DNA from: Candidatus Poribacteria bacterium
Lineage (GTDB): Bacteria; Poribacteria; WGA-4E; WGA-3G
Length of the DNA stretch: 64,000 bases
Assembly: GCA_964291315.2 (NCBI GenBank)
Contig: OZ219750.1
Coordinates: 586,351 to 650,350, forward strand
Direction: 5' to 3'
Below the pieces are notes generated by a model. It was given only the letters and a program-made list of their open reading frames with translations, did not search any database and was not told the DNA's origin. The position numbers and the translations under genes are program-made. Of this stretch, positions 1-64,000 are shown one piece after another; the stretch's first letter is position 1; every line of letters starts with the position of its first letter.

Positions 1-1
1 T

Positions 2-835
2 GAAGAGGTAAAAGGCGATACCGAAGATGATGGTGAGGATGATGTTGAAGGTATCACACGCTTGGACTTCATTCCTGAGGAACCCCTTGATGAGGGAACT
101 TACACGATTGAGGTTCGCGCGACTGATACAATCGGTAACTCTGCTACGGCAAAAAGTACTTTTTCAATTGACTTCGATACTGCTGCTCCGGTTATCACAA
201 TGTCATCGCCGCAAAATGAGGCACGTCTGACCGAACGGCGCCCTCAGATTTCGATAACCTACGCTGATGCTGAATCAGGGATAGATGTCGATTCTATCCG
301 CTTTGTTCTAGATGACAAGCTGATTAATGTCAAACCGAATCAGAAGACGGCATCACAGTTGATATACACTCCAGATATCGATCTCGCTTTCGGGAAACAT
401 AGCGTCAAACTTGAGGTTTCTGACATGGCACATAAAGAGGGCAATGTCTCTGAAAAGAGCAGCGGCGCTCGTGAAGCAAACATGGCAGTCCATGAGTTTA
501 CATTCTATGTTGAGAGTGAGGAAGGTCCGGCGTTGGCCTCGCGTCCGATAAATGCACCTAACCCGTTCAGAGAGAACACGCGTATTTCCTTCACGTTGAC
601 TCGACAATCTACGGTGAGTATTGTCATTTACGATATGACGCTGCGACCTGTCCGAGTCTTGGTTGATAACGAAGTATGGGATGCAGGTGAGTACATTGGT
701 ACGAACGCAATCGGTTGGGACGGAACTAGTTCTTCTGGCGAGGATTTGGCTCGAGGTGTCTACTTCTGTCAAATTATGGTAGCGGACGGTTTTGAACCGG
801 AGTATGTACTTCTCAAACTTGCACTGACACGCTAA
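2..835 (+). CDS. C-terminal part of a large secreted protein with Ig-like domains and a FlgD-Ig/T9SS type A-like C-terminal sorting domain (5' end outside window)
   Basis: Frame is open from base 2 (EEVKGDTEDD...). Ig-like segment GTYTIEVRATDTIGN...DTAAPVI; C-terminal PNPF...ISFTL...IYD...VRVL...WDG...GVYFCQI pattern. Confidence 0.8.
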   Translation, partial: EEVKGDTEDDGEDDVEGITRLDFIPEEPLDEGTYTIEVRATDTIGNSATAKSTFSIDFDTAAPVITMSSPQNEARLTERRPQISITYADAESGIDVDSIRFVLDDKLINVKPNQKTASQLIYTPDIDLAFGKHSVKLEVSDMAHKEGNVSEKSSGAREANMAVHEFTFYVESEEGPALASRPINAPNPFRENTRISFTLTRQSTVSIVIYDMTLRPVRVLVDNEVWDAGEYIGTNAIGWDGTSSSGEDLARGVYFCQIMVADGFEPEYVLLKLALTR

Positions 836-907
836 GTAAATGGCAGTCTGCATGTCGGGAATTGGACGCTTGTCTAGTTCCCGATGTGGACACTGAAGGA
901 GGATATA

Positions 908-1906
908 ATGTTAATGACAGAACAAATCGCTAAATGGGTTTCCAAAAAGGGCCCGAAATTGTTATGCGGTTTACTACCCCTTTTCTTTTTTATCCTAGCG
1001 GTGTCACCGGCCAGTTTTGCGGGAGTGGATGCCATGCCACATCTGCGGCTTGGTGCCGGTGCACGCTCGATCGGCTTAGCTGGTGCATTCACAGCAATTG
1101 CTGATGATGCTACTGCAACCGTTTGGAACCCAGCAGGACTCGGCTCCGCAGCGGATTTAAGCCTCAACCTTTCAACACAGCAGCTTGATTTTGATAGGAA
1201 CCATAACTTCATTGCATTGACGAAAGCTCTTGGTTCATCGGGGGCCATCGGCCTCGCTGTCACAAACGCGGGTGTCAGTGGCATCCAGCAGTATGACGAA
1301 AATGAACGCTACGGTGGAGAATTCGACTACAGTGCGAATGCTTACTCTCTCTCTTATGGCATCGGGTTCGGAAATTTCGGTATCGGTCTTACAGCCCGCC
1401 TGTTAACAGACAGCTTCGGGGGATCCGATGTTGAAAATCAAAGTGGTTTTGGGGGGCTAGATGTCGGAATCATGGGACATGCCCTGCATATCGATGTCGG
1501 TGAAGAAAATGTGCCAACCTTCCACTATGGGCTTGTTGCGAAGTACCTCGGGGCCTCCCTTGGTGATGACACTGTCCCCATGGTTATTAATCTCGGCTTA
1601 GCCTACAACCTCTATATGGGTAATGTTGTCACATTTGCCGCAGATATTGAGCAAGAACTCGTAAATCTTGACCAAAGTGCCACGAGTTTGAAGCTCGGTG
1701 CTGAATATACTATTCTCACTTACAAATCTACTGCTTTATCCATCCGTGGCGGGGTCAGAGCATCGCGCGATACCCAAAACCTCTTCGGTGGTTTTGGTGT
1801 CAACATCGGTGGGCTGCAGATTGATTATGCTATCCAAGATGGTATGGCGAGTGAAATCAACGGGGTCGGATCAACTCACTTTGCTTCTCTCTCTTATAGG
1901 TATTAA
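908..1906 (+). CDS. PorV/PorQ (UPF0164)-like outer-membrane beta-barrel protein
   Basis: RBS GAAGGAGGA before ATG 908; signal peptide; motif GARSIGLAGAFTAIADDATATVWNPAGL; amphipathic beta strands ending in SLSYRY. Confidence 0.8.
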   Translation: MLMTEQIAKWVSKKGPKLLCGLLPLFFFILAVSPASFAGVDAMPHLRLGAGARSIGLAGAFTAIADDATATVWNPAGLGSAADLSLNLSTQQLDFDRNHNFIALTKALGSSGAIGLAVTNAGVSGIQQYDENERYGGEFDYSANAYSLSYGIGFGNFGIGLTARLLTDSFGGSDVENQSGFGGLDVGIMGHALHIDVGEENVPTFHYGLVAKYLGASLGDDTVPMVINLGLAYNLYMGNVVTFAADIEQELVNLDQSATSLKLGAEYTILTYKSTALSIRGGVRASRDTQNLFGGFGVNIGGLQIDYAIQDGMASEINGVGSTHFASLSYRY

Positions 1907-1918
1907 AGGAGGAAATTA

Positions 1919-2779
1919 ATGAAAATGATAAGAGGCACGCTGAAGTTAGCACTGATTCTGTACATCTGCGCAGCACTCAGTGGTGTTTATGTGTTATCCG
2001 CGTCGGCGAAAATCACGCCGCATGATGGCGATGACAATACTATGCTCATCACAATTGTAAAGGGAGACACACTTTGGGATCTCTGCCAACAACATCTCAA
2101 GGATCCACTTCGCTGGCGTGAGCTGAGTAAGTATAACGACTTCACCAACCCGCACCTCATCTATCCGGGCGAACATCTGCGAATTCCTGTCGCTATGGTG
2201 AAAGAACTCGTTGAAGTGGCTGAGGAAGATCTCGCTAGTTCCCAGGAAGAGCTTGAGAGATTAAAAGTGGAATTAGCTGAATCGGAAGCAACGCGGGATA
2301 AACTAGAATCAGAAATTAGTGGGCTCAACGAGAGTATGGGACAACTCAAGGCGCAGCTTAAGGCTCTTGAGGACAGCCTGAAATCACAAGAGCAGCTCAT
2401 CGATGCAGTTGGTCAATCGGGCGAGGTAATCGCCTTGAGCTTCAAAGAAGTCCTTACAGCAAATAAAGATGCTATCCTTGATGCGATTTCTGGTCTTGAC
2501 GAACGTCTTAAAGCATTGGGGAAAATGCATGAAAAACGGAAAATGGAAGCAGAAAAGACACTCGCACGTGTCGAGACTATCCAGACGCATGTGAAAACGC
2601 TTCTAACCTCCGTTGAAAACAACCAAAAAGCGATCAGGGAAGTCAAGATGATCCTTGAAAATGCCAAGGGTGTGCACGAGGAACTTTCCTCATCCAAACG
2701 TGGGTGGGTGTTCCTGACAACTGTCGCAGCTGGCATTGGGTTGTTTGCTATCAATGCTATCGGTGGGCGAGGCGAGTAA
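1919..2779 (+). CDS. LysM-domain, coiled-coil protein with C-terminal membrane anchor
   Basis: Signal peptide; LysM motif IVKGDTLWDL...NPHLIYPGEHLRIP; long heptad-rich region; hydrophobic C-terminus; RBS AGGAGG. Confidence 0.8.
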   Translation: MKMIRGTLKLALILYICAALSGVYVLSASAKITPHDGDDNTMLITIVKGDTLWDLCQQHLKDPLRWRELSKYNDFTNPHLIYPGEHLRIPVAMVKELVEVAEEDLASSQEELERLKVELAESEATRDKLESEISGLNESMGQLKAQLKALEDSLKSQEQLIDAVGQSGEVIALSFKEVLTANKDAILDAISGLDERLKALGKMHEKRKMEAEKTLARVETIQTHVKTLLTSVENNQKAIREVKMILENAKGVHEELSSSKRGWVFLTTVAAGIGLFAINAIGGRGE

Positions 2780-2800
2780 TCGAAACGCATCACCTTTTAG

Positions 2801-2836
2801 GCAGGGAAGGTGTTAAATCGCCTCCCTGCTTTTTTT
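2801..2836 (+). terminator. Rho-independent terminator after the LysM gene
   Basis: GCAGGG-A-AGGTG / CGCCT-CCCTGC stem followed by T7. Confidence 0.75.
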
Positions 2837-2866
2837 ATAGCGTTTGCTATTTTAAAGGCTCTGAAT

Positions 2867-3487
2867 ATGTCAGCAAATGTCTCTAAACATCCTCAACCTC
2901 CCTTTACTCAAGTAATGTCCCTCTCCGGTGATAGAGTTGGCAGTAAAGGAAGGTTCCGATTCGCTGGATTCGCGTGGATATCTGATGCAAAAGTCATCTT
3001 TGTCCAAGGCGATATGCAAAATTTGGAAACACCTCCGGAGTGGCGGCAGCTGTTACGTCTGATTAACCTCGCGCATCGTCTCAGAAGATCTATCGTTTTG
3101 TGGAATCTTCCTATTATCCATATCGCTACAAAACAGCGTAGAATGTCGTTAGCCAAGGCACAGGTGATTCAGAGGGTCGAATTGGCGCTACTAAAACTAC
3201 CACACCCTATTATCGCAGTTTTTGACGAAACTTGCGATGGTGTTTATCCGCTTTCCGAAGCCTGCTGGAACGATGGTATTGTACTTGTGTCGTCCTTAGG
3301 TGCTCAACTTTCTGAATCTGGTAAGGTCAAAATGGCTCGACATCCAGCAGAAATTGCACCCGCGATTGTCTATCTTCTCTGTCAAGCAGCAGCTATTCCA
3401 GCTGCGGAATTAATTGAAGATCGAAGCGCGTCTCTGCATATGTTTGTTAAAAGCAGAACAGCGTTTTCGTCAGAATTGCTATCCTAG
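2867..3487 (+). CDS. Highly diverged acetyl-CoA carboxylase carboxyltransferase alpha (AccA)-like protein
   Basis: LSGDR...FAGFAWI, PPEWRQLLRLINLAHRLRRSIV and LLKLPHPIIAV are collinear with AccA motifs LHGDR..GGLAR, PEGYRKALRLMKLAEKF..PI and MARLKVPII. Start moved to ATG 2867, downstream of the terminator. Confidence 0.55.
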   Translation: MSANVSKHPQPPFTQVMSLSGDRVGSKGRFRFAGFAWISDAKVIFVQGDMQNLETPPEWRQLLRLINLAHRLRRSIVLWNLPIIHIATKQRRMSLAKAQVIQRVELALLKLPHPIIAVFDETCDGVYPLSEACWNDGIVLVSSLGAQLSESGKVKMARHPAEIAPAIVYLLCQAAAIPAAELIEDRSASLHMFVKSRTAFSSELLS

Positions 3488-3500
3488 TGAGGCACTTTTG

Positions 3501-4124
3501 ATGTTCGAAGCAAAATTAAAACCACACTTTGACGTTATTCTGTCTGTTGTCGCAAATAAGATGGTCGCACTCGGAATTACAGCAAATATGGTGACGCTTT
3601 TTGGATTCGTCGTCAATCTCATTGCCACTTTTTACGTAGCAACCGGACATCTCGCTATAGGTGGGATTTTAATTTTATTTGGAGGCAGTTTTGATATGAT
3701 AGATGGCGCGGTTGCTCGTGCCCAAATAAATCTCCGAGCCTCAGGTGCACTCTTGGATTCCGTCATTGATCGTTATTCCGAAGGTTTTCTCTTTCTTAGT
3801 GTCCTTCTCTATTTTTATAGTTTGGGAAGTTTGATTGGAATAATTCTTGCCTTTGGTGCCTGGTTTGGTTCAATCCTGGTAAGTTATGTGAGGGCGAGAT
3901 CTGAGGGACTTCAGATTACTTGTAAGGTTGGGCTTATGCAACGTCCAGAGCGTATCGTCTTACTTGGTGCTGGCACACTGCTCCAAGGACTGTTGTGGCA
4001 CAAATTTCCAATCATTCAAACCAACGCTCTGATTCTACTCTGTGTGCTTGCGGTACTTACACTCACAACCCATATTACTGCACTTCATCGACTCGTTTTC
4101 TCGTATCAAGAATTGAACCGCTAA
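3501..4124 (+). CDS. CDP-alcohol phosphatidyltransferase, phosphatidylinositol-phosphate-synthase-like subfamily
   Basis: DMIDGAVAR...GALLDSVIDR signature; SYVRARSE and GLMQRPER motifs. Confidence 0.85.
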   Translation: MFEAKLKPHFDVILSVVANKMVALGITANMVTLFGFVVNLIATFYVATGHLAIGGILILFGGSFDMIDGAVARAQINLRASGALLDSVIDRYSEGFLFLSVLLYFYSLGSLIGIILAFGAWFGSILVSYVRARSEGLQITCKVGLMQRPERIVLLGAGTLLQGLLWHKFPIIQTNALILLCVLAVLTLTTHITALHRLVFSYQELNR

Positions 4125-4891
4125 TCTCCTCCTCCGCTCTGCCAAAGGAGGCGAGTCGCAAAAGCGATTACAGCGGCAATGAGCATCACTTTTATCCATT
4201 TTTCCCCTTTTGAGACCGCCCAATGACTTCCGAGCCATGCCCCGCTTGCATTACCAACTGCCAGTGTCGGCCCTAAATACCAATTGATTTTGCCTTGTGA
4301 AATAAAAATACCAAGGGCAATTACGGTATAAAAGAAGATAACGAAAACTTTAATGGCATTCGTCCGGACTAAATCCATACCGGTGAAAAGGCGCAAAGCA
4401 GTTATAATAAGCAAACCAACACCAGCTTGGATGAATCCACCATAAATTCCGATAAAGAAAAAAACGATCATTACGATAATTTTAGAATTCTTGCTTCTGT
4501 TTTCAATCCTGTCTTTCAAGCGCTCCGTTGGATTAAGTAGTGTTAGGATCAGCATAACAAGCATCACGACAGCGAGGATTAGGTTGAATACCGAGTCCTT
4601 GATATCGATGGCTATTATAGCACCTATTATAGCACCGATAACCGCTGGTATGGCGAGGAAAATGCTGTAGTTAAAATCAGATATCCCCTTACGGCGGAAT
4701 CCCATGATGGCACTGAAGTTTTGAAAAAAAATAGCGATCCTATTCGTTCCGTTTGCGACCGCAGCCTCGAGCCCTAGGAAGATTAGCATAGGTAGGGCTA
4801 ACAATGAACCGCCGAAGGCAACCGTGTTTAAGAAACCTGCAGCAATGCCCGTGCCAAAGAGTAAGAGGGCGTGAAGAAAGTTGAATTCCAC
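4121..4891 (-). CDS. Sulfite exporter TauE/SafE family membrane protein
   Basis: AGFLNTVAFGGSLLALP...ANGTNR; GIYGGFIQAGVG; about 8 transmembrane segments. Confidence 0.85.
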   Translation of the reverse strand: MEFNFLHALLLFGTGIAAGFLNTVAFGGSLLALPMLIFLGLEAAVANGTNRIAIFFQNFSAIMGFRRKGISDFNYSIFLAIPAVIGAIIGAIIAIDIKDSVFNLILAVVMLVMLILTLLNPTERLKDRIENRSKNSKIIVMIVFFFIGIYGGFIQAGVGLLIITALRLFTGMDLVRTNAIKVFVIFFYTVIALGIFISQGKINWYLGPTLAVGNASGAWLGSHWAVSKGEKWIKVMLIAAVIAFATRLLWQSGGGD

Positions 4892-5034
4892 TTTAAACTT
4901 TTATTATCTCCGTTTTTTACTAGCTTCCCACTTCCGGCCTGTAATGACTGTCGGCTTTCAGTTTTTGAATATCAGGGGCGCTGCAATCGCAAACGTTTTG
5001 TCTGCCACAAACTGATCTTGTTGACTACTGATAG

Positions 5035-5289
5035 CTATTTTGTTGACCTCCATTTCGCAATTCCAATCAAGATAAGGGCGACAAGGTTTCCTACAATGAT
5101 CGCGCTTCCGAGCCCTACCATACCTAAGAAACCACAAATCTGAATTAGTCCGTTTCCAAATGGGCATTGCCAGTTATTTACGAAGATCGCACGGGCAGAA
5201 ATTAGCACGCCGATTATAAAGCCGATACCGGCAGCTACAGCGGAAATCATCTGTATTTTTTTTAAACCAGGAAGCTGTATTTCAAACAT
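5035..5289 (-). CDS. Small hypothetical membrane protein (2 TM)
   Basis: MFEIQLPG... with two hydrophobic helices; start trimmed to the ATG downstream of the metE-like stop. Confidence 0.55.
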   Translation of the reverse strand: MFEIQLPGLKKIQMISAVAAGIGFIIGVLISARAIFVNNWQCPFGNGLIQICGFLGMVGLGSAIIVGNLVALILIGIAKWRSTK

Positions 5290-5306
5290 AGAGGTTCCTT
5301 GCTTGT

Positions 5307-6326
5307 CTATGCTGTGCCGAGGTACCGATCTCGGCCTTGCACTAGAGCTTCTATTTTCCTGTCCACTACAGAGCGTTGGAGCATCCAAAAGCCGCAGTCC
5401 GGATGCACCCAACCAATCCGTCCTCCTCCCAACTTCTGTTCTGCTTTTTCTATGCTGACTGCTACATCATCAGGTGTCTCAATTGGATTAACTTTTACGT
5501 CAATCACCCCAATACCAAGAACGATGTCTGACGAGACTGCTTTGAGTGCTTCTAAGTCTGCCTCGGGACGGTGTTTGATCTCTAAAACAAGGTGGTTACA
5601 TCGAAGCATGTTTAAGAAGTCTATGAGAGCAGCCCAGTTCCCTTTCTGGATGACCTGTCCTCCGTAGTTGCCGAAGCAAAAATGAACTGCCTTTTCCCCG
5701 TTAAACGCGTCTAAGACAATATTAATCGCCTCAGCGGCGCGAGGTCCGTCTTCTGGGTTCCCCGGTATATTTGCTTCGTCTATTTGAAGGCACACACAGT
5801 CCAGCTCGCGCACTTGTGCAGCTAATGCTTGTGCCAAGTCCGTTAGCAGTGCATCAAAGTTGCCGTAATGCTTATCTAGTAGTGTCCGAGCAAGCATGTA
5901 GGGACTTGTTACTGTAAATTTGATATCTTTACCGGCAACACTTACAGCTCGCTCACAGTCAGAAACAAGGTTTAATGTACCTTCGCCTAACGCACCTTCA
6001 ACGATGCCTGCGGGCTTTGCACGAAACGACATCGTTTGCATCTGTCTGAATTCATACCATTCTTGTCGTCCGACTTCTGTTCTAACACCAGAAAGTGGTC
6101 GAATGAAATAGTCGATCATTCCGTTGGTGTTTGGATGGTTGGCATCAAACCGATAGAGTTCGCCGTCGGTCGGTAGTTCAATGCCGTGTTGTCGTTGCGT
6201 ATCTACAACAACTCGGGTGGCATCAAGAAGGGTTTGCTCCGTTGGTATTGATGAGAGCCACATTGGCACCGGATAGGAGCCGACAGTTGTTGTCAAAATT
6301 TCTGGTTTTTTGGATATATTTTTCAC
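5307..6326 (-). CDS. Cobalamin-independent methionine synthase II family protein (catalytic barrel only)
   Basis: TTVGSYP, TDGE, QIDE, zinc ligands HFCFGN, E and PDCG. Confidence 0.85.
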   Translation of the reverse strand: MKNISKKPEILTTTVGSYPVPMWLSSIPTEQTLLDATRVVVDTQRQHGIELPTDGELYRFDANHPNTNGMIDYFIRPLSGVRTEVGRQEWYEFRQMQTMSFRAKPAGIVEGALGEGTLNLVSDCERAVSVAGKDIKFTVTSPYMLARTLLDKHYGNFDALLTDLAQALAAQVRELDCVCLQIDEANIPGNPEDGPRAAEAINIVLDAFNGEKAVHFCFGNYGGQVIQKGNWAALIDFLNMLRCNHLVLEIKHRPEADLEALKAVSSDIVLGIGVIDVKVNPIETPDDVAVSIEKAEQKLGGGRIGWVHPDCGFWMLQRSVVDRKIEALVQGRDRYLGTA

Positions 6327-6334
6327 GGATTAAC

Positions 6335-7345
6335 TTAGTTGTCCACCAGCTCAAAAGATTCGAGTTCAAAAACAGTTTCTACTGTGACATCGTCTCGCGT
6401 CTGTGCCTGTGTAAATCTAATGATACCGACATCTGGCGCGACCCATTTTTTCACGACGGTAATATCAAGCGGGAAATTTTGGTTTTCTATATCAAATCCC
6501 CATCTAAAAGACTCTTGAATTTGAAAGACATGATCAAAAGTTCCGGCGGGGACAGTCGCTGTCTCTTCTGAAAGCACTTCAAATTCGTCAATACCTTCAC
6601 CAATCGGAAAGAGTTCCGGGACTAATTGTGCCTGAAATTTGACTTGCCATTTATCACCTGGAATGAGTGGAAATTGATAAAGTGGAAGGAACGGGACGAA
6701 TAGGATTGTATCACTCGTTCCTGATGTGGTATTCTGTGCGTGTTGTAAGATCTGTGAGATCTCACCGTTTTCATCAACCTTCGTACCGAGGTAAGAGTAG
6801 TTTACAACGTTTTCTAATCCTTCAGCCTTACTAGATTTCTGAAGGACGAAACTGTCAATAGTGTTTCCGCTCGCGCGTTGAATCTGGATGGTGTCCACGA
6901 TTTCAAACGTAATTTCATTACCACTTGCGTCTTTATAGTGCCAAACATTTCCGACTGCCAAGGGATAATAGTCTCCAGGGCGTGTTCTCCACACTTGGAT
7001 ATCAAGTGTACTCTTTGTAGTGTTTTCACCATCTGTGACTGTAACTGCAATCTGGTATTTTCGTTCGGTTTGTGGTGCCTGCCAGAGGGCACCAGAGGCG
7101 TTTTCCGTTAATTCTCCGTCTGTGGTAGACCAAGTATATGATAAAGTATCATTCTCAAGATCAGCGGCTTTCAGATGGATTTGCACTTCTGTTCCAGGTG
7201 CAACGACATCTGCTTCAGATTCAAATGTTAAAATGCTCGGTGCGCGGTTGCTGTCACTCGGGGTCCCTTCACCGCAGCCCGCGACGACACTAATGAGCAA
7301 AACCCAAAGGATTTTCCAAGCGTTGGTTGCTTTTTTGCTCAGCAT
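6335..7345 (-). CDS. Hypothetical lipoprotein with an Ig/PKD-like N-terminal domain
   Basis: Lipobox VAGC; NRAPSI...AADLENDTLSYTW; YYPLAVGNVWHY; TVPAGTF; WVAPDVGII. Confidence 0.7.
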   Translation of the reverse strand: MLSKKATNAWKILWVLLISVVAGCGEGTPSDSNRAPSILTFESEADVVAPGTEVQIHLKAADLENDTLSYTWSTTDGELTENASGALWQAPQTERKYQIAVTVTDGENTTKSTLDIQVWRTRPGDYYPLAVGNVWHYKDASGNEITFEIVDTIQIQRASGNTIDSFVLQKSSKAEGLENVVNYSYLGTKVDENGEISQILQHAQNTTSGTSDTILFVPFLPLYQFPLIPGDKWQVKFQAQLVPELFPIGEGIDEFEVLSEETATVPAGTFDHVFQIQESFRWGFDIENQNFPLDITVVKKWVAPDVGIIRFTQAQTRDDVTVETVFELESFELVDN

Positions 7346-7418
7346 TGTATTTCACCCCATATATGCGCCTTTGCCACACAATACCCATAAGCTCCGGTGC
7401 TAGGTTCGCTGGGAAGTA

Positions 7419-7442
7419 TCTTGGTCAGGCAAGATACTCGCT
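7419..7442. terminator. Hairpin immediately downstream of the PhyH gene (probable terminator)
   Basis: AGTATCTTG-GTCAGG-CAAGATACT perfect 9-bp stem; coordinates approximate. Confidence 0.4.
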
Positions 7443-7446
7443 TTTC

Positions 7447-8190
7447 TCATGAGCGCAAAGGTTTTCCACGTAAGACTTCTCTGCATTGGGTTTCACCGTT
7501 TCCTGTTATATTGTAAGCAAAAGTGTTCATCAATCGATCGTTTTCTGAGTTGTTTGGGGCAGAACCGTGGATAATGAGGGCATTAAAAAACACACCATCC
7601 CCTGGTTCCATTTCCACAGCAACGGCATCTTCACGTTCTTGGTAGTGCCCGGGTAAAAATACCCCAAATGTTTGCTGTTTCTGTTCATGCTCTTGTAGCC
7701 CCCAATTATGGCTTCCAGGCACGAACTGTATACACCCGTTCTCAAGATTCGCTTTGCTTATGGCTAATTGACAGTTGATCATCACCGGTTTGTTATTATC
7801 ATTTTTCCAGTACGCGTAATCCTGATGCCATGGAATAGCGGTACCATCGCCGCCTGCTTTTGGCAGCAATTTGCTGTGATAGAGTGAAATGTTTCCGCCC
7901 ATTAATGCTTCTAATATATTCAAAACTTCATTAGATCGGAGCAGACGATTGAGTGTTCGACTCACTAGTTCACTATGCATTAACTGCTTGATACGCGGTG
8001 GGTGATTCTCTGAGTCGTTGTAGACTTCCCAAGAAATTCCAACCCCCTCTGCAGGGTGTTCAGCCATACGATTGTGTATATCTTCAATCTCGACCCGGAT
8101 TCGCGAGAGGTCTTCTGAAGAAACAAGTCTTTTTTTTAAGAAATAACCGTTTGTTTCATAGAATTTCAATTCTTGATGCGTAAGTCCCAT
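7447..8190 (-). CDS. Phytanoyl-CoA dioxygenase (PhyH) family Fe(II)/2OG oxygenase
   Basis: WHQD, ENGCIQFVPGSH, HGSAPNNSENDR. Confidence 0.9.
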   Translation of the reverse strand: MGLTHQELKFYETNGYFLKKRLVSSEDLSRIRVEIEDIHNRMAEHPAEGVGISWEVYNDSENHPPRIKQLMHSELVSRTLNRLLRSNEVLNILEALMGGNISLYHSKLLPKAGGDGTAIPWHQDYAYWKNDNNKPVMINCQLAISKANLENGCIQFVPGSHNWGLQEHEQKQQTFGVFLPGHYQEREDAVAVEMEPGDGVFFNALIIHGSAPNNSENDRLMNTFAYNITGNGETQCREVLRGKPLRS

Positions 8191-8536
8191 ACAATTTCTC
8201 CTTATCCTATTGAGTGGAACATCGGTCGCATTTCTAGTTGTACACTTGATTCGTAAAGTGCTACCGACTCCTCCTCAAAGATTATACAATTTTAAAGTAT
8301 ACATCAAACCTTCAGAAAAATCAAAGTATTTTCGAGTAAACTGTGTCTTTAACCACATCATCTCGAAAAATGGTTTACTTTCTTTCTAACTCCTGCTAAA
8401 ATAGGAATAGGTTGGATTTGTGTTCTTTTAGTTGATTTCTAGGTGTAAGCATCTGCTTGCCCCTGTTTCGAGTGCCGTTTTGCGCCACGTTCCAAGTTCT
8501 TCTGAGTGAATGCTGGGAAAGGGAGTTAAAATTGCT

Positions 8537-8881
8537 ATGAACTATACACTTGAAAATTGCCAAAAACTTGTAGATGACTGGATACATACTTTTGGAGTCC
8601 GCTATTTTTCAGAGTTAACCAATACCGCTATCCTCATGGAAGAAGTAGGAGAATTGGCACGGATTATGGCGCGTCAATACGGTGAACAGAGTTTCAAAAA
8701 GAACGAGAAAGACTTGGATCTCGGTGAAGAGATGGCGGATATTCTTTTTGTACTGATTTGTCTTGCAAATCAAGCAGGCGTTGAACTTGAGGTGGCATTC
8801 AAAAAGTCTATGGAAAAGAAGACACGCCGCGATAAAGAACGACACAACGAAAACTCCAAACTATTGGAAAAAACAGTGTAG
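8537..8881 (+). CDS. MazG-like nucleotide pyrophosphohydrolase (YpjD-like)
   Basis: LMEEVGELAR...GEQSFK...LGEEMADILFVLICLANQ. Confidence 0.9.
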   Translation: MNYTLENCQKLVDDWIHTFGVRYFSELTNTAILMEEVGELARIMARQYGEQSFKKNEKDLDLGEEMADILFVLICLANQAGVELEVAFKKSMEKKTRRDKERHNENSKLLEKTV

Positions 8882-8909
8882 TCTCATGGCCTGCTCAAGG
8901 AGATCGACA

Positions 8910-11705
8910 ATGACGCTCCCTAAAAACCATATGTTTTTCTTGTTCAGTTTGTTTTTTCTCGTTAGTGGGTGCACACTTTTCCCCAAAAAAACGTCTACTT
9001 CGGTGGTAGTTGACCCGCTTGTTGAGCGAAACCGCCAGTGGCGCGAATACGTTGAAGCTGGCAATGATAAATTGAAACAAGGAAATCTCCAAGACGCTCT
9101 TACTGCTTATGCGCATGCTGTCGCAATTCGTCCGGACTCTAGTGACGTACATTACAAGATTGCAGAGATATATTTTCAACTTGAAGAGTACGAAAACGCA
9201 AGGGACGCTTTTCTTGCTTTTCTGACGCTGAAACCGAATAATGTCACAGCTCTGAATTACGTCGGGTACATTTCTGAGAAACTGAGTAACTATGCTGCTG
9301 CTGCCGAATACTACGAACGGGTTTTGGAAATTTCGGCTGATAACCTATATGCCTTGAATCATCTCGGTTTATCTTATAAACAGCTAAAGCGTTTCGATGA
9401 AGGTGTAGCGGTGCTTCACAGAGCGTTGTCGATAGATCCGAGATGTGAACGGCCCGAATGCAGAAATTTGCATAACTACTTGGGGCTAATTTATCTCGGA
9501 CAGGATAAAATTGGTGAGGCTATCGCAGAATTCCGGGAGTCAATTCGGTTATTTCCGACAGATACGTGGGCAAGACAACAATTGGCAGCGATTTATGAGA
9601 ATCACCAGCGTTACTTTGAAGCTCAGCTGCAATACCAGCAGCTTTTGAAGATTGAACCAGACAACCTACTTGCCCTCACACGACTTCAAGCACTTTCCGA
9701 ACTGAATATCAACCCAGTGCAGCTCCTAGATGTGCTTCCTGTTACACTTCTGCATCCGGATGTTGAGTCCATTGTTGCAAATGCTCCGGACGCGAGTGAT
9801 TATCCGAACTCCGATACTCTCGTTTTGTTCAACCATTTCAGCCATGATGTTTTACCGACAGGACAATCGCGTTATACAACGCATCAGGTCGTTAAAATTC
9901 TTACTGAAAGGGGCATCCAAAGATATGGAGATATTGCTATTCCTTACCAACCTGCATCGCAAAATATTGGGGTTAATATAGCAAGAACAATCATAGCAGA
10001 TGGCACAGTTCTTCAACCGCCTAGCGAAGCTTATAATGATGTAACCCCTCCCGGGTTATTGGCCTATAATCTCTATTCAGACACGATGTGGAAGGTAATC
10101 TCTATGGTTGGTCTCGCCCCGGGGGTTTGTATTGAGTATAAAGTAACGCTTGAGGATAAAGTCGCTGGTGGTAAAACGTGGATTACAGGAGGTTATAATT
10201 TTCAGTCGACAGAGGCGACCCTTGAAACGAGTTACGCCCTTCAGATACCGAGAAAATGGCCTCTTCAGTGGCAGATTGCTAACATCCCGTTGCAAAACTC
10301 TTTAAAGCCGCAGGTTTCCTATACGGAGAATGATACCGTCATCTATGTTTGGAAATATGGCGAAACTCCTGCGCTGGAACTAGAGGAAGGGATGCCGCAT
10401 GTTAACAACGTTGTGCCACGCTTGCGTTATACTTCTATTACCGATTGGAGTGATATCTATAGGTGGTATAAGGAACTCGCGAAAGATAGGTATACACCAA
10501 ATGCTGATATTGAGGAAAAAGTCCGGCAATTAATAAGAGATCTAGAAACGAATGAAGCAAAGATACGCGCTATCTACCATTTCGTTGCCTCAAACATCCG
10601 TTATGTTGGCATTGAGCTTGGACAAGGTGCTTATCAACCGTCGCGTGCCGCCGAAGTTTTTCAGATGCAGTATGGGGACTGCAAAGACAAAACAACGCTC
10701 CTAATTTCCATGCTTGATTTAGCGGGTATCAAAGCTTATCCTTGTTTGATCAGCATTGCACCACACGAACAAGTTGATGCGACCCTGCCACTTCTCAACC
10801 AGTTTAACCATATGATTGCTGCGGTACCTACCGGGATAGATACCTATATCTGGCTGGATGCAACGGCGACTTGTGATTATGGAGAGCTGCCGTATAGTAT
10901 CCAGGGACGCACCGGTTTCCTCATCTCTGATACACACGGCGTGTTCGTGGAGACACCTATTTTCCCGCCAGAATCCAATCGGCTTGTGAGTACAACGCAA
11001 TTGGCTGTAAACAGTAAAGGGGATGTGCAAGGCACCATTCATATTCGGACAAGTGGACAATACAGTCTAAATACTCGGTGGACCTATCAACAGATTCATC
11101 CGAGAACATTGAGAAAGACCTTAGCGAGTGAGCTCAGCCAGCAATTTCCGGGGATCCGGATAGAGTGGTGCAATATGTCCGACCTCAGTGATCTCACTGT
11201 GCCGGTGGAGATAGGTCTCGGTTTTCGAGCTGAGAATCATGCAAAAGTTCTTGGGAGCAGCATACTATTCCCTTTACCCATTGATGAATTCGCTGCATAT
11301 GCTGAAACTTTTGCTAATGAACAACGCACCTATTCACTGGATTTCGGGTATCCAATGCAAATTGAAAAAATAATTCATATCCAAATTCCTGATGGATGGA
11401 CGGCTGTTTTGCGAGAGGACATCCATCACGCAATAGAGATAGCAGAACTGAGTCGGCAGTACAGACAAGTTGAAAATGTCATCACATATAGACTTGTGTT
11501 TGCCCTTAAAAGTCGAACGCTTCCAGCGGACGCGTATACGGCGGCAAAATCGCTTTTTGTGTCGCTTGTGAGTGAAGATGGAAGTTGGTTATTACTAAAT
11601 AGGGATCAGCAGAGGGAAATATTAGAAGATCGAAAGGTTGGAAGGGCGTGTACCCAAAATTCCGATGTTCCATCTTTCCATCTAAATTCCGAAAGTTTCC
11701 GATAG
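8910..11705 (+). CDS. Lipoprotein with TPR repeats, DUF3857 and a transglutaminase-like domain
   Basis: RBS AAGGAG, lipobox VSGC, several TPRs, then IRYVGIE...GDCKDK...FNHMI...WLDAT (Cys-His-Asp triad). Confidence 0.85.
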   Translation: MTLPKNHMFFLFSLFFLVSGCTLFPKKTSTSVVVDPLVERNRQWREYVEAGNDKLKQGNLQDALTAYAHAVAIRPDSSDVHYKIAEIYFQLEEYENARDAFLAFLTLKPNNVTALNYVGYISEKLSNYAAAAEYYERVLEISADNLYALNHLGLSYKQLKRFDEGVAVLHRALSIDPRCERPECRNLHNYLGLIYLGQDKIGEAIAEFRESIRLFPTDTWARQQLAAIYENHQRYFEAQLQYQQLLKIEPDNLLALTRLQALSELNINPVQLLDVLPVTLLHPDVESIVANAPDASDYPNSDTLVLFNHFSHDVLPTGQSRYTTHQVVKILTERGIQRYGDIAIPYQPASQNIGVNIARTIIADGTVLQPPSEAYNDVTPPGLLAYNLYSDTMWKVISMVGLAPGVCIEYKVTLEDKVAGGKTWITGGYNFQSTEATLETSYALQIPRKWPLQWQIANIPLQNSLKPQVSYTENDTVIYVWKYGETPALELEEGMPHVNNVVPRLRYTSITDWSDIYRWYKELAKDRYTPNADIEEKVRQLIRDLETNEAKIRAIYHFVASNIRYVGIELGQGAYQPSRAAEVFQMQYGDCKDKTTLLISMLDLAGIKAYPCLISIAPHEQVDATLPLLNQFNHMIAAVPTGIDTYIWLDATATCDYGELPYSIQGRTGFLISDTHGVFVETPIFPPESNRLVSTTQLAVNSKGDVQGTIHIRTSGQYSLNTRWTYQQIHPRTLRKTLASELSQQFPGIRIEWCNMSDLSDLTVPVEIGLGFRAENHAKVLGSSILFPLPIDEFAAYAETFANEQRTYSLDFGYPMQIEKIIHIQIPDGWTAVLREDIHHAIEIAELSRQYRQVENVITYRLVFALKSRTLPADAYTAAKSLFVSLVSEDGSWLLLNRDQQREILEDRKVGRACTQNSDVPSFHLNSESFR

Positions 11706-11713
11706 TCCTAGGG

Positions 11714-12316
11714 TTAGTTTTTCACGTATTTCCATCCGTCGATCAAGACAGGCAATCCGCGAATGAGACACATTGTGACAGTTACAACAGATAAAATTAC
11801 ACCTGCCAATTTTAGACTGACAATCAATTCAGGATAGACACCGGAATTTTTGAGGGCTGTGACACCGCCGAGATAGAGAAAAGTAATTGTTTTCGCAATA
11901 CCATAAATGCTACGGCTCGCTCGCGAACTCGTGAGGGCTTGTGTCCACCTTGAGGACATCATTGTGTTTTCACCAAATGCGGTTTTCCCTTGTGCAAATG
12001 CAGCACTCCGCAAACCGTCTGTAAAGAAACCACGGGCGATTACGATAATTGGAATCCAGATTGGAATCAAACCCACAACGGCGAAGTAAACCCAGAAGAT
12101 ACATTCAACAATACGGTCACCCACTATATCGAACAGTGCTCCAAAATCCGAGGTCTGATTCAATTTTCGGGCAACATGACCGTCAACTGCATCGAGAAAT
12201 AAAATCAATCCAATCACGGCAACAAGCAGCATGTCTAAATAGACATGTTGTCCGAAGAGTGAAATCACGACGAATACCAAGATTAATCGGAAAAGCGTAA
12301 TCAGATTTGCAATCAT
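11714..12316 (-). CDS. CDP-alcohol phosphatidyltransferase (PgsA-like)
   Basis: ANLITLFR; DAVDGHVARKLNQTSDFGALFDIVGDR. Confidence 0.85.
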   Translation of the reverse strand: MIANLITLFRLILVFVVISLFGQHVYLDMLLVAVIGLILFLDAVDGHVARKLNQTSDFGALFDIVGDRIVECIFWVYFAVVGLIPIWIPIIVIARGFFTDGLRSAAFAQGKTAFGENTMMSSRWTQALTSSRASRSIYGIAKTITFLYLGGVTALKNSGVYPELIVSLKLAGVILSVVTVTMCLIRGLPVLIDGWKYVKN

Positions 12317-12464
12317 TTTTCTTCTCCTTTGTTGAGTGAGGGCTCCTGGGCCTCAGTTCTATTTGGGTTTAGTGTTTTCCTTGATTTGCCTTTGTTTTTT
12401 AAGTGTAACGTAACTATATTATTAAACGCAATGCTAATTCCACGAATGAAAGGAGACCTATTCT

Positions 12465-14060
12465 ATGAACAAAAATAGAAACCCTAACATTGTTCTTATT
12501 CTAAACGATGATATGGGTTTTTCTGACTTAAGCTGCTATGGTGGCGAAGTCTATACGCCGAACCTTGACCGGCTTGCCGCTGGTGGATTACGGTTTACGC
12601 AGTTTTACAATACCGCTCGGTGCTGTCCATCCCGTGCGTCTATGCTGACGGGGCTGCACCCGCACCAGACCGGAGTCGGACACATGATGAGCGACGACGG
12701 ACTTGAGGGCTATCGGGGCGATCTCAATGATAGATGTATCACTATTGCCGATGCGGTCCGTTCGGAAGGTTACTGCACATATATGAGCGGGAAATGGCAT
12801 ATCTCTCGGCATATTGGCGGAGACGGTCCCAAGCATAGTTGGCCCTGTCAATGCGGCTTTGACGAGTATTACGGGATTATCACGGGTGCAGCCAATTTCT
12901 GGAAGCCGAACACCCTTACCCGTAATAATACTTGTATCCAGCATAATGAACTTCCTGATGACTATTTTCTCACAGATGCTATTAGCAATGAAGCAGCAGC
13001 GTTTATCCAGAATCATACAGAAAAAACACCAGAGCGCCCATTCTTCACCTATGTTGCTTACACAGCACCACACTGGCCCCTTCATGCCCACGAAGAAGAT
13101 ATCGTACGCTATAATGGACGTTTCGCTGCCGGGTGGGACAAGCTGCGGGAAGAACGGCTCTCACGAATGCGGGCGATGAAGATTTTAGATGAGGCGTGGC
13201 AGCTCACCGCACGAGATCCTTCGCAGCCCCCTTGGAGGGAAGTGCAATATAAAAAGTGGAATCAGCGGCGTATGGAAGTCTACGCTGCGCAAATCACCCG
13301 GATGGATGTAGGGATAGGGCGAATTATCGACACGTTAGAGAAGACTGGACAGCTCGACAACACTCTCATCCTCTTCTTAGCTGATAACGGTGGTTGTGCC
13401 GAGGAACTCGGTGGCCCCCCGGCGCGACGCGACAGCGGTTCACTCATTAGTACTGAAACGACTTCTGATGGAAGACCTGTCTATCGTGGTAATGATCCAG
13501 ATATCATGCCCGGCCCTGAAACTACCTATCAGAGCTACGGCGTTCCCTGGGCCAACCTATCCAATACGCCGTTCCGTGAATACAAGCATTGGGTTCATGA
13601 GGGTGGTATTGCTACCCCGTTGATTGTCCATTGGCCGGATGCGATAAAAACAGTGGGGGAATTGTGCCGTCAGCCCGGACAACTTCCAGACATCATGGCG
13701 ACGTGCCTTGAGGTTTCAGGGGCAACCTATCCTGAAGAACACGATGGGAAACCGATTTTACCCTTAGAAGGAACGAGTTTAGTACCGATTTTCGCGGGGA
13801 AGAGCAACAATAAAGAGGTACTTTATTGGGAACATGAGGGCAATTGTGCAGTGCGTCAAGAGAATTGGAAACTGGTTTGCAAATTTCCGGGTGATTGGGA
13901 ACTCTACGATCTAGCCGCCGAACGCACAGAGATTAATGATCTTGCCGCCAAGCATCCGCGAAAACTCAGAGAACTCGTTGGACTTTACCGAGACTGGGGT
14001 AACCGTTGTCTTATCTATCCATGGGGCAAACTTCAAGAACTCCGCAGACAGCGGCGTTAA
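12465..14060 (+). CDS. Arylsulfatase
   Basis: PNIVLILNDDMG; CCPSRASMLTG formylglycine motif; GKWH; YTAPHWP. Confidence 0.92.
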   Translation: MNKNRNPNIVLILNDDMGFSDLSCYGGEVYTPNLDRLAAGGLRFTQFYNTARCCPSRASMLTGLHPHQTGVGHMMSDDGLEGYRGDLNDRCITIADAVRSEGYCTYMSGKWHISRHIGGDGPKHSWPCQCGFDEYYGIITGAANFWKPNTLTRNNTCIQHNELPDDYFLTDAISNEAAAFIQNHTEKTPERPFFTYVAYTAPHWPLHAHEEDIVRYNGRFAAGWDKLREERLSRMRAMKILDEAWQLTARDPSQPPWREVQYKKWNQRRMEVYAAQITRMDVGIGRIIDTLEKTGQLDNTLILFLADNGGCAEELGGPPARRDSGSLISTETTSDGRPVYRGNDPDIMPGPETTYQSYGVPWANLSNTPFREYKHWVHEGGIATPLIVHWPDAIKTVGELCRQPGQLPDIMATCLEVSGATYPEEHDGKPILPLEGTSLVPIFAGKSNNKEVLYWEHEGNCAVRQENWKLVCKFPGDWELYDLAAERTEINDLAAKHPRKLRELVGLYRDWGNRCLIYPWGKLQELRRQRR

Positions 14061-14196
14061 TACTTGCTGGGCCGCTTCGCTTTCAGATCGTTCCGCTTCG
14101 GTTATCAGTGCCAGGTTAGTGGCAGTAGGAAGATTCGCCTTATAGACTGATTGCTCAAAGGTGGCGTAGTAACTTGCTCGGACTATCGGCAACTAT

Positions 14197-15291
14197 TTAA
14201 ATACACGGAAGCATTTTCAAACAGACAGGGGTTGGTACTTCTGTTACGTGGCCTGTTGCAGTTAATTCCCCGGTTTCTTGGTTGACGGCAAACGTCACAA
14301 CAGTATCTGTCTGTTGATTCGCTGCAAAGAGGAATGTGCCTTCCGGATTCACAGCGAAGTTTCGCGGAGTTCTTCCTTGAGTGGATTCATAACCGATAGG
14401 ACTCAGCTCCCCCGTTTCTGCATCAATCGCGCAGATAGCGATACTATCGTGTCCACGGTTGGATCCATACAAGAATTTCCCGGAAGGGTGGACGTGAATA
14501 TCGGCGCAGTGGCTTCTGCCGTCGAAATCATCGGGAAGCGTGGAAACTGTCTGAAATTCTGTAAGTGTTCCCGCGTTCGCGTCATACCGGAAAGCAGTGA
14601 AAGTTGAATCCAATTCGTTAATCACGTATGCATATTCCTGATTGGGATGAAAGTCAAAGTGGCGGGGGCCAGCACCTGGATGCACGCGAGCCCACGGCTG
14701 TGTATTGGGCGTAAGTTTGCCATTTTCTGCGTCTAACTGATAAATAAGAATTTTATCAATCCCAAGGTCGGGCGAGAATGCGTAACAGCTGCTGGCATCG
14801 ATCATGATTGAGTGAGCGTGTGGTTCCATCTGCCGGTCTAGATTGACACTCGATCCTTCATGCTGGACAAAATCAGAGGCTTCGCCGAGCCGCCCGTCTG
14901 ATTCTATTGGGAAAGCTGCAACACTCCCACCTCCGTAATTCGCCACGAGCAGACATTTACCGGTAGCGTCCGCGCTCAGATGACAGGGGGCCCCCCCACT
15001 GGTCGAGCGTTGGTTGAGGTAACTAATCTCCCCTGTTTCTCGATGAATGTAGAATGCTGTGACGGCACCACTATTTTTGCCCTCAAACTCGTTGAGTTCG
15101 TTGACTGCAAAAAGATACTGCCCGCTCGGATGTATCTCCAAAAATGATGGATTCTCAACGCCTGTTATTTTGCTGCTGTATTCTAAGGCGCCGGTCGCGC
15201 CATCTAAGCGGTAGACGTAAATTCCCTCGCTGTCTCCGTGCGTATAGGTACCGACATAAACAAAATAGTCTTGGTGGTTCTGATTTGCCAT
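14197..15291 (-). CDS. pgl: 6-phosphogluconolactonase / cycloisomerase-2 family lactonase
   Basis: VYVGTYT, ANYGGGSV, PHAH, GPRH, SNRGHDSI, PRNF beta-propeller motifs. Confidence 0.85.
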   Translation of the reverse strand: MANQNHQDYFVYVGTYTHGDSEGIYVYRLDGATGALEYSSKITGVENPSFLEIHPSGQYLFAVNELNEFEGKNSGAVTAFYIHRETGEISYLNQRSTSGGAPCHLSADATGKCLLVANYGGGSVAAFPIESDGRLGEASDFVQHEGSSVNLDRQMEPHAHSIMIDASSCYAFSPDLGIDKILIYQLDAENGKLTPNTQPWARVHPGAGPRHFDFHPNQEYAYVINELDSTFTAFRYDANAGTLTEFQTVSTLPDDFDGRSHCADIHVHPSGKFLYGSNRGHDSIAICAIDAETGELSPIGYESTQGRTPRNFAVNPEGTFLFAANQQTDTVVTFAVNQETGELTATGHVTEVPTPVCLKMLPCI

Positions 15292-15302
15292 TGATAATCT
15301 CC

Positions 15303-16913
15303 TTATGAAACTTTAAGATGAATTGTTTTTTCTTCGCTCTCGCTATAACCGATGCGGATCGCTTTTGCTCGTACGGTAGTTTCGCCTTCTGGTATACGTA
15401 GCGGACCGGTATATAACTGCCAGCGTGTATCATCCCCTTGCTCGGTTGTGTAGGCAATTGATGCACCTTGTGTGGAGCAGTGGAGTTGTAAAGTGAAAGG
15501 TGTTGACCATTCGTAACCCTCGTGTACTACTGTTGTACCGGGTTGTTCGGTGTTAATCGGAATAAAGATAGGCCCCGCTGTTTGCGGCTGCGTACGGTCA
15601 GGATACCATTGCTTGACCATCTGCTCTTCGGATATGTCTCCCATGTCCCCGAAATCTGTCTGCCACTGTGACAGTGCATCGCGCATTCGTTTCAGCACAT
15701 CCTGATGTTCAGGGTCTGTCGCCAAATTGTTGAGTTCATATCTGTCTTTTTTGACATTGTAAAGTTCTTCAGCGGGACGTGGAGAGCGGAACATAACCGC
15801 CTCATCGCCCTCCAGTTTTCCCTCTGCATACAACCGCCACATTTCCTGCATAATCGGATGCCGATTACGATATGGAATCCAGAGCAGATATGGTTTTTCA
15901 GGGTAGTAATTTCTAATGTATTTATACTTTTTGTCACGTATAGCACGTACCATATCGTAAGATTCATCGTATCGGTCGCGCGTCGCGAAGATATATTCGC
16001 GTTCAACCTTTTCTGGCCCAAGGAAGGGGTGCCCTTGTAGATGTTCAGGTGACTTTACACCGCAGAGCGATAGAACTGTTGGACCGAGATCAATCAGACT
16101 GACTAATTGTTCGCTGACACTACCAGCGGTGAGCGCATCAGGCCACCTTACAATCAGTGGTATACGGATACCGGCATCATACGGCCACCGTTTTCCGCGA
16201 GGCAGTCCTTCACCGTGATCGCTCCAAAGAAAAACGATAGTATTCTCTACGAGGCCATCTTTTTCTAGTTGATCGAGGAGTTCTCCGACACGGGTATCAG
16301 CAGTTGCAATGTTATCATATTGGCGCGCCAATGCTTGCCGCGCTTTCGGTGTGTTGGGCAGATAGGGTGGTAATTGCACGGCATCAGGGTTTGTGGTTGT
16401 AGTCAAAGGACGGTCCCCGCGTTCCCACATACCGCTTTCGTGTGTAACCGTTGGGTTGAAAATTGAGAAAAATGGTTGACTTTCTTCGCGATTTCGCCAG
16501 TGTGCAGTGTCGCTACACTCATCCCATGCTGTGATAGGGGACGTAAACTGATAGTCGGTTTTGCTATTGTTCGTACAGTAATAACCTGCTCCTCTGAGGT
16601 ATTCGGTGAAGACCTTGACGTATGGAGGCGGGAGTGCTGAATATGGGGTTGGCAGTTTCGGCGTTTCCGCGTTCGTGTGTGTCGTTCGCATGTGGTGTGT
16701 ACCAATTGAGGTCTGATACATACCGGTAATGATTGCAGAACGGCTCGGTGCACAGACACCAGCAGTCGAAAATGCATTCGGAAACCGGCACCCACCAGTG
16801 GCAAGCCGATCAATATTGGGCGTACGGGCAAGCGTGTCCCCGTAACAACCAAAACGAGGCGTTGTATCCTCTAAAGAAATCCAGAGAATATTTGGGCGGT
16901 CTGGCGTGTTCAT
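15303..16913 (-). CDS. Sulfatase with C-terminal FN3-associated/chitobiase-like domain
   Basis: CAPSRSAIITG; SDHG; C-terminal TQGASIAYTT...W.LY.GP...AKAIRIGY. Confidence 0.9.
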   Translation of the reverse strand: MNTPDRPNILWISLEDTTPRFGCYGDTLARTPNIDRLATGGCRFPNAFSTAGVCAPSRSAIITGMYQTSIGTHHMRTTHTNAETPKLPTPYSALPPPYVKVFTEYLRGAGYYCTNNSKTDYQFTSPITAWDECSDTAHWRNREESQPFFSIFNPTVTHESGMWERGDRPLTTTTNPDAVQLPPYLPNTPKARQALARQYDNIATADTRVGELLDQLEKDGLVENTIVFLWSDHGEGLPRGKRWPYDAGIRIPLIVRWPDALTAGSVSEQLVSLIDLGPTVLSLCGVKSPEHLQGHPFLGPEKVEREYIFATRDRYDESYDMVRAIRDKKYKYIRNYYPEKPYLLWIPYRNRHPIMQEMWRLYAEGKLEGDEAVMFRSPRPAEELYNVKKDRYELNNLATDPEHQDVLKRMRDALSQWQTDFGDMGDISEEQMVKQWYPDRTQPQTAGPIFIPINTEQPGTTVVHEGYEWSTPFTLQLHCSTQGASIAYTTEQGDDTRWQLYTGPLRIPEGETTVRAKAIRIGYSESEEKTIHLKVS

Positions 16914-17033
16914 TGTAACTCCAATTTTTTATTAATGATCGTACTCCAAGCAGCGATTTAAGTCAAGATATATCTCGGAATTATCCAGGGCCATTCAATT
17001 CCGATGCGGACACATTCCACAAGTTTAGGAGAT

Positions 17034-17143
17034 AAAATTTAAAAATTTGATAAGTATTTATAGATAAACTGTAATTTCAACAGCAGTAAAAATTTAAAAA
17101 CTTGACGAATGTTTACGGATGAAGTACAATTTCCACAGGAATC
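17034..17143 (+). repeat. Degenerate tandem duplication (55-bp period), each unit carrying a sigma70-like promoter
   Basis: AAAATTTAAAAATTTGATAAGTATTTATAGATAAACTGTAATTTCAACAG versus AAAATTTAAAAACTTGACGAATGTTTACGGATGAAGTACAATTTCCACAG. Confidence 0.75.
17102..17130 (+). promoter_or_regulatory. sigma70-type promoter of the peptide/ABC operon
   Basis: TTGACG-N17-TACAAT. Confidence 0.7.
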
Positions 17144-17307
17144 TGAAAAAGAGATAAAAAATTTGACATTTTATATTTCGTTGATGAGCTAAATATTTAT
17201 CAAGCTCGCGTTATATAGAATAGAGATGGATTGCCAAGGCTTCAAAACACCTTTCAGATTTTGCCTTCCATACAGCACAGCAATCCGCGAAAACAGAGAA
17301 GTTTAAA

Positions 17308-17472
17308 ATGTTGAAAGCGTACTCCAAGAAAGTTCAAGCCAAGAAGGCATACGCCCCACCTGAATTTTTCCCATTGGGTTGTGCCACGTTTCTCGCCCAC
17401 GGTTCTTGTGATGTTGGGTGTAACTATGAAAAAAGTGGGAATCAGAAAACAATCTTTAGTTCCAATCGGTAA
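17308..17472 (+). CDS. Putative RiPP precursor peptide (lasso/RRE-type leader), 54 aa; not in the ORF track
   Basis: MLKAYSKKVQAKKAYAPPEFFPLGCATFLAHGSCDVGCNYEKSGNQKTIFSSNR. Y-x-x-P-x-F-x-x-x-G-x5-A-x-G spacing matches the lasso leader consensus; stop is 19 nt before the ABC exporter start. Confidence 0.6.
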   Translation: MLKAYSKKVQAKKAYAPPEFFPLGCATFLAHGSCDVGCNYEKSGNQKTIFSSNR

Positions 17473-17491
17473 TGTGTAGGGGGACAAAAAT

Positions 17492-19267
17492 TTGAACGCG
17501 TCCAAAAAGAAACTGATTTTGGGGAGTGGCAGCATAGCGATCCGCTTGTTGGGTTATCTCAAACCCTATTGGGGTATCGCCCTTTTATGTGTGCTCCTCC
17601 AGATCGTTTACCGGGCTACCTACTTGGTCAACCCATGGATAGAAGGGCAGTTGCTGGACCGGGTCTTTGGAGCGAAAGATGCCGATTTTCTACCTGTCCT
17701 TGTGAGTTTGTGGATGGGTATCGCCCTTGCGACCTATCTCACGAATCTGGTTTTGGCGTATCTTCTGAGAAACGTCACTTGTCAAACCCGCCGAGATATG
17801 CAACTGCAGGTTTACCAACATTTGCGGTTCCTCCCGTGCCGTTTCTACGATAATCACACAACGGGGCAGATCATGGCTAACATCAGTTCCGATACAGAGT
17901 CGGCTGCGGGAGGGATTTTGTCAAGTGGCTGGATGCTCCTCTCGGGGATTGAATTTGTCATTACTCTGACGTTTGTGTTCGCGGTGAATCCATGGTTGGG
18001 GCTTTTTAGTATTCCGTTTGCCTTTGCCGTTGTTGGGCTCCCCTTTCTATTTCGAAGGCCTGTGCAAAACGCTTCGAAGCAGGTCTTGCAGGAGAAAGAG
18101 AGCATTTCGTCAAGGCTTCAAGAAGGGATTGCGGGCTCGAGAGAGATAAAAGCCCTCGGTCATGAGCTGCGAGACATGGGTCGCATTCGGCGTTCAATAG
18201 ACACCCTCATTCGTGCTGAACTCTATCAAACCTTAATCGGGGGCCTGACGACCCTTGGCCCCCTTGCTTCTTGGTTGGGCCATCCGCTTTTCTTTCTCAT
18301 CGGTGGGAAAATGGTGCTGGCCGGACACATCAGCGTCGGTTTTTTGTGGATGGCAAACCGTTATTTACATCTGGTCACCCTGCCGCTACATCGGGTCGCC
18401 CAGGATGAATATCCAAAGCTTCTCCGAACCGGGGAGGGGGCAAAACGGGTGTTCGCTTTCCTCGAAAATCGAGCCGAACCCAACGATAGTATTGAGGCTG
18501 CTGACTTGCAAGGAAGTGTCCGGTTTGAAGGTGTCCATTTCAACTACAATGGAACTACAGAAGTCCTTCAGAACGTCGGTTTTGAGGTGCAGCCCGGTCA
18601 AACCGCGGCACTCGTGGGCCCCAGCGGTGCAGGGAAAAGCACGATTCTCAACCTGCTGCCGCGTTTCTACGAACCCACGCAAGGACACATCTTGGTTGAT
18701 GAACACGATATCACGACACTTAAATTGAGAACCTTGAGATCGCAGATCGGCACGGTGTTTCAAGATCCTTATCTCTTTTCAGGTTCGATTGAAGAAAATA
18801 TCCGAATGGGTGCTCGACACCCGGAAAACGTGAAAAGGGAGGACATCATAGCCGCTGCCACCGCTGCCACCGCCCACGGCTTTATCACGCAGCTCAAAGA
18901 GGGCTACGCCACAGAGATAGGCGAGCGGGGCATCAAACTCTCCGGGGGTGAGCGGCAACGGATTGCCATCGCTCGTTCCCTGATTCGGAATCCAAAGATT
19001 CTCCTTCTCGATGAAGCCACTTCCGCACTCGACTCGGAGACAGAGCGGGGTGTCACGGAAGCGTTAGAACGACTGATGAAGGGCAGGACCTCGTTTGTAA
19101 TTGCACACCGATTGTCTACTGTGCTGAGCGCGGATGTGATTCTTGCCGTGGAAAATGGGAAAATTGTGGAACAAGGCACACATCAGGAGTTGATAGCCCG
19201 CGGCGGGCTCTATGCCCGGTTGTATCGCTTACAATTTGCGACCCCCGGCGATCCAAACGATCAATAA
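17492..19267 (+). CDS. ABC exporter, fused TMD + NBD (MsbA/peptide-exporter type)
   Basis: 6-TM domain; GPSGAGKST; LSGGERQR; LLLDEATSALD; no N-terminal C39 peptidase domain. Confidence 0.92.
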   Translation: MNASKKKLILGSGSIAIRLLGYLKPYWGIALLCVLLQIVYRATYLVNPWIEGQLLDRVFGAKDADFLPVLVSLWMGIALATYLTNLVLAYLLRNVTCQTRRDMQLQVYQHLRFLPCRFYDNHTTGQIMANISSDTESAAGGILSSGWMLLSGIEFVITLTFVFAVNPWLGLFSIPFAFAVVGLPFLFRRPVQNASKQVLQEKESISSRLQEGIAGSREIKALGHELRDMGRIRRSIDTLIRAELYQTLIGGLTTLGPLASWLGHPLFFLIGGKMVLAGHISVGFLWMANRYLHLVTLPLHRVAQDEYPKLLRTGEGAKRVFAFLENRAEPNDSIEAADLQGSVRFEGVHFNYNGTTEVLQNVGFEVQPGQTAALVGPSGAGKSTILNLLPRFYEPTQGHILVDEHDITTLKLRTLRSQIGTVFQDPYLFSGSIEENIRMGARHPENVKREDIIAAATAATAHGFITQLKEGYATEIGERGIKLSGGERQRIAIARSLIRNPKILLLDEATSALDSETERGVTEALERLMKGRTSFVIAHRLSTVLSADVILAVENGKIVEQGTHQELIARGGLYARLYRLQFATPGDPNDQ

Positions 19268-19343
19268 CTGGTTCATCCACTAGTTCTTCGTTCTAGGATT
19301 CTCAAGAAAACGAAAAACTCTCTTCACCTTTTGGAGACATCCG

Positions 19344-20645
19344 ATGCATTTCACCGAAGCTTTCTTCATGAGCTGCACCGCAATCCTGGCAAATAAGATG
19401 CGTTCATTGCTGACGACGCTTGGCATTCTCATCGGGGTTGCCTCGGTGCTGGCAATGATAGCGATCGGTGATGGTGCGAAGGAAATTGTGCGACAAGACG
19501 CACAGAAATTGGGCGGTGCTAATCAGTTTATAATGTTCCGTTCGGGATATGAATGGAAAGGGAATAAATGGGTGAAAGTCCGTCATAACGAATACCTCGA
19601 ATATGGCGATGTCTTGGCGATTGCAGCGGAATGTCCATCGGTGAGTGCTGTCACCCCGAGAATTTGGGACTCGGGCGGTGTGCTAATTCAAGCCGCAGGT
19701 GGCACTGAAACCCGCGCAGGATATAATGGCGTAGATGCTACCTATCAAACTGTCATGGATTGGGATCTCCAAGAAGGACGTTTTATCACCGCTGAAGATG
19801 TGGAGAACGCAACGAAAGTCTGTGTCCTCGGGGATGAAGTCTCGACGGCTCTCTTTGGAGAGAACTCCGCTTTGGGACAGGAAATCAAAATCGTAAGAGA
19901 TGTCGGCCACTACGATCGATATGGTCGAAAAGCGGGGCGGCGTGCCGCAGAACGTTTCACGGTTGTCGGGACCTTTGTGCCGAGAGGCAGGACTCTTCGG
20001 TTCGGATCGAGTTTCGACACGCTTGTCTTCCTCCCGATATCTACCGTGCAAAAACGCTTCACAGGTAATGATCGGATTCAGCGCGTCTTAGTCTTCGTGC
20101 ATAGGGTTGAGGATATGCCAAAGGCGATTGAGGAAGTAAAAGCGGTTATCCGCAAACGACACAGAAACCAAGATAGCTTCGTCCATATCTTTGAGATGCG
20201 AAAAGGTATAGCACAGCTAGAAAAAATAAGCAAAGTGATCAAGATTGCCCTCGGCAGCATCGCCGGTTTTTCGCTGCTTGTGGGTGGTATTGGTATTATG
20301 AATATGATGTTAGTTGCTGTAAACGAACGCACGCGCGAAATCGGGCTTCGGAAGGCAGTTGGTGCCAAACGCCGGGACATTCTGCTGCAGTTTCTCATAG
20401 AAGCAATGATGATGTGTGGTGTAGGAGGCGTGCTGGGTATTGGGTTCGGGATTTTCGCAGGTGAAGGCATGGCACACCTTGCTGTCAACATCGTCAAAAT
20501 CGTCCTCGAATGGCCGGCGGTTCTCTCGACAGAATGGATATTGATTTCGGTCACCTTTTCTGCGGTCATCGGTATCTCGTTTGGGCTGTATCCTGCGATA
20601 AAAGCCGCATCGCTCTCCCCAATGGAGGCACTACGTGCGGATTAA
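19344..20645 (+). CDS. MacB/FtsX-family ABC permease
   Basis: RSLLTTLGILIGVASV; VGGIGIMNMML..V.ERTREIGLRKAVGA; FGLYPA.KAA.L.P.EALR. Confidence 0.92.
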   Translation: MHFTEAFFMSCTAILANKMRSLLTTLGILIGVASVLAMIAIGDGAKEIVRQDAQKLGGANQFIMFRSGYEWKGNKWVKVRHNEYLEYGDVLAIAAECPSVSAVTPRIWDSGGVLIQAAGGTETRAGYNGVDATYQTVMDWDLQEGRFITAEDVENATKVCVLGDEVSTALFGENSALGQEIKIVRDVGHYDRYGRKAGRRAAERFTVVGTFVPRGRTLRFGSSFDTLVFLPISTVQKRFTGNDRIQRVLVFVHRVEDMPKAIEEVKAVIRKRHRNQDSFVHIFEMRKGIAQLEKISKVIKIALGSIAGFSLLVGGIGIMNMMLVAVNERTREIGLRKAVGAKRRDILLQFLIEAMMMCGVGGVLGIGFGIFAGEGMAHLAVNIVKIVLEWPAVLSTEWILISVTFSAVIGISFGLYPAIKAASLSPMEALRAD

Positions 20646-21041
20646 AACAAGGCACTTGATCCTCACGACACCTTCAAAACACACCGCCAGAAAGATCAGC
20701 GGATTCTGCCAAACCTCGCTGATTAGACATCAATGAATCAACACCAATATTCGTTCTGTCTGCTCTGTGTTTATTTTGGGCAAAATGGGAATATGAGCGA
20801 GGCACCCTAAAAAAATCCGAAAATGCGCTTCGAGGCCAGATATTGCCAAGTTACCCTTTTTATATAAAAATAAACAGAAAAACGGATACGGATTGCTTTA
20901 AAATTCAGAACCGTTCAATTGTCGAGGTGTCCTTTACGTGTGGGTATGTCGCTCCACGGTTTCATCAGAGATAGCGTGCCTTTTCACGCCACCTCTGATA
21001 GGATATACCTCATTATACAAACGCATATTCTGAGGTGCTCC

Positions 21042-21160
21042 ATGAAAAAGAAAACGGGCCACTTCCTTGGCATATTAGCAGAGTCCCCAGATTTTCGAGA
21101 TGTCCGCGGCAAACGCTATCCGTTCCCCGCTATTTTCGCCTTCGTCATTATTGTACCAAA
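21042..21160 (+). mobile_element. ISAs1-family transposase N-terminal remnant
   Basis: LAESPDFRDVRGKRYPFPAIFAFVII resembles the DDE_Tnp_1-associated PDPR..RGKRH.L..IL motif; RBS GAGGTG; truncated. Confidence 0.65.
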
Positions 21161-21375
21161 AAAGCTCCGTGTGAGCTCTGTGAGTTCGGCCGTTAAAATT
21201 CAATTCTGATACTAAATGATTTTCGGAAAAGTATTGCCGTCGTGTCAGGATTGTGATAGAATAATGATATTCTGCAACATGGGCTTTCAAGTTGTTTCCT
21301 TAAGTTTAAAATCAAATTCTTTCTGCCTGACCTCGTACTGATATTCTACAGTTACACAATTGAGGTTATAGCATT

Positions 21376-22143
21376 ATGAGCAATTCTCATTTACGTTATC
21401 TACACGTTGCGCAAGAGGTTCTGAGACAGATTGAGGCTACACAAGCTGAAGCAATTACACAAGTGTCGGAGATGTGTGCCGAGACAATAGCAGCAGCAGG
21501 TCTCGTCTATTTGTTCGGTTCCGGACATTCCCGTATGGCTGTTGAAGAAATTTTCCCACGCTATGGAAGTTTCCCTGGTTTTTTCCCTATCGTCGAGTTA
21601 GCTGTCACATTTCACAATCAAGTTGTCGGCTGCAACGGCCAACGTCAGGCGCTCTTTTTAGAAAATGTTTCAGGATATGCAGAAGTAATTCTACGCAACT
21701 TTACCTTCGGTCCGCACGACTTTATAATAGTGTTTTCTAATTCTGGGGCGAATATCCTCCCTATTGAAATGGCAATGGGTGCTAAGGCGCGGGATCTTCC
21801 GGTCGTTGCAATAAGTTCAGTTGCACACAGTCGTTCGTCTACCTCAAAACACCCTTCTGGCAGACGTCTGTTTGAGGTTGCTGATCTAACGATTGATAAC
21901 TGTAATCCGCCTGGGGATGCTGTAGTAGAAATACCAAATTTAACCTATCCGGTAGGTCCCACCTCCAGCATCGGGACCCTGTCTATAGTGAATGCCATTA
22001 AGTGCCAAGTTGCGGAGTTGCTAACAGCGCGCGGGAAACCGCCTGTTGTACTGACGGGGGCTCATTTCCTCGGCCCTGAAGAATCAGCGAAGCAAATTGA
22101 ACGCGCTTATGATGATTACAAGGCTCGTGTCCGTCGAAGTTAA
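21376..22143 (+). CDS. SIS-domain sugar isomerase-like protein (UPF0309-like)
   Basis: FGSGHS...EE.FPRYG; FSNSGAN; IDNCNPPGDA; GPTSS. Confidence 0.85.
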   Translation: MSNSHLRYLHVAQEVLRQIEATQAEAITQVSEMCAETIAAAGLVYLFGSGHSRMAVEEIFPRYGSFPGFFPIVELAVTFHNQVVGCNGQRQALFLENVSGYAEVILRNFTFGPHDFIIVFSNSGANILPIEMAMGAKARDLPVVAISSVAHSRSSTSKHPSGRRLFEVADLTIDNCNPPGDAVVEIPNLTYPVGPTSSIGTLSIVNAIKCQVAELLTARGKPPVVLTGAHFLGPEESAKQIERAYDDYKARVRRS

Positions 22144-22161
22144 CGCCACACAATTTTCCGG

Positions 22162-22190
22162 TTGACTTCTCGCGTGCAAACTTATATACT
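22162..22190 (+). promoter_or_regulatory. sigma70-type promoter of the nadD operon
   Basis: TTGACT-N17-TATACT. Confidence 0.65.
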
Positions 22191-22251
22191 TTAAACATAA
22201 CGAAGAGAGGCTGCGTTTACTGAATTGAGCTAGGATCCGCAGGACATTCTG

Positions 22252-22857
22252 ATGTTGAACACTATTGAAAGGATTGCAGTCATGGGTGGAACATTCAATC
22301 CGATCCATTATGCACATCTACTAAGTGCAGAACAGGTTCGAACTGGGCTGGGCTATGATAAAATCCTGTTTATTCCTTCTGCTAGGCCGCCTCATAAAGT
22401 TTCCAATGTTAGTATTATCGCTCCCGAACACCGGTACCAAATGGTACGCTTGGCAATTGCAGGAAACCTGAATTTTGAAGTGTCACGTATTGAATTAGAT
22501 CGGGCGGGGCCTTCATACACCATTGATACCTTAAAAACCCTGGAGCAGCAGTACGGAAGTACCCATAGACTCGGGTGGATTATCGGCGCGGATTCGCTTA
22601 TTGAGTATAAAATCTGGAAAAACTTTGATGAAGTCTTATCGCGATGCGTTATGATTGCGACAACGCGTCCGAATTACGATTTAAATCGAGTGCCGCTAGA
22701 GGTGCGCAATCGGGTTACAACATTTCCAGTAACGGGTGTTGATATATCTGCTACAGTAATTCGAAACCGGGTTAGCAAGCGGTTGTCAATTCGGTATCTT
22801 GTACCAGAGGAAGTTCGATCCTACATCTATCACCATGAGTTGTATCAAAGGACGTGA
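22252..22857 (+). CDS. nadD: Nicotinate-nucleotide adenylyltransferase
   Basis: GGTFNPIHYAH, PPHK, SYTIDTL, IGADS, ISATVIR. Confidence 0.95.
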   Translation: MLNTIERIAVMGGTFNPIHYAHLLSAEQVRTGLGYDKILFIPSARPPHKVSNVSIIAPEHRYQMVRLAIAGNLNFEVSRIELDRAGPSYTIDTLKTLEQQYGSTHRLGWIIGADSLIEYKIWKNFDEVLSRCVMIATTRPNYDLNRVPLEVRNRVTTFPVTGVDISATVIRNRVSKRLSIRYLVPEEVRSYIYHHELYQRT

Positions 22858-22861
22858 AGAT

Positions 22862-23095
22862 ATGCAGCATAATTGCAGTATGTGTGGAACAGTTTACGAT
22901 TTGGCGTGGAAAGAAGGCACCCCTTTACCGAAAAATTTTCCATTCTGTAGTGCTAGGTGTAAAGCAGTGGATTTGGCAAAATGGTTGAATGAGGAATACA
23001 CTATCAGTACCTCGTTGCCGGGCACGGTATCATCAAACACCGATCAGGAGCTCCTTATCGAATTAGCAATTGACCTCGACGATGATGCGGGTTAA
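22862..23095 (+). CDS. yacG: DNA gyrase inhibitor YacG (zinc finger)
   Basis: CSMC...FPFCSARCKAVDLAKWLNEEY. Confidence 0.85.
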   Translation: MQHNCSMCGTVYDLAWKEGTPLPKNFPFCSARCKAVDLAKWLNEEYTISTSLPGTVSSNTDQELLIELAIDLDDDAG

Positions 23096-23105
23096 GCGGT
23101 AGAGG

Positions 23106-23768
23106 TTGACGGATATGAACTTACAAGAAATATCTGATAACGTTCTAAATCCACAAAGCAGTAGAACCAGGTCTATATTAGAAGCACTTCGGACACACGC
23201 GAAATCGGTTGAGATTTGCTCCTATCTTTCAGCTAAATTAAGTACGGAACGCCTTCAGCATGTTTTTTCTGTACAAGAAATGGCAATTGGCTTGGCACGC
23301 GCGCACAAAGCAGATATATGGCACGTTAACCTTGCTGCACTTTTGCACGACAGCGCGAAGTGGATGAATTCCCAGCAGTTATATACAGAAATAGAACGGT
23401 ACAAAATTTGTCTTGATCCGGTTGAGAAATTAAACCCTTCACTTTTACATCCACTTGTCGGGGCAGAACTAGCGCTAGAGAGGTTTAAGGTAACTGAGTT
23501 TGAAATACTTGAAGCGATTCGCAACCATACGACTGGAAACCCGTCGATGGGAATTATTTCTCAAGTGCTATATGTCGCGGACTTTGCGGAGCCGAGGCGT
23601 ACGCATAGTGGAGTTCATATCGTCAGAAAGTTTGCATACACAGAGTTGAAACGTGCAGTGTATCATGTTGCGCGCGCGAAGATTGAGGATCTGCTACAAA
23701 AAGGGGTGATGATTCATCCGAACACCCTTCATACATACAACAAAATGTTTACTAATCTTAGTAATTAA
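23106..23768 (+). CDS. yqeK: HD-domain Ap4A hydrolase YqeK
   Basis: R..H..SV, LLHDSAK, LLH, HTTG, ADFAEP.R; nadD/rsfS context. Confidence 0.9.
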   Translation: MTDMNLQEISDNVLNPQSSRTRSILEALRTHAKSVEICSYLSAKLSTERLQHVFSVQEMAIGLARAHKADIWHVNLAALLHDSAKWMNSQQLYTEIERYKICLDPVEKLNPSLLHPLVGAELALERFKVTEFEILEAIRNHTTGNPSMGIISQVLYVADFAEPRRTHSGVHIVRKFAYTELKRAVYHVARAKIEDLLQKGVMIHPNTLHTYNKMFTNLSN

Positions 23769-23826
23769 TTTCAGAGCCGGTGCCTGTGCACATCCAGCAG
23801 TAACGGAGAGCAGTAAGGAAAATCAA

Positions 23827-24273
23827 ATGGCAGAACATAACACGTTAGAGATAGTAAAAACTGCGGCTTCTGCCGCGATGAGTCGGCGCGCACAAGATGG
23901 TGTTATTCTCGATCTGCGAGAACTTGAGTGTTTCACAGACTTTTTTGCGATCTTCAGTGGTGTTTCCGATATCCAAGTGGAAGGTATTTCTCAATCTGTC
24001 CTTGAGGAACTTGAGACGAATTGGGGCCAACGGCCTTGGCATCAGGAGGGCGAGCGTAAAGCGGATTGGATTTTATTGGACTACGTCGATTTTGTTGTTC
24101 ATGTCTTTCTTGCCGAGAGGCGCGCCTATTATAACCTTGAACGCTTGTGGTCGGAAGCTAAACGAATTGAAATACCGGAATTAACAATGCCTATGCCTCT
24201 AGAGTATCAGTTAGACGACGATTCGGAAAACGCTGTGGATCCGGATGGGGCCTTGGTTTTTGGGAAGAGCTAG
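23827..24273 (+). CDS. rsfS: Ribosome silencing factor RsfS
   Basis: WILLDYVDFVVHVF....R.YYNLERLW. Confidence 0.93.
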   Translation: MAEHNTLEIVKTAASAAMSRRAQDGVILDLRELECFTDFFAIFSGVSDIQVEGISQSVLEELETNWGQRPWHQEGERKADWILLDYVDFVVHVFLAERRAYYNLERLWSEAKRIEIPELTMPMPLEYQLDDDSENAVDPDGALVFGKS

Positions 24274-24341
24274 GAAGAAACATCTCAGGGGTAGATTGCT
24301 TCCTAAAGAGGTAGAGACCTGCGGAAATCAACAGGCAGAGG

Positions 24342-25076
24342 CTAATCGCAGCTTACAAGGAGCACCGTGACGTTATCTGTGCCGCCGTAGTTGAGTGCTT
24401 TGTTGACAAGATTATCGCACGCTTCTTCAAGGGTGGCAGCAGACATAATAATGCCAGCGATTTCCTGGTCGTCTACAATTAGGTCGTGTAAGCCATCGGT
24501 ACAGGCGACGACAATGTCCCCACGGACAAGTGGGTGGGTGTCAGCATTGGTGGTGACTGTTCGTCTCAGTCCGATTGCTTGTGTGATAATGTTCCGTTTC
24601 TCATGGACACGGGCTTCTTCAGACGTTATTTCGCCTTTTTCGACCATTTTTTGGACCAGAGAATCGTCTGTTGTTATTTGTGTGAGTTTGCCGTCGCGCA
24701 GAACGTAGAGTCGACTATCCCCGACATGGACATAAGCAAGGTAACTGAACGTAACAAAGCCAGCAATCAGAGTTGTTCCTATGCTGCAGGCTTTGCTACT
24801 CTTTTTGGAGGCAGTGTAGATGTGTTGATTCGCTTTTTCAGCGAGGGAGCTCAAAACGCCGAGCTTCTTCATGGGGCCCAAATCGCTATGTAGAGATGTT
24901 TCTGCTTGGGCCCACTGCTGAATAATATCAAGCGCGAGTTTACTTGCTAGGCCCCCTCGTTCGTGACCGCTCATACCGTCGGCGATAGCAAACAACTGAA
25001 GCTGTGTATCGAAATAGTATCGGTCTTCGTTTGTATCACGAAGTTTACCTATGTCCGTTTTTGCTGCAAATTGCAT
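24342..25076 (-). CDS. PP2C-family Ser/Thr protein phosphatase (Stp1/PrpC-like)
   Basis: GKLRDTNED, IADGMSGH, HVGDSRLY, CTDGL, GGTDNVT. Confidence 0.92.
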   Translation of the reverse strand: MQFAAKTDIGKLRDTNEDRYYFDTQLQLFAIADGMSGHERGGLASKLALDIIQQWAQAETSLHSDLGPMKKLGVLSSLAEKANQHIYTASKKSSKACSIGTTLIAGFVTFSYLAYVHVGDSRLYVLRDGKLTQITTDDSLVQKMVEKGEITSEEARVHEKRNIITQAIGLRRTVTTNADTHPLVRGDIVVACTDGLHDLIVDDQEIAGIIMSAATLEEACDNLVNKALNYGGTDNVTVLLVSCD

Positions 25077-25364
25077 TTTTCAGCGTCCGTCGCATCAAAT
25101 GTGATTGATAAAGTAAAAGGTTAGCACATGCTGCATCTCTAAGGAAGGTACATACTCATTCAGAGAAACCGTTTATTTTCTCATAGTTGGTAGAAAAAAC
25201 GATAGAGTATGAATTTAGTTTCAAAATTCTAGCGGGACCTATTATTTTGTTAATTGAACGTTTTGTGATATTTATTTTTTCTGTTTTGAGAGGACAAAGT
25301 GTTACTTTTCTGTGAAGGTCTCTTTGCTTGTGTTATCCTATAAGTCCATCAGACAAAGGGGGAC

Positions 25365-25716
25365 ATGAAAATGGAACTACGGTCTATTGTAAAAGAACCT
25401 ACTGTGCAACTGAAAAACCTCCTACTTACTCTTGTAGTAGTTGCAGCTGTGATTTCACAGCCTGAAAGCTTTCCTTCCAAATGCGGAAACGGCCCCTCTA
25501 TTACCAGCGATCTCTTAGCGATTGGGTGGCTCGTTCGTCGACATTGCCGAAAATCGAAAGGTTGTTTTGGGCGAGTTCTAGGATGATGGACAGTTTTTTT
25601 GGATATCCGGTGTGATCTGCACCGTTGCTGGTCGGCTGGTGGCGACTGTTACTGGTGATTCAGCTCACGAAGACTCCCCGCAGATATATCTGATGGATGT
25701 GTCTGCACTGAAGTGA
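25365..25716 (+). pseudogene. Possible decayed secreted beta-propeller (PD40/TolB-like) gene
   Basis: RBS plus a signal-peptide-like ORF (25365-25586), followed by out-of-frame fragments GYPV*S and GRLVA...PQIYLMD. Confidence 0.3.
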
Positions 25717-25744
25717 GTTTACTTAATATCGGAAGAGGACTCTG

Positions 25745-26803
25745 ATGCTGCGAGATGATTGTTCTTATGACAAAAGTGGAAGGCTGCCAAGTATTGTCAA
25801 ATGTGCGTTTGCTGATATTAATGACAAACGTGACGCTACTGTTTTGACAACGGAACCATCATGGGCAGTTGTTGCTGGCATTGCCATAAACCCGAAACAA
25901 CTTATTTATATTGATGGGAATACGCAAACATACGTAACCGCGCTTGCCAAAGCGTGTGAAGGAGAAGTGGTTTACGGAATCGGCGGAGGTTTAGCAATTG
26001 ACCTTGCTAAGTATGTTGCAGCGGCAAATGGGCTCCCTTTAGTTGCTCTTCCGACAATTTTGTCAACGGATGCTTTTCTCACTGATGCGACAGGTGTTAG
26101 GGAAAACGGGTGTGTCCGCTATCTCACTTCAAAAGTACCCGACACCGTTATTGTAGATGTCGATCTTTTGTGCAATGCTCCGGCCTCAATGCGTGCTAGC
26201 GGTGCTGCGGATGTTCTCTCAATTGCAACAGCAATGTGGGATTGGCAAGAAGCCGAGAAAATGGGTAAAAACCCGCCTTGTCAGCAGGTTACACCGCAAG
26301 CAATTGATATGGGTGCTACCCTACTTCAGACTCTGCTTGATAACGTCCGCGAGATCGGGCGTGGAACGCCGATAGGTCTGGAGCTTCTACTAGATCTCCT
26401 TTGTATGGAAGTTCAACTCTGTTATCTGTGTGGACATAGCCGCGTAGAAGAAGGGAGCGAACACCATTTTGTCTATGCAATTGAAAAATATCTAACGTCT
26501 GTTAAGGGGAAACACGACAGTTCCGATAAAAATGGAGGTCCTATTTTACACGGCGAACTAGTGGGGCTCGGCGTTTTGCTGATGGCTGCATTGCAATCTC
26601 AACCCTGGACACAGTATCGTCATGCGTTGGAGTGTTTACAGATTAACTACCGGTGCCCGCTCCTTTCTACTGATGCAATTGCTGAGACGCTTGTTGGCCT
26701 ATCCGATTATGTTGCTGAACATAAACTACCTTACACTGTCGCGACAGCGTTGCGAATTACTCCGGATATCGCCGAACGGACCATACAAACAGTATTGAGT
26801 TAA
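25745..26803 (+). CDS. sn-glycerol-1-phosphate dehydrogenase (EgsA/AraM)-like NAD-dependent dehydrogenase
   Basis: GIGGGLAIDLAKY, PTILSTDA, SGAADVLS..TA..DW, GSEHH, LHGELVG. Confidence 0.75.
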   Translation: MLRDDCSYDKSGRLPSIVKCAFADINDKRDATVLTTEPSWAVVAGIAINPKQLIYIDGNTQTYVTALAKACEGEVVYGIGGGLAIDLAKYVAAANGLPLVALPTILSTDAFLTDATGVRENGCVRYLTSKVPDTVIVDVDLLCNAPASMRASGAADVLSIATAMWDWQEAEKMGKNPPCQQVTPQAIDMGATLLQTLLDNVREIGRGTPIGLELLLDLLCMEVQLCYLCGHSRVEEGSEHHFVYAIEKYLTSVKGKHDSSDKNGGPILHGELVGLGVLLMAALQSQPWTQYRHALECLQINYRCPLLSTDAIAETLVGLSDYVAEHKLPYTVATALRITPDIAERTIQTVLS

Positions 26804-26814
26804 GACTGAAAACT

Positions 26815-27888
26815 ATGGAACAGAAAAACCGCCAGACACGATCAGATCTCCCGATCTCGGTACCGCATGACCAATCCGTCGTAATTGATTCACATAATGA
26901 TGCTATTGTAGCACATATCCGCCGGGGTAATGTCAGTCTTGCTGATGAAGACTGCCAGAATCCGACAGTTCCTGTCGGAACCGTTGCGTATCTGCGTGGG
27001 CCGGTGCCACCCGAAGAGGAAGCAATTGGGATCCAGGTCAATATCCCGAAAATGCGGAAGGGCGGTATTGATGCTGCCTTTTTTGCTGTTGATGTGACAC
27101 GCGCATGGAAGAACCATCTTGCGTATGCTATGGATGCTTTCGGGTGGTTTGATACAGAAATAGCAGCCAACTACTCGGATATCTGTGTGGCGCGCCAAGC
27201 GAAAGATATTCGAGCGGCAAAAGCTGCTGGCAAAATCGCGGCAGTTCTTGCTATTGAAAACAGCGAAGCCGTTGAACGAAGTCTGAATATCCTCCGCGCC
27301 CTTTACTTGTTGGGGGTTCGCTCAATCGGATTAACCCATAATCCAAATACGTGGGCATCAACAGGAAATGAGGAGGAAGATTCCGGCGGTGGCTTGACAA
27401 AATTCGGTGTGGCGTTAGTCAAAGAGATGAACTGTTTAGGGATGCTTGTCGATGTTTCCCATATTAGTGAGCGTGGTTTTTGGGATGTTTTGGAAATCTC
27501 AGAACGGCCCGTCATCGCTTCTCATAGCAATTGCCGGACCTTATGCCATCACCCACGAAACTTGAGCAATGAGCAGTTGAAAGCTCTGGCAGCTAATGGT
27601 GGTGTTGTTGGTATTACCTTTGTACCTGGATTTATTAGCGTGGACGGTTGGACAAAAATGCCGCCGTTGGCCCAACTCCTCAATCATTTTGCCTATGCAA
27701 TCGACATTGCAGGGATAGACCATGTCGGAATCGGTTCAGATTTTGATGGTGGAGGCGACTTACTCAAAGATGCGGGCGAGTTCGTCAAAATTGCGCAGGA
27801 ATTAAGTGATCGCGGTTATTCCGATGAGGATATCCGAAAAGTGCTTGGCGAAAATCATCTGCGCGTCTTTGAGGCGACGTGTGGATAG
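26815..27888 (+). CDS. Membrane dipeptidase (peptidase M19)
   Basis: DSHND, IENSE, LVDVSH, ASHSN, GIGSDFDG. Confidence 0.92.
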   Translation: MEQKNRQTRSDLPISVPHDQSVVIDSHNDAIVAHIRRGNVSLADEDCQNPTVPVGTVAYLRGPVPPEEEAIGIQVNIPKMRKGGIDAAFFAVDVTRAWKNHLAYAMDAFGWFDTEIAANYSDICVARQAKDIRAAKAAGKIAAVLAIENSEAVERSLNILRALYLLGVRSIGLTHNPNTWASTGNEEEDSGGGLTKFGVALVKEMNCLGMLVDVSHISERGFWDVLEISERPVIASHSNCRTLCHHPRNLSNEQLKALAANGGVVGITFVPGFISVDGWTKMPPLAQLLNHFAYAIDIAGIDHVGIGSDFDGGGDLLKDAGEFVKIAQELSDRGYSDEDIRKVLGENHLRVFEATCG

Positions 27889-27907
27889 CGGATTTCATAG
27901 AAGACTG

Positions 27908-28915
27908 CTATGGTTTTGCCCTAAGAACACGCGTGATAGAACGCCAGACTTCGTCTACCTCGATGCCTTTCATACAGATATTATCTTTACATTTATTTGT
28001 AAATTGCTTGCACGGGCTGCAGGATACATCGTGGCGGATGGTTTGGTGTAAGGTTCCAAGCGGCTGAAACCGGATATGGTTGCCGGGGCCGAATAGGGAA
28101 ACGATCGGGGTCCCGACTCCGGCTGCAATGTGCATCGGCCCGGTATCGTTAGTAACAAAGAGGTCACACTGTTCAATGCAGGCAGCTAATTGTCGCATCT
28201 GAAGATTACCGGCAAATCGGACAGCGCGAGTGTTCATCAGGTTCGCAACTCTCCGTACAAGTTCGGCTTCCTTTTGTCCGCCAAAAATGAGAACATCGGC
28301 GTCGAAATGTTCTACCAGTCTGTCTCCAATAGCAGCAAAGCGTTCGGGCATCCATTCACGTAACTTCCACCCAGCGCCCGGAAAGAGTCCTACTTTTAAC
28401 CTGCCATCAGCAATACCAGCTGTATTGAAGATCTTCATAGCGGCTCTCCGCTCCGAGTTATCGAGAAATAGTTCCAATTCCCGGTCTTCCGTTGGAATGT
28501 TTGCCGCTCGTAATAGGTCGAAGTAGTGTTCTGTTGTGTGTTTGTTGCCTTGTTCAGAGACACGAACAGTGCAAAGCCAACTCTTCCCAATCCGATCGAC
28601 AGCGCCACTGAGGTACATTAGCATCTCAGTGCGGAACTTCCGCTGCAGATCAATAGCTAGTGTGAATTTGCGTTTGCGTAAAATGCGGGCGGTCCGCCAC
28701 ATCTCCGCAGTATTTTTGCTTTTGGAAAGTCTATCAAACGTGATTATTTCGTCGAGATGTGGGTTTCCACGGAGGATGTCAGCAGATTGTTTCCCTACGA
28801 GCATAGCAATGTATGCCTTGGGGAAATTGGAGCGCACAGCTCGGATAGCCGGGGTCGTGAGTACAATATCGCCAAGAGAGCTGAGCCGAATGATCAATAT
28901 TTTTGGAGAAACCAT
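27908..28915 (-). CDS. Glycosyltransferase family 9 (LPS heptosyltransferase-like)
   Basis: ILIIRLSSLGDIVL.TP; NDTGPMHIAA; SLFGP; CSPC...C...C tail. Confidence 0.9.
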   Translation of the reverse strand: MVSPKILIIRLSSLGDIVLTTPAIRAVRSNFPKAYIAMLVGKQSADILRGNPHLDEIITFDRLSKSKNTAEMWRTARILRKRKFTLAIDLQRKFRTEMLMYLSGAVDRIGKSWLCTVRVSEQGNKHTTEHYFDLLRAANIPTEDRELELFLDNSERRAAMKIFNTAGIADGRLKVGLFPGAGWKLREWMPERFAAIGDRLVEHFDADVLIFGGQKEAELVRRVANLMNTRAVRFAGNLQMRQLAACIEQCDLFVTNDTGPMHIAAGVGTPIVSLFGPGNHIRFQPLGTLHQTIRHDVSCSPCKQFTNKCKDNICMKGIEVDEVWRSITRVLRAKP

Positions 28916-28972
28916 CTGTCCGAGTCCATGCTATCATATGTTATCTATCAGTTTCTTATGTGCGAAACAAAT

Positions 28973-30133
28973 TCAACCCAATACCCGTTTTTCAAGACTG
29001 TTCAGTGCTTCTTCAACCAATGCTTCTATATCTAAGTTTGACTCTGCGACCTCTAACTCGGCGAGCGAGGCCCGAGTGGCAGGATGCTTCGGCACGAAGA
29101 GGGAACAACAATCCTGATGTGGCCGTGTGGATACCTCAAAGGTGCCGATCCGTTGCGCCTTTTCGATAATTTCAGTCTTATCCTCACCGATGAGTGGACG
29201 AAGAATTGGAATGTCAGCAATTGCTTCGATGGTCCGCAGGTTCGTCAGCGTCTGTGAGGCGACTTGTGCGAGACACTCACCTGTAACGAGTGCCTCCGCG
29301 TTTACCAGGGTCGCGACACGCTCCGCGATACGGGTCATCATTCGTCGATACAACAAAACGCGGAGCGGTGCTGGGGTTCCAGTAACAATAATCTGCTGGA
29401 GTTCAGCGAATGGAACTAGATAGACAGCGCTCCGATAATTGAAGGCTGCCAAAATTCGAGCGAGTTCTGTCACTTTCTCCAAGGAAGTTTTATCTGTATA
29501 TGGATAGCTATAGAAGTGAATGAAAACAGCTTTCGTACCGCGCTTCATCATTTGCCACGCAGCAACAGGAGAATCAATCCCGCCTGACAACATGACAAGC
29601 ACGTTCCCGCTTACACCAACCGGTAATCCCCCAATACCGGGGATCTTTTCTGTGGAAATATAGACGTTTTTCTGTGTTATTTTAATCCAACAGACGAGCT
29701 CCGGATTATGCATATCCGCCCGTGATCCGGTTTTTTCGAGGAGATACCCGCCGACCTCGGCACTGATTTCGGGTGAAGTTAAGGGGAAAGTTTTATCGGT
29801 TCGTCTCGTTTCGACCTTAAGAGATGCATGCGGTTTTCCTTGGATTTGCTTTAAGGCGGTCTTTTTGATAGCAGTAATGTCTTTTTCCGTAGAGCAAGCG
29901 AGCTCAAAATAGGCGATTCCCATAACTTGTTGCAGCCGTTTCTTAATTTCAAGAATGTTGGCGTTTTCCCCAAGCCGTACGAGAATTCTATCATGAAGTC
30001 GCTTTACTTCTGCATAGCCAGTCCCGCGCAGAGCAACTTTGATATTGCTTACGAGCCGTTTTTCAAAAAATATCCTATTTTTCCCTTTGAGCCCAACTTC
30101 GGCGTAGTGGACGCTAAACAAGTCTTCCATCAT
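28973..30133 (-). CDS. thiI: tRNA 4-thiouridine synthase ThiI (no rhodanese domain)
   Basis: HYAEVGLKGKNR, THUMP region, GGLPVG, SGGIDSPVA, QVASQT, DCC. Confidence 0.93.
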   Translation of the reverse strand: MMEDLFSVHYAEVGLKGKNRIFFEKRLVSNIKVALRGTGYAEVKRLHDRILVRLGENANILEIKKRLQQVMGIAYFELACSTEKDITAIKKTALKQIQGKPHASLKVETRRTDKTFPLTSPEISAEVGGYLLEKTGSRADMHNPELVCWIKITQKNVYISTEKIPGIGGLPVGVSGNVLVMLSGGIDSPVAAWQMMKRGTKAVFIHFYSYPYTDKTSLEKVTELARILAAFNYRSAVYLVPFAELQQIIVTGTPAPLRVLLYRRMMTRIAERVATLVNAEALVTGECLAQVASQTLTNLRTIEAIADIPILRPLIGEDKTEIIEKAQRIGTFEVSTRPHQDCCSLFVPKHPATRASLAELEVAESNLDIEALVEEALNSLEKRVLG

Positions 30134-30165
30134 TTATCTCGCGCTAAAAAATTTAAGACAGAGCT

Positions 30166-30900
30166 TTACAAAGCGCGGACAGCATCTGTCAAGCTAAAAT
30201 GGATTTTCGCTATATCTTCCAAGGCGGGACTTCCGTGCAATCGAACAAATTTTCTGCCGGCATCAATAACTTGGTGCGCGCCTCGGGGTAAGGTCATTTT
30301 ATATTTTTCAGACAGTGCATCTATCCGCCTCAAAAAGGTGTCACGAGCAATAATAGAAGCTGCAGCAACCGCAATATCCCGTTCCGCTTTTGGCACTTGG
30401 ACTATCTCGAGTTCCAGAAAGGTTCGATTGGGGTGTCTACTCGGGGGTTGAGAAGAAGTTGCAAGTTGTAGAGGCGGGACACCGTTTGTCCGTTGCGTGA
30501 GCTGGGGCTTGATGAGGTCGTTTTTGGAAAATCTGTCAACCAAAGCGTGTTTCGCGCCTACCCGATCCGCTAGTGTAAAAATTGCTTCTGCATGGAGTGA
30601 GGCAAGCAGGTGGTTTAGATTTTGTCCACGTTTGCGGAAGTCATCGTAAAGGGCGTTATAGTCAGTGGGCATTTTTTCTACCACGGCGATATGCTGCTCA
30701 TAGCGACAGCGTATCAGTTCGGCGAGGCGTTGAACGCGCCGTTGTGATAGTGTTTTTCCATCTGTGATACCTGCAGTTGATAAGGTTTCACAACACTCTG
30801 CGTTTACGTAGACAGCTGCCACAACAAGCGGCCCGAAATAATCGCCTTTCCCTGATTCGTCTGTGCCAATCCAAGCATTCCAGTTGTGTATTGTGTCCAT
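30166..30900 (-). CDS. rnhC: Ribonuclease HIII (short, apparently lacking the N-terminal TBP-like domain)
   Basis: IGTDESGKGDYFGPLVV, YN.LY, KAERD.AVAAASIIAR, LPRGA, AKIHF. Confidence 0.85.
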   Translation of the reverse strand: MDTIHNWNAWIGTDESGKGDYFGPLVVAAVYVNAECCETLSTAGITDGKTLSQRRVQRLAELIRCRYEQHIAVVEKMPTDYNALYDDFRKRGQNLNHLLASLHAEAIFTLADRVGAKHALVDRFSKNDLIKPQLTQRTNGVPPLQLATSSQPPSRHPNRTFLELEIVQVPKAERDIAVAAASIIARDTFLRRIDALSEKYKMTLPRGAHQVIDAGRKFVRLHGSPALEDIAKIHFSLTDAVRAL

Positions 30901-31159
30901 TTAATTTTTTAAGCTATTAGTACTGGGTACCCTGAACATTGTTCGTAATGATCTACAATTGTTAAAAAGTTTGCTTTGGATTATGAACGGTTTCTTAACT
31001 ATTCAGAATCTGCAGCAACGTCTAAAGACTGAATTCCGAATTTCTGAAAATTCGGTATCTTGCTTACCTACGGCTTTGACGCGTTCCGTCAGTTCGGTAT
31101 CACGTAAATTGCCATCCACATCAAGTGAATCGGACGAGTTCAGGATTGATCCGTCATTT

Positions 31160-31199
31160 GCCGGGTTTACGTAAAAGAACTAAGATTTCGGAAACCACT
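31160..31199. repeat. Copy 1 of a ~40-bp dispersed sequence (probable IS/MITE end)
   Basis: GCCGGGTTTACGTAAAAGAACTAAGATTTCGGAAACCACT; the core AAAAGAACTAAGATTTCGG also occurs at about 46601. Confidence 0.65.
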
Positions 31200-31211
31200 T
31201 CCTGGTCCACT

Positions 31212-31590
31212 TCAATCTGTTAGGAGCGGTAAAATGAGAATAGCTCCTAGAGTTTTTTGCGTTGTCTTCGGGGAGTTATCTACCCACACCGGAGAGTTCG
31301 ACACCACTCCGTTTGCAAGCCTAGTGGGCTCTGTACGGTACACCGTTACCTCTTTGGGTTCATTTTTTTTTAACGTGAACCTGTAAGGCATTTTTTTGAC
31401 ATCAGGGAAGGTGTAGGCACCGTTTCTGTCAGTCATGGTGTACTCTCCGGACCTTTCACCTGCAATGATGGTTACCGTTGCATTTTGCACTGACTGGTTT
31501 TCCCTGATCTCGATACGGTCGTTGTAGAAACAACCCACACAGAGCACTCCTCCCTCAAAGTATAAATTATTTTTCTTCTTTTTTCAATTG
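31212..31590 (-). pseudogene. Decayed secreted/lipoprotein gene (carboxypeptidase-regulatory-like domain)
   Basis: VGC, NATVTII.G.R.G....TD.NG.YTF, EPKEV; no clean start, poly-A tracts, ends at the dispersed repeat. Confidence 0.5.
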
Positions 31591-31887
31591 CTTATTTCTC
31601 CATAACAGACAGCATAACCGCTTTCACTTGATAATCTTGGTTATCTGCTACCTACGCCTTCCTTTGCAGCGCAATAAACAGTGAGACACTCTTCGTATAT
31701 GTATATGCAAGCATTACCGGGTACAACTGCGCCCCTCGTTGATTGCTGGTCTTATATTCTATCGGCTATTGCACCAGATATTTATCGAACCCGCGAATTA
31801 TACCTTATCTAAAAGTATATCATAATTTAAAACCGGACATCATCTGTTTCCACGGTAGACTGAGGAACTGTAGCGGACAGATTTTTC

Positions 31888-31916
31888 TTGACATAATTAA
31901 TGGGTTTTTGTAAACT
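31888..31916 (+). promoter_or_regulatory. sigma70-type promoter upstream of the LamG gene
   Basis: TTGACA-N17-TAAACT. Confidence 0.65.
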
Positions 31917-32038
31917 ACCCCGGTAATTTAAAATGTGAGTCTCTTTCTAACTTAACTATGGGCATCGAACAGTGCCCTATGAGCAAGCGACTTGCACTGT
32001 ACCCTAATAAACCTGTTTTGGACATGAGGAGGTTACTC

Positions 32039-32824
32039 ATGCGTTCAATGATATATTTGTTAGCTGTCGCCCTACTGATGGTAGTCCCTGCAGCCTTTAC
32101 ACATGCGATGGTTGAAGACGACGGTTTGATCGTTTACTTTAGTTTCGACGAAGCAAAAGGTGGCATCGTTAAGGATGAAACTGGTGGTGGAAATGACGGG
32201 AATCTTGACAACGCAAAGATTTCTACCAATGAGGCCGTCCACGGAAATGGGTCATTGGAATGCGGAGAAGGCAATTCCAGTATGACTGTTGACACATTCA
32301 AAGAGTTGGAAGAATATCAGGATAACACTTTTCTGTTTTGGCTTAACTTTATCGAAGGCAACGATGGCAATTGGAACCAAATTGTAGCGAAAAAGGCCCC
32401 GGGTTCTGATCGTTCTCCGGGTATATCGACCTGTACCAATACCTTAAATATTCATTGGCGGTTCAATCCTGGAAACCAAGGAACCGAGTGTGCCGGGCCC
32501 GATGGAGAAGGCGACCAGTTTGAAACCGGTAATTGGCATCACCTTGCAGGTGTGAAAAACGGTGCTAAACTGATCTTTTACGTTGATGGCAAAGAGATTC
32601 AAGAAAACGCTGTACCGGAAGAACATCTACAAGGCGGAGAAAAACTGTATATCGGTAAAACCGGCTACAGTGCTGCCCGTTTTTACATCGACGATCTCTA
32701 TGTCTACAACAGAGCCCTTAGTGGAAAAGAGGTTGTAAGCGTTATGGAGGGCGGACTGCTCCCGGTTGAACCTGATAACAAAATTTCTACTACGTGGGGA
32801 CAACTCAAAAGGCATCGCTACTAA
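32039..32824 (+). CDS. Secreted LamG (concanavalin A-like) domain protein with C-terminal VEPxxKxxTTWGxLK tail
   Basis: RBS AGGAGG; signal peptide; LIVYFSFDE; WHHLAGV...FYVDG; IDDLYVYNRALS; PVEPDNKISTTWGQLK. Confidence 0.88.
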   Translation: MRSMIYLLAVALLMVVPAAFTHAMVEDDGLIVYFSFDEAKGGIVKDETGGGNDGNLDNAKISTNEAVHGNGSLECGEGNSSMTVDTFKELEEYQDNTFLFWLNFIEGNDGNWNQIVAKKAPGSDRSPGISTCTNTLNIHWRFNPGNQGTECAGPDGEGDQFETGNWHHLAGVKNGAKLIFYVDGKEIQENAVPEEHLQGGEKLYIGKTGYSAARFYIDDLYVYNRALSGKEVVSVMEGGLLPVEPDNKISTTWGQLKRHRY

Positions 32825-32837
32825 CTTCATCTTCCAA

Positions 32838-32868
32838 ATGTAGGGACGGTTCCTGTACCGTCCTACAT
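32838..32868. repeat. GTAG-type REP-like palindrome
   Basis: ATGTAGGGACGGT-TCCTGT-ACCGTCCTACAT. Confidence 0.65.
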
Positions 32869-32919
32869 CTATTTCTTCGCCTACGCATGCGCACTGATCA
32901 ATTCCGCCTGTTCTCCATC

Positions 32920-34257
32920 ATGAAGATTCTGTTTTTTTCTCTTACCTTTTTCTTTCTATTTTTACTCATGCGGGGGTGGTGCTATACGGAAGAGAAAATC
33001 AACAGCCGGGTTGAACGCGGTGTCCGTTACCTTGATACTGAACAGTACCATCTGGCACTCACCGAATTTCAAGCTATCCGAAAAGAATGCGATACATCCG
33101 AGAGTATTAGTAGTCTCGCGCAATGTTATATCGGTATTGTCTATCAGGAGCTCAATAGCTTGAGTGAGGCGATAAAAGCATATCAGAATGCATTGGCACT
33201 TAATGGACAGCCGAGAATTCATGCGAATGCTCACCTTCATTTAGGTATTGTCTACAAAGCGCAAGGCAGGTTAGCATTAGCTGAAAGCCATCTCAGACAA
33301 GCTCTTTCACATTTGGCTGAAACAGCCGAAGCGTATATTCATCTTGGCGATGTCTACGCACTCCAACGTAAGTTTGATGCTGCTGAACAGGCTTATCATG
33401 AAGGGATCCGCTTGAACCCAAGCCATCCTGAATCCTATTACGGGCTGGGGCGAGTTGCAGAGATGCAAAGTCATTTGGAGCCAGCTGTGAAGTATTACGA
33501 CGCTGCGCTCGTACGAAACCAGTATCTATTGCAGGCACATTATCGACGGGCGCTCATATACCGACGGCTTGGTGACAGCGAACAAGCTAAAATCGCTATG
33601 GTACAGTTCCGGCATTTGAAAATTTATGAGGATAGGATGCACCAATACCGTGAAGCCCTCTACACAAATCCGAATTTGCCCATGCTTTACATCAAACTCG
33701 GGGAACTCCATGAGAGTTATGATAACTTAACGGAGGCATTCCGGATCTATGAAGTCGCAACGCAGGTACATCCAGCTTATTTACCAGCATACCTGAACCT
33801 TGGTCGGATATCCGTTCAACGGCGCGATCTTGAAAAAGCAACCTATGCCTATCAGAAGGCCACAGAAATTGACCCCAATGAGCCACAAGTGTGGGTAAAA
33901 TTAGGGGTCATCTATATCAACCGGCGCCAATTTGAATCAGCAATGTTGGCATTCAAACAGGCGATTGCCGTGGATAATACGGCAGCAGAGGCATATAACA
34001 GCTTGGCGCGGCTCTATGCAGGACTCGGTAAAGAGAGACAACAAGCAGTTGCCTTAGCTGAACACGCAGTCACCTTGCTGCCAACAGCAAGAAATTACGA
34101 CACACTCGCCTACACTTACTACCGCAACGCGGAATATGATGATGCCTTAGCTGCGATTAATCAGGCACTTGTGTTAGCACCTGATACGGATGAATATAGT
34201 AAGTTACGACTGAAAATTTTGGAAGCACAAGTTACAACTAAGTACCGTAAAAAATAA
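32920..34257 (+). CDS. Exported tetratricopeptide repeat protein
   Basis: Hydrophobic N-terminus followed by about 11 TPR units (AYIHLG..Y...A..AY..GIRLNP). Confidence 0.88.
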   Translation: MKILFFSLTFFFLFLLMRGWCYTEEKINSRVERGVRYLDTEQYHLALTEFQAIRKECDTSESISSLAQCYIGIVYQELNSLSEAIKAYQNALALNGQPRIHANAHLHLGIVYKAQGRLALAESHLRQALSHLAETAEAYIHLGDVYALQRKFDAAEQAYHEGIRLNPSHPESYYGLGRVAEMQSHLEPAVKYYDAALVRNQYLLQAHYRRALIYRRLGDSEQAKIAMVQFRHLKIYEDRMHQYREALYTNPNLPMLYIKLGELHESYDNLTEAFRIYEVATQVHPAYLPAYLNLGRISVQRRDLEKATYAYQKATEIDPNEPQVWVKLGVIYINRRQFESAMLAFKQAIAVDNTAAEAYNSLARLYAGLGKERQQAVALAEHAVTLLPTARNYDTLAYTYYRNAEYDDALAAINQALVLAPDTDEYSKLRLKILEAQVTTKYRKK

Positions 34258-34551
34258 ATTTGCGGTCACAATAGAAAGAAAAAACTGGGTGAAAAGGTAA
34301 AAAGTGGTGCTAGATTTGACTGCTTTGAGATCGGTACCCTCGAAAATGATGTTGATCGGCTCGAAACATATGAACGTTCGTGGACAGAAATTCGTAAATT
34401 GATACCTGAAGCAAACAATAAAAATGTTACGCTTGTACTCGAAAATATTTGGAATGAGTTTCTTCTTAGTCCAATGGAATTTTGCCAATGTCTTGATGAA
34501 TTTGAGAACGACACGATCCCTGTCTGCGCTAACTACCCCGCTTGGAAATAA
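34258..34551 (+). pseudogene. Internal fragment of a sugar phosphate isomerase/epimerase (xylose-isomerase-like TIM barrel)
   Basis: Translated by hand: YERSWTEIRKLIPEANNKNVTLVLENIWNEFLLSPMEFCQCLDEFE; no start codon ahead of it. Confidence 0.65.
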
Positions 34552-34563
34552 TCTAGGAAATCA

Positions 34564-35355
34564 ATGGAAATCGTTATTCAACCTACCTATGCACAGCTTG
34601 TAGTGGTTTCAGCAGAAATTATTCGGGACGCTCTATTAAAAAAGCCGAATCTCGTTTTGGGGCTTGCTACGGGCAGCACCCCGATTGGCCTCTACGAAGT
34701 CTTGATACGGATGCACAAAACAGACGGGCTTGATTTCTCGAAGGTGACGACTTTTAACTTGGATGAATACGTCGGAATCCCGCCAAGTCACCCGTATAGT
34801 TACCATACCTTCATGGAGACGTACTTTTTTAGTTCGGTTAATATTCCGAAGGAGAATTGCCATATTCCACAAAGTACTGCAGTGGCACATGAAGAATTCT
34901 GCGAAGGATATGAAGCAGCAATCGTAAGTGCTGGTGGTATTGACATCCAAGTGCTCGGCATTGGGAAGGATGGACATATCGGTTTTAACGAGCCCAGTTC
35001 TTCCCTGGGTTCTCGGACCCGCATTAAAACGCTCACACAGGCTACCTTGGAGGCGAACGCTCCACATTTCGGTGGGGCTCTTGATGCCGTGCCGAGAATG
35101 GCCATTACAATGGGGGTGCGCACGATTATGGAAGCTAAACAGTGTTTGCTGCTAGCAAGTGGGAAGTCGAAAGCAGATGCAATCGCGCACGCTGTGGAAG
35201 GAGCTATTACAGCAGAGGTACCCGCCTCCGTTCTACAGATGCATCCGCGAACAATTGTGGTTATTGACGAGGCAGCGGCTTCACAATTGAAGCGCGTAGA
35301 TTACTATAAACAGGTTTATGCGAATAAGCAGAAGCTCTTGAGTAGTAGTCAGTAA
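34564..35355 (+). CDS. nagB: Glucosamine-6-phosphate deaminase
   Basis: LGLATGSTP, TFNLDEYVG, GGIDIQVLGIG.DGHIGFNEP, PASVLQMH. Confidence 0.95.
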   Translation: MEIVIQPTYAQLVVVSAEIIRDALLKKPNLVLGLATGSTPIGLYEVLIRMHKTDGLDFSKVTTFNLDEYVGIPPSHPYSYHTFMETYFFSSVNIPKENCHIPQSTAVAHEEFCEGYEAAIVSAGGIDIQVLGIGKDGHIGFNEPSSSLGSRTRIKTLTQATLEANAPHFGGALDAVPRMAITMGVRTIMEAKQCLLLASGKSKADAIAHAVEGAITAEVPASVLQMHPRTIVVIDEAAASQLKRVDYYKQVYANKQKLLSSSQ

Positions 35356-35495
35356 ATAGCAGTTAGTAATTCGGAGGGAATCTGAACTAAGGTTCAGATG
35401 ATTCTAAGATTTGCTATCATTAGAAGGTCTAGTCCCGGTAAATCTGATAATCCGGTAAATCGTAGTTCAGACGGTTTCCGATGCCCGATAGCTGC
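35345..35495. repeat. Composite intergenic repeat: 91-bp element with TCTGAACTA/TAGTTCAGA inverted ends nested in a heptamer-type element
   Basis: Inverted repeats at 35381-35389 and 35463-35471; CCGGTAAATC occurs twice; flanking GTCAGTAAATAGCAGTTAG and CCGATGCCCGATAGCTG arms. Confidence 0.55.
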
Positions 35496-35498
35496 GCG

Positions 35499-36953
35499 CT
35501 ATAAACCCTCTTTTTCACATAAACCGTACGCTTTTGCTTTTCGTTGAATCGTACGGCGGCTCACTTTCAATATTTCCGCTGCTTTTGCTTTGTTATTGTC
35601 TACGGATTCGAGGGTGGCTCGTAGGGCTTCACGGTTGATTTCATCAAGTGACATGCCGACTTCCACATTTAAGGGGCGTTTCTCGTCGATTGCGTCAGTT
35701 GGTTTCCAGATGTTGGGGACTGTGGGTAAATTTGAAAACGCTATCCCGGTCGCTTTGAGGATGCGTTCTGGTAAGTCGATCTGTTGGATTATAGTTTGGG
35801 TAGACATCACAACAAGGCCTTCGATACAGTTTTTCAGTTCTCGGACATTTCCAGGCCACTTGTATTTCATCAGTGTTCTGATGGCTTCTGGTGAGAGGTT
35901 TACCGGAGATTTGTTGTTTTGTAGGCAAAATTCTTTAAGAAAGTCTTTAACAAGTAAGGGGATATCTTCAATCCGTTCTTGAAGCGTTGGAAGATGAATA
36001 GGGATTACATTAAGTCTATCGTAGAGGTCAGGAAGGAAGGCACGTTTTTTAGATGCCTCCTCCAAATTGTGGTTTGTAGCGCATACAATTCGGACATCAA
36101 CTTGAATTGTTTTGTCTCCGCCGACGCGCTCAAATTCGCGTTCTTCGAGGACGCGCAGAAGACGTGCCTGATTAGATAAACTCAGCTGTGAAATTTCATC
36201 AAGAAACAAGGTACCTCCGTGGGCAAGTTCAAATCTGCCTTTGCGTTGATGGTATGCTCCACTAAAGGCGCCCCGTTCATGTCCGAAGAGCTCCGACTCA
36301 GCAAGGTTCTCATTCAGTGTTGCACAATTGAATGCTATCAAGGAACCGGGGCGCAAACTGCGGTGATGAATCGCTCGGGCAACTAATTCTTTCCCTGTGC
36401 CGCGTGCTCCGTAAATCATCACAGTCGCTTTTGTCGGTGCGATTTGGGCGATCATTTCACGGGTCCTAGTGATTTCGGCTGATTTGCCTGTCAAACGACG
36501 CAGCCCCTCATTTTCATCTATTTGTAATTGGAGCTGCCGGTTTTCGAACGTCAAGCGTTGGTTTTCGAGGGTTCTATGCAACAGTGCTTCTAGATGAACA
36601 GGGTTAACCGGCTTTGGCAGAAAGTAAGTGTCTTTGTACGCAAGCATTGCTCTGATACCAATGTCAGTTTCTAAGATATTGGTTTCTGTAATAAAAATTA
36701 CACCGACATCTGGATAATGCTGTGTTGCCGCCTCCACCAGTGCCAACCCATCAATCTGTCTGGCCTTCAACTGTGCGATAAGGATATCTATTTTCAGGTG
36801 TTCAATATGATGAAATGCCTGGTACATATTGCCTGTAACAACCAGACGCAGCCCTTTGCCTGCTAATGTTTCACAGATGAGTTCACGTTCCGCTTGATTG
36901 GCATCTACAATAAGCACGGTCTTCTGTGTGTCCATAGTTGGAGTGTGTTCCAC
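35499..36953 (-). CDS. sigma54-dependent NtrC-family regulator (atypical receiver, AAA+ domain, Fis HTH)
   Basis: GARGTGKE, ESELFGHERGAFSGA, LFLDEI, WPGNVREL, NKAKAAEILKVSRRTIQRK. Confidence 0.92.
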   Translation of the reverse strand: MEHTPTMDTQKTVLIVDANQAERELICETLAGKGLRLVVTGNMYQAFHHIEHLKIDILIAQLKARQIDGLALVEAATQHYPDVGVIFITETNILETDIGIRAMLAYKDTYFLPKPVNPVHLEALLHRTLENQRLTFENRQLQLQIDENEGLRRLTGKSAEITRTREMIAQIAPTKATVMIYGARGTGKELVARAIHHRSLRPGSLIAFNCATLNENLAESELFGHERGAFSGAYHQRKGRFELAHGGTLFLDEISQLSLSNQARLLRVLEEREFERVGGDKTIQVDVRIVCATNHNLEEASKKRAFLPDLYDRLNVIPIHLPTLQERIEDIPLLVKDFLKEFCLQNNKSPVNLSPEAIRTLMKYKWPGNVRELKNCIEGLVVMSTQTIIQQIDLPERILKATGIAFSNLPTVPNIWKPTDAIDEKRPLNVEVGMSLDEINREALRATLESVDNNKAKAAEILKVSRRTIQRKAKAYGLCEKEGL

Positions 36954-37088
36954 AATATCTCGGATTCCTAATCAAGGTTCTCTTACTTAATCCAAAAAAG
37001 TATTGTTTGAAGTTGAGAATTTTGATAGACTATAACATTATAATGTGTATTATGAAGAACCTCATTCACAATTTTTTGGGAGGAATAA

Positions 37089-37742
37089 ATGGATAGAAAA
37101 CTCGTTTCGTTGTATAGACTCGGCGGACTCACTAGTATCTTGAGCGGTTTCCTGATGCTCGCGTCAAGCATTTGGTTTATTTTGGATTTATCATCTATTT
37201 CCTCCGTCCAGTTGGAAGAACGGTTTGCGCTTCTGGATAAAACAGCGGTCTTTCACGGCATAGGGGTTGTAACACTTATCCTATTAATCCCGACCCTGTT
37301 AGCAAGTTGCGGTCTGTTTTATTCTATAGCGAGCACACGAACCATCTTGGGAGCGACTTTTGCCGTATCGTGGCTTATCGTGGAATTGATAGCGCACTGT
37401 TCGCAAACTGCCCCGTTGGGTGCCCTATCCAAATTGACAAGCGCAGCTGCTACTGCTTCAATTGGGGCAGCACTCTATACGCTCTGGGCTGAATGGGCGG
37501 AAGCTCTCTTCATGACCGGTGCCTTCCTCTGTGTGCTATTAGCGCTTTGTTACAGTTCTGCACTCAGGACATGGGGGAATCAGATTGCCTCATATCTGTT
37601 TTTTATCTCTATACTCGCTTTTCCAATCGGTGTTAGCTTGTTTGATTTTGGCATACAGCTGCATGTTCTCACCCGAGGCATCGCGTTTTTGTTCCTTGGT
37701 GGCATCCTTATACAGGTGCCTGTAGAAGCAGAAGAGGTGTAG
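37089..37742 (+). CDS. Hypothetical multi-pass membrane protein
   Basis: RBS GAGG; about 6 hydrophobic helices. Confidence 0.7.
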   Translation: MDRKLVSLYRLGGLTSILSGFLMLASSIWFILDLSSISSVQLEERFALLDKTAVFHGIGVVTLILLIPTLLASCGLFYSIASTRTILGATFAVSWLIVELIAHCSQTAPLGALSKLTSAAATASIGAALYTLWAEWAEALFMTGAFLCVLLALCYSSALRTWGNQIASYLFFISILAFPIGVSLFDFGIQLHVLTRGIAFLFLGGILIQVPVEAEEV

Positions 37743-37803
37743 CGATCGAATTTGGTTTCCCTGTATTCTCTTAACTAAAGCGTTTGATAGGAGGTAAGTT
37801 ACG

Positions 37804-38574
37804 CTATGTATCGTCTTCGTTTAATAGTCTTTCCAATTCTGCTAGGATATCGTCTTCATCACTATCTGCTTCTGTGACGTCTGTGTCAAATGCTTCCAAA
37901 TCAGAACGAAATTCTATGAGGTTACTGAGGTAGCGTTCACGTGTAATATTTTCTGCTTCGCCTTGTTCCTCGCGGAGACATTCGCCGCAAAACTCGCCGA
38001 TCTGTCGAATCCCCGTGTCTATGTGTTGTAATGCTGCTGCTTTGTCATCTTCTTGCAGACTTAATTCTGCGTTGGCGATGCTGTGCATCATCAGCATATA
38101 CCCCTTATATTGATAGCTCTGCCAAGCGATATCAGATGGGGCATATCGGCGCGCCAAATTTGTTACAGCGATATTAGTAGTGGTATCCCGTTGAACGTCT
38201 TTCCATCTTTGAATACTTGCAAATAGGAGATAGCGCGTGTAGCGATGGAAGGACTCCTCAAAGAGAGTTTGCCATTCCTCTGATTCCAATTGGAATCTTT
38301 CCTGAGTGCCATGCTCTTCCTCGTGTGCCTGCAACTTTGCGAAAAAGTAATCATAATAGGAAGCCACACCGTGTGGGCGTAGCCCATCAGGACGCCCGGT
38401 TGTATAAATGCGAGAGATGGTAAAGGCGTTCGGTTGTACAATGAGGACCTCCCTACCATCTGCGATTTTCAAGACACTCACGGGGCGTTCTATATCAAGA
38501 TTCAACGTTTCGAGAACCCGATCGAAGGCTTGAACCCATAGGGTGTTTCTTTGTATAGAGTCGTTCGTTTCCAT
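37804..38574 (-). CDS. Conserved hypothetical protein related to the GRPDG.RPHG family usually annotated as UvrB/UvrC-motif proteins
   Basis: DGREVL...TGRPDGLRPHG..SYYDY...RY..F.....V.RDT..N...Y.GY.LMM; acidic tail in place of a UVR motif. Confidence 0.55.
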   Translation of the reverse strand: METNDSIQRNTLWVQAFDRVLETLNLDIERPVSVLKIADGREVLIVQPNAFTISRIYTTGRPDGLRPHGVASYYDYFFAKLQAHEEEHGTQERFQLESEEWQTLFEESFHRYTRYLLFASIQRWKDVQRDTTTNIAVTNLARRYAPSDIAWQSYQYKGYMLMMHSIANAELSLQEDDKAAALQHIDTGIRQIGEFCGECLREEQGEAENITRERYLSNLIEFRSDLEAFDTDVTEADSDEDDILAELERLLNEDDT

Positions 38575-38602
38575 TTTTCTGTCCTTTTTATACTTTTTAG
38601 TT

Positions 38603-38684
38603 TCAGTAATCAGTTATCAGTAAGTTATTATGGTAGGTGAGAACGCTGGCAGCTACCACGCTTTTCACTGATAATTGATAACTA
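38603..38684. repeat. Heptamer-based inverted repeat element
   Basis: TCAGTAA-TCAGTTA-TCAGTAA ... CTGATAA-TTGATAA-CTA. Confidence 0.65.
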
Positions 38685-41600
38685 TTAAAGGGTCCGAGAA
38701 TAATCTTGAAGAGACCTGACAGTGATATCTCCGCGTTGCAGAGCGTCAATAGCGTGAACGGCTGCAGCTGCGCCAGGAATAGTTGAGAAGATCGGAATAT
38801 CGTGTGTTATTGCCATCTCGCGAATTAACAGTTCATTCGAGCGGTGTGAATCGCCGCTCGGTGTATTGATAATCATGTCAACAGCGTGATTTTTGATATA
38901 ATCGTGAATAGTTGGTCTTCCTTTTCCGATGCTAAAGACGAGTTCTGCCTTCATCCCGCTGCGGAGTAAGACCTTCGCGGTTCCATGTGTAGCGATGAGT
39001 TCAAAGCCCATATCTGTGAGTTTCTTAGCGATGAAAATAATTGAACGTTTGTCTTTGTTTCTAACACTGATGAAGACTTTTCCGCCTAATGGTAGTGTGT
39101 AGCCGCAAGCCTTTTGAGCCTTTGCGAACGCACGAGAAAAGTCTGTATCGATGCCCATTACCTCTCCCGTGGATTTCATTTCGGGGCCAAGTCGGGTATT
39201 CGATCCCGGGAAGCGGTTAAACGGGAAAACCGGTGCCTTGACGCTGAAATATGCCGGTTCAATTTCGCGTGTGAATTCGAGTTCAGTGAGCGTTTTGCCG
39301 GCCATCACGCGCGCTGCAAGCTTCGCTAGCGGCACCCCTATTGCTTTGCTAACAAAAGGAATGGTTCGAGACGCCCGGGGATTTACCTCAAGTACGTAAA
39401 TTTCATCGTTTTTTATCGCGTATTGGACGTTCATCAAACCGCGCACATGTAGTGCTTGTGCTAAGGCGTAGGTGAAAGTCTTTAGTTGTCCAATCTGTTC
39501 ATCTACGAGTGTATACGGTGGCAACACACAATCGCTATCTCCTGAATGAATACCTGCTTCTTCAATGTGCTCCATGATACCGCCGATGACGGTGAGATTT
39601 CCGTCAGATATAGCATCAACGTCTACTTCGATTGCTTCTTCAAGGTATTTATCGATCAGTACCGGATGTTCAGGTGAGGCTTGGACAGCAGAGTGCATAT
39701 ATTCGTGCAGGAGTTCTTCATCGTAAACAATTTGCATTGCACGTCCGCCTAAGACATAAGAAGGACGGACAATAACCGGATAACCGAGCGTGGCGGCAAT
39801 CGGGGCAGCTTCCTCGCTTGATGTCGCTGTGCCGTTAGGCGGTTGCATTAGTCCGATTTCATCTAGCACCGCTTTGAAAAGTTTCCTGTCCTCAGAACGA
39901 GCAATGTCTTCAGGACTCGTGCCAATTATAGGGACACCTGCCTCTTTGAGCTCGATGGCGAGATTTAAAGGAGTCTGCCCACCAAACTGAACAATGACAC
40001 CGAGGGGCTTCTCCTTGTGGTAAATGTTTAGAACGTCTTCGCACGTCAACGGCTCAAAATAGAGGCGGTCAGAAGTGTCATAATCCGTGCTGACAGTTTC
40101 CGGGTTACTGTTTACCATAATGGTTTCGTAACCGTCGGTCTTGAGGGCAAGTGCGGCATGGACACAGCAGTAGTCGAATTCGATGCCTTGTCCGATGCGG
40201 TTCGGTCCTCCGCCGAGGATCATAATTTTCGGTTCATCAGACCGACGTATCTCATCTTCGCTCGAATAGGTAGAATAGTAGTAAGGTGTTTCCGCCTCAA
40301 ACTCAGCGGCGCAAGTGTCAACTGTTTTGAAAGTGGCTTCAATACCGAGATCTTCTCGGCATTTACGGATAGTTTCATCAGATACATCGTAGATGGCCCC
40401 TAGCTGGCGATCAGAAAACCCGAATTGTTTTGCTTGTTGCAAGAGGTGCTTTGTTGGCCCGCTGCCTGATCCACCGTTCTGTGGTGCCTGATTTGAAACA
40501 GCGCTTTGCAAATGCTGCTTTACACATTGTTGGGCATCAGCTTGGGACAAAGTCTGCTCAAAATCAACGATTTCCTTCAGGTTGTAGAGGAAAAACGGGT
40601 CTATGTGTGTGTAGGCATTAATTTCTTCAATGCTCATGCCACGAGTGAGTGCTGCCTTGATGTAAAAGATACGCTGCACGTTTGGAATGCTCAGTTTACT
40701 CGGAAGTTCGGACAACGGAAGTTCATCTAGCGGATGATTATCCAAGCCGGTCCAACCTGTTTCCAATGAACGTAATCCTTTCTGTAGTGCCTCTTTAAAA
40801 GTTCTACCGATTGCCATTGCTTCGCCGACCGATTTCATTTGTGTTGTGAGCGTTGCGTCGGTACCTTGGAATTTTTCAAATGCCCAGCGGGGAATCTTGA
40901 CAACAACGTAATCTATTGTAGGTTCGAAACATGCAGGCGTTTCAGCCGTAATGTCGTTCGGGATTTCGTCTAAATTGTAGCCGACAGCCAATTTTGCGGC
41001 GATTTTAGCGATCGGAAATCCGGTGGCTTTTGAGGCGAGGGCAGAACTCCTTGAGACACGCGGGTTCATTTCAATAATAACTTGTTTACCTGTTTTAGGA
41101 TCAACAGCAAATTGGATATTCGAGCCTCCTGTGTCAACACCGATTTCGCGGATAATTTTAATCGCCGAATCCCGCATTAATTGATATTCTTTGTCTGTTA
41201 ATGTTTGAACGGGGGCTACGGTAATGCTATCACCGGTGTGGATTCCCATAGGATCGACATTTTCAATTGAACATATTATGACGACGTTATCCGCGCCGTC
41301 TCGCATCACTTCCAGTTCAAATTCCTTCCACCCAATAACCGATTCTTCGATAAGCAATTCATTGATTGGGCTTAGGGTGAGGCCTGCTGTGACCATTTTT
41401 TCGTATTCTTCAATATTATAAGCAATTCCACCGCCAGTCCCTCCGAGGGTAAATGCTGGCCGGATGATTGCCGGGAAGCCAATTTGTCTGACCAGGTCCA
41501 TTGCTTCTTGCACGCAGTGCGCGATGCCACTCTGAGGCACCGCCAATCCAATTTCTAGCATTGCCTCTTTGAAAAGAGCGCGGTTCTCTGCTTTTTGGAT

Positions 41601-41966
41601 AGCTGGTAGCTTGGCACCGATGAGTTCAACCCCGCACTTATCTAATACGCCGGATTCTGCAAGTTCAACAGACACGTTCAAAGCGGTTTGCCCACCGAGC
41701 GTTGGTAATAATGCTTGTGGGCGTTCTTTAGCGATGATGAGTTCTACTGTGTCTGCTGTAATCGGCTCAATATATGTCTGATCAGCAAAATCCGGATCGG
41801 TCATGATAGTAGCCGGGTTACTATTGACGAGGGTAACCTCATACCCCTCCTCTTTAAGTGCTTTACATGCTTGCGTTCCGGAGTAGTCAAACTCACACGC
41901 TTGGCCAATAATGATTGCACCAGATCCGATAATTAAGATCTTTTCTATGTCTGTTCGCTTTGGCAT
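38685..41966 (-). CDS. carB: Carbamoyl-phosphate synthase large subunit
   Basis: [28 protein letters not shown]; two ATP-grasp domains; MGS domain. Confidence 0.98.
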
Positions 41967-42039
41967 GATTAATTTCGGCTATCGTTTATGAGCTCTCAAT
42001 TAAATAAGAAATTTTTCGTTTCAAAGATGCTAGTCGTAA

Positions 42040-43140
42040 CTACTGACGCTTTTCCGCCTCTATCATTTCTGTAAAGCGCGAAAAGAGATAACTTGCATCG
42101 TGGGGCCCTGGAGATGCCTCCGGATGATACTGCACAGAAAAAATTGGATACTCCCGGTGTTGTATCCCTTCTAGTGTGTTATCATTTAAGTTCACATGGG
42201 TAATGTCAACATTATTCGGTAGCGAGTCAATGTCGACACAGAATCCGTGGTTCTGTGAAGTAATTTCGACCCGGTCGGTTTCGAGATGTTTGACGGGTTG
42301 ATTCGCCCCGCGATGTCCGAACTTCAGTTTGAACGTTTTCCCACCGAGGGCAAGCCCTAAAAGTTGGTGCCCCAAACAGATGCCGAAAAGCGGTTTTTTG
42401 CCTACCAAACCTCTTATTGTCTCTATTGCGTACTTGACTGGCATCGGATCGCCCGGACCATTTGATAAAAGGACTCCATCTGGCTCCGCATCGAGAATCT
42501 CTTCAGCGGTTGTTTGTGCTGGCACGACTTGAACTTGGCATCTGTGTTCTGTGAGTTGACGTAAGATGTTATATTTAATACCGAAGTCGAGAGCTACTAC
42601 ACGGTATTTAGCGTTGCCTCTGTTTTTTTCTTGGTGCTGCCAGGCGTAGGCATTCGGACATGTCACACGTTGGACTAAATCCCAACCAACTAAGCCGTGC
42701 CATGCTTTGGCTTTCGCGACAAGGGACTCGGGATTCAAATTTTCTGTAGAGAGGCATCCGTTCATAACACCGCGCACCCGAAGACGGCGGGCGAGTGCCC
42801 GGGTATCAATTCCTTGGATGCCGATGATGCCGTGCTCGGCAAGATAGGTGTCTAAGCTCCATTGTGACCGCCAATTGCTATGGTATGCGCTGTATTCACG
42901 GACCGAAAACCCCTCGAGCTGTGGGCCCATGGATTCAACATCTCCTTCATTGCAGCCGTAATTACCGATCAACGGATATGTCATTGTAACGATTTGCCCA
43001 TTATAGGAGGGGTCGGTCAAAACTTCCTGATACCCCGTCATGCTGGTGTTAAAGACAACCTCGCCAACTGTTTCCCCGGTTCCCCCGAATTGTTCACCTT
43101 CAAAAACTGTTCCGTCGGCTAATGCTAGAATCGCTTTCAT
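42040..43140 (-). CDS. carA: Carbamoyl-phosphate synthase small subunit
   Basis: GEVVFNTSMTGYQE, SNGPGDP, GICLGHQ, QYHPE. Confidence 0.98.
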   Translation of the reverse strand: MKAILALADGTVFEGEQFGGTGETVGEVVFNTSMTGYQEVLTDPSYNGQIVTMTYPLIGNYGCNEGDVESMGPQLEGFSVREYSAYHSNWRSQWSLDTYLAEHGIIGIQGIDTRALARRLRVRGVMNGCLSTENLNPESLVAKAKAWHGLVGWDLVQRVTCPNAYAWQHQEKNRGNAKYRVVALDFGIKYNILRQLTEHRCQVQVVPAQTTAEEILDAEPDGVLLSNGPGDPMPVKYAIETIRGLVGKKPLFGICLGHQLLGLALGGKTFKLKFGHRGANQPVKHLETDRVEITSQNHGFCVDIDSLPNNVDITHVNLNDNTLEGIQHREYPIFSVQYHPEASPGPHDASYLFSRFTEMIEAEKRQ

Positions 43141-44507
43141 ATTTTTCCCCCTTCCCGGAGTGTAATTGTCTGCCAGCCTTTAACTTCCCACCCCGCAAAC
43201 GGAGTGTTTCGACTTTTTGATCGAGATTTTGTTATGTCAATTTGATTAATCGAATCAATATTGATGACGGTGACATCTCCGGCTGCACCGACGGACAGTG
43301 TCCCGCGGTTGATACCGAGTATATTTGCTGGAATTGAGGTCATTTTTGCGATTGCTTCTCTCAATGTAAGATGTCCCGGCTGGACCAGGTACGTAAATAC
43401 AAGCGGTAGGCATGTCTCCAAGCCAATAATTCCGTTCGGAGCCTCAAGCATGCCTTGTGCTTTTTCAAAAGGTGCATGGGGTGCATGGTCGGTTGCAATT
43501 GCATCAATTGTCCCGTCGCGCAACCCCTCAATAATCGCATCTATATCTGCCTTTGTGCGTAGCGGCGGATGCATTTTTGCATTTGTTCCGTGCTTTTCTA
43601 CCTCTACATCGGTAAGAAGCCAGTGGTGCGGACACGCCTCGGCAGTTACATGAACGCCTCGTTCTTTGGCTTGCCGTATTAACTCAACCGCACCCGTTGT
43701 GCTGACATGGAGCACATGAAGGTGCCCGCCAGTCATCCCTGCTAGCAGAATATCGCGTGCGACGATAATGTCCTCCGCCGCATTTGGACTACCGGTAAGC
43801 CCTAATTTTCGCGAAGTTTCCCCCAAATTCATGACAGCGCCGGCGTTGAGGTTATGTTCTTCACAGTGAACCATAATCGGGAAACCGAGTTCTGCGCTCA
43901 GGGCGAGTGCGTCGCGCATAAGTGCGGCATCCATGACTGTGATGCCGTCGTCACTAAAACCGACTGCTCCAGCGGAATGCATGCCACGCATATCGGTGAG
44001 TTCATTGCCGGCAAGATCCTTGGTGATACTACCAAAAGGGAATACGTTGGTGCTTGCAGTTTCTCTAGCGATATCATAAATTTCTTCAACCCTTTCAGGG
44101 GTGTCTATCACCGGGGACGTATTCGCCATACAAGCGACCGATGTGAATCCACCTGCTGCTGCCGCAGCCGTACCGGTGCCGATCGTTTCTTTATGCTCAA
44201 ACCCCGGTTCACGAAGGTGAACATGCATGTCAATTAAACCCGGGGCAACAATCAAACCCGTTGCATCGTAGACATCAGAGTAGTTCTCGGTTTTCGGTTC
44301 TCGATTCTCAGATCTTATAGGAGGGATTTGTGGCCCCACATACTTTCTGTCCACAAAGTTCTTTTGCTGGTTGCTCCCCGCAGATTGCTGCTTGTTGTTA
44401 ACATTGACTCGGGCAATTCTGCCATCAACGATAACGAGATCGCCGTTTCCGTTAATGTTATTAGCTGGATCGATGATATGCCCGTTAGCAATAACTGCGT
44501 TGTTCAT
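43137..44507 (-). CDS. pyrC: Dihydroorotase (long type) with an in-frame repeat-derived insertion
   Basis: PGLIDMHVHLREPG, HVST, ATDHAPH, SRNTPF. Confidence 0.95.
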   Translation of the reverse strand: MNNAVIANGHIIDPANNINGNGDLVIVDGRIARVNVNNKQQSAGSNQQKNFVDRKYVGPQIPPIRSENREPKTENYSDVYDATGLIVAPGLIDMHVHLREPGFEHKETIGTGTAAAAAGGFTSVACMANTSPVIDTPERVEEIYDIARETASTNVFPFGSITKDLAGNELTDMRGMHSAGAVGFSDDGITVMDAALMRDALALSAELGFPIMVHCEEHNLNAGAVMNLGETSRKLGLTGSPNAAEDIIVARDILLAGMTGGHLHVLHVSTTGAVELIRQAKERGVHVTAEACPHHWLLTDVEVEKHGTNAKMHPPLRTKADIDAIIEGLRDGTIDAIATDHAPHAPFEKAQGMLEAPNGIIGLETCLPLVFTYLVQPGHLTLREAIAKMTSIPANILGINRGTLSVGAAGDVTVINIDSINQIDITKSRSKSRNTPFAGWEVKGWQTITLREGGKI

Positions 44508-45058
44508 TCATCCTCTCTTTCGTAAATGATTGCTGCGTCTATTCCACGATCGTCGGCGAGCTGCACTCGAACAAATTCTTTGCGGGATGTCGGAACATTT
44601 TTGCCGACATAGTCAGCAGCAATTGGCAATTCGCGATGGCCTCTGTCAATCAGGGTAGCTAGTTGGATTGCTGCGGGTCTACCGAAATCCATTAGAGCAT
44701 CCATTGCGGCGCGGACTGTGCGGCCTGTATAGAGAACCTCGTCTACCAAGATGACCCATTTTCCGGTAATATCAAAAGAAATCTCGGTGCTGTTAACTTG
44801 GATTTGGTTCTCATACAGATTAATATCATCACGGTAGAGCGTGACATCAATGGCACCGACAGCAACGTCAATGTTTTCGATGCATTCAAGATTTTCAGCA
44901 ATGCGGTGGGCGATAATATCGCCTCGACTTTTAACGCCGACGAGCACAAGATCACCGATCCGCTTATGGTTCTGCTCTAAAATTTCGTGAGCGATTCTGA
45001 GTAAAGCGCGACGAATTTCCTCAGCATTCATAACTTGAGCTTTTTCGCGCATTTCCAT
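44504..45058 (-). CDS. pyrR: Pyrimidine operon attenuation regulator / UPRTase PyrR
   Basis: RIAHEILE, DVTLYRDD, VDEVLYTGRTVRAA, DRGHRELPI.ADYVGKN. Confidence 0.95.
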   Translation of the reverse strand: MEMREKAQVMNAEEIRRALLRIAHEILEQNHKRIGDLVLVGVKSRGDIIAHRIAENLECIENIDVAVGAIDVTLYRDDINLYENQIQVNSTEISFDITGKWVILVDEVLYTGRTVRAAMDALMDFGRPAAIQLATLIDRGHRELPIAADYVGKNVPTSRKEFVRVQLADDRGIDAAIIYEREDE

Positions 45059-45095
45059 TTGTTCATCCTATATCAATGTATGGCGTTGCCGATAT

Positions 45096-45134
45096 AAACA
45101 AAAAACCTCTCCCGTCTAATGTAACGAGAAAGGC
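45096..45134 (-). terminator. Attenuator terminator in the pyr leader
   Basis: Minus strand GCCTTTCTCGT-TACATTAG-ACGGGAGAGGT-TTTTTGTTT. Confidence 0.8.
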
Positions 45135-45184
45135 TGCATCTAGTCTATTTCAATTTATAATTTTGATTCAAATTGTGATCTTGC

Positions 45185-45223
45185 ATCCTTTTTTCAACCT
45201 CTCTGGATTGGATTAAAAAAGAT
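45185..45223 (-). ncRNA. PyrR-binding RNA element (anti-antiterminator)
   Basis: Minus strand AUCUUUUUUAAUCCAAUCCAGAGAGGUUGAAAAAAGGAU matches the UUUAA...ARUCCnGnGAGGYU consensus. Confidence 0.88.
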
Positions 45224-45252
45224 TCCTTGATGTTATCAAGCTACTTTCATAT

Positions 45253-45281
45253 ATTATACCATATTCATCTTTTAATTACAA
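45253..45281 (-). promoter_or_regulatory. sigma70 promoter of the pyr operon
   Basis: Minus strand TTGTAA-N17-TATAAT with extended -10 TGn. Confidence 0.65.
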
Positions 45282-45455
45282 ATTTTTATCTTTATCAGGA
45301 TCTCTAAGATAGACCATGACGAGAAACATTTTTGTACTAAAATTGAGATAACGAGCCGCTGCTACCAGATGCACGATTTTATCTGTAGAGTCGTAGGTGT
45401 TTCAAACGCTCCATAAACTGCGGTTAATTTATGTGTTTCATGGATTGACATCAAA

Positions 45456-46238
45456 TTAATTTTCTTGTATGGCACTGATTTCATCTTCTGAAATTTTATG
45501 GACGCTTTTCGGGTTAAATGTCTGCGTTGTGTCAAAGCGCAATGCGACCTCAATCCTGCCGCCTGTCAATACAAAGAACTGAATCAGAAAACCGCCTCCC
45601 TGCATCGACTCTACCTGATATTCTTCTTCATCAAGGTTTTCCAACCATGTCGGTAGAGCCTCTTCAAATTTCGGGTGCGCGACGACGTTCTCTGGCAGCG
45701 CTATAATCAAAGTGCCAGGAGCCTGGCCGATTGCCTCCCCGATAACTTGGCGTTTTTCCACCATGAAGGGCACAACGCGGTTCGCATATTCAAAGTCATC
45801 AGCCGTCGTTCGTTCAGGCGGCACAAGTCCCCAGGTCAGATGATGGATAAACGGGTTCCCATATCCTTGGCTAAGCATATGTTGTAGTGCTAGTTTGTCA
45901 ATAGGATGTACAACAGCAACGTAGTCAAACCATCCTTCGCTGCGGGCAGAACTAGCCGCTGTCAATTGTGCAGAGACATTGATATAATCGTAACCATCAA
46001 CAGGGGATGGATAACACCGCGCATCCCATCCGTTGACGTAACCGAGTCGTTTTAGACCCTCTGCCACAAGGTGCGGTGGATCACAGAAAATCGCAGCGTG
46101 ATCCATATTGGCGTGAAGCTTTACACCGGCTCCTATGACGCTTTCTGCAACCGCAGTCGCTTCTTCGAAGCGGATATCTGCGTTTTCAATGCTCAAATAA
46201 TCAGAAAAATTTGTTGGTAATGCGATCAAGTTTTCCAT
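45456..46238 (-). CDS. Hypothetical protein (possibly VOC/glyoxalase-like fold)
   Basis: 260-aa ORF with RBS-like GAGA; DHAAIF, FIHHLTW and LIQFF...GGRIE.A.R loosely recall VOC metal-binding motifs. Confidence 0.6.
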   Translation of the reverse strand: MENLIALPTNFSDYLSIENADIRFEEATAVAESVIGAGVKLHANMDHAAIFCDPPHLVAEGLKRLGYVNGWDARCYPSPVDGYDYINVSAQLTAASSARSEGWFDYVAVVHPIDKLALQHMLSQGYGNPFIHHLTWGLVPPERTTADDFEYANRVVPFMVEKRQVIGEAIGQAPGTLIIALPENVVAHPKFEEALPTWLENLDEEEYQVESMQGGGFLIQFFVLTGGRIEVALRFDTTQTFNPKSVHKISEDEISAIQEN

Positions 46239-46299
46239 TTTTTCTCATTCATGTAAGTTTCATAAAAGAGTTAGAATTTAGGGCAGCGGGGTTCCGCGC

Positions 46300-46480
46300 T
46301 ATTTTGCAGAAGTTCAGAGTCGTTCGGGGCCGGTTTATGCTCTGACAACTGCACGCTGGCAACGGTGCGTATCTATTGACTTCGCAGTTCCTAAAGTTCC
46401 GATCCTGCAAGTGTTCCAACTGTGTCTGACTTTTCAGCAGATCGATCCGTGTTTCAATCAGCATCCGTTTCCTTCCCATT
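46300..46480 (-). mobile_element. IS982-family transposase C-terminal remnant
   Basis: RKRMLIETRIDLLKSQTQLEHLQDRNFRNCEVN resembles IS982-type RKR..IET..D.LKN..QIEH.RHRS..NF.VN. Confidence 0.6.
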
Positions 46481-46587
46481 CTCACACCGGAGCCTGTGAT
46501 ACTCATGGCAATTATTCCCTCCCACCACTGGGTGCGACCTCATTTTTCTCCACACCAAAACTATATAAAAAACCCGGTGGCCTAGAT

Positions 46588-46627
46588 TGCCGAGTTAGTT
46601 AAAAGAACTAAGATTTCGGGAGCCATT
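46588..46627. repeat. Copy 2 of the ~40-bp dispersed sequence
   Basis: GCCGAGTTAGTTAAAAGAACTAAGATTTCGGGAGCCATT. Confidence 0.65.
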
Positions 46628-46802
46628 AACTGTTAAAATGCGTTACCGAAACTACTGCTACCGGCATAGCCGGTGCAGCAGACACCTCAGGTTCTTCAAC
46701 TGAAGGTTGTAGTATCTGTGCATCTTGACCACACCCAAAGAGGCCGCCGAGGGTCAGCAAGGCGATTAACAGTATCGTTGCGGTTATATAGATGTTTTTC
46801 AT
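46626..46802 (-). pseudogene. Truncated lipoprotein gene (58 aa)
   Basis: RBS AAGGAG; MKNIYITATILLIALLTLGGLFGCGQDAQ...; stop coincides with the dispersed repeat; upstream TTGACA-N18-TAAAAT promoter near 46906-46935. Confidence 0.6.
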
Positions 46803-47199
46803 GTGAATTTCTCCTTCTATTTAGATTTTGCTATTGTAGGAACAAGCTCACGGGGTGTGCCTCCCTCATATTATCACCAATTTTTCATTTTTTTTAATTT
46901 TAGCAATTTTACACGAATAGACCTTATGGTGTCAAGCGAAAAATCAAAGGTATTGGCACGGAGCCTGAAATAGATGGCAGTTTTTAGCCATGCTACATTA
47001 TACCGTGAGTTTGAAAAAAGAGTTAGAGATAAAAAAACAGGAACCCCGTGGGGGATGGCTTGCAATTCAAAACCTGCTGTTAAAAGTTGTTGAAAAAAGT
47101 GTGTATCTCTGCTAATGTTAATATGGACTTGCTTTAGGGTGCAGCCTGCAAGCCCATATTCAAAAGGGTCACCTATACTTCAAAACAGAGGAGCAATTT

Positions 47200-47988
47200 A
47201 TGAGAAGAAACACCTTCCGAGAACTGTTAACTGCTGACAAACCTACTGTTGGCACGCATATCCATACTACCTGGCCCTCCATCGTTGAAGCGATTGGGCA
47301 CACTGGGATGTACGATTATGTCGAATTTGTGGGCGAATACGGCCCGTTTGATCTGCACGATCTCGATAATTTGTGCCGAGCAGCTGAACTTCACAATATC
47401 TCCACAATGATTAAAGTTGACCAGGAGCCACGCGGCTTCATCGCACAACGCGCAATTGGCTCTGGTTTCCAGAGCGTTCTTTACGCAGACTGTCAGAATG
47501 TCAAAGATGTCGAGGAATGCGTTCGTATTACCCGTGCCGATACCCCTGAAGATGGTGGCAGTTACGGTGTGGCGACCCGCCGTTTCTCCTATATGGGGTA
47601 CGGCGGCGGTCCAGAATACGTCCAGGCGCTCCGTGATGTCGTTGTTGTTATTATGATAGAAAAGAGAGGCACTGTTGAACACCTTGAGGAGGTCTTGTCT
47701 GTTGAAGGCGTTGATATGATTCAATGGGGCGGTTCAGATTATTCTATGAGTGTTGGAATGGTTGGTCAGCGCGGGGATCCTGAAATCCGTGAGGTACAAG
47801 ATAAGGTGTTTAAAACCGCAATAAAGATGGGCGTACCGCCGCGTGCTGAAATTGGAAGTGCCGATGACGCGAAACGCTATCTTGACATGGGGGTACGACA
47901 TTTTTGCATCGGCACGGATATCTCTATTCTCTACAGTTGGTGGCGAGAGCATGGTGGCGGGTTACGGAAGGCTATTGAGGGACACTAG
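47200..47988 (+). CDS. HpcH/HpaI aldolase family protein
   Basis: DYVEFVGEY, MIEK...VE.LEEVLSVEGVD....G.SDYSMS; RBS GAGGAG. Confidence 0.88.
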   Translation: MRRNTFRELLTADKPTVGTHIHTTWPSIVEAIGHTGMYDYVEFVGEYGPFDLHDLDNLCRAAELHNISTMIKVDQEPRGFIAQRAIGSGFQSVLYADCQNVKDVEECVRITRADTPEDGGSYGVATRRFSYMGYGGGPEYVQALRDVVVVIMIEKRGTVEHLEEVLSVEGVDMIQWGGSDYSMSVGMVGQRGDPEIREVQDKVFKTAIKMGVPPRAEIGSADDAKRYLDMGVRHFCIGTDISILYSWWREHGGGLRKAIEGH

Positions 47989-48010
47989 AAACCTTATTAG
48001 TTCGGATCAA

Positions 48011-48037
48011 CGCCGAGTGCACGGGTTGCACTCGGCG
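48011..48037. terminator. Hairpin terminator between convergent genes
   Basis: CGCCGAGTGCA-CGGGT-TGCACTCGGCG perfect 11-bp stem. Confidence 0.75.
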
Positions 48038-48108
48038 GGTTCTCATTTAAAAGAGTACTCTCGTTCAATAACCGTATCTCTTAATTAACCAACGGTAACT
48101 CACACCTA

Positions 48109-48837
48109 TTAGAGCATTACCTGCATTTTTTCTACTAGCCACTCCACAGCGACATCAATCATCGCTTGTCCTTTTTCAACCGTTGCTAACTTGGCTTGGT
48201 GGTGATATTCCCTATCCTCTTTTGCTTGTTCTTCGTTAGAGATCGTAAGTTTTGCTCTGTCGTAATCTACACCGTTCCAATCAACATTTTCCGCAAAAGC
48301 AGCGAGCGCGAACGCTGTCTCGAATTCTGCTGCGTGCCCCGGACAAATGCCGGATTCCATCTGCACCTTGACCAATTTTTCAGTATAAGCTTCCCAGTAG
48401 GAGTGAAATACGATATTAATGCCGAGTTTCTCTCGGTAACCGCTTAACCGATCGTTCACTGGCCCCGCGTTCCCCGCGTGCCCGTTGACAATCAAGATGT
48501 TGTCGATTCCATGTCGATGCACGCTATCAGCGACATCGTATAGCACCTCACCGAAGACTTCTGGGCGGAGTGTCAAGGTACCCTTGTGGTCCATCCAGTG
48601 CTCGGATACACCGATCGCTAAGGGTGTCGTGACGACAACCTGTGGAAATAACCTTTCGGCTACTAATTTAGAGACATGCACTGCACTTTGTGTATCATGA
48701 TACATTGCCAAGTGCTCATTGTGTTGTTCTGTGCTGCCTGTTGGAATAATCGCGCCCTTGAGTGTACCGGCATCAATCGCCTCTCGGATATACCGCCGTT
48801 GGTTTTCCCAAAGTAGCACGGATTTAATTTTGGACAT
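48109..48837 (-). CDS. Creatininase / creatinine amidohydrolase family protein
   Basis: PTGSTEQH..HL...D, GVSEHW....GTL, NGHAGN, GHAAEFET. Confidence 0.9.
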   Translation of the reverse strand: MSKIKSVLLWENQRRYIREAIDAGTLKGAIIPTGSTEQHNEHLAMYHDTQSAVHVSKLVAERLFPQVVVTTPLAIGVSEHWMDHKGTLTLRPEVFGEVLYDVADSVHRHGIDNILIVNGHAGNAGPVNDRLSGYREKLGINIVFHSYWEAYTEKLVKVQMESGICPGHAAEFETAFALAAFAENVDWNGVDYDRAKLTISNEEQAKEDREYHHQAKLATVEKGQAMIDVAVEWLVEKMQVML

Positions 48838-48922
48838 TGTTTAACTGACCTCCATATTTAGATGTGTAGGAGAAAAATAAATTTCTGGCCTCTACGTTAC
48901 TCCTTTTTAAATTTTCGGCATG

Positions 48923-49951
48923 CTAAACGTTTTGATATTGTGCCAGTGTTCTTCGGATAACCTCGATTCCATCTTCCATGTACTCTCGATTCGGCGGAAG
49001 GTAGTCTTGCAGGCTTTCCCAGTCGTATTCGTTCTGTTTTGCGTTGTTGTGCCGAAAGAGAATCTTGGTGCCGTAATCTCGGATTTCATTAATTGTCCAT
49101 TCGTAGATATAGAAGCCAAAAATATCCGCATATAGAGAGGCTTTCTCTTCGCTCTCGGTAAGATACCTTTCCAAAACCACCTCAAACCGTTCCCCCGTGA
49201 AGGCGACCAAATCTTTTTCGGGTGGACCTAAACACACACTATCCCAATCGATTAAATGAAGTCGATTCTCGAGATCTAGGATGAGGTTGCCAGGGGTCGG
49301 ATCGCCGTGTGTAATGACGAAAGGAATCTGTAATGCTGCTGCCGAGTGTCCAAGACTTTCGTATCTTTCGAGGGTCTGCAGAATCTCTGATTTGTGTTGT
49401 ATGAGTAATTCAAGGAGCTGTTTCTGATATTGGTTCTGCGGTGTTGTTTTTTTCGAAGGTGCCTCAAGGACTGTGTGAAATTCATGTCGTAAAGGTAGAT
49501 CGTATTTTGCTGATGTAAGATGATTGGATGCGATTGTATTTGAACAGCCATGGATTGTTGCAAGTAAGGCTCCTGTTTCTGAAAGTTGGGTGTCCGTGAA
49601 ATCTGCTCCGGCTTTCCACAGATCCCAGCGAGTTTTACCTTCAATGAACGGAAACAGCGAGACTTGGAAGTGTTGCCATGCCATAGTTTGTTGCCCGTCT
49701 TGTGTTTTCAAAGGTGCCACGATACCGGATATGTTGCATTGGTGCCGCAAGAGTGAGGCTACATGCAAGCGACTGCTTGGCACAGAAGTTGAGGCTTTGG
49801 CAAAATATTTTTCACCTGTTTCGGAAGCAATAATGTAACCGTAACTATCTTCACCCTCAGGAAGAAAGGTTATCGACTGCAACGGTAGCTTGTAGGCAGT
49901 AACGAGGTGTTTCAGTAATTCTCTTTTATCAAAAGCATTATCAACTTTCAT
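48923..49951 (-). CDS. Aminoglycoside phosphotransferase (APH)/choline-kinase-like family protein
   Basis: LFPFIEG; THGDPTPGNLI; LIDWD....GPPEKDL. Confidence 0.85.
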   Translation of the reverse strand: MKVDNAFDKRELLKHLVTAYKLPLQSITFLPEGEDSYGYIIASETGEKYFAKASTSVPSSRLHVASLLRHQCNISGIVAPLKTQDGQQTMAWQHFQVSLFPFIEGKTRWDLWKAGADFTDTQLSETGALLATIHGCSNTIASNHLTSAKYDLPLRHEFHTVLEAPSKKTTPQNQYQKQLLELLIQHKSEILQTLERYESLGHSAAALQIPFVITHGDPTPGNLILDLENRLHLIDWDSVCLGPPEKDLVAFTGERFEVVLERYLTESEEKASLYADIFGFYIYEWTINEIRDYGTKILFRHNNAKQNEYDWESLQDYLPPNREYMEDGIEVIRRTLAQYQNV

Positions 49952-49977
49952 AAAAAGCCCGTTAAGAATCGGAAAAT

Positions 49978-50748
49978 TTATCTGAATTTCTCAAAATAAG
50001 TATCAATCTCATCCCTTAATTCAAGACCTGCTTTCTCAAAGGCATCTAGCAGATCTGTGTAACTGCCTTCACCACCCAAAAAATCCCAGAGATTTTCTGC
50101 TATCAAAACTTCGTGGTTTAGGTCTAACATCCCTTTCATTGTCCATCGTTTATATTCTTTGGGTGCATAAGGGTTGTAGGGGATCCCGATCATTGTGTTT
50201 ACAACAACACTGGGATCTCGGGCTAATTCAGCGGCACCCCATTCCAATAGTGTTCGTTTGAATTTCTCGAAATTTCCTTTGTTAGGTTTCACAGTTTTCA
50301 GATCGATTAAAAACAATTCATCTTCATGGTTTTCGATCCAGACATCTACTTGAGTCAATTTAACTGTTTCTAAGGTGCCAGTGCAGCAAACTTCTCTGAT
50401 CTTTTCTATTTCTATAGATTTGTCGGGATCTCTATTAGCCGCCGTTAATTCATTCATTATAGTCTGAATTTGCTTGTGTGCTTCCGAGCTAATTTTGTTA
50501 AAGGGTTTAACTTGTGTTTCTACGACCTTAAACCTTTACCTCGCCAGGGCAATAGCCACTGGCTCATAAATCGATACACCAAATGTTGTATTCAAGGACT
50601 GGATAAATGAAAATAAAGCCATTCTATCCTTACCGAGCAAACGGTAGTGAAATGGCATTTTATCAGTTTCAGGCTTATAATACCGAAATTTAGTCCTTAG
50701 ACACTTTTTAATTGTTTCTTTAATTGCTGTTTGTCGTTGTAAGGGCAT
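49978..50748 (-). pseudogene. TdeIII/MjaII-like type II restriction endonuclease interrupted by one in-frame TAA (50536-50538)
   Basis: MPFHYRLLG.DRMALFSFIQSLNTTFG.SIYEPVA...*RFKVVETQ...DLKTVKPN...IGIPYNPY; both ORF-track halves lie in the same frame. Confidence 0.85.
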
Positions 50749-50751
50749 CCG

Positions 50752-52326
50752 TCAATTCCTTTTTTCTTTCAAGTGAAATATCGTTTCGGAATATGCTGCT
50801 TCTCGATTTTTTTCAGTTCGGTTTAAGACGGGGCGTTTGTATTGGTTGACAATGCACATCCCCGCTATTTCAGCGATAGTCGGATACATGTTAAACTTAT
50901 CGTTTGCGACTACAAAGACATCGTAATCATCGGCCAAAAACCGCTTACAGTTTTTGAAAACTTCCGCTGTGCCGTGAATATATGTTTTTCTTGCTTCTCT
51001 TCCTTTTCCTCTAGATAAGGGACCAATTTCTAATTCATCTAGCCGTTTGAATCCAAAGAGATCATAAGCGTAGGCATGTTGCTCGTGGTAGTTGATGAGG
51101 CCAACATACGGTGGGCTAGTAAAAATACCCTTAATCAGTTGTTTTTGGCAAGTTTCTGTGAATTGCGAATCTACCTGTTTTAGCGTAGCGAAGATGTCGA
51201 TTGTCCGTGAATCACCGGTGATACAGTGTTGAAAGGTATCCGTTTTTAATTTACTGAACTCAGACCATCGTGCTATGCTGTCTTTATTATATCGCTCCCA
51301 CCATCTCAGGATTGAAAAGAGCGGTTTGCAAACTTTCCCATGTTTCCGACAATAATAGGTCGTCGTTACAGGCTGCCGCAATGTACCTAAATCTGCGTGT
51401 GTTGTGGCTCTACAGGAACGGATGGTACGGCTTAAAATGAGCTTCAAAGCTTTTTGTGTTGACAGATCTTCCACTTTGCGAATTGCGTTGTGAACAAAAT
51501 CGATCTCTGTCCTGACCCCGAGAAAATACCACGTTTTCATGAAACGATCGGTGTCACTAAGTATCTGTGTGTCAATTTGGTACTCGGCGACAAGTTTATG
51601 GTATGTTTCTAAAAAAATGGATTCTTTCTCAGCTCCATACTGCTTCTGATCTATTTCACCCGATCTGACTTGGCGTTTGAAAGAGGCTGGAAAGTGTTGA
51701 TTATTGAAATCTACAAGCATTTCTGAGAGTTTAGCTTCAAATTCGGTTACCCCAGATGTAGCGACGAAATTTTTGAGCGATGCTGTGATTTTTTGGCTTT
51801 CTTCATACAGATGAGTCAAATTATATGTTCCGACTTTACCGTTGCTGATGAAGGCATTAAATGCTGAAACGTCAATGCCAATCGCGTGCATACCCAATTC
51901 GTTGGCTTGTACCAAGGTAGTCCCACTTCCGCAAAATGGGTCAAGCACAATATCGCTCGGCTGAAAATAGACATCTCGCTTAAAACTGTCAGTATGCAAA
52001 TCCAAGAAATAGGCTACCAGCTGTGGAATAAATTTGCCTTTATACGGATGTAACCGGTGAACGTGTTTTGTTGTTTCTGCCTCTTTAACCTTTTCAAAAG
52101 CCAATGTCCAATTTAAATCGTCTCCGAGCTGGTCCTTCCATCGCGTCTCTCTACAACTCAGGCTGTAGTAATCCACAAGACTTTGCATGGGAACTAACGT
52201 TACGCTATTGCTAACAACGGATTCAATCCTCCCATATTGGATTAAATAGGAGATATTTGACGATGTAACATTTTTGCTGAGATGTTCTGAAGCCCATTTG
52301 CTTGCTTGTTTAAGCGTCAAGAGCAT
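50752..52326 (-). CDS. Amino-type DNA methyltransferase (alpha order, probably N4-C) with N-terminal HTH
   Basis: HPYKGKFIPQLV; motif I DPFCGSGTT precedes motif IV TSPPY; N-terminal LTLKQAS.WAS...NISYLIQYGRI; start set at the ATG behind a GAGGGG RBS. Confidence 0.9.
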   Translation of the reverse strand: MLLTLKQASKWASEHLSKNVTSSNISYLIQYGRIESVVSNSVTLVPMQSLVDYYSLSCRETRWKDQLGDDLNWTLAFEKVKEAETTKHVHRLHPYKGKFIPQLVAYFLDLHTDSFKRDVYFQPSDIVLDPFCGSGTTLVQANELGMHAIGIDVSAFNAFISNGKVGTYNLTHLYEESQKITASLKNFVATSGVTEFEAKLSEMLVDFNNQHFPASFKRQVRSGEIDQKQYGAEKESIFLETYHKLVAEYQIDTQILSDTDRFMKTWYFLGVRTEIDFVHNAIRKVEDLSTQKALKLILSRTIRSCRATTHADLGTLRQPVTTTYYCRKHGKVCKPLFSILRWWERYNKDSIARWSEFSKLKTDTFQHCITGDSRTIDIFATLKQVDSQFTETCQKQLIKGIFTSPPYVGLINYHEQHAYAYDLFGFKRLDELEIGPLSRGKGREARKTYIHGTAEVFKNCKRFLADDYDVFVVANDKFNMYPTIAEIAGMCIVNQYKRPVLNRTEKNREAAYSETIFHLKEKRN

Positions 52327-52422
52327 TTCTATATCTACCCCTCTATCATATATTTTTTTATTAAAGAACCGTTTGTATTTGTAAAGTAGAGAAGAGCTGT
52401 CCACTTGACGTGGCAGAGCTTT

Positions 52423-52863
52423 TCAATCTGTTGCCGGGGAATCTACTTTCTTAAGAACTACTCTGCTTGGGCTCTCCAACTCTAGTGTTTTGGCGATATT
52501 CCCGCTATTAATCGCGATTTTAAAGCGTTTCGTGGTGGTCGAAAACCGGCCTAAATAGTCACCTACAGGAACATCTCCATAGTTTTCAACTAATTTTATC
52601 TGAATTTTCTGCCCGGTTGCAAAGGTTACTTTGAGCGTATCGCCAAGTTCCCAGCCACGCGTGATAAACGGTGCAATTACTAAGTCAGTCACAGCGTTAC
52701 CGTGGTCGTCTATCTCGGTGATTGCCCCAATGAGCTGGGTCGATTGAGAGAACTCCGTCCCGCCCTTTGTGTGACTGCATCCAATAAGGAATATTGTTGT
52801 CATAAAAGGGCATATAAGTGCTAACTTCCAGTAATACAAACAAGATTGATAGTAGTATCTCAC
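52423..52863 (-). CDS. Stand-alone C-terminal domain of the SAM hydroxide adenosyltransferase / fluorinase-chlorinase (DUF62) family, probable lipoprotein
   Basis: G.I..IDDHGN..TDL, YGDVP.G, IAINSGN.A..L.L; N-terminal hydrophobic stretch ending LIGC. Confidence 0.7.
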   Translation of the reverse strand: MRYYYQSCLYYWKLALICPFMTTIFLIGCSHTKGGTEFSQSTQLIGAITEIDDHGNAVTDLVIAPFITRGWELGDTLKVTFATGQKIQIKLVENYGDVPVGDYLGRFSTTTKRFKIAINSGNIAKTLELESPSRVVLKKVDSPATD

Positions 52864-52953
52864 TACAATACCTCCATAGCGTTTTAGAAAACTCTCTTAA
52901 GTATAAGTGGAATGATAGGCAAGTGTCAAGCGGAAGTAACAAGACAATTCAAT

Positions 52954-52982
52954 TTGACACATAAATAGATTTGTGGTACGCT
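52954..52982 (+). promoter_or_regulatory. sigma70 promoter (a divergent partner TTGACA-N18-TATACT lies on the minus strand near 52900-52929)
   Basis: TTGACA-N17-TACGCT with TGn extension. Confidence 0.55.
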
Positions 52983-53081
52983 CTTCTTCGGTGTAAGTTT
53001 CTTCAGAGATGATAAATAATCAATACTAGCGGTGGTCAAAAGATCACTGATTAGCAAAGTAGCCTCAATTACAAAATTGAG

Positions 53082-54212
53082 GTGTTGGAGATGAATATGT
53101 CGAGAAAAATAAATTGTTATGATAGATTTTCAAAACTTGTCTCTTTTGTGAAAACAGGGATTCTGTTATTGGGGATACTGTTGAGTTTTTCGAGTTGTGA
53201 AAAAATACAAATGTCGATGATACCAGATGCCATTGCCCCGGATGCGGAGCCGCTTACAGTGATGACCTATAACGTTTATGTCGGTAGCAGTGTAGATGCA
53301 CTTTTGGCCGTAGAGAATGTATTGCAAGTGCCGACGGAAGTTGCTAACATATACAACAACGTCATAGCATCTGATTTCCCAGGGCGCGCTGCAGCGATCG
53401 CTGAATCTATAAAACTGTATCGTCCGCATCTCATCGGTTTGCAAGAGATTTCGCTAATTCGGCGACAGAGCCCGGGGGATCGCATTGCGGGCGGGACTGT
53501 TCCAGCTGAAGAAGTTGTCATAGATTTTCTCCAAGTCCTGATGGACGCTCTTCAATCAGAAGGTTTAAACTATCGGGTTGCTGCCCAGGTCCAAAACATT
53601 GATGTCGAAATGCCAATGTTCACTGATGCCGGGATAGTCGATGTCCGCTTGACCGATTTTGATGTAATTTTGGCTCGCAGCGATGTTGTGACATCACGTC
53701 CTGTGAGTGCGAACTATGCAAATCTGCTTACAATCGACATGCTTGCTCTTGAAGTTCAGAGGGGGTATACGGCCGTAGATGCTACTGTTGACGGTGTCAC
53801 TTATCGTTTTGTGAACACACACTTAGAGGCGTTTGTACAGGAGAGTCGGGAGGCACAAGCGCAAGAATTGATTGATGTTCTCGGAGACGAAACCTTACCG
53901 ATTATTTTGTTAGGGGATTTTAATACAAGGGCAACTGACGGTGCTGCTTATCAAACTTTACTATCAGCAGGATATTCTGATGTTTGGCAGCTGGATTCCG
54001 AAGAGACTGGGGACACTTGTTGTCAAGAAAACGACCTCTTAAATGAGATGAATGCTCTCTCTATACGGATTGACCAGATTTTCGTCCGTAACTTGGAGCT
54101 TCCTGCTTCTATTCGAACACATACTGTGGGGGATAAACCCTCGGAGCGGTTGACCTCTGGATTGTGGCCTTCTGACCATGCCGGTGTTGTCGCACATCTG
54201 GCGTTTCAGTAA
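53082..54212 (+). CDS. Endonuclease/exonuclease/phosphatase family lipoprotein
   Basis: Lipobox FSSC; MTYNVY, GLQE, NTHLE, GDFN, RIDQIF, SDHAGV. Confidence 0.88.
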   Translation: MLEMNMSRKINCYDRFSKLVSFVKTGILLLGILLSFSSCEKIQMSMIPDAIAPDAEPLTVMTYNVYVGSSVDALLAVENVLQVPTEVANIYNNVIASDFPGRAAAIAESIKLYRPHLIGLQEISLIRRQSPGDRIAGGTVPAEEVVIDFLQVLMDALQSEGLNYRVAAQVQNIDVEMPMFTDAGIVDVRLTDFDVILARSDVVTSRPVSANYANLLTIDMLALEVQRGYTAVDATVDGVTYRFVNTHLEAFVQESREAQAQELIDVLGDETLPIILLGDFNTRATDGAAYQTLLSAGYSDVWQLDSEETGDTCCQENDLLNEMNALSIRIDQIFVRNLELPASIRTHTVGDKPSERLTSGLWPSDHAGVVAHLAFQ

Positions 54213-54305
54213 CAAAATTGGCTTAGTTCTTAAACGAAGTAAGGTGTGCTAAAATAGCAATTGAAATTCTGTCGAAGCACGATTTTTGTTTGAGATGTTT
54301 TGTAC

Positions 54306-55475
54306 TTACTCAGATTTACTAATCTCAGGTGCTATTTTAGTTGGGTAAGCCTTCCTCTGCCCGTCACTAATTTGGAAGACATTGATACTTTTGACAGGGT
54401 GGCGGTTCTCGTCGAAGTAAGAAATGCTTGTGGCTCCCTCGTAATCGGTTATCGCAGCAATTGCGTCCCGAATCACTACTGGATCTGTCGATTCCGCTGC
54501 CTGAAGTGCAATTGCTAATATTTTCATGGCATCGTAGCCACTTGCGGCCATTCCGTTAGCGGGGGTTTCAAACATGGTTTCGTATGCAGAGATAAATTCT
54601 ACTTTATCCGGATCAAAGTGTGTACAATAATAGGTGTTTTCAAGCGATGTGTTATCTTCCAAGACCTTGAACATCAATGAATCGTCCATACCATCGCTGC
54701 CAATAAAGATGGATTCGATTCCCATGTCTCTCGCTTGTTTCATTATAAGCGGGTTTTCCGGTGGGAAACTTGCGAGAAAGAGTACATCCGGGTCCGCCTC
54801 TCTGATGGCTATGAGCTGTGTTTCGAACGTCGTGTCGTCTTTTTCGTAGGTTTCCTTGGCAAGGATGCTGCCGCCGAGTTCTTGGAAGTTAGCATCGAAT
54901 GCTTTAATGAAACCGATAGAATAGACATCTTCGTTCTGCCAGATCATTGCAGCTGTTTTCGCCCCGAGTTCACTAACTGCGAATTGTGCCATAAGTTTTG
55001 CCTGCAACACATTGGAACTTGCTGCGAGGAAAAGGAAGTCACCGGTGTCCGTTACGTTTGCGCCTGTTGCGCCCGGGAGTACCGGGACCGTAGCAACGGG
55101 TCCAACTTTCACGGCATGACTTGAAAACAGCGGTCCCAAAATTGCCACTACCTTTTCTTGTGTAATTAAGTCTGTAGCGGATTGAACAACGTTTTCGGTG
55201 AGCTCCTCTCTATAGACAAACTCGACTTGCCTCCCTAGAACGCCGCCTGCTTGATTGATCTCGGATAGAGCAAGTTCTGCGCCTTCACCAAAATTTGGAT
55301 AGAGTGGATATGGACGAATCACGCCTACTTTCAGCGTAGGCACAATGTCGGTGTCGGATGGAGGGACCATTTCATCAGTTATTCCTATGTCCTGGATCCT
55401 ATTGCACGCGGACAGCAGCACGCCCGAGAGTAGAACGAGCACACACATTGACAATTTAAAAATTTTCAAATTCAC
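54306..55475 (-). CDS. Branched-chain amino acid-type ABC substrate-binding lipoprotein (orphan)
   Basis: Lipobox LSAC; GAELAL.EINQAGGVLGR; AILGP..S; GYDAM. Confidence 0.88.
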   Translation of the reverse strand: MNLKIFKLSMCVLVLLSGVLLSACNRIQDIGITDEMVPPSDTDIVPTLKVGVIRPYPLYPNFGEGAELALSEINQAGGVLGRQVEFVYREELTENVVQSATDLITQEKVVAILGPLFSSHAVKVGPVATVPVLPGATGANVTDTGDFLFLAASSNVLQAKLMAQFAVSELGAKTAAMIWQNEDVYSIGFIKAFDANFQELGGSILAKETYEKDDTTFETQLIAIREADPDVLFLASFPPENPLIMKQARDMGIESIFIGSDGMDDSLMFKVLEDNTSLENTYYCTHFDPDKVEFISAYETMFETPANGMAASGYDAMKILAIALQAAESTDPVVIRDAIAAITDYEGATSISYFDENRHPVKSINVFQISDGQRKAYPTKIAPEISKSE

Positions 55476-55609
55476 GAGATTCTCCTCTTGTAGTCAAATG
55501 AAATACATAAAATTGGGAGTACACTGTTCTTTCTGGTTTGAGGCTAAACCGGTTTAGGAGAGCTGACTTCGGTTATATGATATAATGCGAACGGTGTCTC
55601 AGAGGTAGA

Positions 55610-58579
55610 TTAATTCCGGGCTTCGGGTGTAACTGTCAACTTTACTCGTTTCGCGTCTCGTAGAACGACAACTTCGACAGGGTTACCGATTTTCACCGCA
55701 TCAAGGGCATAGGTGTAGTCGTAGATATTGGTAATTTTCTGTCCTCCAAGTTCTACGATAACATCGCCTCCTTTTAAACCTGCTTTCTCGGCAGGTCCGC
55801 CGGCGCGAACGCCTGAGAGTCTGACACCTGTCTCTTCTGTTGTATAGTCCGGGATTGTGCCAAGATACGCGCGCAGCGTCTCCCTACTCCCTTCTTCTGG
55901 TTGATTCCGCTCAACCCGAACATATTCCGGACGCTCTGTGCCACTAATTAAATCCAAAATGATGCCGTATGCGAATTTGGAGATCCGGTCAAGTCCGTCA
56001 TAATTAAGCGTTTCTATGTCATCCGTTGGACGGTTATAGTCCTCATGTCCGCCCGTGAAAAAGCTGAGTACCGGTACCTCTTTCGAATAGAAGGCAGTCG
56101 TGTCTGTCGGTAGGTAAGGATCTGTTTGTAGCATCAGATTAAAACCGATTGGAACGTTCCGTTTTTCAATCAGCTTGGTCCATACGGACGATGAGCCGAC
56201 CCCTTGTAAGATAAGCTTATTTTCACGGAGGCGTCCTACCATATCAAAGTTGACATATGCAGTTACTTTCTCTAAAGGGATGATCGGGTGGTTGGCGAAA
56301 TGGGTTGATCCGATAAGGCCAAGTTCTTCTCCAGACCAGAGTGCAAAGATAACGCCTCTGCCAAATTTCTCAGGGTGTTCTCGGTGAGCTCTACTGAGGG
56401 TTAGTGCCAATTCTAATACAACAGCAGTTCCAGAGGCATTGTCATCTGCCCCGTTGTGAATTTGCCCCACTTCCTCCTTTCTTGCGAGAGAGCCGATTTC
56501 ACCGTAACCGATATGGTCATAGTGTGCTCCGACAACGACGTATTCGGTGCTATCTGTTAACCCTTGTGGTGGGAGAAGGGCGACTACATTCTGAGCGGTT
56601 TTCTTCACTTTTTCTATAGAGGCGACGATTTTGACTTTGACATCGGGCAACGGAAATTGCCCTACGAAGTGCGGGTTTTCCATATCAAGCCCGGATTGAA
56701 CGTCTTTTAAATTTCTACCGGACGCGGTGAAGATAGCGTTCGCGACGGTATCCGTTATTGACGCGGCGACGATACCGGAATCCGCGAGGCTGCTGTCAAA
56801 ATCGAGAGGGATCAGTTTGCCAGCATTTGGAGAGTTAGGTCCCGCGACGACGAGAAACGCCTTCGCTCCTTGTTCTCGTGCTTGCATTGCTTTGTAACGG
56901 AGTCCGGCATATCGATTCAATTGCTGTCGACGTTCCGGTTCAACCTCTTCAGGGACATAGCGGAGTGCAACAACAACCTTATCCTTCACATCTAACCCGG
57001 CATAAGCGTCATATCCTTCTCCGAGTTCGCCGGGGACTGATAATCCATATCCAACGAATACTACTTCGCCTTCAACAACGCCGTTACGAGAGAAAGAGAG
57101 CGGTTGGAAGTCTTTTTTTACCCTAAATTCTAATACTTTTTCAGAACCTTGGGTTCGAAGCGTGATATAGAACTTGTTTCCTTCCGGTAGAATCCGCCTG
57201 CCCGCGGTGAACTCGAAAGTTTGAAAATAGTTTTGTGCATCACCAACAGGCTTGAGGTTCAGTTCTTCAAATTGTGTGGCGATGTGTTCCGCAGCGCGTT
57301 TTGCCCCTTCTGAACCAGTCATTCTGCCTTCTAGTGCGTCATCGGCAAGAAATTCGACATGTTGTCGAACGCTCGTTTTCTTTTTATTTCCCGGTTTTGG
57401 GTTAGAAGCCTGTCCTATGAGATGCTCCGGTGAGTGTTTATGTCTCGGTGCTGCTGCAAGTGTTTCCAAAGCAATTTCATGGCCCCATTCTGCGAGATAA
57501 AGCTGTGATACCTCTTGAGTATTGCGGTTGGAGGTCCAACACAGGTGTCTTCCATCGGGCGAGAAGACGGGAAGTCCATCAAATCCTTCGGTTGTCGTAA
57601 CCCGAACGGGTTCGTGCCTACCTTTTGTATCAACAAGATATAGCTCGAAATTTGAAAATCCGGGTTTATTAGAAGCGAAAATAACATAGGTTCCGCTTGG
57701 GTGGAAGTAAGGTGCCCACGACACACTGTCAAAATCGGTCAATCGCTGGATGTTTGAACCATCTACCTGCATCGTGTAGATGTCTGCTTTGCTGCCGTCA
57801 TGTGTAAAGTGGCGCCAGACGATGTGTCGACCATCAGGTGTAAAGAAGGGGCCTCCATCGTATCCGGGGGAGTCTGTCAGACGTCTCTGATTTGACCCGT
57901 CGGCATTCATGATATAAATTTCGCCAAAATAAGATGGATCTACTTCAAGTTGCTTCAACTCTTTAGGAGATAGTTGGCTTTTAGGGTATGCATCCCGCAG
58001 TGAGCAAAAGACGATGTGCTTGCCATCGGGTGAATATGATGCTTCGGCATCGTATCCGGGGGCATCTGTCAGTTGCTTGAGGTTGCTGCCATCACGATTT
58101 GCCGAGAAAATATCCATTGCTGCGTCGTAATCCCAGCTATAGCGGCGTTCTTTTCCTGATGCTCGGAATTTGAGCTCTTCTTCCTGTTTTGTTGTTGCAA
58201 AGGCATCGTGATGTGTTGAAGCGTAAAGCACTTCGTCGGTCCTGGGGCGGAAGAAAGCACAGGTTGTCTTACCAATACCCGGGGAGACGCGGTGCGTATC
58301 ACCCGTCAGTAGGTCTAAAATATAAATTTGGTAGAACGGGTTATCCAGCTCGCGTTCGCTTTGAAAAATGATAGCGTTGCCGTCTTCGGAGAAGTATCCC
58401 TCTCCAGCACGCTTGCCGTCATAGGTGAGTTGTCGAATGTTACTAAGAAATTGTGATTCCTCGGTAGCAAGGTTGGTTTCCGTCTCGTTTGATGTAGCGT
58501 GTTGTGCTACAATATCGCTCGTTAAAAAAATGGCAAGGAGTATTGTGCAGAGCAGGCCGATCGCTTCTATGCAGCGCAT
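55610..58579 (-). CDS. Secreted M28 peptidase with PD40/TolB-like propeller, PA and PDZ domains
   Basis: RAGEGYFS, GYDAEASYSPDG, GAHYDH, GADDNASG, GEELGLIGS, C-terminal YLGTIPDY...GPAEKAGLKGGD. Confidence 0.92.
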   Translation of the reverse strand: MRCIEAIGLLCTILLAIFLTSDIVAQHATSNETETNLATEESQFLSNIRQLTYDGKRAGEGYFSEDGNAIIFQSERELDNPFYQIYILDLLTGDTHRVSPGIGKTTCAFFRPRTDEVLYASTHHDAFATTKQEEELKFRASGKERRYSWDYDAAMDIFSANRDGSNLKQLTDAPGYDAEASYSPDGKHIVFCSLRDAYPKSQLSPKELKQLEVDPSYFGEIYIMNADGSNQRRLTDSPGYDGGPFFTPDGRHIVWRHFTHDGSKADIYTMQVDGSNIQRLTDFDSVSWAPYFHPSGTYVIFASNKPGFSNFELYLVDTKGRHEPVRVTTTEGFDGLPVFSPDGRHLCWTSNRNTQEVSQLYLAEWGHEIALETLAAAPRHKHSPEHLIGQASNPKPGNKKKTSVRQHVEFLADDALEGRMTGSEGAKRAAEHIATQFEELNLKPVGDAQNYFQTFEFTAGRRILPEGNKFYITLRTQGSEKVLEFRVKKDFQPLSFSRNGVVEGEVVFVGYGLSVPGELGEGYDAYAGLDVKDKVVVALRYVPEEVEPERRQQLNRYAGLRYKAMQAREQGAKAFLVVAGPNSPNAGKLIPLDFDSSLADSGIVAASITDTVANAIFTASGRNLKDVQSGLDMENPHFVGQFPLPDVKVKIVASIEKVKKTAQNVVALLPPQGLTDSTEYVVVGAHYDHIGYGEIGSLARKEEVGQIHNGADDNASGTAVVLELALTLSRAHREHPEKFGRGVIFALWSGEELGLIGSTHFANHPIIPLEKVTAYVNFDMVGRLRENKLILQGVGSSSVWTKLIEKRNVPIGFNLMLQTDPYLPTDTTAFYSKEVPVLSFFTGGHEDYNRPTDDIETLNYDGLDRISKFAYGIILDLISGTERPEYVRVERNQPEEGSRETLRAYLGTIPDYTTEETGVRLSGVRAGGPAEKAGLKGGDVIVELGGQKITNIYDYTYALDAVKIGNPVEVVVLRDAKRVKLTVTPEARN

Positions 58580-58615
58580 TTCAATCCCTCCGATTTTAGG
58601 TATGGTACTTTCTAA

Positions 58616-58642
58616 TAGACGTGCGATAAATCGCACTCCTAC
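58616..58642 (-). repeat. GTAG-type REP-like palindrome
   Basis: Minus strand GTAGGAGTGCGATTTATCGCACGTCTA. Confidence 0.7.
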
Positions 58643-58655
58643 GGAAGGGTTGTTG

Positions 58656-59507
58656 CTATAGATATTGCGCTGCTTTCTGCTTAAGGAACGCGAGACCGTC
58701 TGTCGCCAAGCTTTCAGCGCTCGGTGCGATGTCCCGCCAGATGCACGTTGCAGCTGCAATCTCTTTAACCGCGGGTGTAAATGATTCAATCACCAGCCAT
58801 CTGTCATAGTTTACTTTGGCGAGTGCGCCGAACACACCGTCCCAATCTATGGGGCCTGTACCCGGAGTTCCCCGATCGTTCTCGCAGCAGTGAACATGAT
58901 GTAAGAATTCACCGGTCGTGATAATCGCGTCGGCTTGATTTTTTTCTTCTATGTTCATGTGGAACGTATCAAGGTGTACTTTAAAGTACGGGCTGTCTAC
59001 TGCTTTCGCGAGTTTAACAGCGTCTTCGGCGATGTTAATAAAATAGGTTTCAAATCGATTGAGGGGTTCACTAGCGAGCGTAATACCGTGTTGTCCTGCG
59101 AATTCAGCAACTTCTTGTAGCCCTTGAACGCACCAGTCCCATTCTTGTTGATTTCTGCCTCTACCAACCAGTTTACCGACTGCACTATACATGGGTCCGA
59201 CGAACGTATCTCCGCCTAGTTCGGCGATAATCTCGATTGCGCGCTTGAGGTAAGTTTTCCCGGCTTCTCGGACCGCAGAATCTGCATCAATCGGGTTCCT
59301 ATCGGGGCCCATAATGTTACACCCGATAGGCTCGAGCCCCGTGGCTTTCAGGGCGGCTTGTGTGTGTGGAATATCTACCGTGTCCGGATCAAAGATAGGA
59401 ATTTCGACACCTTCAAACCCCATCTCTGCCACTTTCGGAATTAAGTCTACGGTTTCTCTGTCAAATTTATCTGCCCAGAGTAATAAATTGACACCAAATT
59501 TCGGCAT
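58656..59507 (-). CDS. D-tagatose/D-psicose 3-epimerase family sugar epimerase
   Basis: EPLNRFET, LDTFHMNIEE, HCCENDRG.PG.G, IESF. Confidence 0.9.
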   Translation of the reverse strand: MPKFGVNLLLWADKFDRETVDLIPKVAEMGFEGVEIPIFDPDTVDIPHTQAALKATGLEPIGCNIMGPDRNPIDADSAVREAGKTYLKRAIEIIAELGGDTFVGPMYSAVGKLVGRGRNQQEWDWCVQGLQEVAEFAGQHGITLASEPLNRFETYFINIAEDAVKLAKAVDSPYFKVHLDTFHMNIEEKNQADAIITTGEFLHHVHCCENDRGTPGTGPIDWDGVFGALAKVNYDRWLVIESFTPAVKEIAAATCIWRDIAPSAESLATDGLAFLKQKAAQYL

Positions 59508-59728
59508 TTTATATTGTCCTCCTGATAGCATGTACTATTTCTGAAGTTTAGCATAAATCCAAAACCGTTTTCAACCTTTTTATTTTATCTATCAGCGGTA
59601 CCTGTTTTCTCGTCTGTAGTTTTTTCGAACCGATCTGGGTGTACCAAAGGTTTCTCTTTATTCAAAAACGAGCCAGATATTTATCAAACTCGCCTTAGAC
59701 TTTTGGTAGGTCTGTGAAGATATTCTGT

Positions 59729-61048
59729 CTATCCGAGCCCCTTTGGTTTGAAAAGGTATTTCGGTGTCAGTATTGTCAACGAAATGCCACGGGTAACGAG
59801 GAGGACTGTTAACGCTCCCCACAAACCGTGATTGTTATAAGGTGTGAGCAGGTAGACAGCAATTAAGTAGGCCAGGGTTGACACCATTACGGAATTCCGC
59901 AAAGCCTTAGAGGCAGTCACTCCTAGAAAGATGCCGTCCCAAATGTAAGCAGCAACGTTAACAATCGGGGCTGCGATTACCCAGATAAGGTAAGGCTTTG
60001 CTCCTTCAATAAGCGGCATCTGATTTGTAAAAAGGTGTAGCATTTGCTCTCCAAGAACCATGAAAGTTAGCATAATCGCGATGCCGAACAGAAATGCCCA
60101 AAAGAATATCTGGCGGATAGTCTCTTTGAGGTTTAGCGTATCTTCTGCTCCTTTGTACTTGCCGACTAAGCTCTCTGCTGCAAAAGCGAACCCATCGATT
60201 GCATGGGACATTAGATGAATATATTGTAGTAGAATAGTGTTAATCGCCAAAAAAGTATCGCTCAAAGCCGCGGATTTTGCTGTGAAATAGGCGTTGCTAA
60301 ACACCAGGCAGAGCGTACGAATAAAAATGTCGCCGCTAATACCTAGAAATCGCTTAAGTTTCGGAAGGTCCAAGACTTCTCGGATGTCCCATGCTGCTAG
60401 GAGACTTCGGTAGCGTCTGAAGAAGAGTAGAACTGCTAAAAGTGCTCCTATATATTGCGCAATAACGGTTGCTAATGCCACGCCTGCCACTTTCATACCG
60501 AGTACCTGTACAAACACCAAATTTAAGATGATATTGACAAAGTTCACCATAATCGTCAACAACATGGGATAGTGTGCATTCTGTAAACCTAGAAAAACCC
60601 CGTGAAATGCATGGAGGCACAGTGTCGCCGGAGCAGCATAGATACGGATGTGAAAATAAATACGGGCGAGTTGTTCCACTTTAGGACTTGCATCAATAAA
60701 TAAGAAACTGAGATCGATAAGGTTCCATTGGAAGATAAACAGTAATAGACTTGACGTGATACCGAGGCATGTAGCGCGTATGAGCAGGTGTCCGCATTCT
60801 AGTGTGTTATTGTCCCCGAAGGCTTGCGCGGTGAGTCCTGTGGTTGCCATTCTGATAAAACCGAACCCCCAATAGATAAAGCTGAAAATAATCCCGCTGA
60901 TACCGATTGCTCCAAGGTAGTATTCGGGCTCTAATCGTCCCATCAAAGCGGTATCTACTGCTCCTAAAAGAGGGACAGAGAAATTGCTGATGATATTTGG
61001 AAGCGCGAGATTAACAATCTGCTTATTGATGTTTTCAGTGGTGTACAT
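59729..61048 (-). CDS. MATE efflux transporter (DinF-like)
   Basis: LALPNIISNFSVPLLGAVDTA, FGFIRMATTG.TAQA.G, DIFIRT, DGFAFAAE..VG. Confidence 0.92.
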   Translation of the reverse strand: MYTTENINKQIVNLALPNIISNFSVPLLGAVDTALMGRLEPEYYLGAIGISGIIFSFIYWGFGFIRMATTGLTAQAFGDNNTLECGHLLIRATCLGITSSLLLFIFQWNLIDLSFLFIDASPKVEQLARIYFHIRIYAAPATLCLHAFHGVFLGLQNAHYPMLLTIMVNFVNIILNLVFVQVLGMKVAGVALATVIAQYIGALLAVLLFFRRYRSLLAAWDIREVLDLPKLKRFLGISGDIFIRTLCLVFSNAYFTAKSAALSDTFLAINTILLQYIHLMSHAIDGFAFAAESLVGKYKGAEDTLNLKETIRQIFFWAFLFGIAIMLTFMVLGEQMLHLFTNQMPLIEGAKPYLIWVIAAPIVNVAAYIWDGIFLGVTASKALRNSVMVSTLAYLIAVYLLTPYNNHGLWGALTVLLVTRGISLTILTPKYLFKPKGLG

Positions 61049-61305
61049 AGAGGTTTCCGTTCTGTATCTGTTTCAGATTTTACTTGCAATTGCGATGAGA
61101 TGCAAGTGCTATTTCGCCGGGCTTGTTTAGTTTTCAGCTTGGTGAGCTTTGACTATTTTTTGAAGAGAACCGAAGTTGTTCGTAACTAAAAACAGAGGAT
61201 GCTATGAAAGAGGCATGGCATTTTCGGACTGCAAGCGGAAGTAATTAAGAAATGGAAAAAATTGTCTAGATTTGATAGGCGTTACTTGCTACTCTGCAAA
61301 TTTCT

Positions 61306-61334
61306 TTGTAATTTTGGTAGAAATTTAGTATACT
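61306..61334 (+). promoter_or_regulatory. sigma70 promoter placed for a (near-)leaderless lpxL-lpt transcript
   Basis: TTGTAA-N17-TATACT ends 8 nt before ATG 61343; no Shine-Dalgarno present. Confidence 0.5.
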
Positions 61335-61342
61335 AATTAATA

Positions 61343-62215
61343 ATGAAAGACTGGTGTTACGAGTTTACCGCGAAATTAATTGGATTCTTTGTATCTCGAC
61401 TGCCTCGTTCTGTTATGTTGGCTATTGGCGGTCGGTTAGGAGCTCTCATATTCTGGATTGCACCGCAGCAAAGGAAGTTAACATGTGAACACTTACGTGC
61501 CAGCTTGGACTACGTGGATGAACACGAGATGAGGGCGATAGCGAAGCAGTGCTTTGAAAATTTAGGCAAGACTGTCTTAGAATTTATGCAATTGCCTCAC
61601 ATGAATTCAAAACAAATTCAGCAATATGTCCGTTTTCAAGGCATCCAGCATGTGGAGGAGGCGCTTGCACAAGGGAAAGGAGCTATCATTCTGACAGGGC
61701 ATTTCGGGAATTGGGAATTGCTTGCAGCAAGTATTTCTGCTACGATTGCTCCGTTGACACCTATTGCTCGCAAGCTGCGTTCTTCTCGCTTAAACGCCTT
61801 AGTTTCACGTTACCGGGCACAAGCCGGATATGCTGTGATTGATCGGGATACAGGAGTTCGGCACGCTCTTCGATGCCTTAAACGCAACGAGTTGCTTGGT
61901 ATTGTCGCTGATGTAGACACAAGTGTAAGCGGTGTTTTTGTCGATTTTTTTGGTAGACCCGCCTATACACCGTATAGTCCTGTCGCTATTGCGCTCAAGA
62001 CAAGGGCACCGGTACTACCGACGTTTATTGTTCGTCAGCCTGATGGTTCACACCGTGCGATTATTGAGCCGCCTTTGATGTTGCAGCGGACAAATGTAAA
62101 AGAGAAGGATCTTGTTGTCAATACACAGAAATTCACAAAGATTATTGAATTCTACGTTCGGCGGTACCCAGCACAGTGGATTTGGATGCATCGACGATGG
62201 AAAACACAACCTTAG
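61343..62215 (+). CDS. Lipid A lauroyl/myristoyl (LpxL/HtrB-family) acyltransferase
   Basis: GHFGNWE, DVD....VFVDFFG.PA, PAQWIWMHRRWK. Confidence 0.9.
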   Translation: MKDWCYEFTAKLIGFFVSRLPRSVMLAIGGRLGALIFWIAPQQRKLTCEHLRASLDYVDEHEMRAIAKQCFENLGKTVLEFMQLPHMNSKQIQQYVRFQGIQHVEEALAQGKGAIILTGHFGNWELLAASISATIAPLTPIARKLRSSRLNALVSRYRAQAGYAVIDRDTGVRHALRCLKRNELLGIVADVDTSVSGVFVDFFGRPAYTPYSPVAIALKTRAPVLPTFIVRQPDGSHRAIIEPPLMLQRTNVKEKDLVVNTQKFTKIIEFYVRRYPAQWIWMHRRWKTQP

Positions 62216-62225
62216 TTGCATCATC

Positions 62226-62786
62226 ATGTGTTTGTATCTTTGTTCGCTTTTCTGCCTAACGTGTTGCAAAAGTACGGAAACCCTCGTTGGTCCGTCTGAC
62301 GAACCCGTGGAAGCAATTCCGACACAGCAATTGGAGCAGTTTTCCACACAGCATACTGAAGCGGGGCTGGTCAAATGGACACTTGTTGGTGATACCTCAG
62401 CATTCCACGGAAATTATGTTGAAGTTGAAAGTCCAACTGTTGAGATTTTTGAAGACGGTGTCGTTTTTATGACTTTGAAAAGTCAAAAGGGCAAACAGAT
62501 TCTGACAGGTAGCAAGAAAAACGATCTCTATCTATCAGGACATGTCGTCGGTGTCAGCGAGAATGGTATTTTGTATACTGAACACCTCCATTGGCAGAGT
62601 CGGGCAGGTAGGTTGTATGCCCCGGAGGAAGTAACACTTATACGTGGAGATTCCACCTGGGTCGGAACCGAGATGTATGCGAATCCGACGCTTGAAACGG
62701 TAAAAATGAAAAATAATCGATTTAAACTTTACCCAAAAGATGAGAAAACAGATAAATATCACAGAACACCTGTTGTGCAGGAATAG
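62226..62786 (+). CDS. lptC: LPS export protein LptC (probable lipoprotein form)
   Basis: Hydrophobic N-terminus ending LTCC; KWTL, G.VV......LYTE.L.W, V...RG....G..M; position in the lpt operon. Confidence 0.75.
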   Translation: MCLYLCSLFCLTCCKSTETLVGPSDEPVEAIPTQQLEQFSTQHTEAGLVKWTLVGDTSAFHGNYVEVESPTVEIFEDGVVFMTLKSQKGKQILTGSKKNDLYLSGHVVGVSENGILYTEHLHWQSRAGRLYAPEEVTLIRGDSTWVGTEMYANPTLETVKMKNNRFKLYPKDEKTDKYHRTPVVQE

Positions 62787-63678
62787 ACCTGAGCAACGAT
62801 TTTACTTTCACAAATTGTGTAATTTTGTTTATACAGGTCTTTTTCTATTTTTTATATGTGTTGTTCCTTTAGTCCTCAATGCGGAGGAAACCGAAGCCCC
62901 CGCCGCTGTGGCATCACCTACAGAAAACAGTGTGCTGGAAGCGGAAAACTCTGAAAATGAAGAAGGCGCAAGTGCCAATAGGGGCAGCGCTGCTGGATCG
63001 ACTACAGAAACCATTACTGGCACTTCAAAGAGAATGGAAAGATTTGAGAAAGAGGGCATAACGGTTCTTATCGACGAAGCCAAAACTGTCCGATATAACG
63101 AACAAGGCGTTGAAATTGGATTCCTCAATGCTGATAAAATCACCCTCAAGAGTGATCCGGAAACGGGGGCAACAACGGAAGTTATTGCCGTGGGGAGTGT
63201 AGAAATCCGTGATCAAGATATATTTGCTACTTGTGATCAGGCGATCATGAACAACTTGACGAATACTGTTGTGCTGAAAGAGAATGTTGTGGTTTTACAG
63301 AACAGAGACCGGCTCGAAACCAAACTTTTCACTTTTAATAGGACAACCGGCAAGCAGACTGGCGAAGGCGGTGTTAAATTTAAGGTTACCGTTACACAGG
63401 CAGAACCAGTAAAGACAGAAACTGGCGCAGATGCCGAAGGTGGTGCAAGCACTACTGAAGATGAAACTTCTACAGCTACGCTTGATGGAACAGAAGGTGA
63501 AATTGAGAAGGACCCTAACGCTGATATGCCCAAGGCAAACGGGGACGCAAAAGAAAAACCTGACGCAGATATTGAGGGGTCTGAGGATACCGATTCGGAA
63601 GATGAAACTGATACAGATGCTGAAGATGTCAATAGCACAGATAAGACTGATGAAACCGAAGACTCCGAGAGCGATTGA
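62740..63678 (+). CDS. lptA: LptA/OstA-family periplasmic LPS transport protein with acidic disordered tails
   Basis: L.ADKI, A.G.V.I......A.CD.A......VVL..NVVV.Q; located between lptC and lptB. Confidence 0.7.
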   Translation: MRKQINITEHLLCRNRPEQRFYFHKLCNFVYTGLFLFFICVVPLVLNAEETEAPAAVASPTENSVLEAENSENEEGASANRGSAAGSTTETITGTSKRMERFEKEGITVLIDEAKTVRYNEQGVEIGFLNADKITLKSDPETGATTEVIAVGSVEIRDQDIFATCDQAIMNNLTNTVVLKENVVVLQNRDRLETKLFTFNRTTGKQTGEGGVKFKVTVTQAEPVKTETGADAEGGASTTEDETSTATLDGTEGEIEKDPNADMPKANGDAKEKPDADIEGSEDTDSEDETDTDAEDVNSTDKTDETEDSESD

Positions 63679-63829
63679 GCGAATTATGTCCGCTAAGACT
63701 GCTTACCTATCAAAACCTTTTTGTCAACACTCGGTATGATGGGGCCGTTAGGTCTGTCTTAAAGCGTTATGAATTTCATTACAATGACCCTATGGGTCAA
63801 TCAAGGTAAGGTGTCGTAATTTAGAAATC

Positions 63830-64000
63830 GTGGCAATAGAACTCCAAGCACACAGACTCGTAAAACGTTATACACGCCGGGGCCCCATTGTCGTCAATGA
63901 AGTGAGCTTGTCGGTACAGCAAGGTGAAATAGTCGGGCTCTTGGGGCCAAACGGTGCTGGAAAATCGACGACGTTCTACATGGTAGTCGGTTTGATTCGT
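63830..64000 (+). CDS. lptB: LPS export ABC ATPase LptB (5' part; runs off the window)
   Basis: [35 protein letters not shown]. Confidence 0.9.

What the first reader, a model, noticed from the sequence alone, without database searches (positions are those of the whole stretch)
17308..20645. Unlisted RiPP-like precursor heading an ABC exporter / MacB operon with no maturases
Seen in the sequence: a 54-aa ORF below the ORF-track cutoff, MLKAYSKKVQAKKA-YAPPEFFPLGCATFLAH-GSCDVGCNYEKSGNQKTIFSSNR. It lies between a strong promoter and a fused ABC exporter (19-nt gap), followed by a MacB permease. Established: lasso-peptide and other RRE/PqqD-dependent precursors carry YxxPxLxxxGxxxxxTxG leaders and are exported by peptidase-less ABC transporters. 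Here Y, P, a hydrophobic F, G and the core G1 sit at exactly those spacings. Deviations are Ala instead of Thr at -2, acidic residues at core positions 4 and 10 (canonical ring closure is at 7-9) and a CxxxC in the core. Inference: this is a non-canonical, possibly disulfide- or thioether-containing lasso-like or radical-SAM RiPP matured in trans, or a decaying cluster.
Basis: partly seen in the sequence, partly recalled or inferred. Interest (0 to 1): 0.85.

Follow-up and report, generated by a model that had tools for sequence, protein, structure and literature searches.

The report
Orphaned lasso-peptide precursor with exporter
A small gene in a sponge-symbiont (Poribacteria) genome is the leftover precursor of a lasso-peptide gene cluster whose tailoring enzymes have been deleted, while the export pump next to it is still kept intact by selection.

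Summary
The 54-aa ORF (17308-17472,+), the ABC exporter 19 nt downstream (17492-19267) and the MacB-type permease (19344-20645) are all there as described. The ORF is a real gene. It belongs to a Poribacteria-only family of precursors (4 other genomes, 17 metagenome proteins). Their leader matches the lasso motif exactly: Tyr-17, Pro-14, Leu-12, Thr-2, Gly+1. In one congener (G022) the orthologous precursor and exporter (75% identical) head a complete lasso cluster: A, D, B1 (PqqD/RRE), two glycosyltransferases, C (cyclase), B2 (peptidase). This genome (95% complete, 4 contigs) has no cyclase, no B2 and no cognate B1. The exporter is followed directly by the permease, across a spacer that still resembles the D-B1 spacer. 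Three other genomes show other stages of the same decay. The window's leader has 5 changes where 20 relatives have 0-1, including Thr-2 to Ala. The exporter, in contrast, is under purifying selection (dN/dS 0.09-0.21), also in genomes with no lasso genes nearby. Verdict: an orphaned precursor plus exporter, the remnant of a decayed, probably glycosylated, lasso cluster. Maturation in trans is not supported. That the exporter is kept as an orphan immunity or efflux pump is inference. Ordinary kind, instructive case.

The parts
17027..17167 (+). Promoter-like region. Two tandem 55-nt units (17027-17081, 17082-17136), each with an A/T tract and a -35-like hexamer. The best sigma-70 consensus match lies at 17102-17130. 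A third AAAAATTTGACA lies at 17157-17167.
   Evidence: Consensus matches only; no transcript data were available (one search lists no RNA run).
17197..17213 (+). One copy of a genome-wide repeat (17-mer TTATCAAGCTCGCGTTA plus about 25 conserved bases to its left). It lies 95 nt upstream of the precursor start codon. Its role is unknown.
   Evidence: 66 copies with at most 2 mismatches in the 4.40-Mb genome. There is no orientation bias towards downstream ORFs (48 of 66 against 57 of 66 on the other side).
17308..17472 (+). Precursor gene A (54 aa): a lasso-type leader (Tyr-17, Pro-14, Phe-12, Gly-8, Ala-2) and a core starting at Gly1, with Asp4 and Glu10. It is orphaned and its leader has drifted.
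17492..19267 (+). Gene D: a fused TMD+NBD ABC exporter (591 aa), ortholog of the exporter of the intact lasso cluster of G022 (75% identity). It is intact and under purifying selection.
19268..19343 (+). 76-nt spacer between D and the MacB permease. Its first ~50 nt align with the D-B1 spacers of G022 and G046, so it is the presumed deletion scar where B1, GT, GT, C and B2 once lay.
   Evidence: weak similarity, short sequences; junction confirmed in contigs of 4 runs.
19344..20645 (+). MacB-type permease (433 aa; MacB_PCD + FtsX) with no adjacent ATPase. It is one of 9 paralogs in this genome (E <= 1e-60), and its closest homologs (71-76% identity) follow the precursor remnants in G126, G011 and G046.

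Best explanation
The locus is the remnant of a lasso-peptide biosynthetic cluster of Candidatus Poribacteria. The ancestral order was A (precursor), D (ABC exporter), B1 (PqqD/RRE leader-binding protein), two glycosyltransferases, C (Asn-synthetase-like macrolactam cyclase) and B2 (transglutaminase-like leader peptidase). That order survives in congener G022. In this genome a deletion removed B1 through B2 and joined D to a MacB-type permease. The genome has no cyclase and no peptidase, so the 54-aa product cannot be turned into a lasso peptide (inferred from the absence of the genes). The precursor gene persists between the promoter and D and is drifting. It has five leader substitutions, including the Thr-2 recognition residue, and its Shine-Dalgarno is weaker than in G022 and G126. 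D and the permease are still functional genes under purifying selection. The most likely present role of D (inference, about 40%) is efflux or immunity against lasso peptides made by co-resident Poribacteria. The alternative is a more general export role.
For: (1) Family and motif. The same small ORF occurs in 5 of 112 genomes of the family and in 5 of 176 of the phylum, own genome included. There are also 17 metagenome proteins. In G022 the leader reads YAKPELYPLGRATFLTHG, which places Tyr, Pro, Leu and Thr at -17, -14, -12 and -2 before Gly1. These are the positions given for lasso leaders in PMC10368454 (passages read).
(2) Coding constraint. Leader dN/dS is 0.03-0.09 among G022, G126 and G046.
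(3) Intact cluster in G022. Gene order is A 60 aa, D, PqqD (56.5 bits), two GT4-type glycosyltransferases, Asn_synthase (102 bits) and Transglut_core3 (36 bits). B2 passes the NCBIfam lasso_biosyn_B2 cut-off (42 against 33).
(4) Orthology. D of the window is identical to D of G022 at 441 of 589 residues. All Poribacteria D genes form one clade.
(5) Loss here. tblastn of G022 B1, C and B2 against the whole genome gives no hit at E <= 0.1. Transglut_core3, lasso_biosyn_B2 and the lasso cyclase model give nothing above their cut-offs. Asn_synthase gives only three partial matches at 22.5-28.7 bits, covering about model positions 12-112 of 354.
(6) Decay series. G046 has A, D, a frameshifted B1 fragment (residues 1-81) and MacB fragments. 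G126 and G011 have A, a fragment of D matching only about residues 6-41, and MacB. B1 fragments follow D in 3 of 14 further Poribacteria loci.
(7) Drift. The window's leader has 5 mismatches to the family consensus; 20 other members have 0-1. Thr-2 is present in 20 of 20 others.
(8) D is maintained. dN/dS is 0.15-0.21 against 7 orthologs. It is 0.09-0.15 within a clade of 6 loci with no lasso gene within 10 kb. D orthologs occur in 23 of 112 genomes, but this cyclase in only 1 of 112.
(9) The junction is real in contigs of 4 runs.
Against: The A ORF is still open in all five genomes, and four of those lack the cyclase. This could mean a maturase-independent role rather than recent loss. Ala at -2 is not by itself disqualifying: PMC10368454 (passage read) cites predicted precursors with Ile, Val or Ala at -2. 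The genome is 95.2% complete, so a gene on an unassembled piece cannot be strictly excluded. The leader comparison rests on 18 codons. D is a generic ABCB-type half-transporter. Its best PDB matches are ABCB4/ABCB1 (P-glycoprotein), and among bacterial half-transporters Sav1866, MsbA and TM287/288. No chain named as a lasso-peptide exporter is among the 60 shown. Its link to lasso export therefore rests on synteny alone. No expression data exist. The immunity role is untested.
Confidence: 0.8

Rival explanations
1. The peptide is still functional without lasso enzymes. It could be an unmodified secreted or signalling peptide exported by D. Or it could be an upstream ORF whose translation sets the expression of D and the permease, given the 19-nt gap and shared promoter.
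For: The ORF is intact in 5 of 5 genomes that carry it, although 4 of these lack the cyclase. It lies between the only promoter-like region and D. G126 and G011 keep a consensus leader even though D beside it is truncated.
Against: The conserved part is exactly the RRE- and B2-recognition leader, which has no known use without those enzymes. In this genome that leader is the part that has changed (5 substitutions). A is absent from 14 of 14 other Poribacteria D loci, so D does not need it. No transcript or peptide data exist.
Confidence: 0.12
2. The precursor is matured in trans by enzymes encoded elsewhere: a non-canonical RRE partner, or a radical-SAM/SPASM enzyme acting on the CxxxC.
For: The genome has one PqqD-domain protein (155 aa, C1:192233-192700). 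It also has three SPASM radical-SAM proteins, one of them unassigned.
Against: The PqqD gene lies in an operon with an FtsX-type permease, an ABC ATPase and unknown proteins. That operon is conserved in G022 and G011 whatever their lasso state, and it has no cyclase, peptidase or radical-SAM gene beside it. One SPASM protein is an anaerobic sulfatase maturase (525 bits against a cut-off of 349) and one is AhbD/NirJ2-like. All three are on another contig. The Cys residues are not conserved in the family. The cis maturases demonstrably existed and were deleted.
Confidence: 0.04
3. The maturase genes exist but are missing from the assembly (unbinned plasmid or contig), so the cluster is split rather than decayed.
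For: Estimated completeness is 95.2% in 4 contigs.
Against: In the intact cluster the maturases lie directly after D. Here D is followed after 76 nt by the permease on one contig, and contigs of 4 runs agree. Three other genomes, of 1 to 760 contigs, show truncated B1 or D at the same place. That is the signature of deletion, not of relocation.
Confidence: 0.03
4. Chance ORF, not a gene.
For: It is short, has no Pfam or NCBIfam family, and has a weak Shine-Dalgarno.
Against: Protein-level conservation with synonymous change, in 4 other genomes and 17 metagenome proteins.
Confidence: 0.01

Closest known systems
Lasso-peptide clusters with split B protein (A, B1 = PqqD-like RRE, B2 = transglutaminase-like peptidase, C = Asn-synthetase-like cyclase, D = ABC exporter); leader motif YxxPxL at -17 to -12 with Thr-2 (PMC10368454, passages read)
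   Same: The precursor family has exactly this leader spacing. The ortholog locus in G022 has all five gene types.
   Different: In this genome only A and D remain. The window's A has Ala at -2 and Phe at -12, and no Asp or Glu at core positions 7-9. The gene order A-D-B1-...-C-B2, with the exporter second, and the two glycosyltransferases are features of this family.
Microcin J25 system (McjABCD), in which the ABC exporter McjD also gives self-immunity (recalled knowledge, not from a call)
   Same: A peptidase-less ABC half-transporter encoded in the lasso cluster. It is the model for an export and immunity role of D.
   Different: No particular sequence closeness was shown. The best PDB matches of D are ABCB4/ABCB1, Sav1866, MsbA and TM287/288, and no chain named as a lasso-peptide exporter is among the 60 shown. 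Here the exporter persists without the producer genes.
Glycosylated and otherwise tailored lasso peptides: PMC11912497 and PMC9266682 (search listings only); sponge-microbiome lasso gene-cluster families with glyco-, sulfo- and nucleotidyl-transferases in PMC9426513 (passage read)
   Same: The intact G022 cluster carries two GT4-type glycosyltransferases between B1 and C and comes from a sponge symbiont.
   Different: The paper does not assign its lasso families to Poribacteria in the passages I read, and its supplementary tables were not available. Nothing of the tailoring part remains in this window.
Orphan immunity genes of bacteriocin systems: immunity or exporter genes kept without the toxin genes (recalled concept)
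   Same: D orthologs occur in 23 of 112 genomes against 1 of 112 with this cyclase. D is under purifying selection where no lasso gene is nearby.
   Different: Protection has not been tested. D could serve any export role.

Membership tests
Lasso-peptide precursor (A) | Leader with Tyr-17, Pro-14, Leu-12 (YxxPxL), the RRE-binding motif | tested here: met
   The window has Tyr, Pro and Phe at -17, -14 and -12 (Leu to Phe). Of the 20 relatives, all 20 have Tyr-17 and Leu-12 and 19 have Pro-14 (G046 has Ser). Positions as defined in PMC10368454.
Lasso-peptide precursor (A) | Thr (rarely Ile or Val) at -2 of the leader | tested here: not met
   The window has Ala. 20 of 20 relatives have Thr. PMC10368454 mentions predicted Ala-2 precursors, so this does not disqualify absolutely.
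Lasso-peptide precursor (A) | Small residue (Gly, Ala, Ser or Cys) at core position 1, and Asp or Glu at core position 7-9 as ring acceptor | tested here: inconclusive
   Gly1 is present. Acidic residues lie at 4 and 10 only. The conserved Glu-Lys of the family falls at position 9 or 10. Six members, the window included, have no Asp or Glu at 7-9. The 7-9 range is from PMC10368454.
Lasso-peptide precursor (A) | Encoded beside B (B1/B2) and C genes | tested here: not met
   None in the window or genome. Met for the ortholog in G022.
Functional lasso-peptide biosynthetic cluster | Asn-synthetase-like cyclase C present | tested here: not met
   No tblastn hit of G022 C at E <= 0.1. PF00733 gives only three partial matches at 22.5-28.7 bits, covering about model positions 12-112 of 354. 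NF033535 best hit is 14 bits against a cut-off of 525.
Functional lasso-peptide biosynthetic cluster | Transglutaminase-like leader peptidase B/B2 present | tested here: not met
   PF13471 best hit is 20.5 bits against a cut-off of 26, inside a 490-aa frame. NF033537 best hit is 15.4 bits against a cut-off of 33. No tblastn hit.
Functional lasso-peptide biosynthetic cluster | RRE (PqqD-like B1) cognate to the leader | tested here: not met
   No tblastn hit of G022 B1. The single PqqD-domain gene lies in an unrelated operon.
Lasso-cluster ABC exporter (D) | Fused TMD+NBD half-transporter without a C39 peptidase domain, encoded in a lasso cluster | tested here: met
   Pfam architecture. 75% identical ortholog inside the intact G022 cluster.
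Lasso-cluster ABC exporter (D) | Exports, or confers immunity to, the lasso peptide | not testable with these tools
   Only purifying selection could be shown.

The most novel reading that the evidence does not exclude
Two linked readings. (a) In Poribacteria the lasso exporter outlives the producer genes again and again: D in 23 of 112 genomes, this cyclase in 1 of 112, and at least three different deletion scars. The proposed reason is that it protects non-producers against lasso peptides made by co-resident relatives in the sponge. That would make it an orphan-immunity ('cheater') module, with the precursor gene carried along only because it sits between the promoter and the pump. (b) The family's invariant Glu-Lys lies at core position 10 in most members. 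In six members it is the only acidic residue within reach. One of these (P0010) seems to share a 21,854-nt contig with a cyclase (P0029). If so, the active members would close a 10-residue macrolactam ring, outside the canonical 7-9.
Probability: 0.25. Interest if true: 0.6.

Novelty: new member of a known kind. Interest (0 to 1): 0.35.

Why it matters
It turns an 'unlisted RiPP with no maturases' into a dated story. This is a previously unnamed Poribacteria-specific family of lasso precursors, probably glycosylated, with one intact cluster (G022) and several remnants. Genome mining of sponge symbionts should target the intact clusters, not this window. For evolution, it gives a clean natural series of cluster decay in an uncultured symbiont, in which the exporter is retained under selection. 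That makes the orphan-immunity idea testable. The position of the conserved Glu also raises a concrete question about ring size in this family.

Tried and rejected
Rfam scan of 16500-17900 at E <= 1 found nothing, so no known riboswitch or leader RNA lies upstream.

The opposite-strand ORF 17254-17535 (93 aa) has no Pfam hit and was dropped.

The cytidine-deaminase NCBIfam hits of the peptide (18 bits against cut-offs of 74 and 114) are noise.

The search for related loci with the G022 cyclase in genome contigs gave 28 pattern matches, none confirmed.

The search for related loci with the precursor alignment in genome contigs found only the three Poribacteria records already known. In metagenome contigs it gave one hit (L129), which is a chance match inside a long ORF and was rejected. 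The genomic context of the 17 metagenome precursors and 12 cyclases therefore could not be read. Their co-location is inferred only from identical longest-contig lengths (8749, 10618 and 21854).

Expression: no RNA holder is listed for the stretch.

Read laying used assembled contigs only, so it shows arrangement, not transcripts.

A search for a 10-residue lasso ring in print ('lasso peptide' + '10-membered') listed 8 papers. None is about such a ring by title, and none was opened. This one search does not show that it is unpublished.

A search for Poribacteria plus lasso peptide gave 3 papers. Passages were read in one of them (PMC9426513).

Complex prediction, structure prediction, fold search, the protein-atlas search and the search of protein representatives were not used, because no claim here depends on them.

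In one search I printed only tblastn rows above 35 bits at E <= 1e-4. The absence of A from the 14 loci was therefore checked again by motif regex and by nhmmer (only the window itself at E < 0.01).

MacB adjacency as evidence of a lasso role was rejected. The permease belongs to a family of 7-11 paralogs per genome at E <= 1e-60.
Full report
OBSERVATION. Nineteen bases later a TTG ORF (17492-19267, 591 aa) carries ABC_membrane and ABC_tran in one chain. At 19344-20645 lies a 433-aa MacB_PCD + FtsX permease. Upstream, a sulfatase gene runs the other way (15303-16913, -). The 394-nt intergenic region holds two tandem 55-nt units, each with an A/T tract and a -35-like hexamer. It also holds a third similar -35-like box and the best sigma-70 consensus match of the region, TTGACG-17-TACAAT at 17102-17130. 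This is consensus evidence only. No Rfam family matches there. The peptide has no Pfam or NCBIfam family.

ORGANISM AND RELATIVES. Record titles of the closest exporter homologs name Candidatus Poribacteria, which are sponge symbionts. The window is G000:C1:586351-650350, in a genome of 4.40 Mb, 4 contigs and 95.2% completeness. The small ORF recurs as protein in 5 of 112 genomes of the family and 5 of 176 of the phylum, own genome included: G000, G022, G011, G126 and G046. It was found in no other phylum of the genome collection. The large protein database holds 17 more members of 55-61 aa, all unnamed.

THE LEADER. In G022 the leader reads YAKPELYPLGRATFLTHG. That places Tyr, Pro, Leu and Thr at -17, -14, -12 and -2, followed by Gly1. 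These are the positions described for lasso-peptide leaders in PMC10368454 (passages read). Among G022, G126 and G046 the 18 leader codons differ mostly at synonymous sites, with dN/dS of 0.03-0.09. The ORF family is therefore a real, constrained coding gene.

THE INTACT CLUSTER. In G022 (locus L032) the precursor (6047-6229) is followed by six genes:
- an ABC exporter (6316-8088);
- a PqqD-domain protein (8147-8455, 56.5 bits);
- two GT4-type glycosyltransferases (8498-10123 and 10069-11853);
- an Asn_synthase-family protein (11844-13520, 102 bits);
- a Transglut_core3 protein (13567-14004, 36 bits).
The last of these passes NCBIfam's lasso_biosyn_B2 cut-off (42 against 33). The PqqD protein and the cyclase hit lasso models below their cut-offs. 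By gene content this is a complete lasso cluster, A-D-B1-GT-GT-C-B2, probably for a glycosylated product. The window's exporter is 75% identical to the G022 exporter (441 of 589). All Poribacteria homologs of it form one clade, apart from a 43%-identical paralog in this genome.

WHAT IS MISSING HERE. tblastn of G022's B1, C and B2 against the whole G000 genome gives no hit at E <= 0.1. The Pfam and NCBIfam models for the B2 peptidase and the lasso cyclase find nothing above their cut-offs in G000. Asn_synthase finds only three partial matches at 22.5-28.7 bits, covering about model positions 12-112 of 354. The same models do find the G022 genes.

The one PqqD-domain gene of G000 (155 aa, C1:192233-192700) lies between an ABC ATPase and unknown proteins, next to a 1224-aa FtsX-type permease. 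It has orthologs in G022 and G011, and no cyclase, peptidase or radical-SAM neighbour.

Three SPASM radical-SAM proteins lie on another contig. One is an anaerobic sulfatase maturase (525 bits against a cut-off of 349), fitting this sulfatase-rich genome. One is AhbD/NirJ2-like and one is unassigned. Maturation in trans thus has no candidate.

D ends at 19267 and the permease starts at 19344. The first ~50 nt of that spacer align with the D-B1 spacers of G022 and G046 (weak, short). Contigs from four public runs of one study cover the A-D and D-permease junctions in this arrangement. Two of the runs carry strain variants. The junction is therefore not an assembly artefact.

A SERIES OF DECAY. 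The other genomes show different stages.
- G046 has the precursor, with its N-terminus replaced and Pro-14 changed to Ser. It has an intact D, a B1 fragment broken by a frameshift (residues 1-57 and 57-81), and two fragments of the permease (residues 3-36 and 270-433).
- G126 and G011 have a precursor with a consensus leader, a fragment of D matching only about residues 6-41, and then the permease. G126 has a second, complete D elsewhere (L050).
- Among 14 further Poribacteria loci with a D ortholog, none has the precursor, as checked by tblastn, motif regex and nhmmer. Three keep a B1 fragment right after D (L044, L052, L053). None has C, B2 or the glycosyltransferases within 10 kb.
These states are scattered over the D tree. 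The linkage A-D-B1 is therefore ancestral to the clade, and the losses are repeated.

Across the 112 genomes, D orthologs (69-100% identity) occur in 23. The cyclase occurs at high identity in one, G022. Three other genomes have only 25-32%-identical Asn-synthase-like proteins. The family is nevertheless alive in nature: 12 cyclase homologs of 64-100% identity exist in the large database.

DRIFT OF THE PRECURSOR, CONSTRAINT ON THE PUMP. Against the family consensus the window's leader has five changes: Lys-15 to Pro, Leu-12 to Phe, Tyr-11 to Phe, Arg-7 to Cys and Thr-2 to Ala. The 20 other members have 0 or 1, and all 20 keep Thr-2. Leader dN/dS in pairs that include G000 is 0.17-0.85 (only 18 codons). 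The Shine-Dalgarno before the start codon is AGGAGA-like in G022 and AAGGAG-like in G126, but reads AGAGAAG here (by eye).

By contrast D has dN/dS of 0.15-0.21 against seven orthologs, and the permease 0.10-0.15 against four. Within a clade of six loci that have no lasso gene nearby, D still shows 0.09-0.15. The pump is therefore kept by selection independently of lasso biosynthesis, while the precursor in this genome looks released from constraint.

THE ODD CORE. The acidic residue at position 10 is not a peculiarity. A Glu-Lys pair is the one conserved feature of the ring region, and the Glu falls at core position 9 or 10. Six members, the window included, have no Asp or Glu at 7-9. One of them (P0010) has the same longest-contig length (21,854) as a cyclase homolog (P0029). 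Two further precursor/cyclase pairs share lengths of 8,749 and 10,618. Co-location is inferred from that alone. Whether active members close a 10-residue ring, outside the 7-9 stated in PMC10368454, is open. One literature search turned up no title on it.

MECHANISM. Shown: orthology to an intact lasso cluster; absence of the maturases; deletion scars in relatives; leader drift; selection on D. Inferred: the 54-aa product, if made at all, stays linear and is not a lasso peptide. The ORF persists because it lies between the promoter and the pump. D, perhaps together with the permease, serves efflux. The most attractive reading, which I put at about 40%, is immunity against lasso peptides produced by co-resident Poribacteria. 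This follows the model of the microcin J25 exporter, which also confers immunity (recalled). D itself is a generic ABCB-type half-transporter. Its best PDB matches are ABCB4/ABCB1, Sav1866, MsbA and TM287/288. The permease belongs to a family of 7-11 paralogs per genome, so its adjacency is weak evidence of a shared role.

COMPARISON AND NOVELTY. This is a member of the lasso-peptide kind, in a decayed state. Tailored lasso clusters with glycosyltransferases have been reported in sponge microbiomes (PMC9426513, passage read). Glycosylated lasso peptides are known (PMC11912497, listing only). New here are the Poribacteria-specific precursor family, the A-D-first gene order, the natural decay series with exporter retention, and the Glu9/Glu10 question. 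As a finding in this window it is ordinary (a remnant), so interest is 0.35.

LIMITS. There are no transcript or peptide data. The genome is 95% complete.

Noticed in passing
window 17197-17213 (17-mer; the element extends about 25 nt to the left). Further copies near window 58341 and 59681. 66 copies in G000.: A genome-wide intergenic repeat of about 45 nt, with 66 copies at <= 2 mismatches to the 17-mer in 4.40 Mb. One copy lies 95 nt upstream of the precursor start. No orientation bias towards downstream ORFs was seen (48 of 66 against 57 of 66). Its nature is unknown; it could be REP-like or regulatory.
   Followed up: partly
L049:11921-13648 and L049:14636-15859 (another Poribacteria chromosome, downstream of its D gene): Two neighbouring long ORFs combine an N-terminal ECF sigma-70 (regions 2 and 4) with a second module. 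One has a complete DNA polymerase III beta clamp (three domains). The other has a tubulin/FtsZ GTPase domain. These are either true fusions or an artefact of longest-ORF calling.
   Followed up: no
L032:8498-11853 (G022): Two large GT4-type glycosyltransferases (541 and 594 aa, 27% identical to each other) sit between B1 and C of the intact lasso cluster. This suggests a doubly or iteratively glycosylated lasso peptide.
   Followed up: partly
L044:9980-13664: A tandem duplication of the exporter D (two copies, 79-80% identical to the window's D). A MacB-like permease precedes it and a B1 fragment and an FGE-sulfatase gene follow it. A C39-peptidase + DUF1573 protein without an ABC part lies 3.5 kb further on.
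   Followed up: no
G000:C1:191382-199980 (outside the window): An operon with a 1224-aa FtsX/MacB_PCD permease, two proteins without a Pfam family (662 and 346 aa), a 155-aa PqqD-domain protein and an ABC ATPase. A PqqD domain in a transporter operon with no RiPP enzyme is unusual.
   Followed up: partly
window 12465-16913: Two sulfatase genes (one with a C-terminal chitobiase/hexosaminidase-type domain) flank a 7-bladed lactonase gene. This fits the sulfated-glycan degradation typical of Poribacteria.
   Followed up: no
L003:1817-3024 (G011): The MacB-type permease after the truncated D is read in two frames (residues 1-87 and 89-403). This is either a frameshift or an assembly error in a 760-contig MAG.
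   Followed up: no
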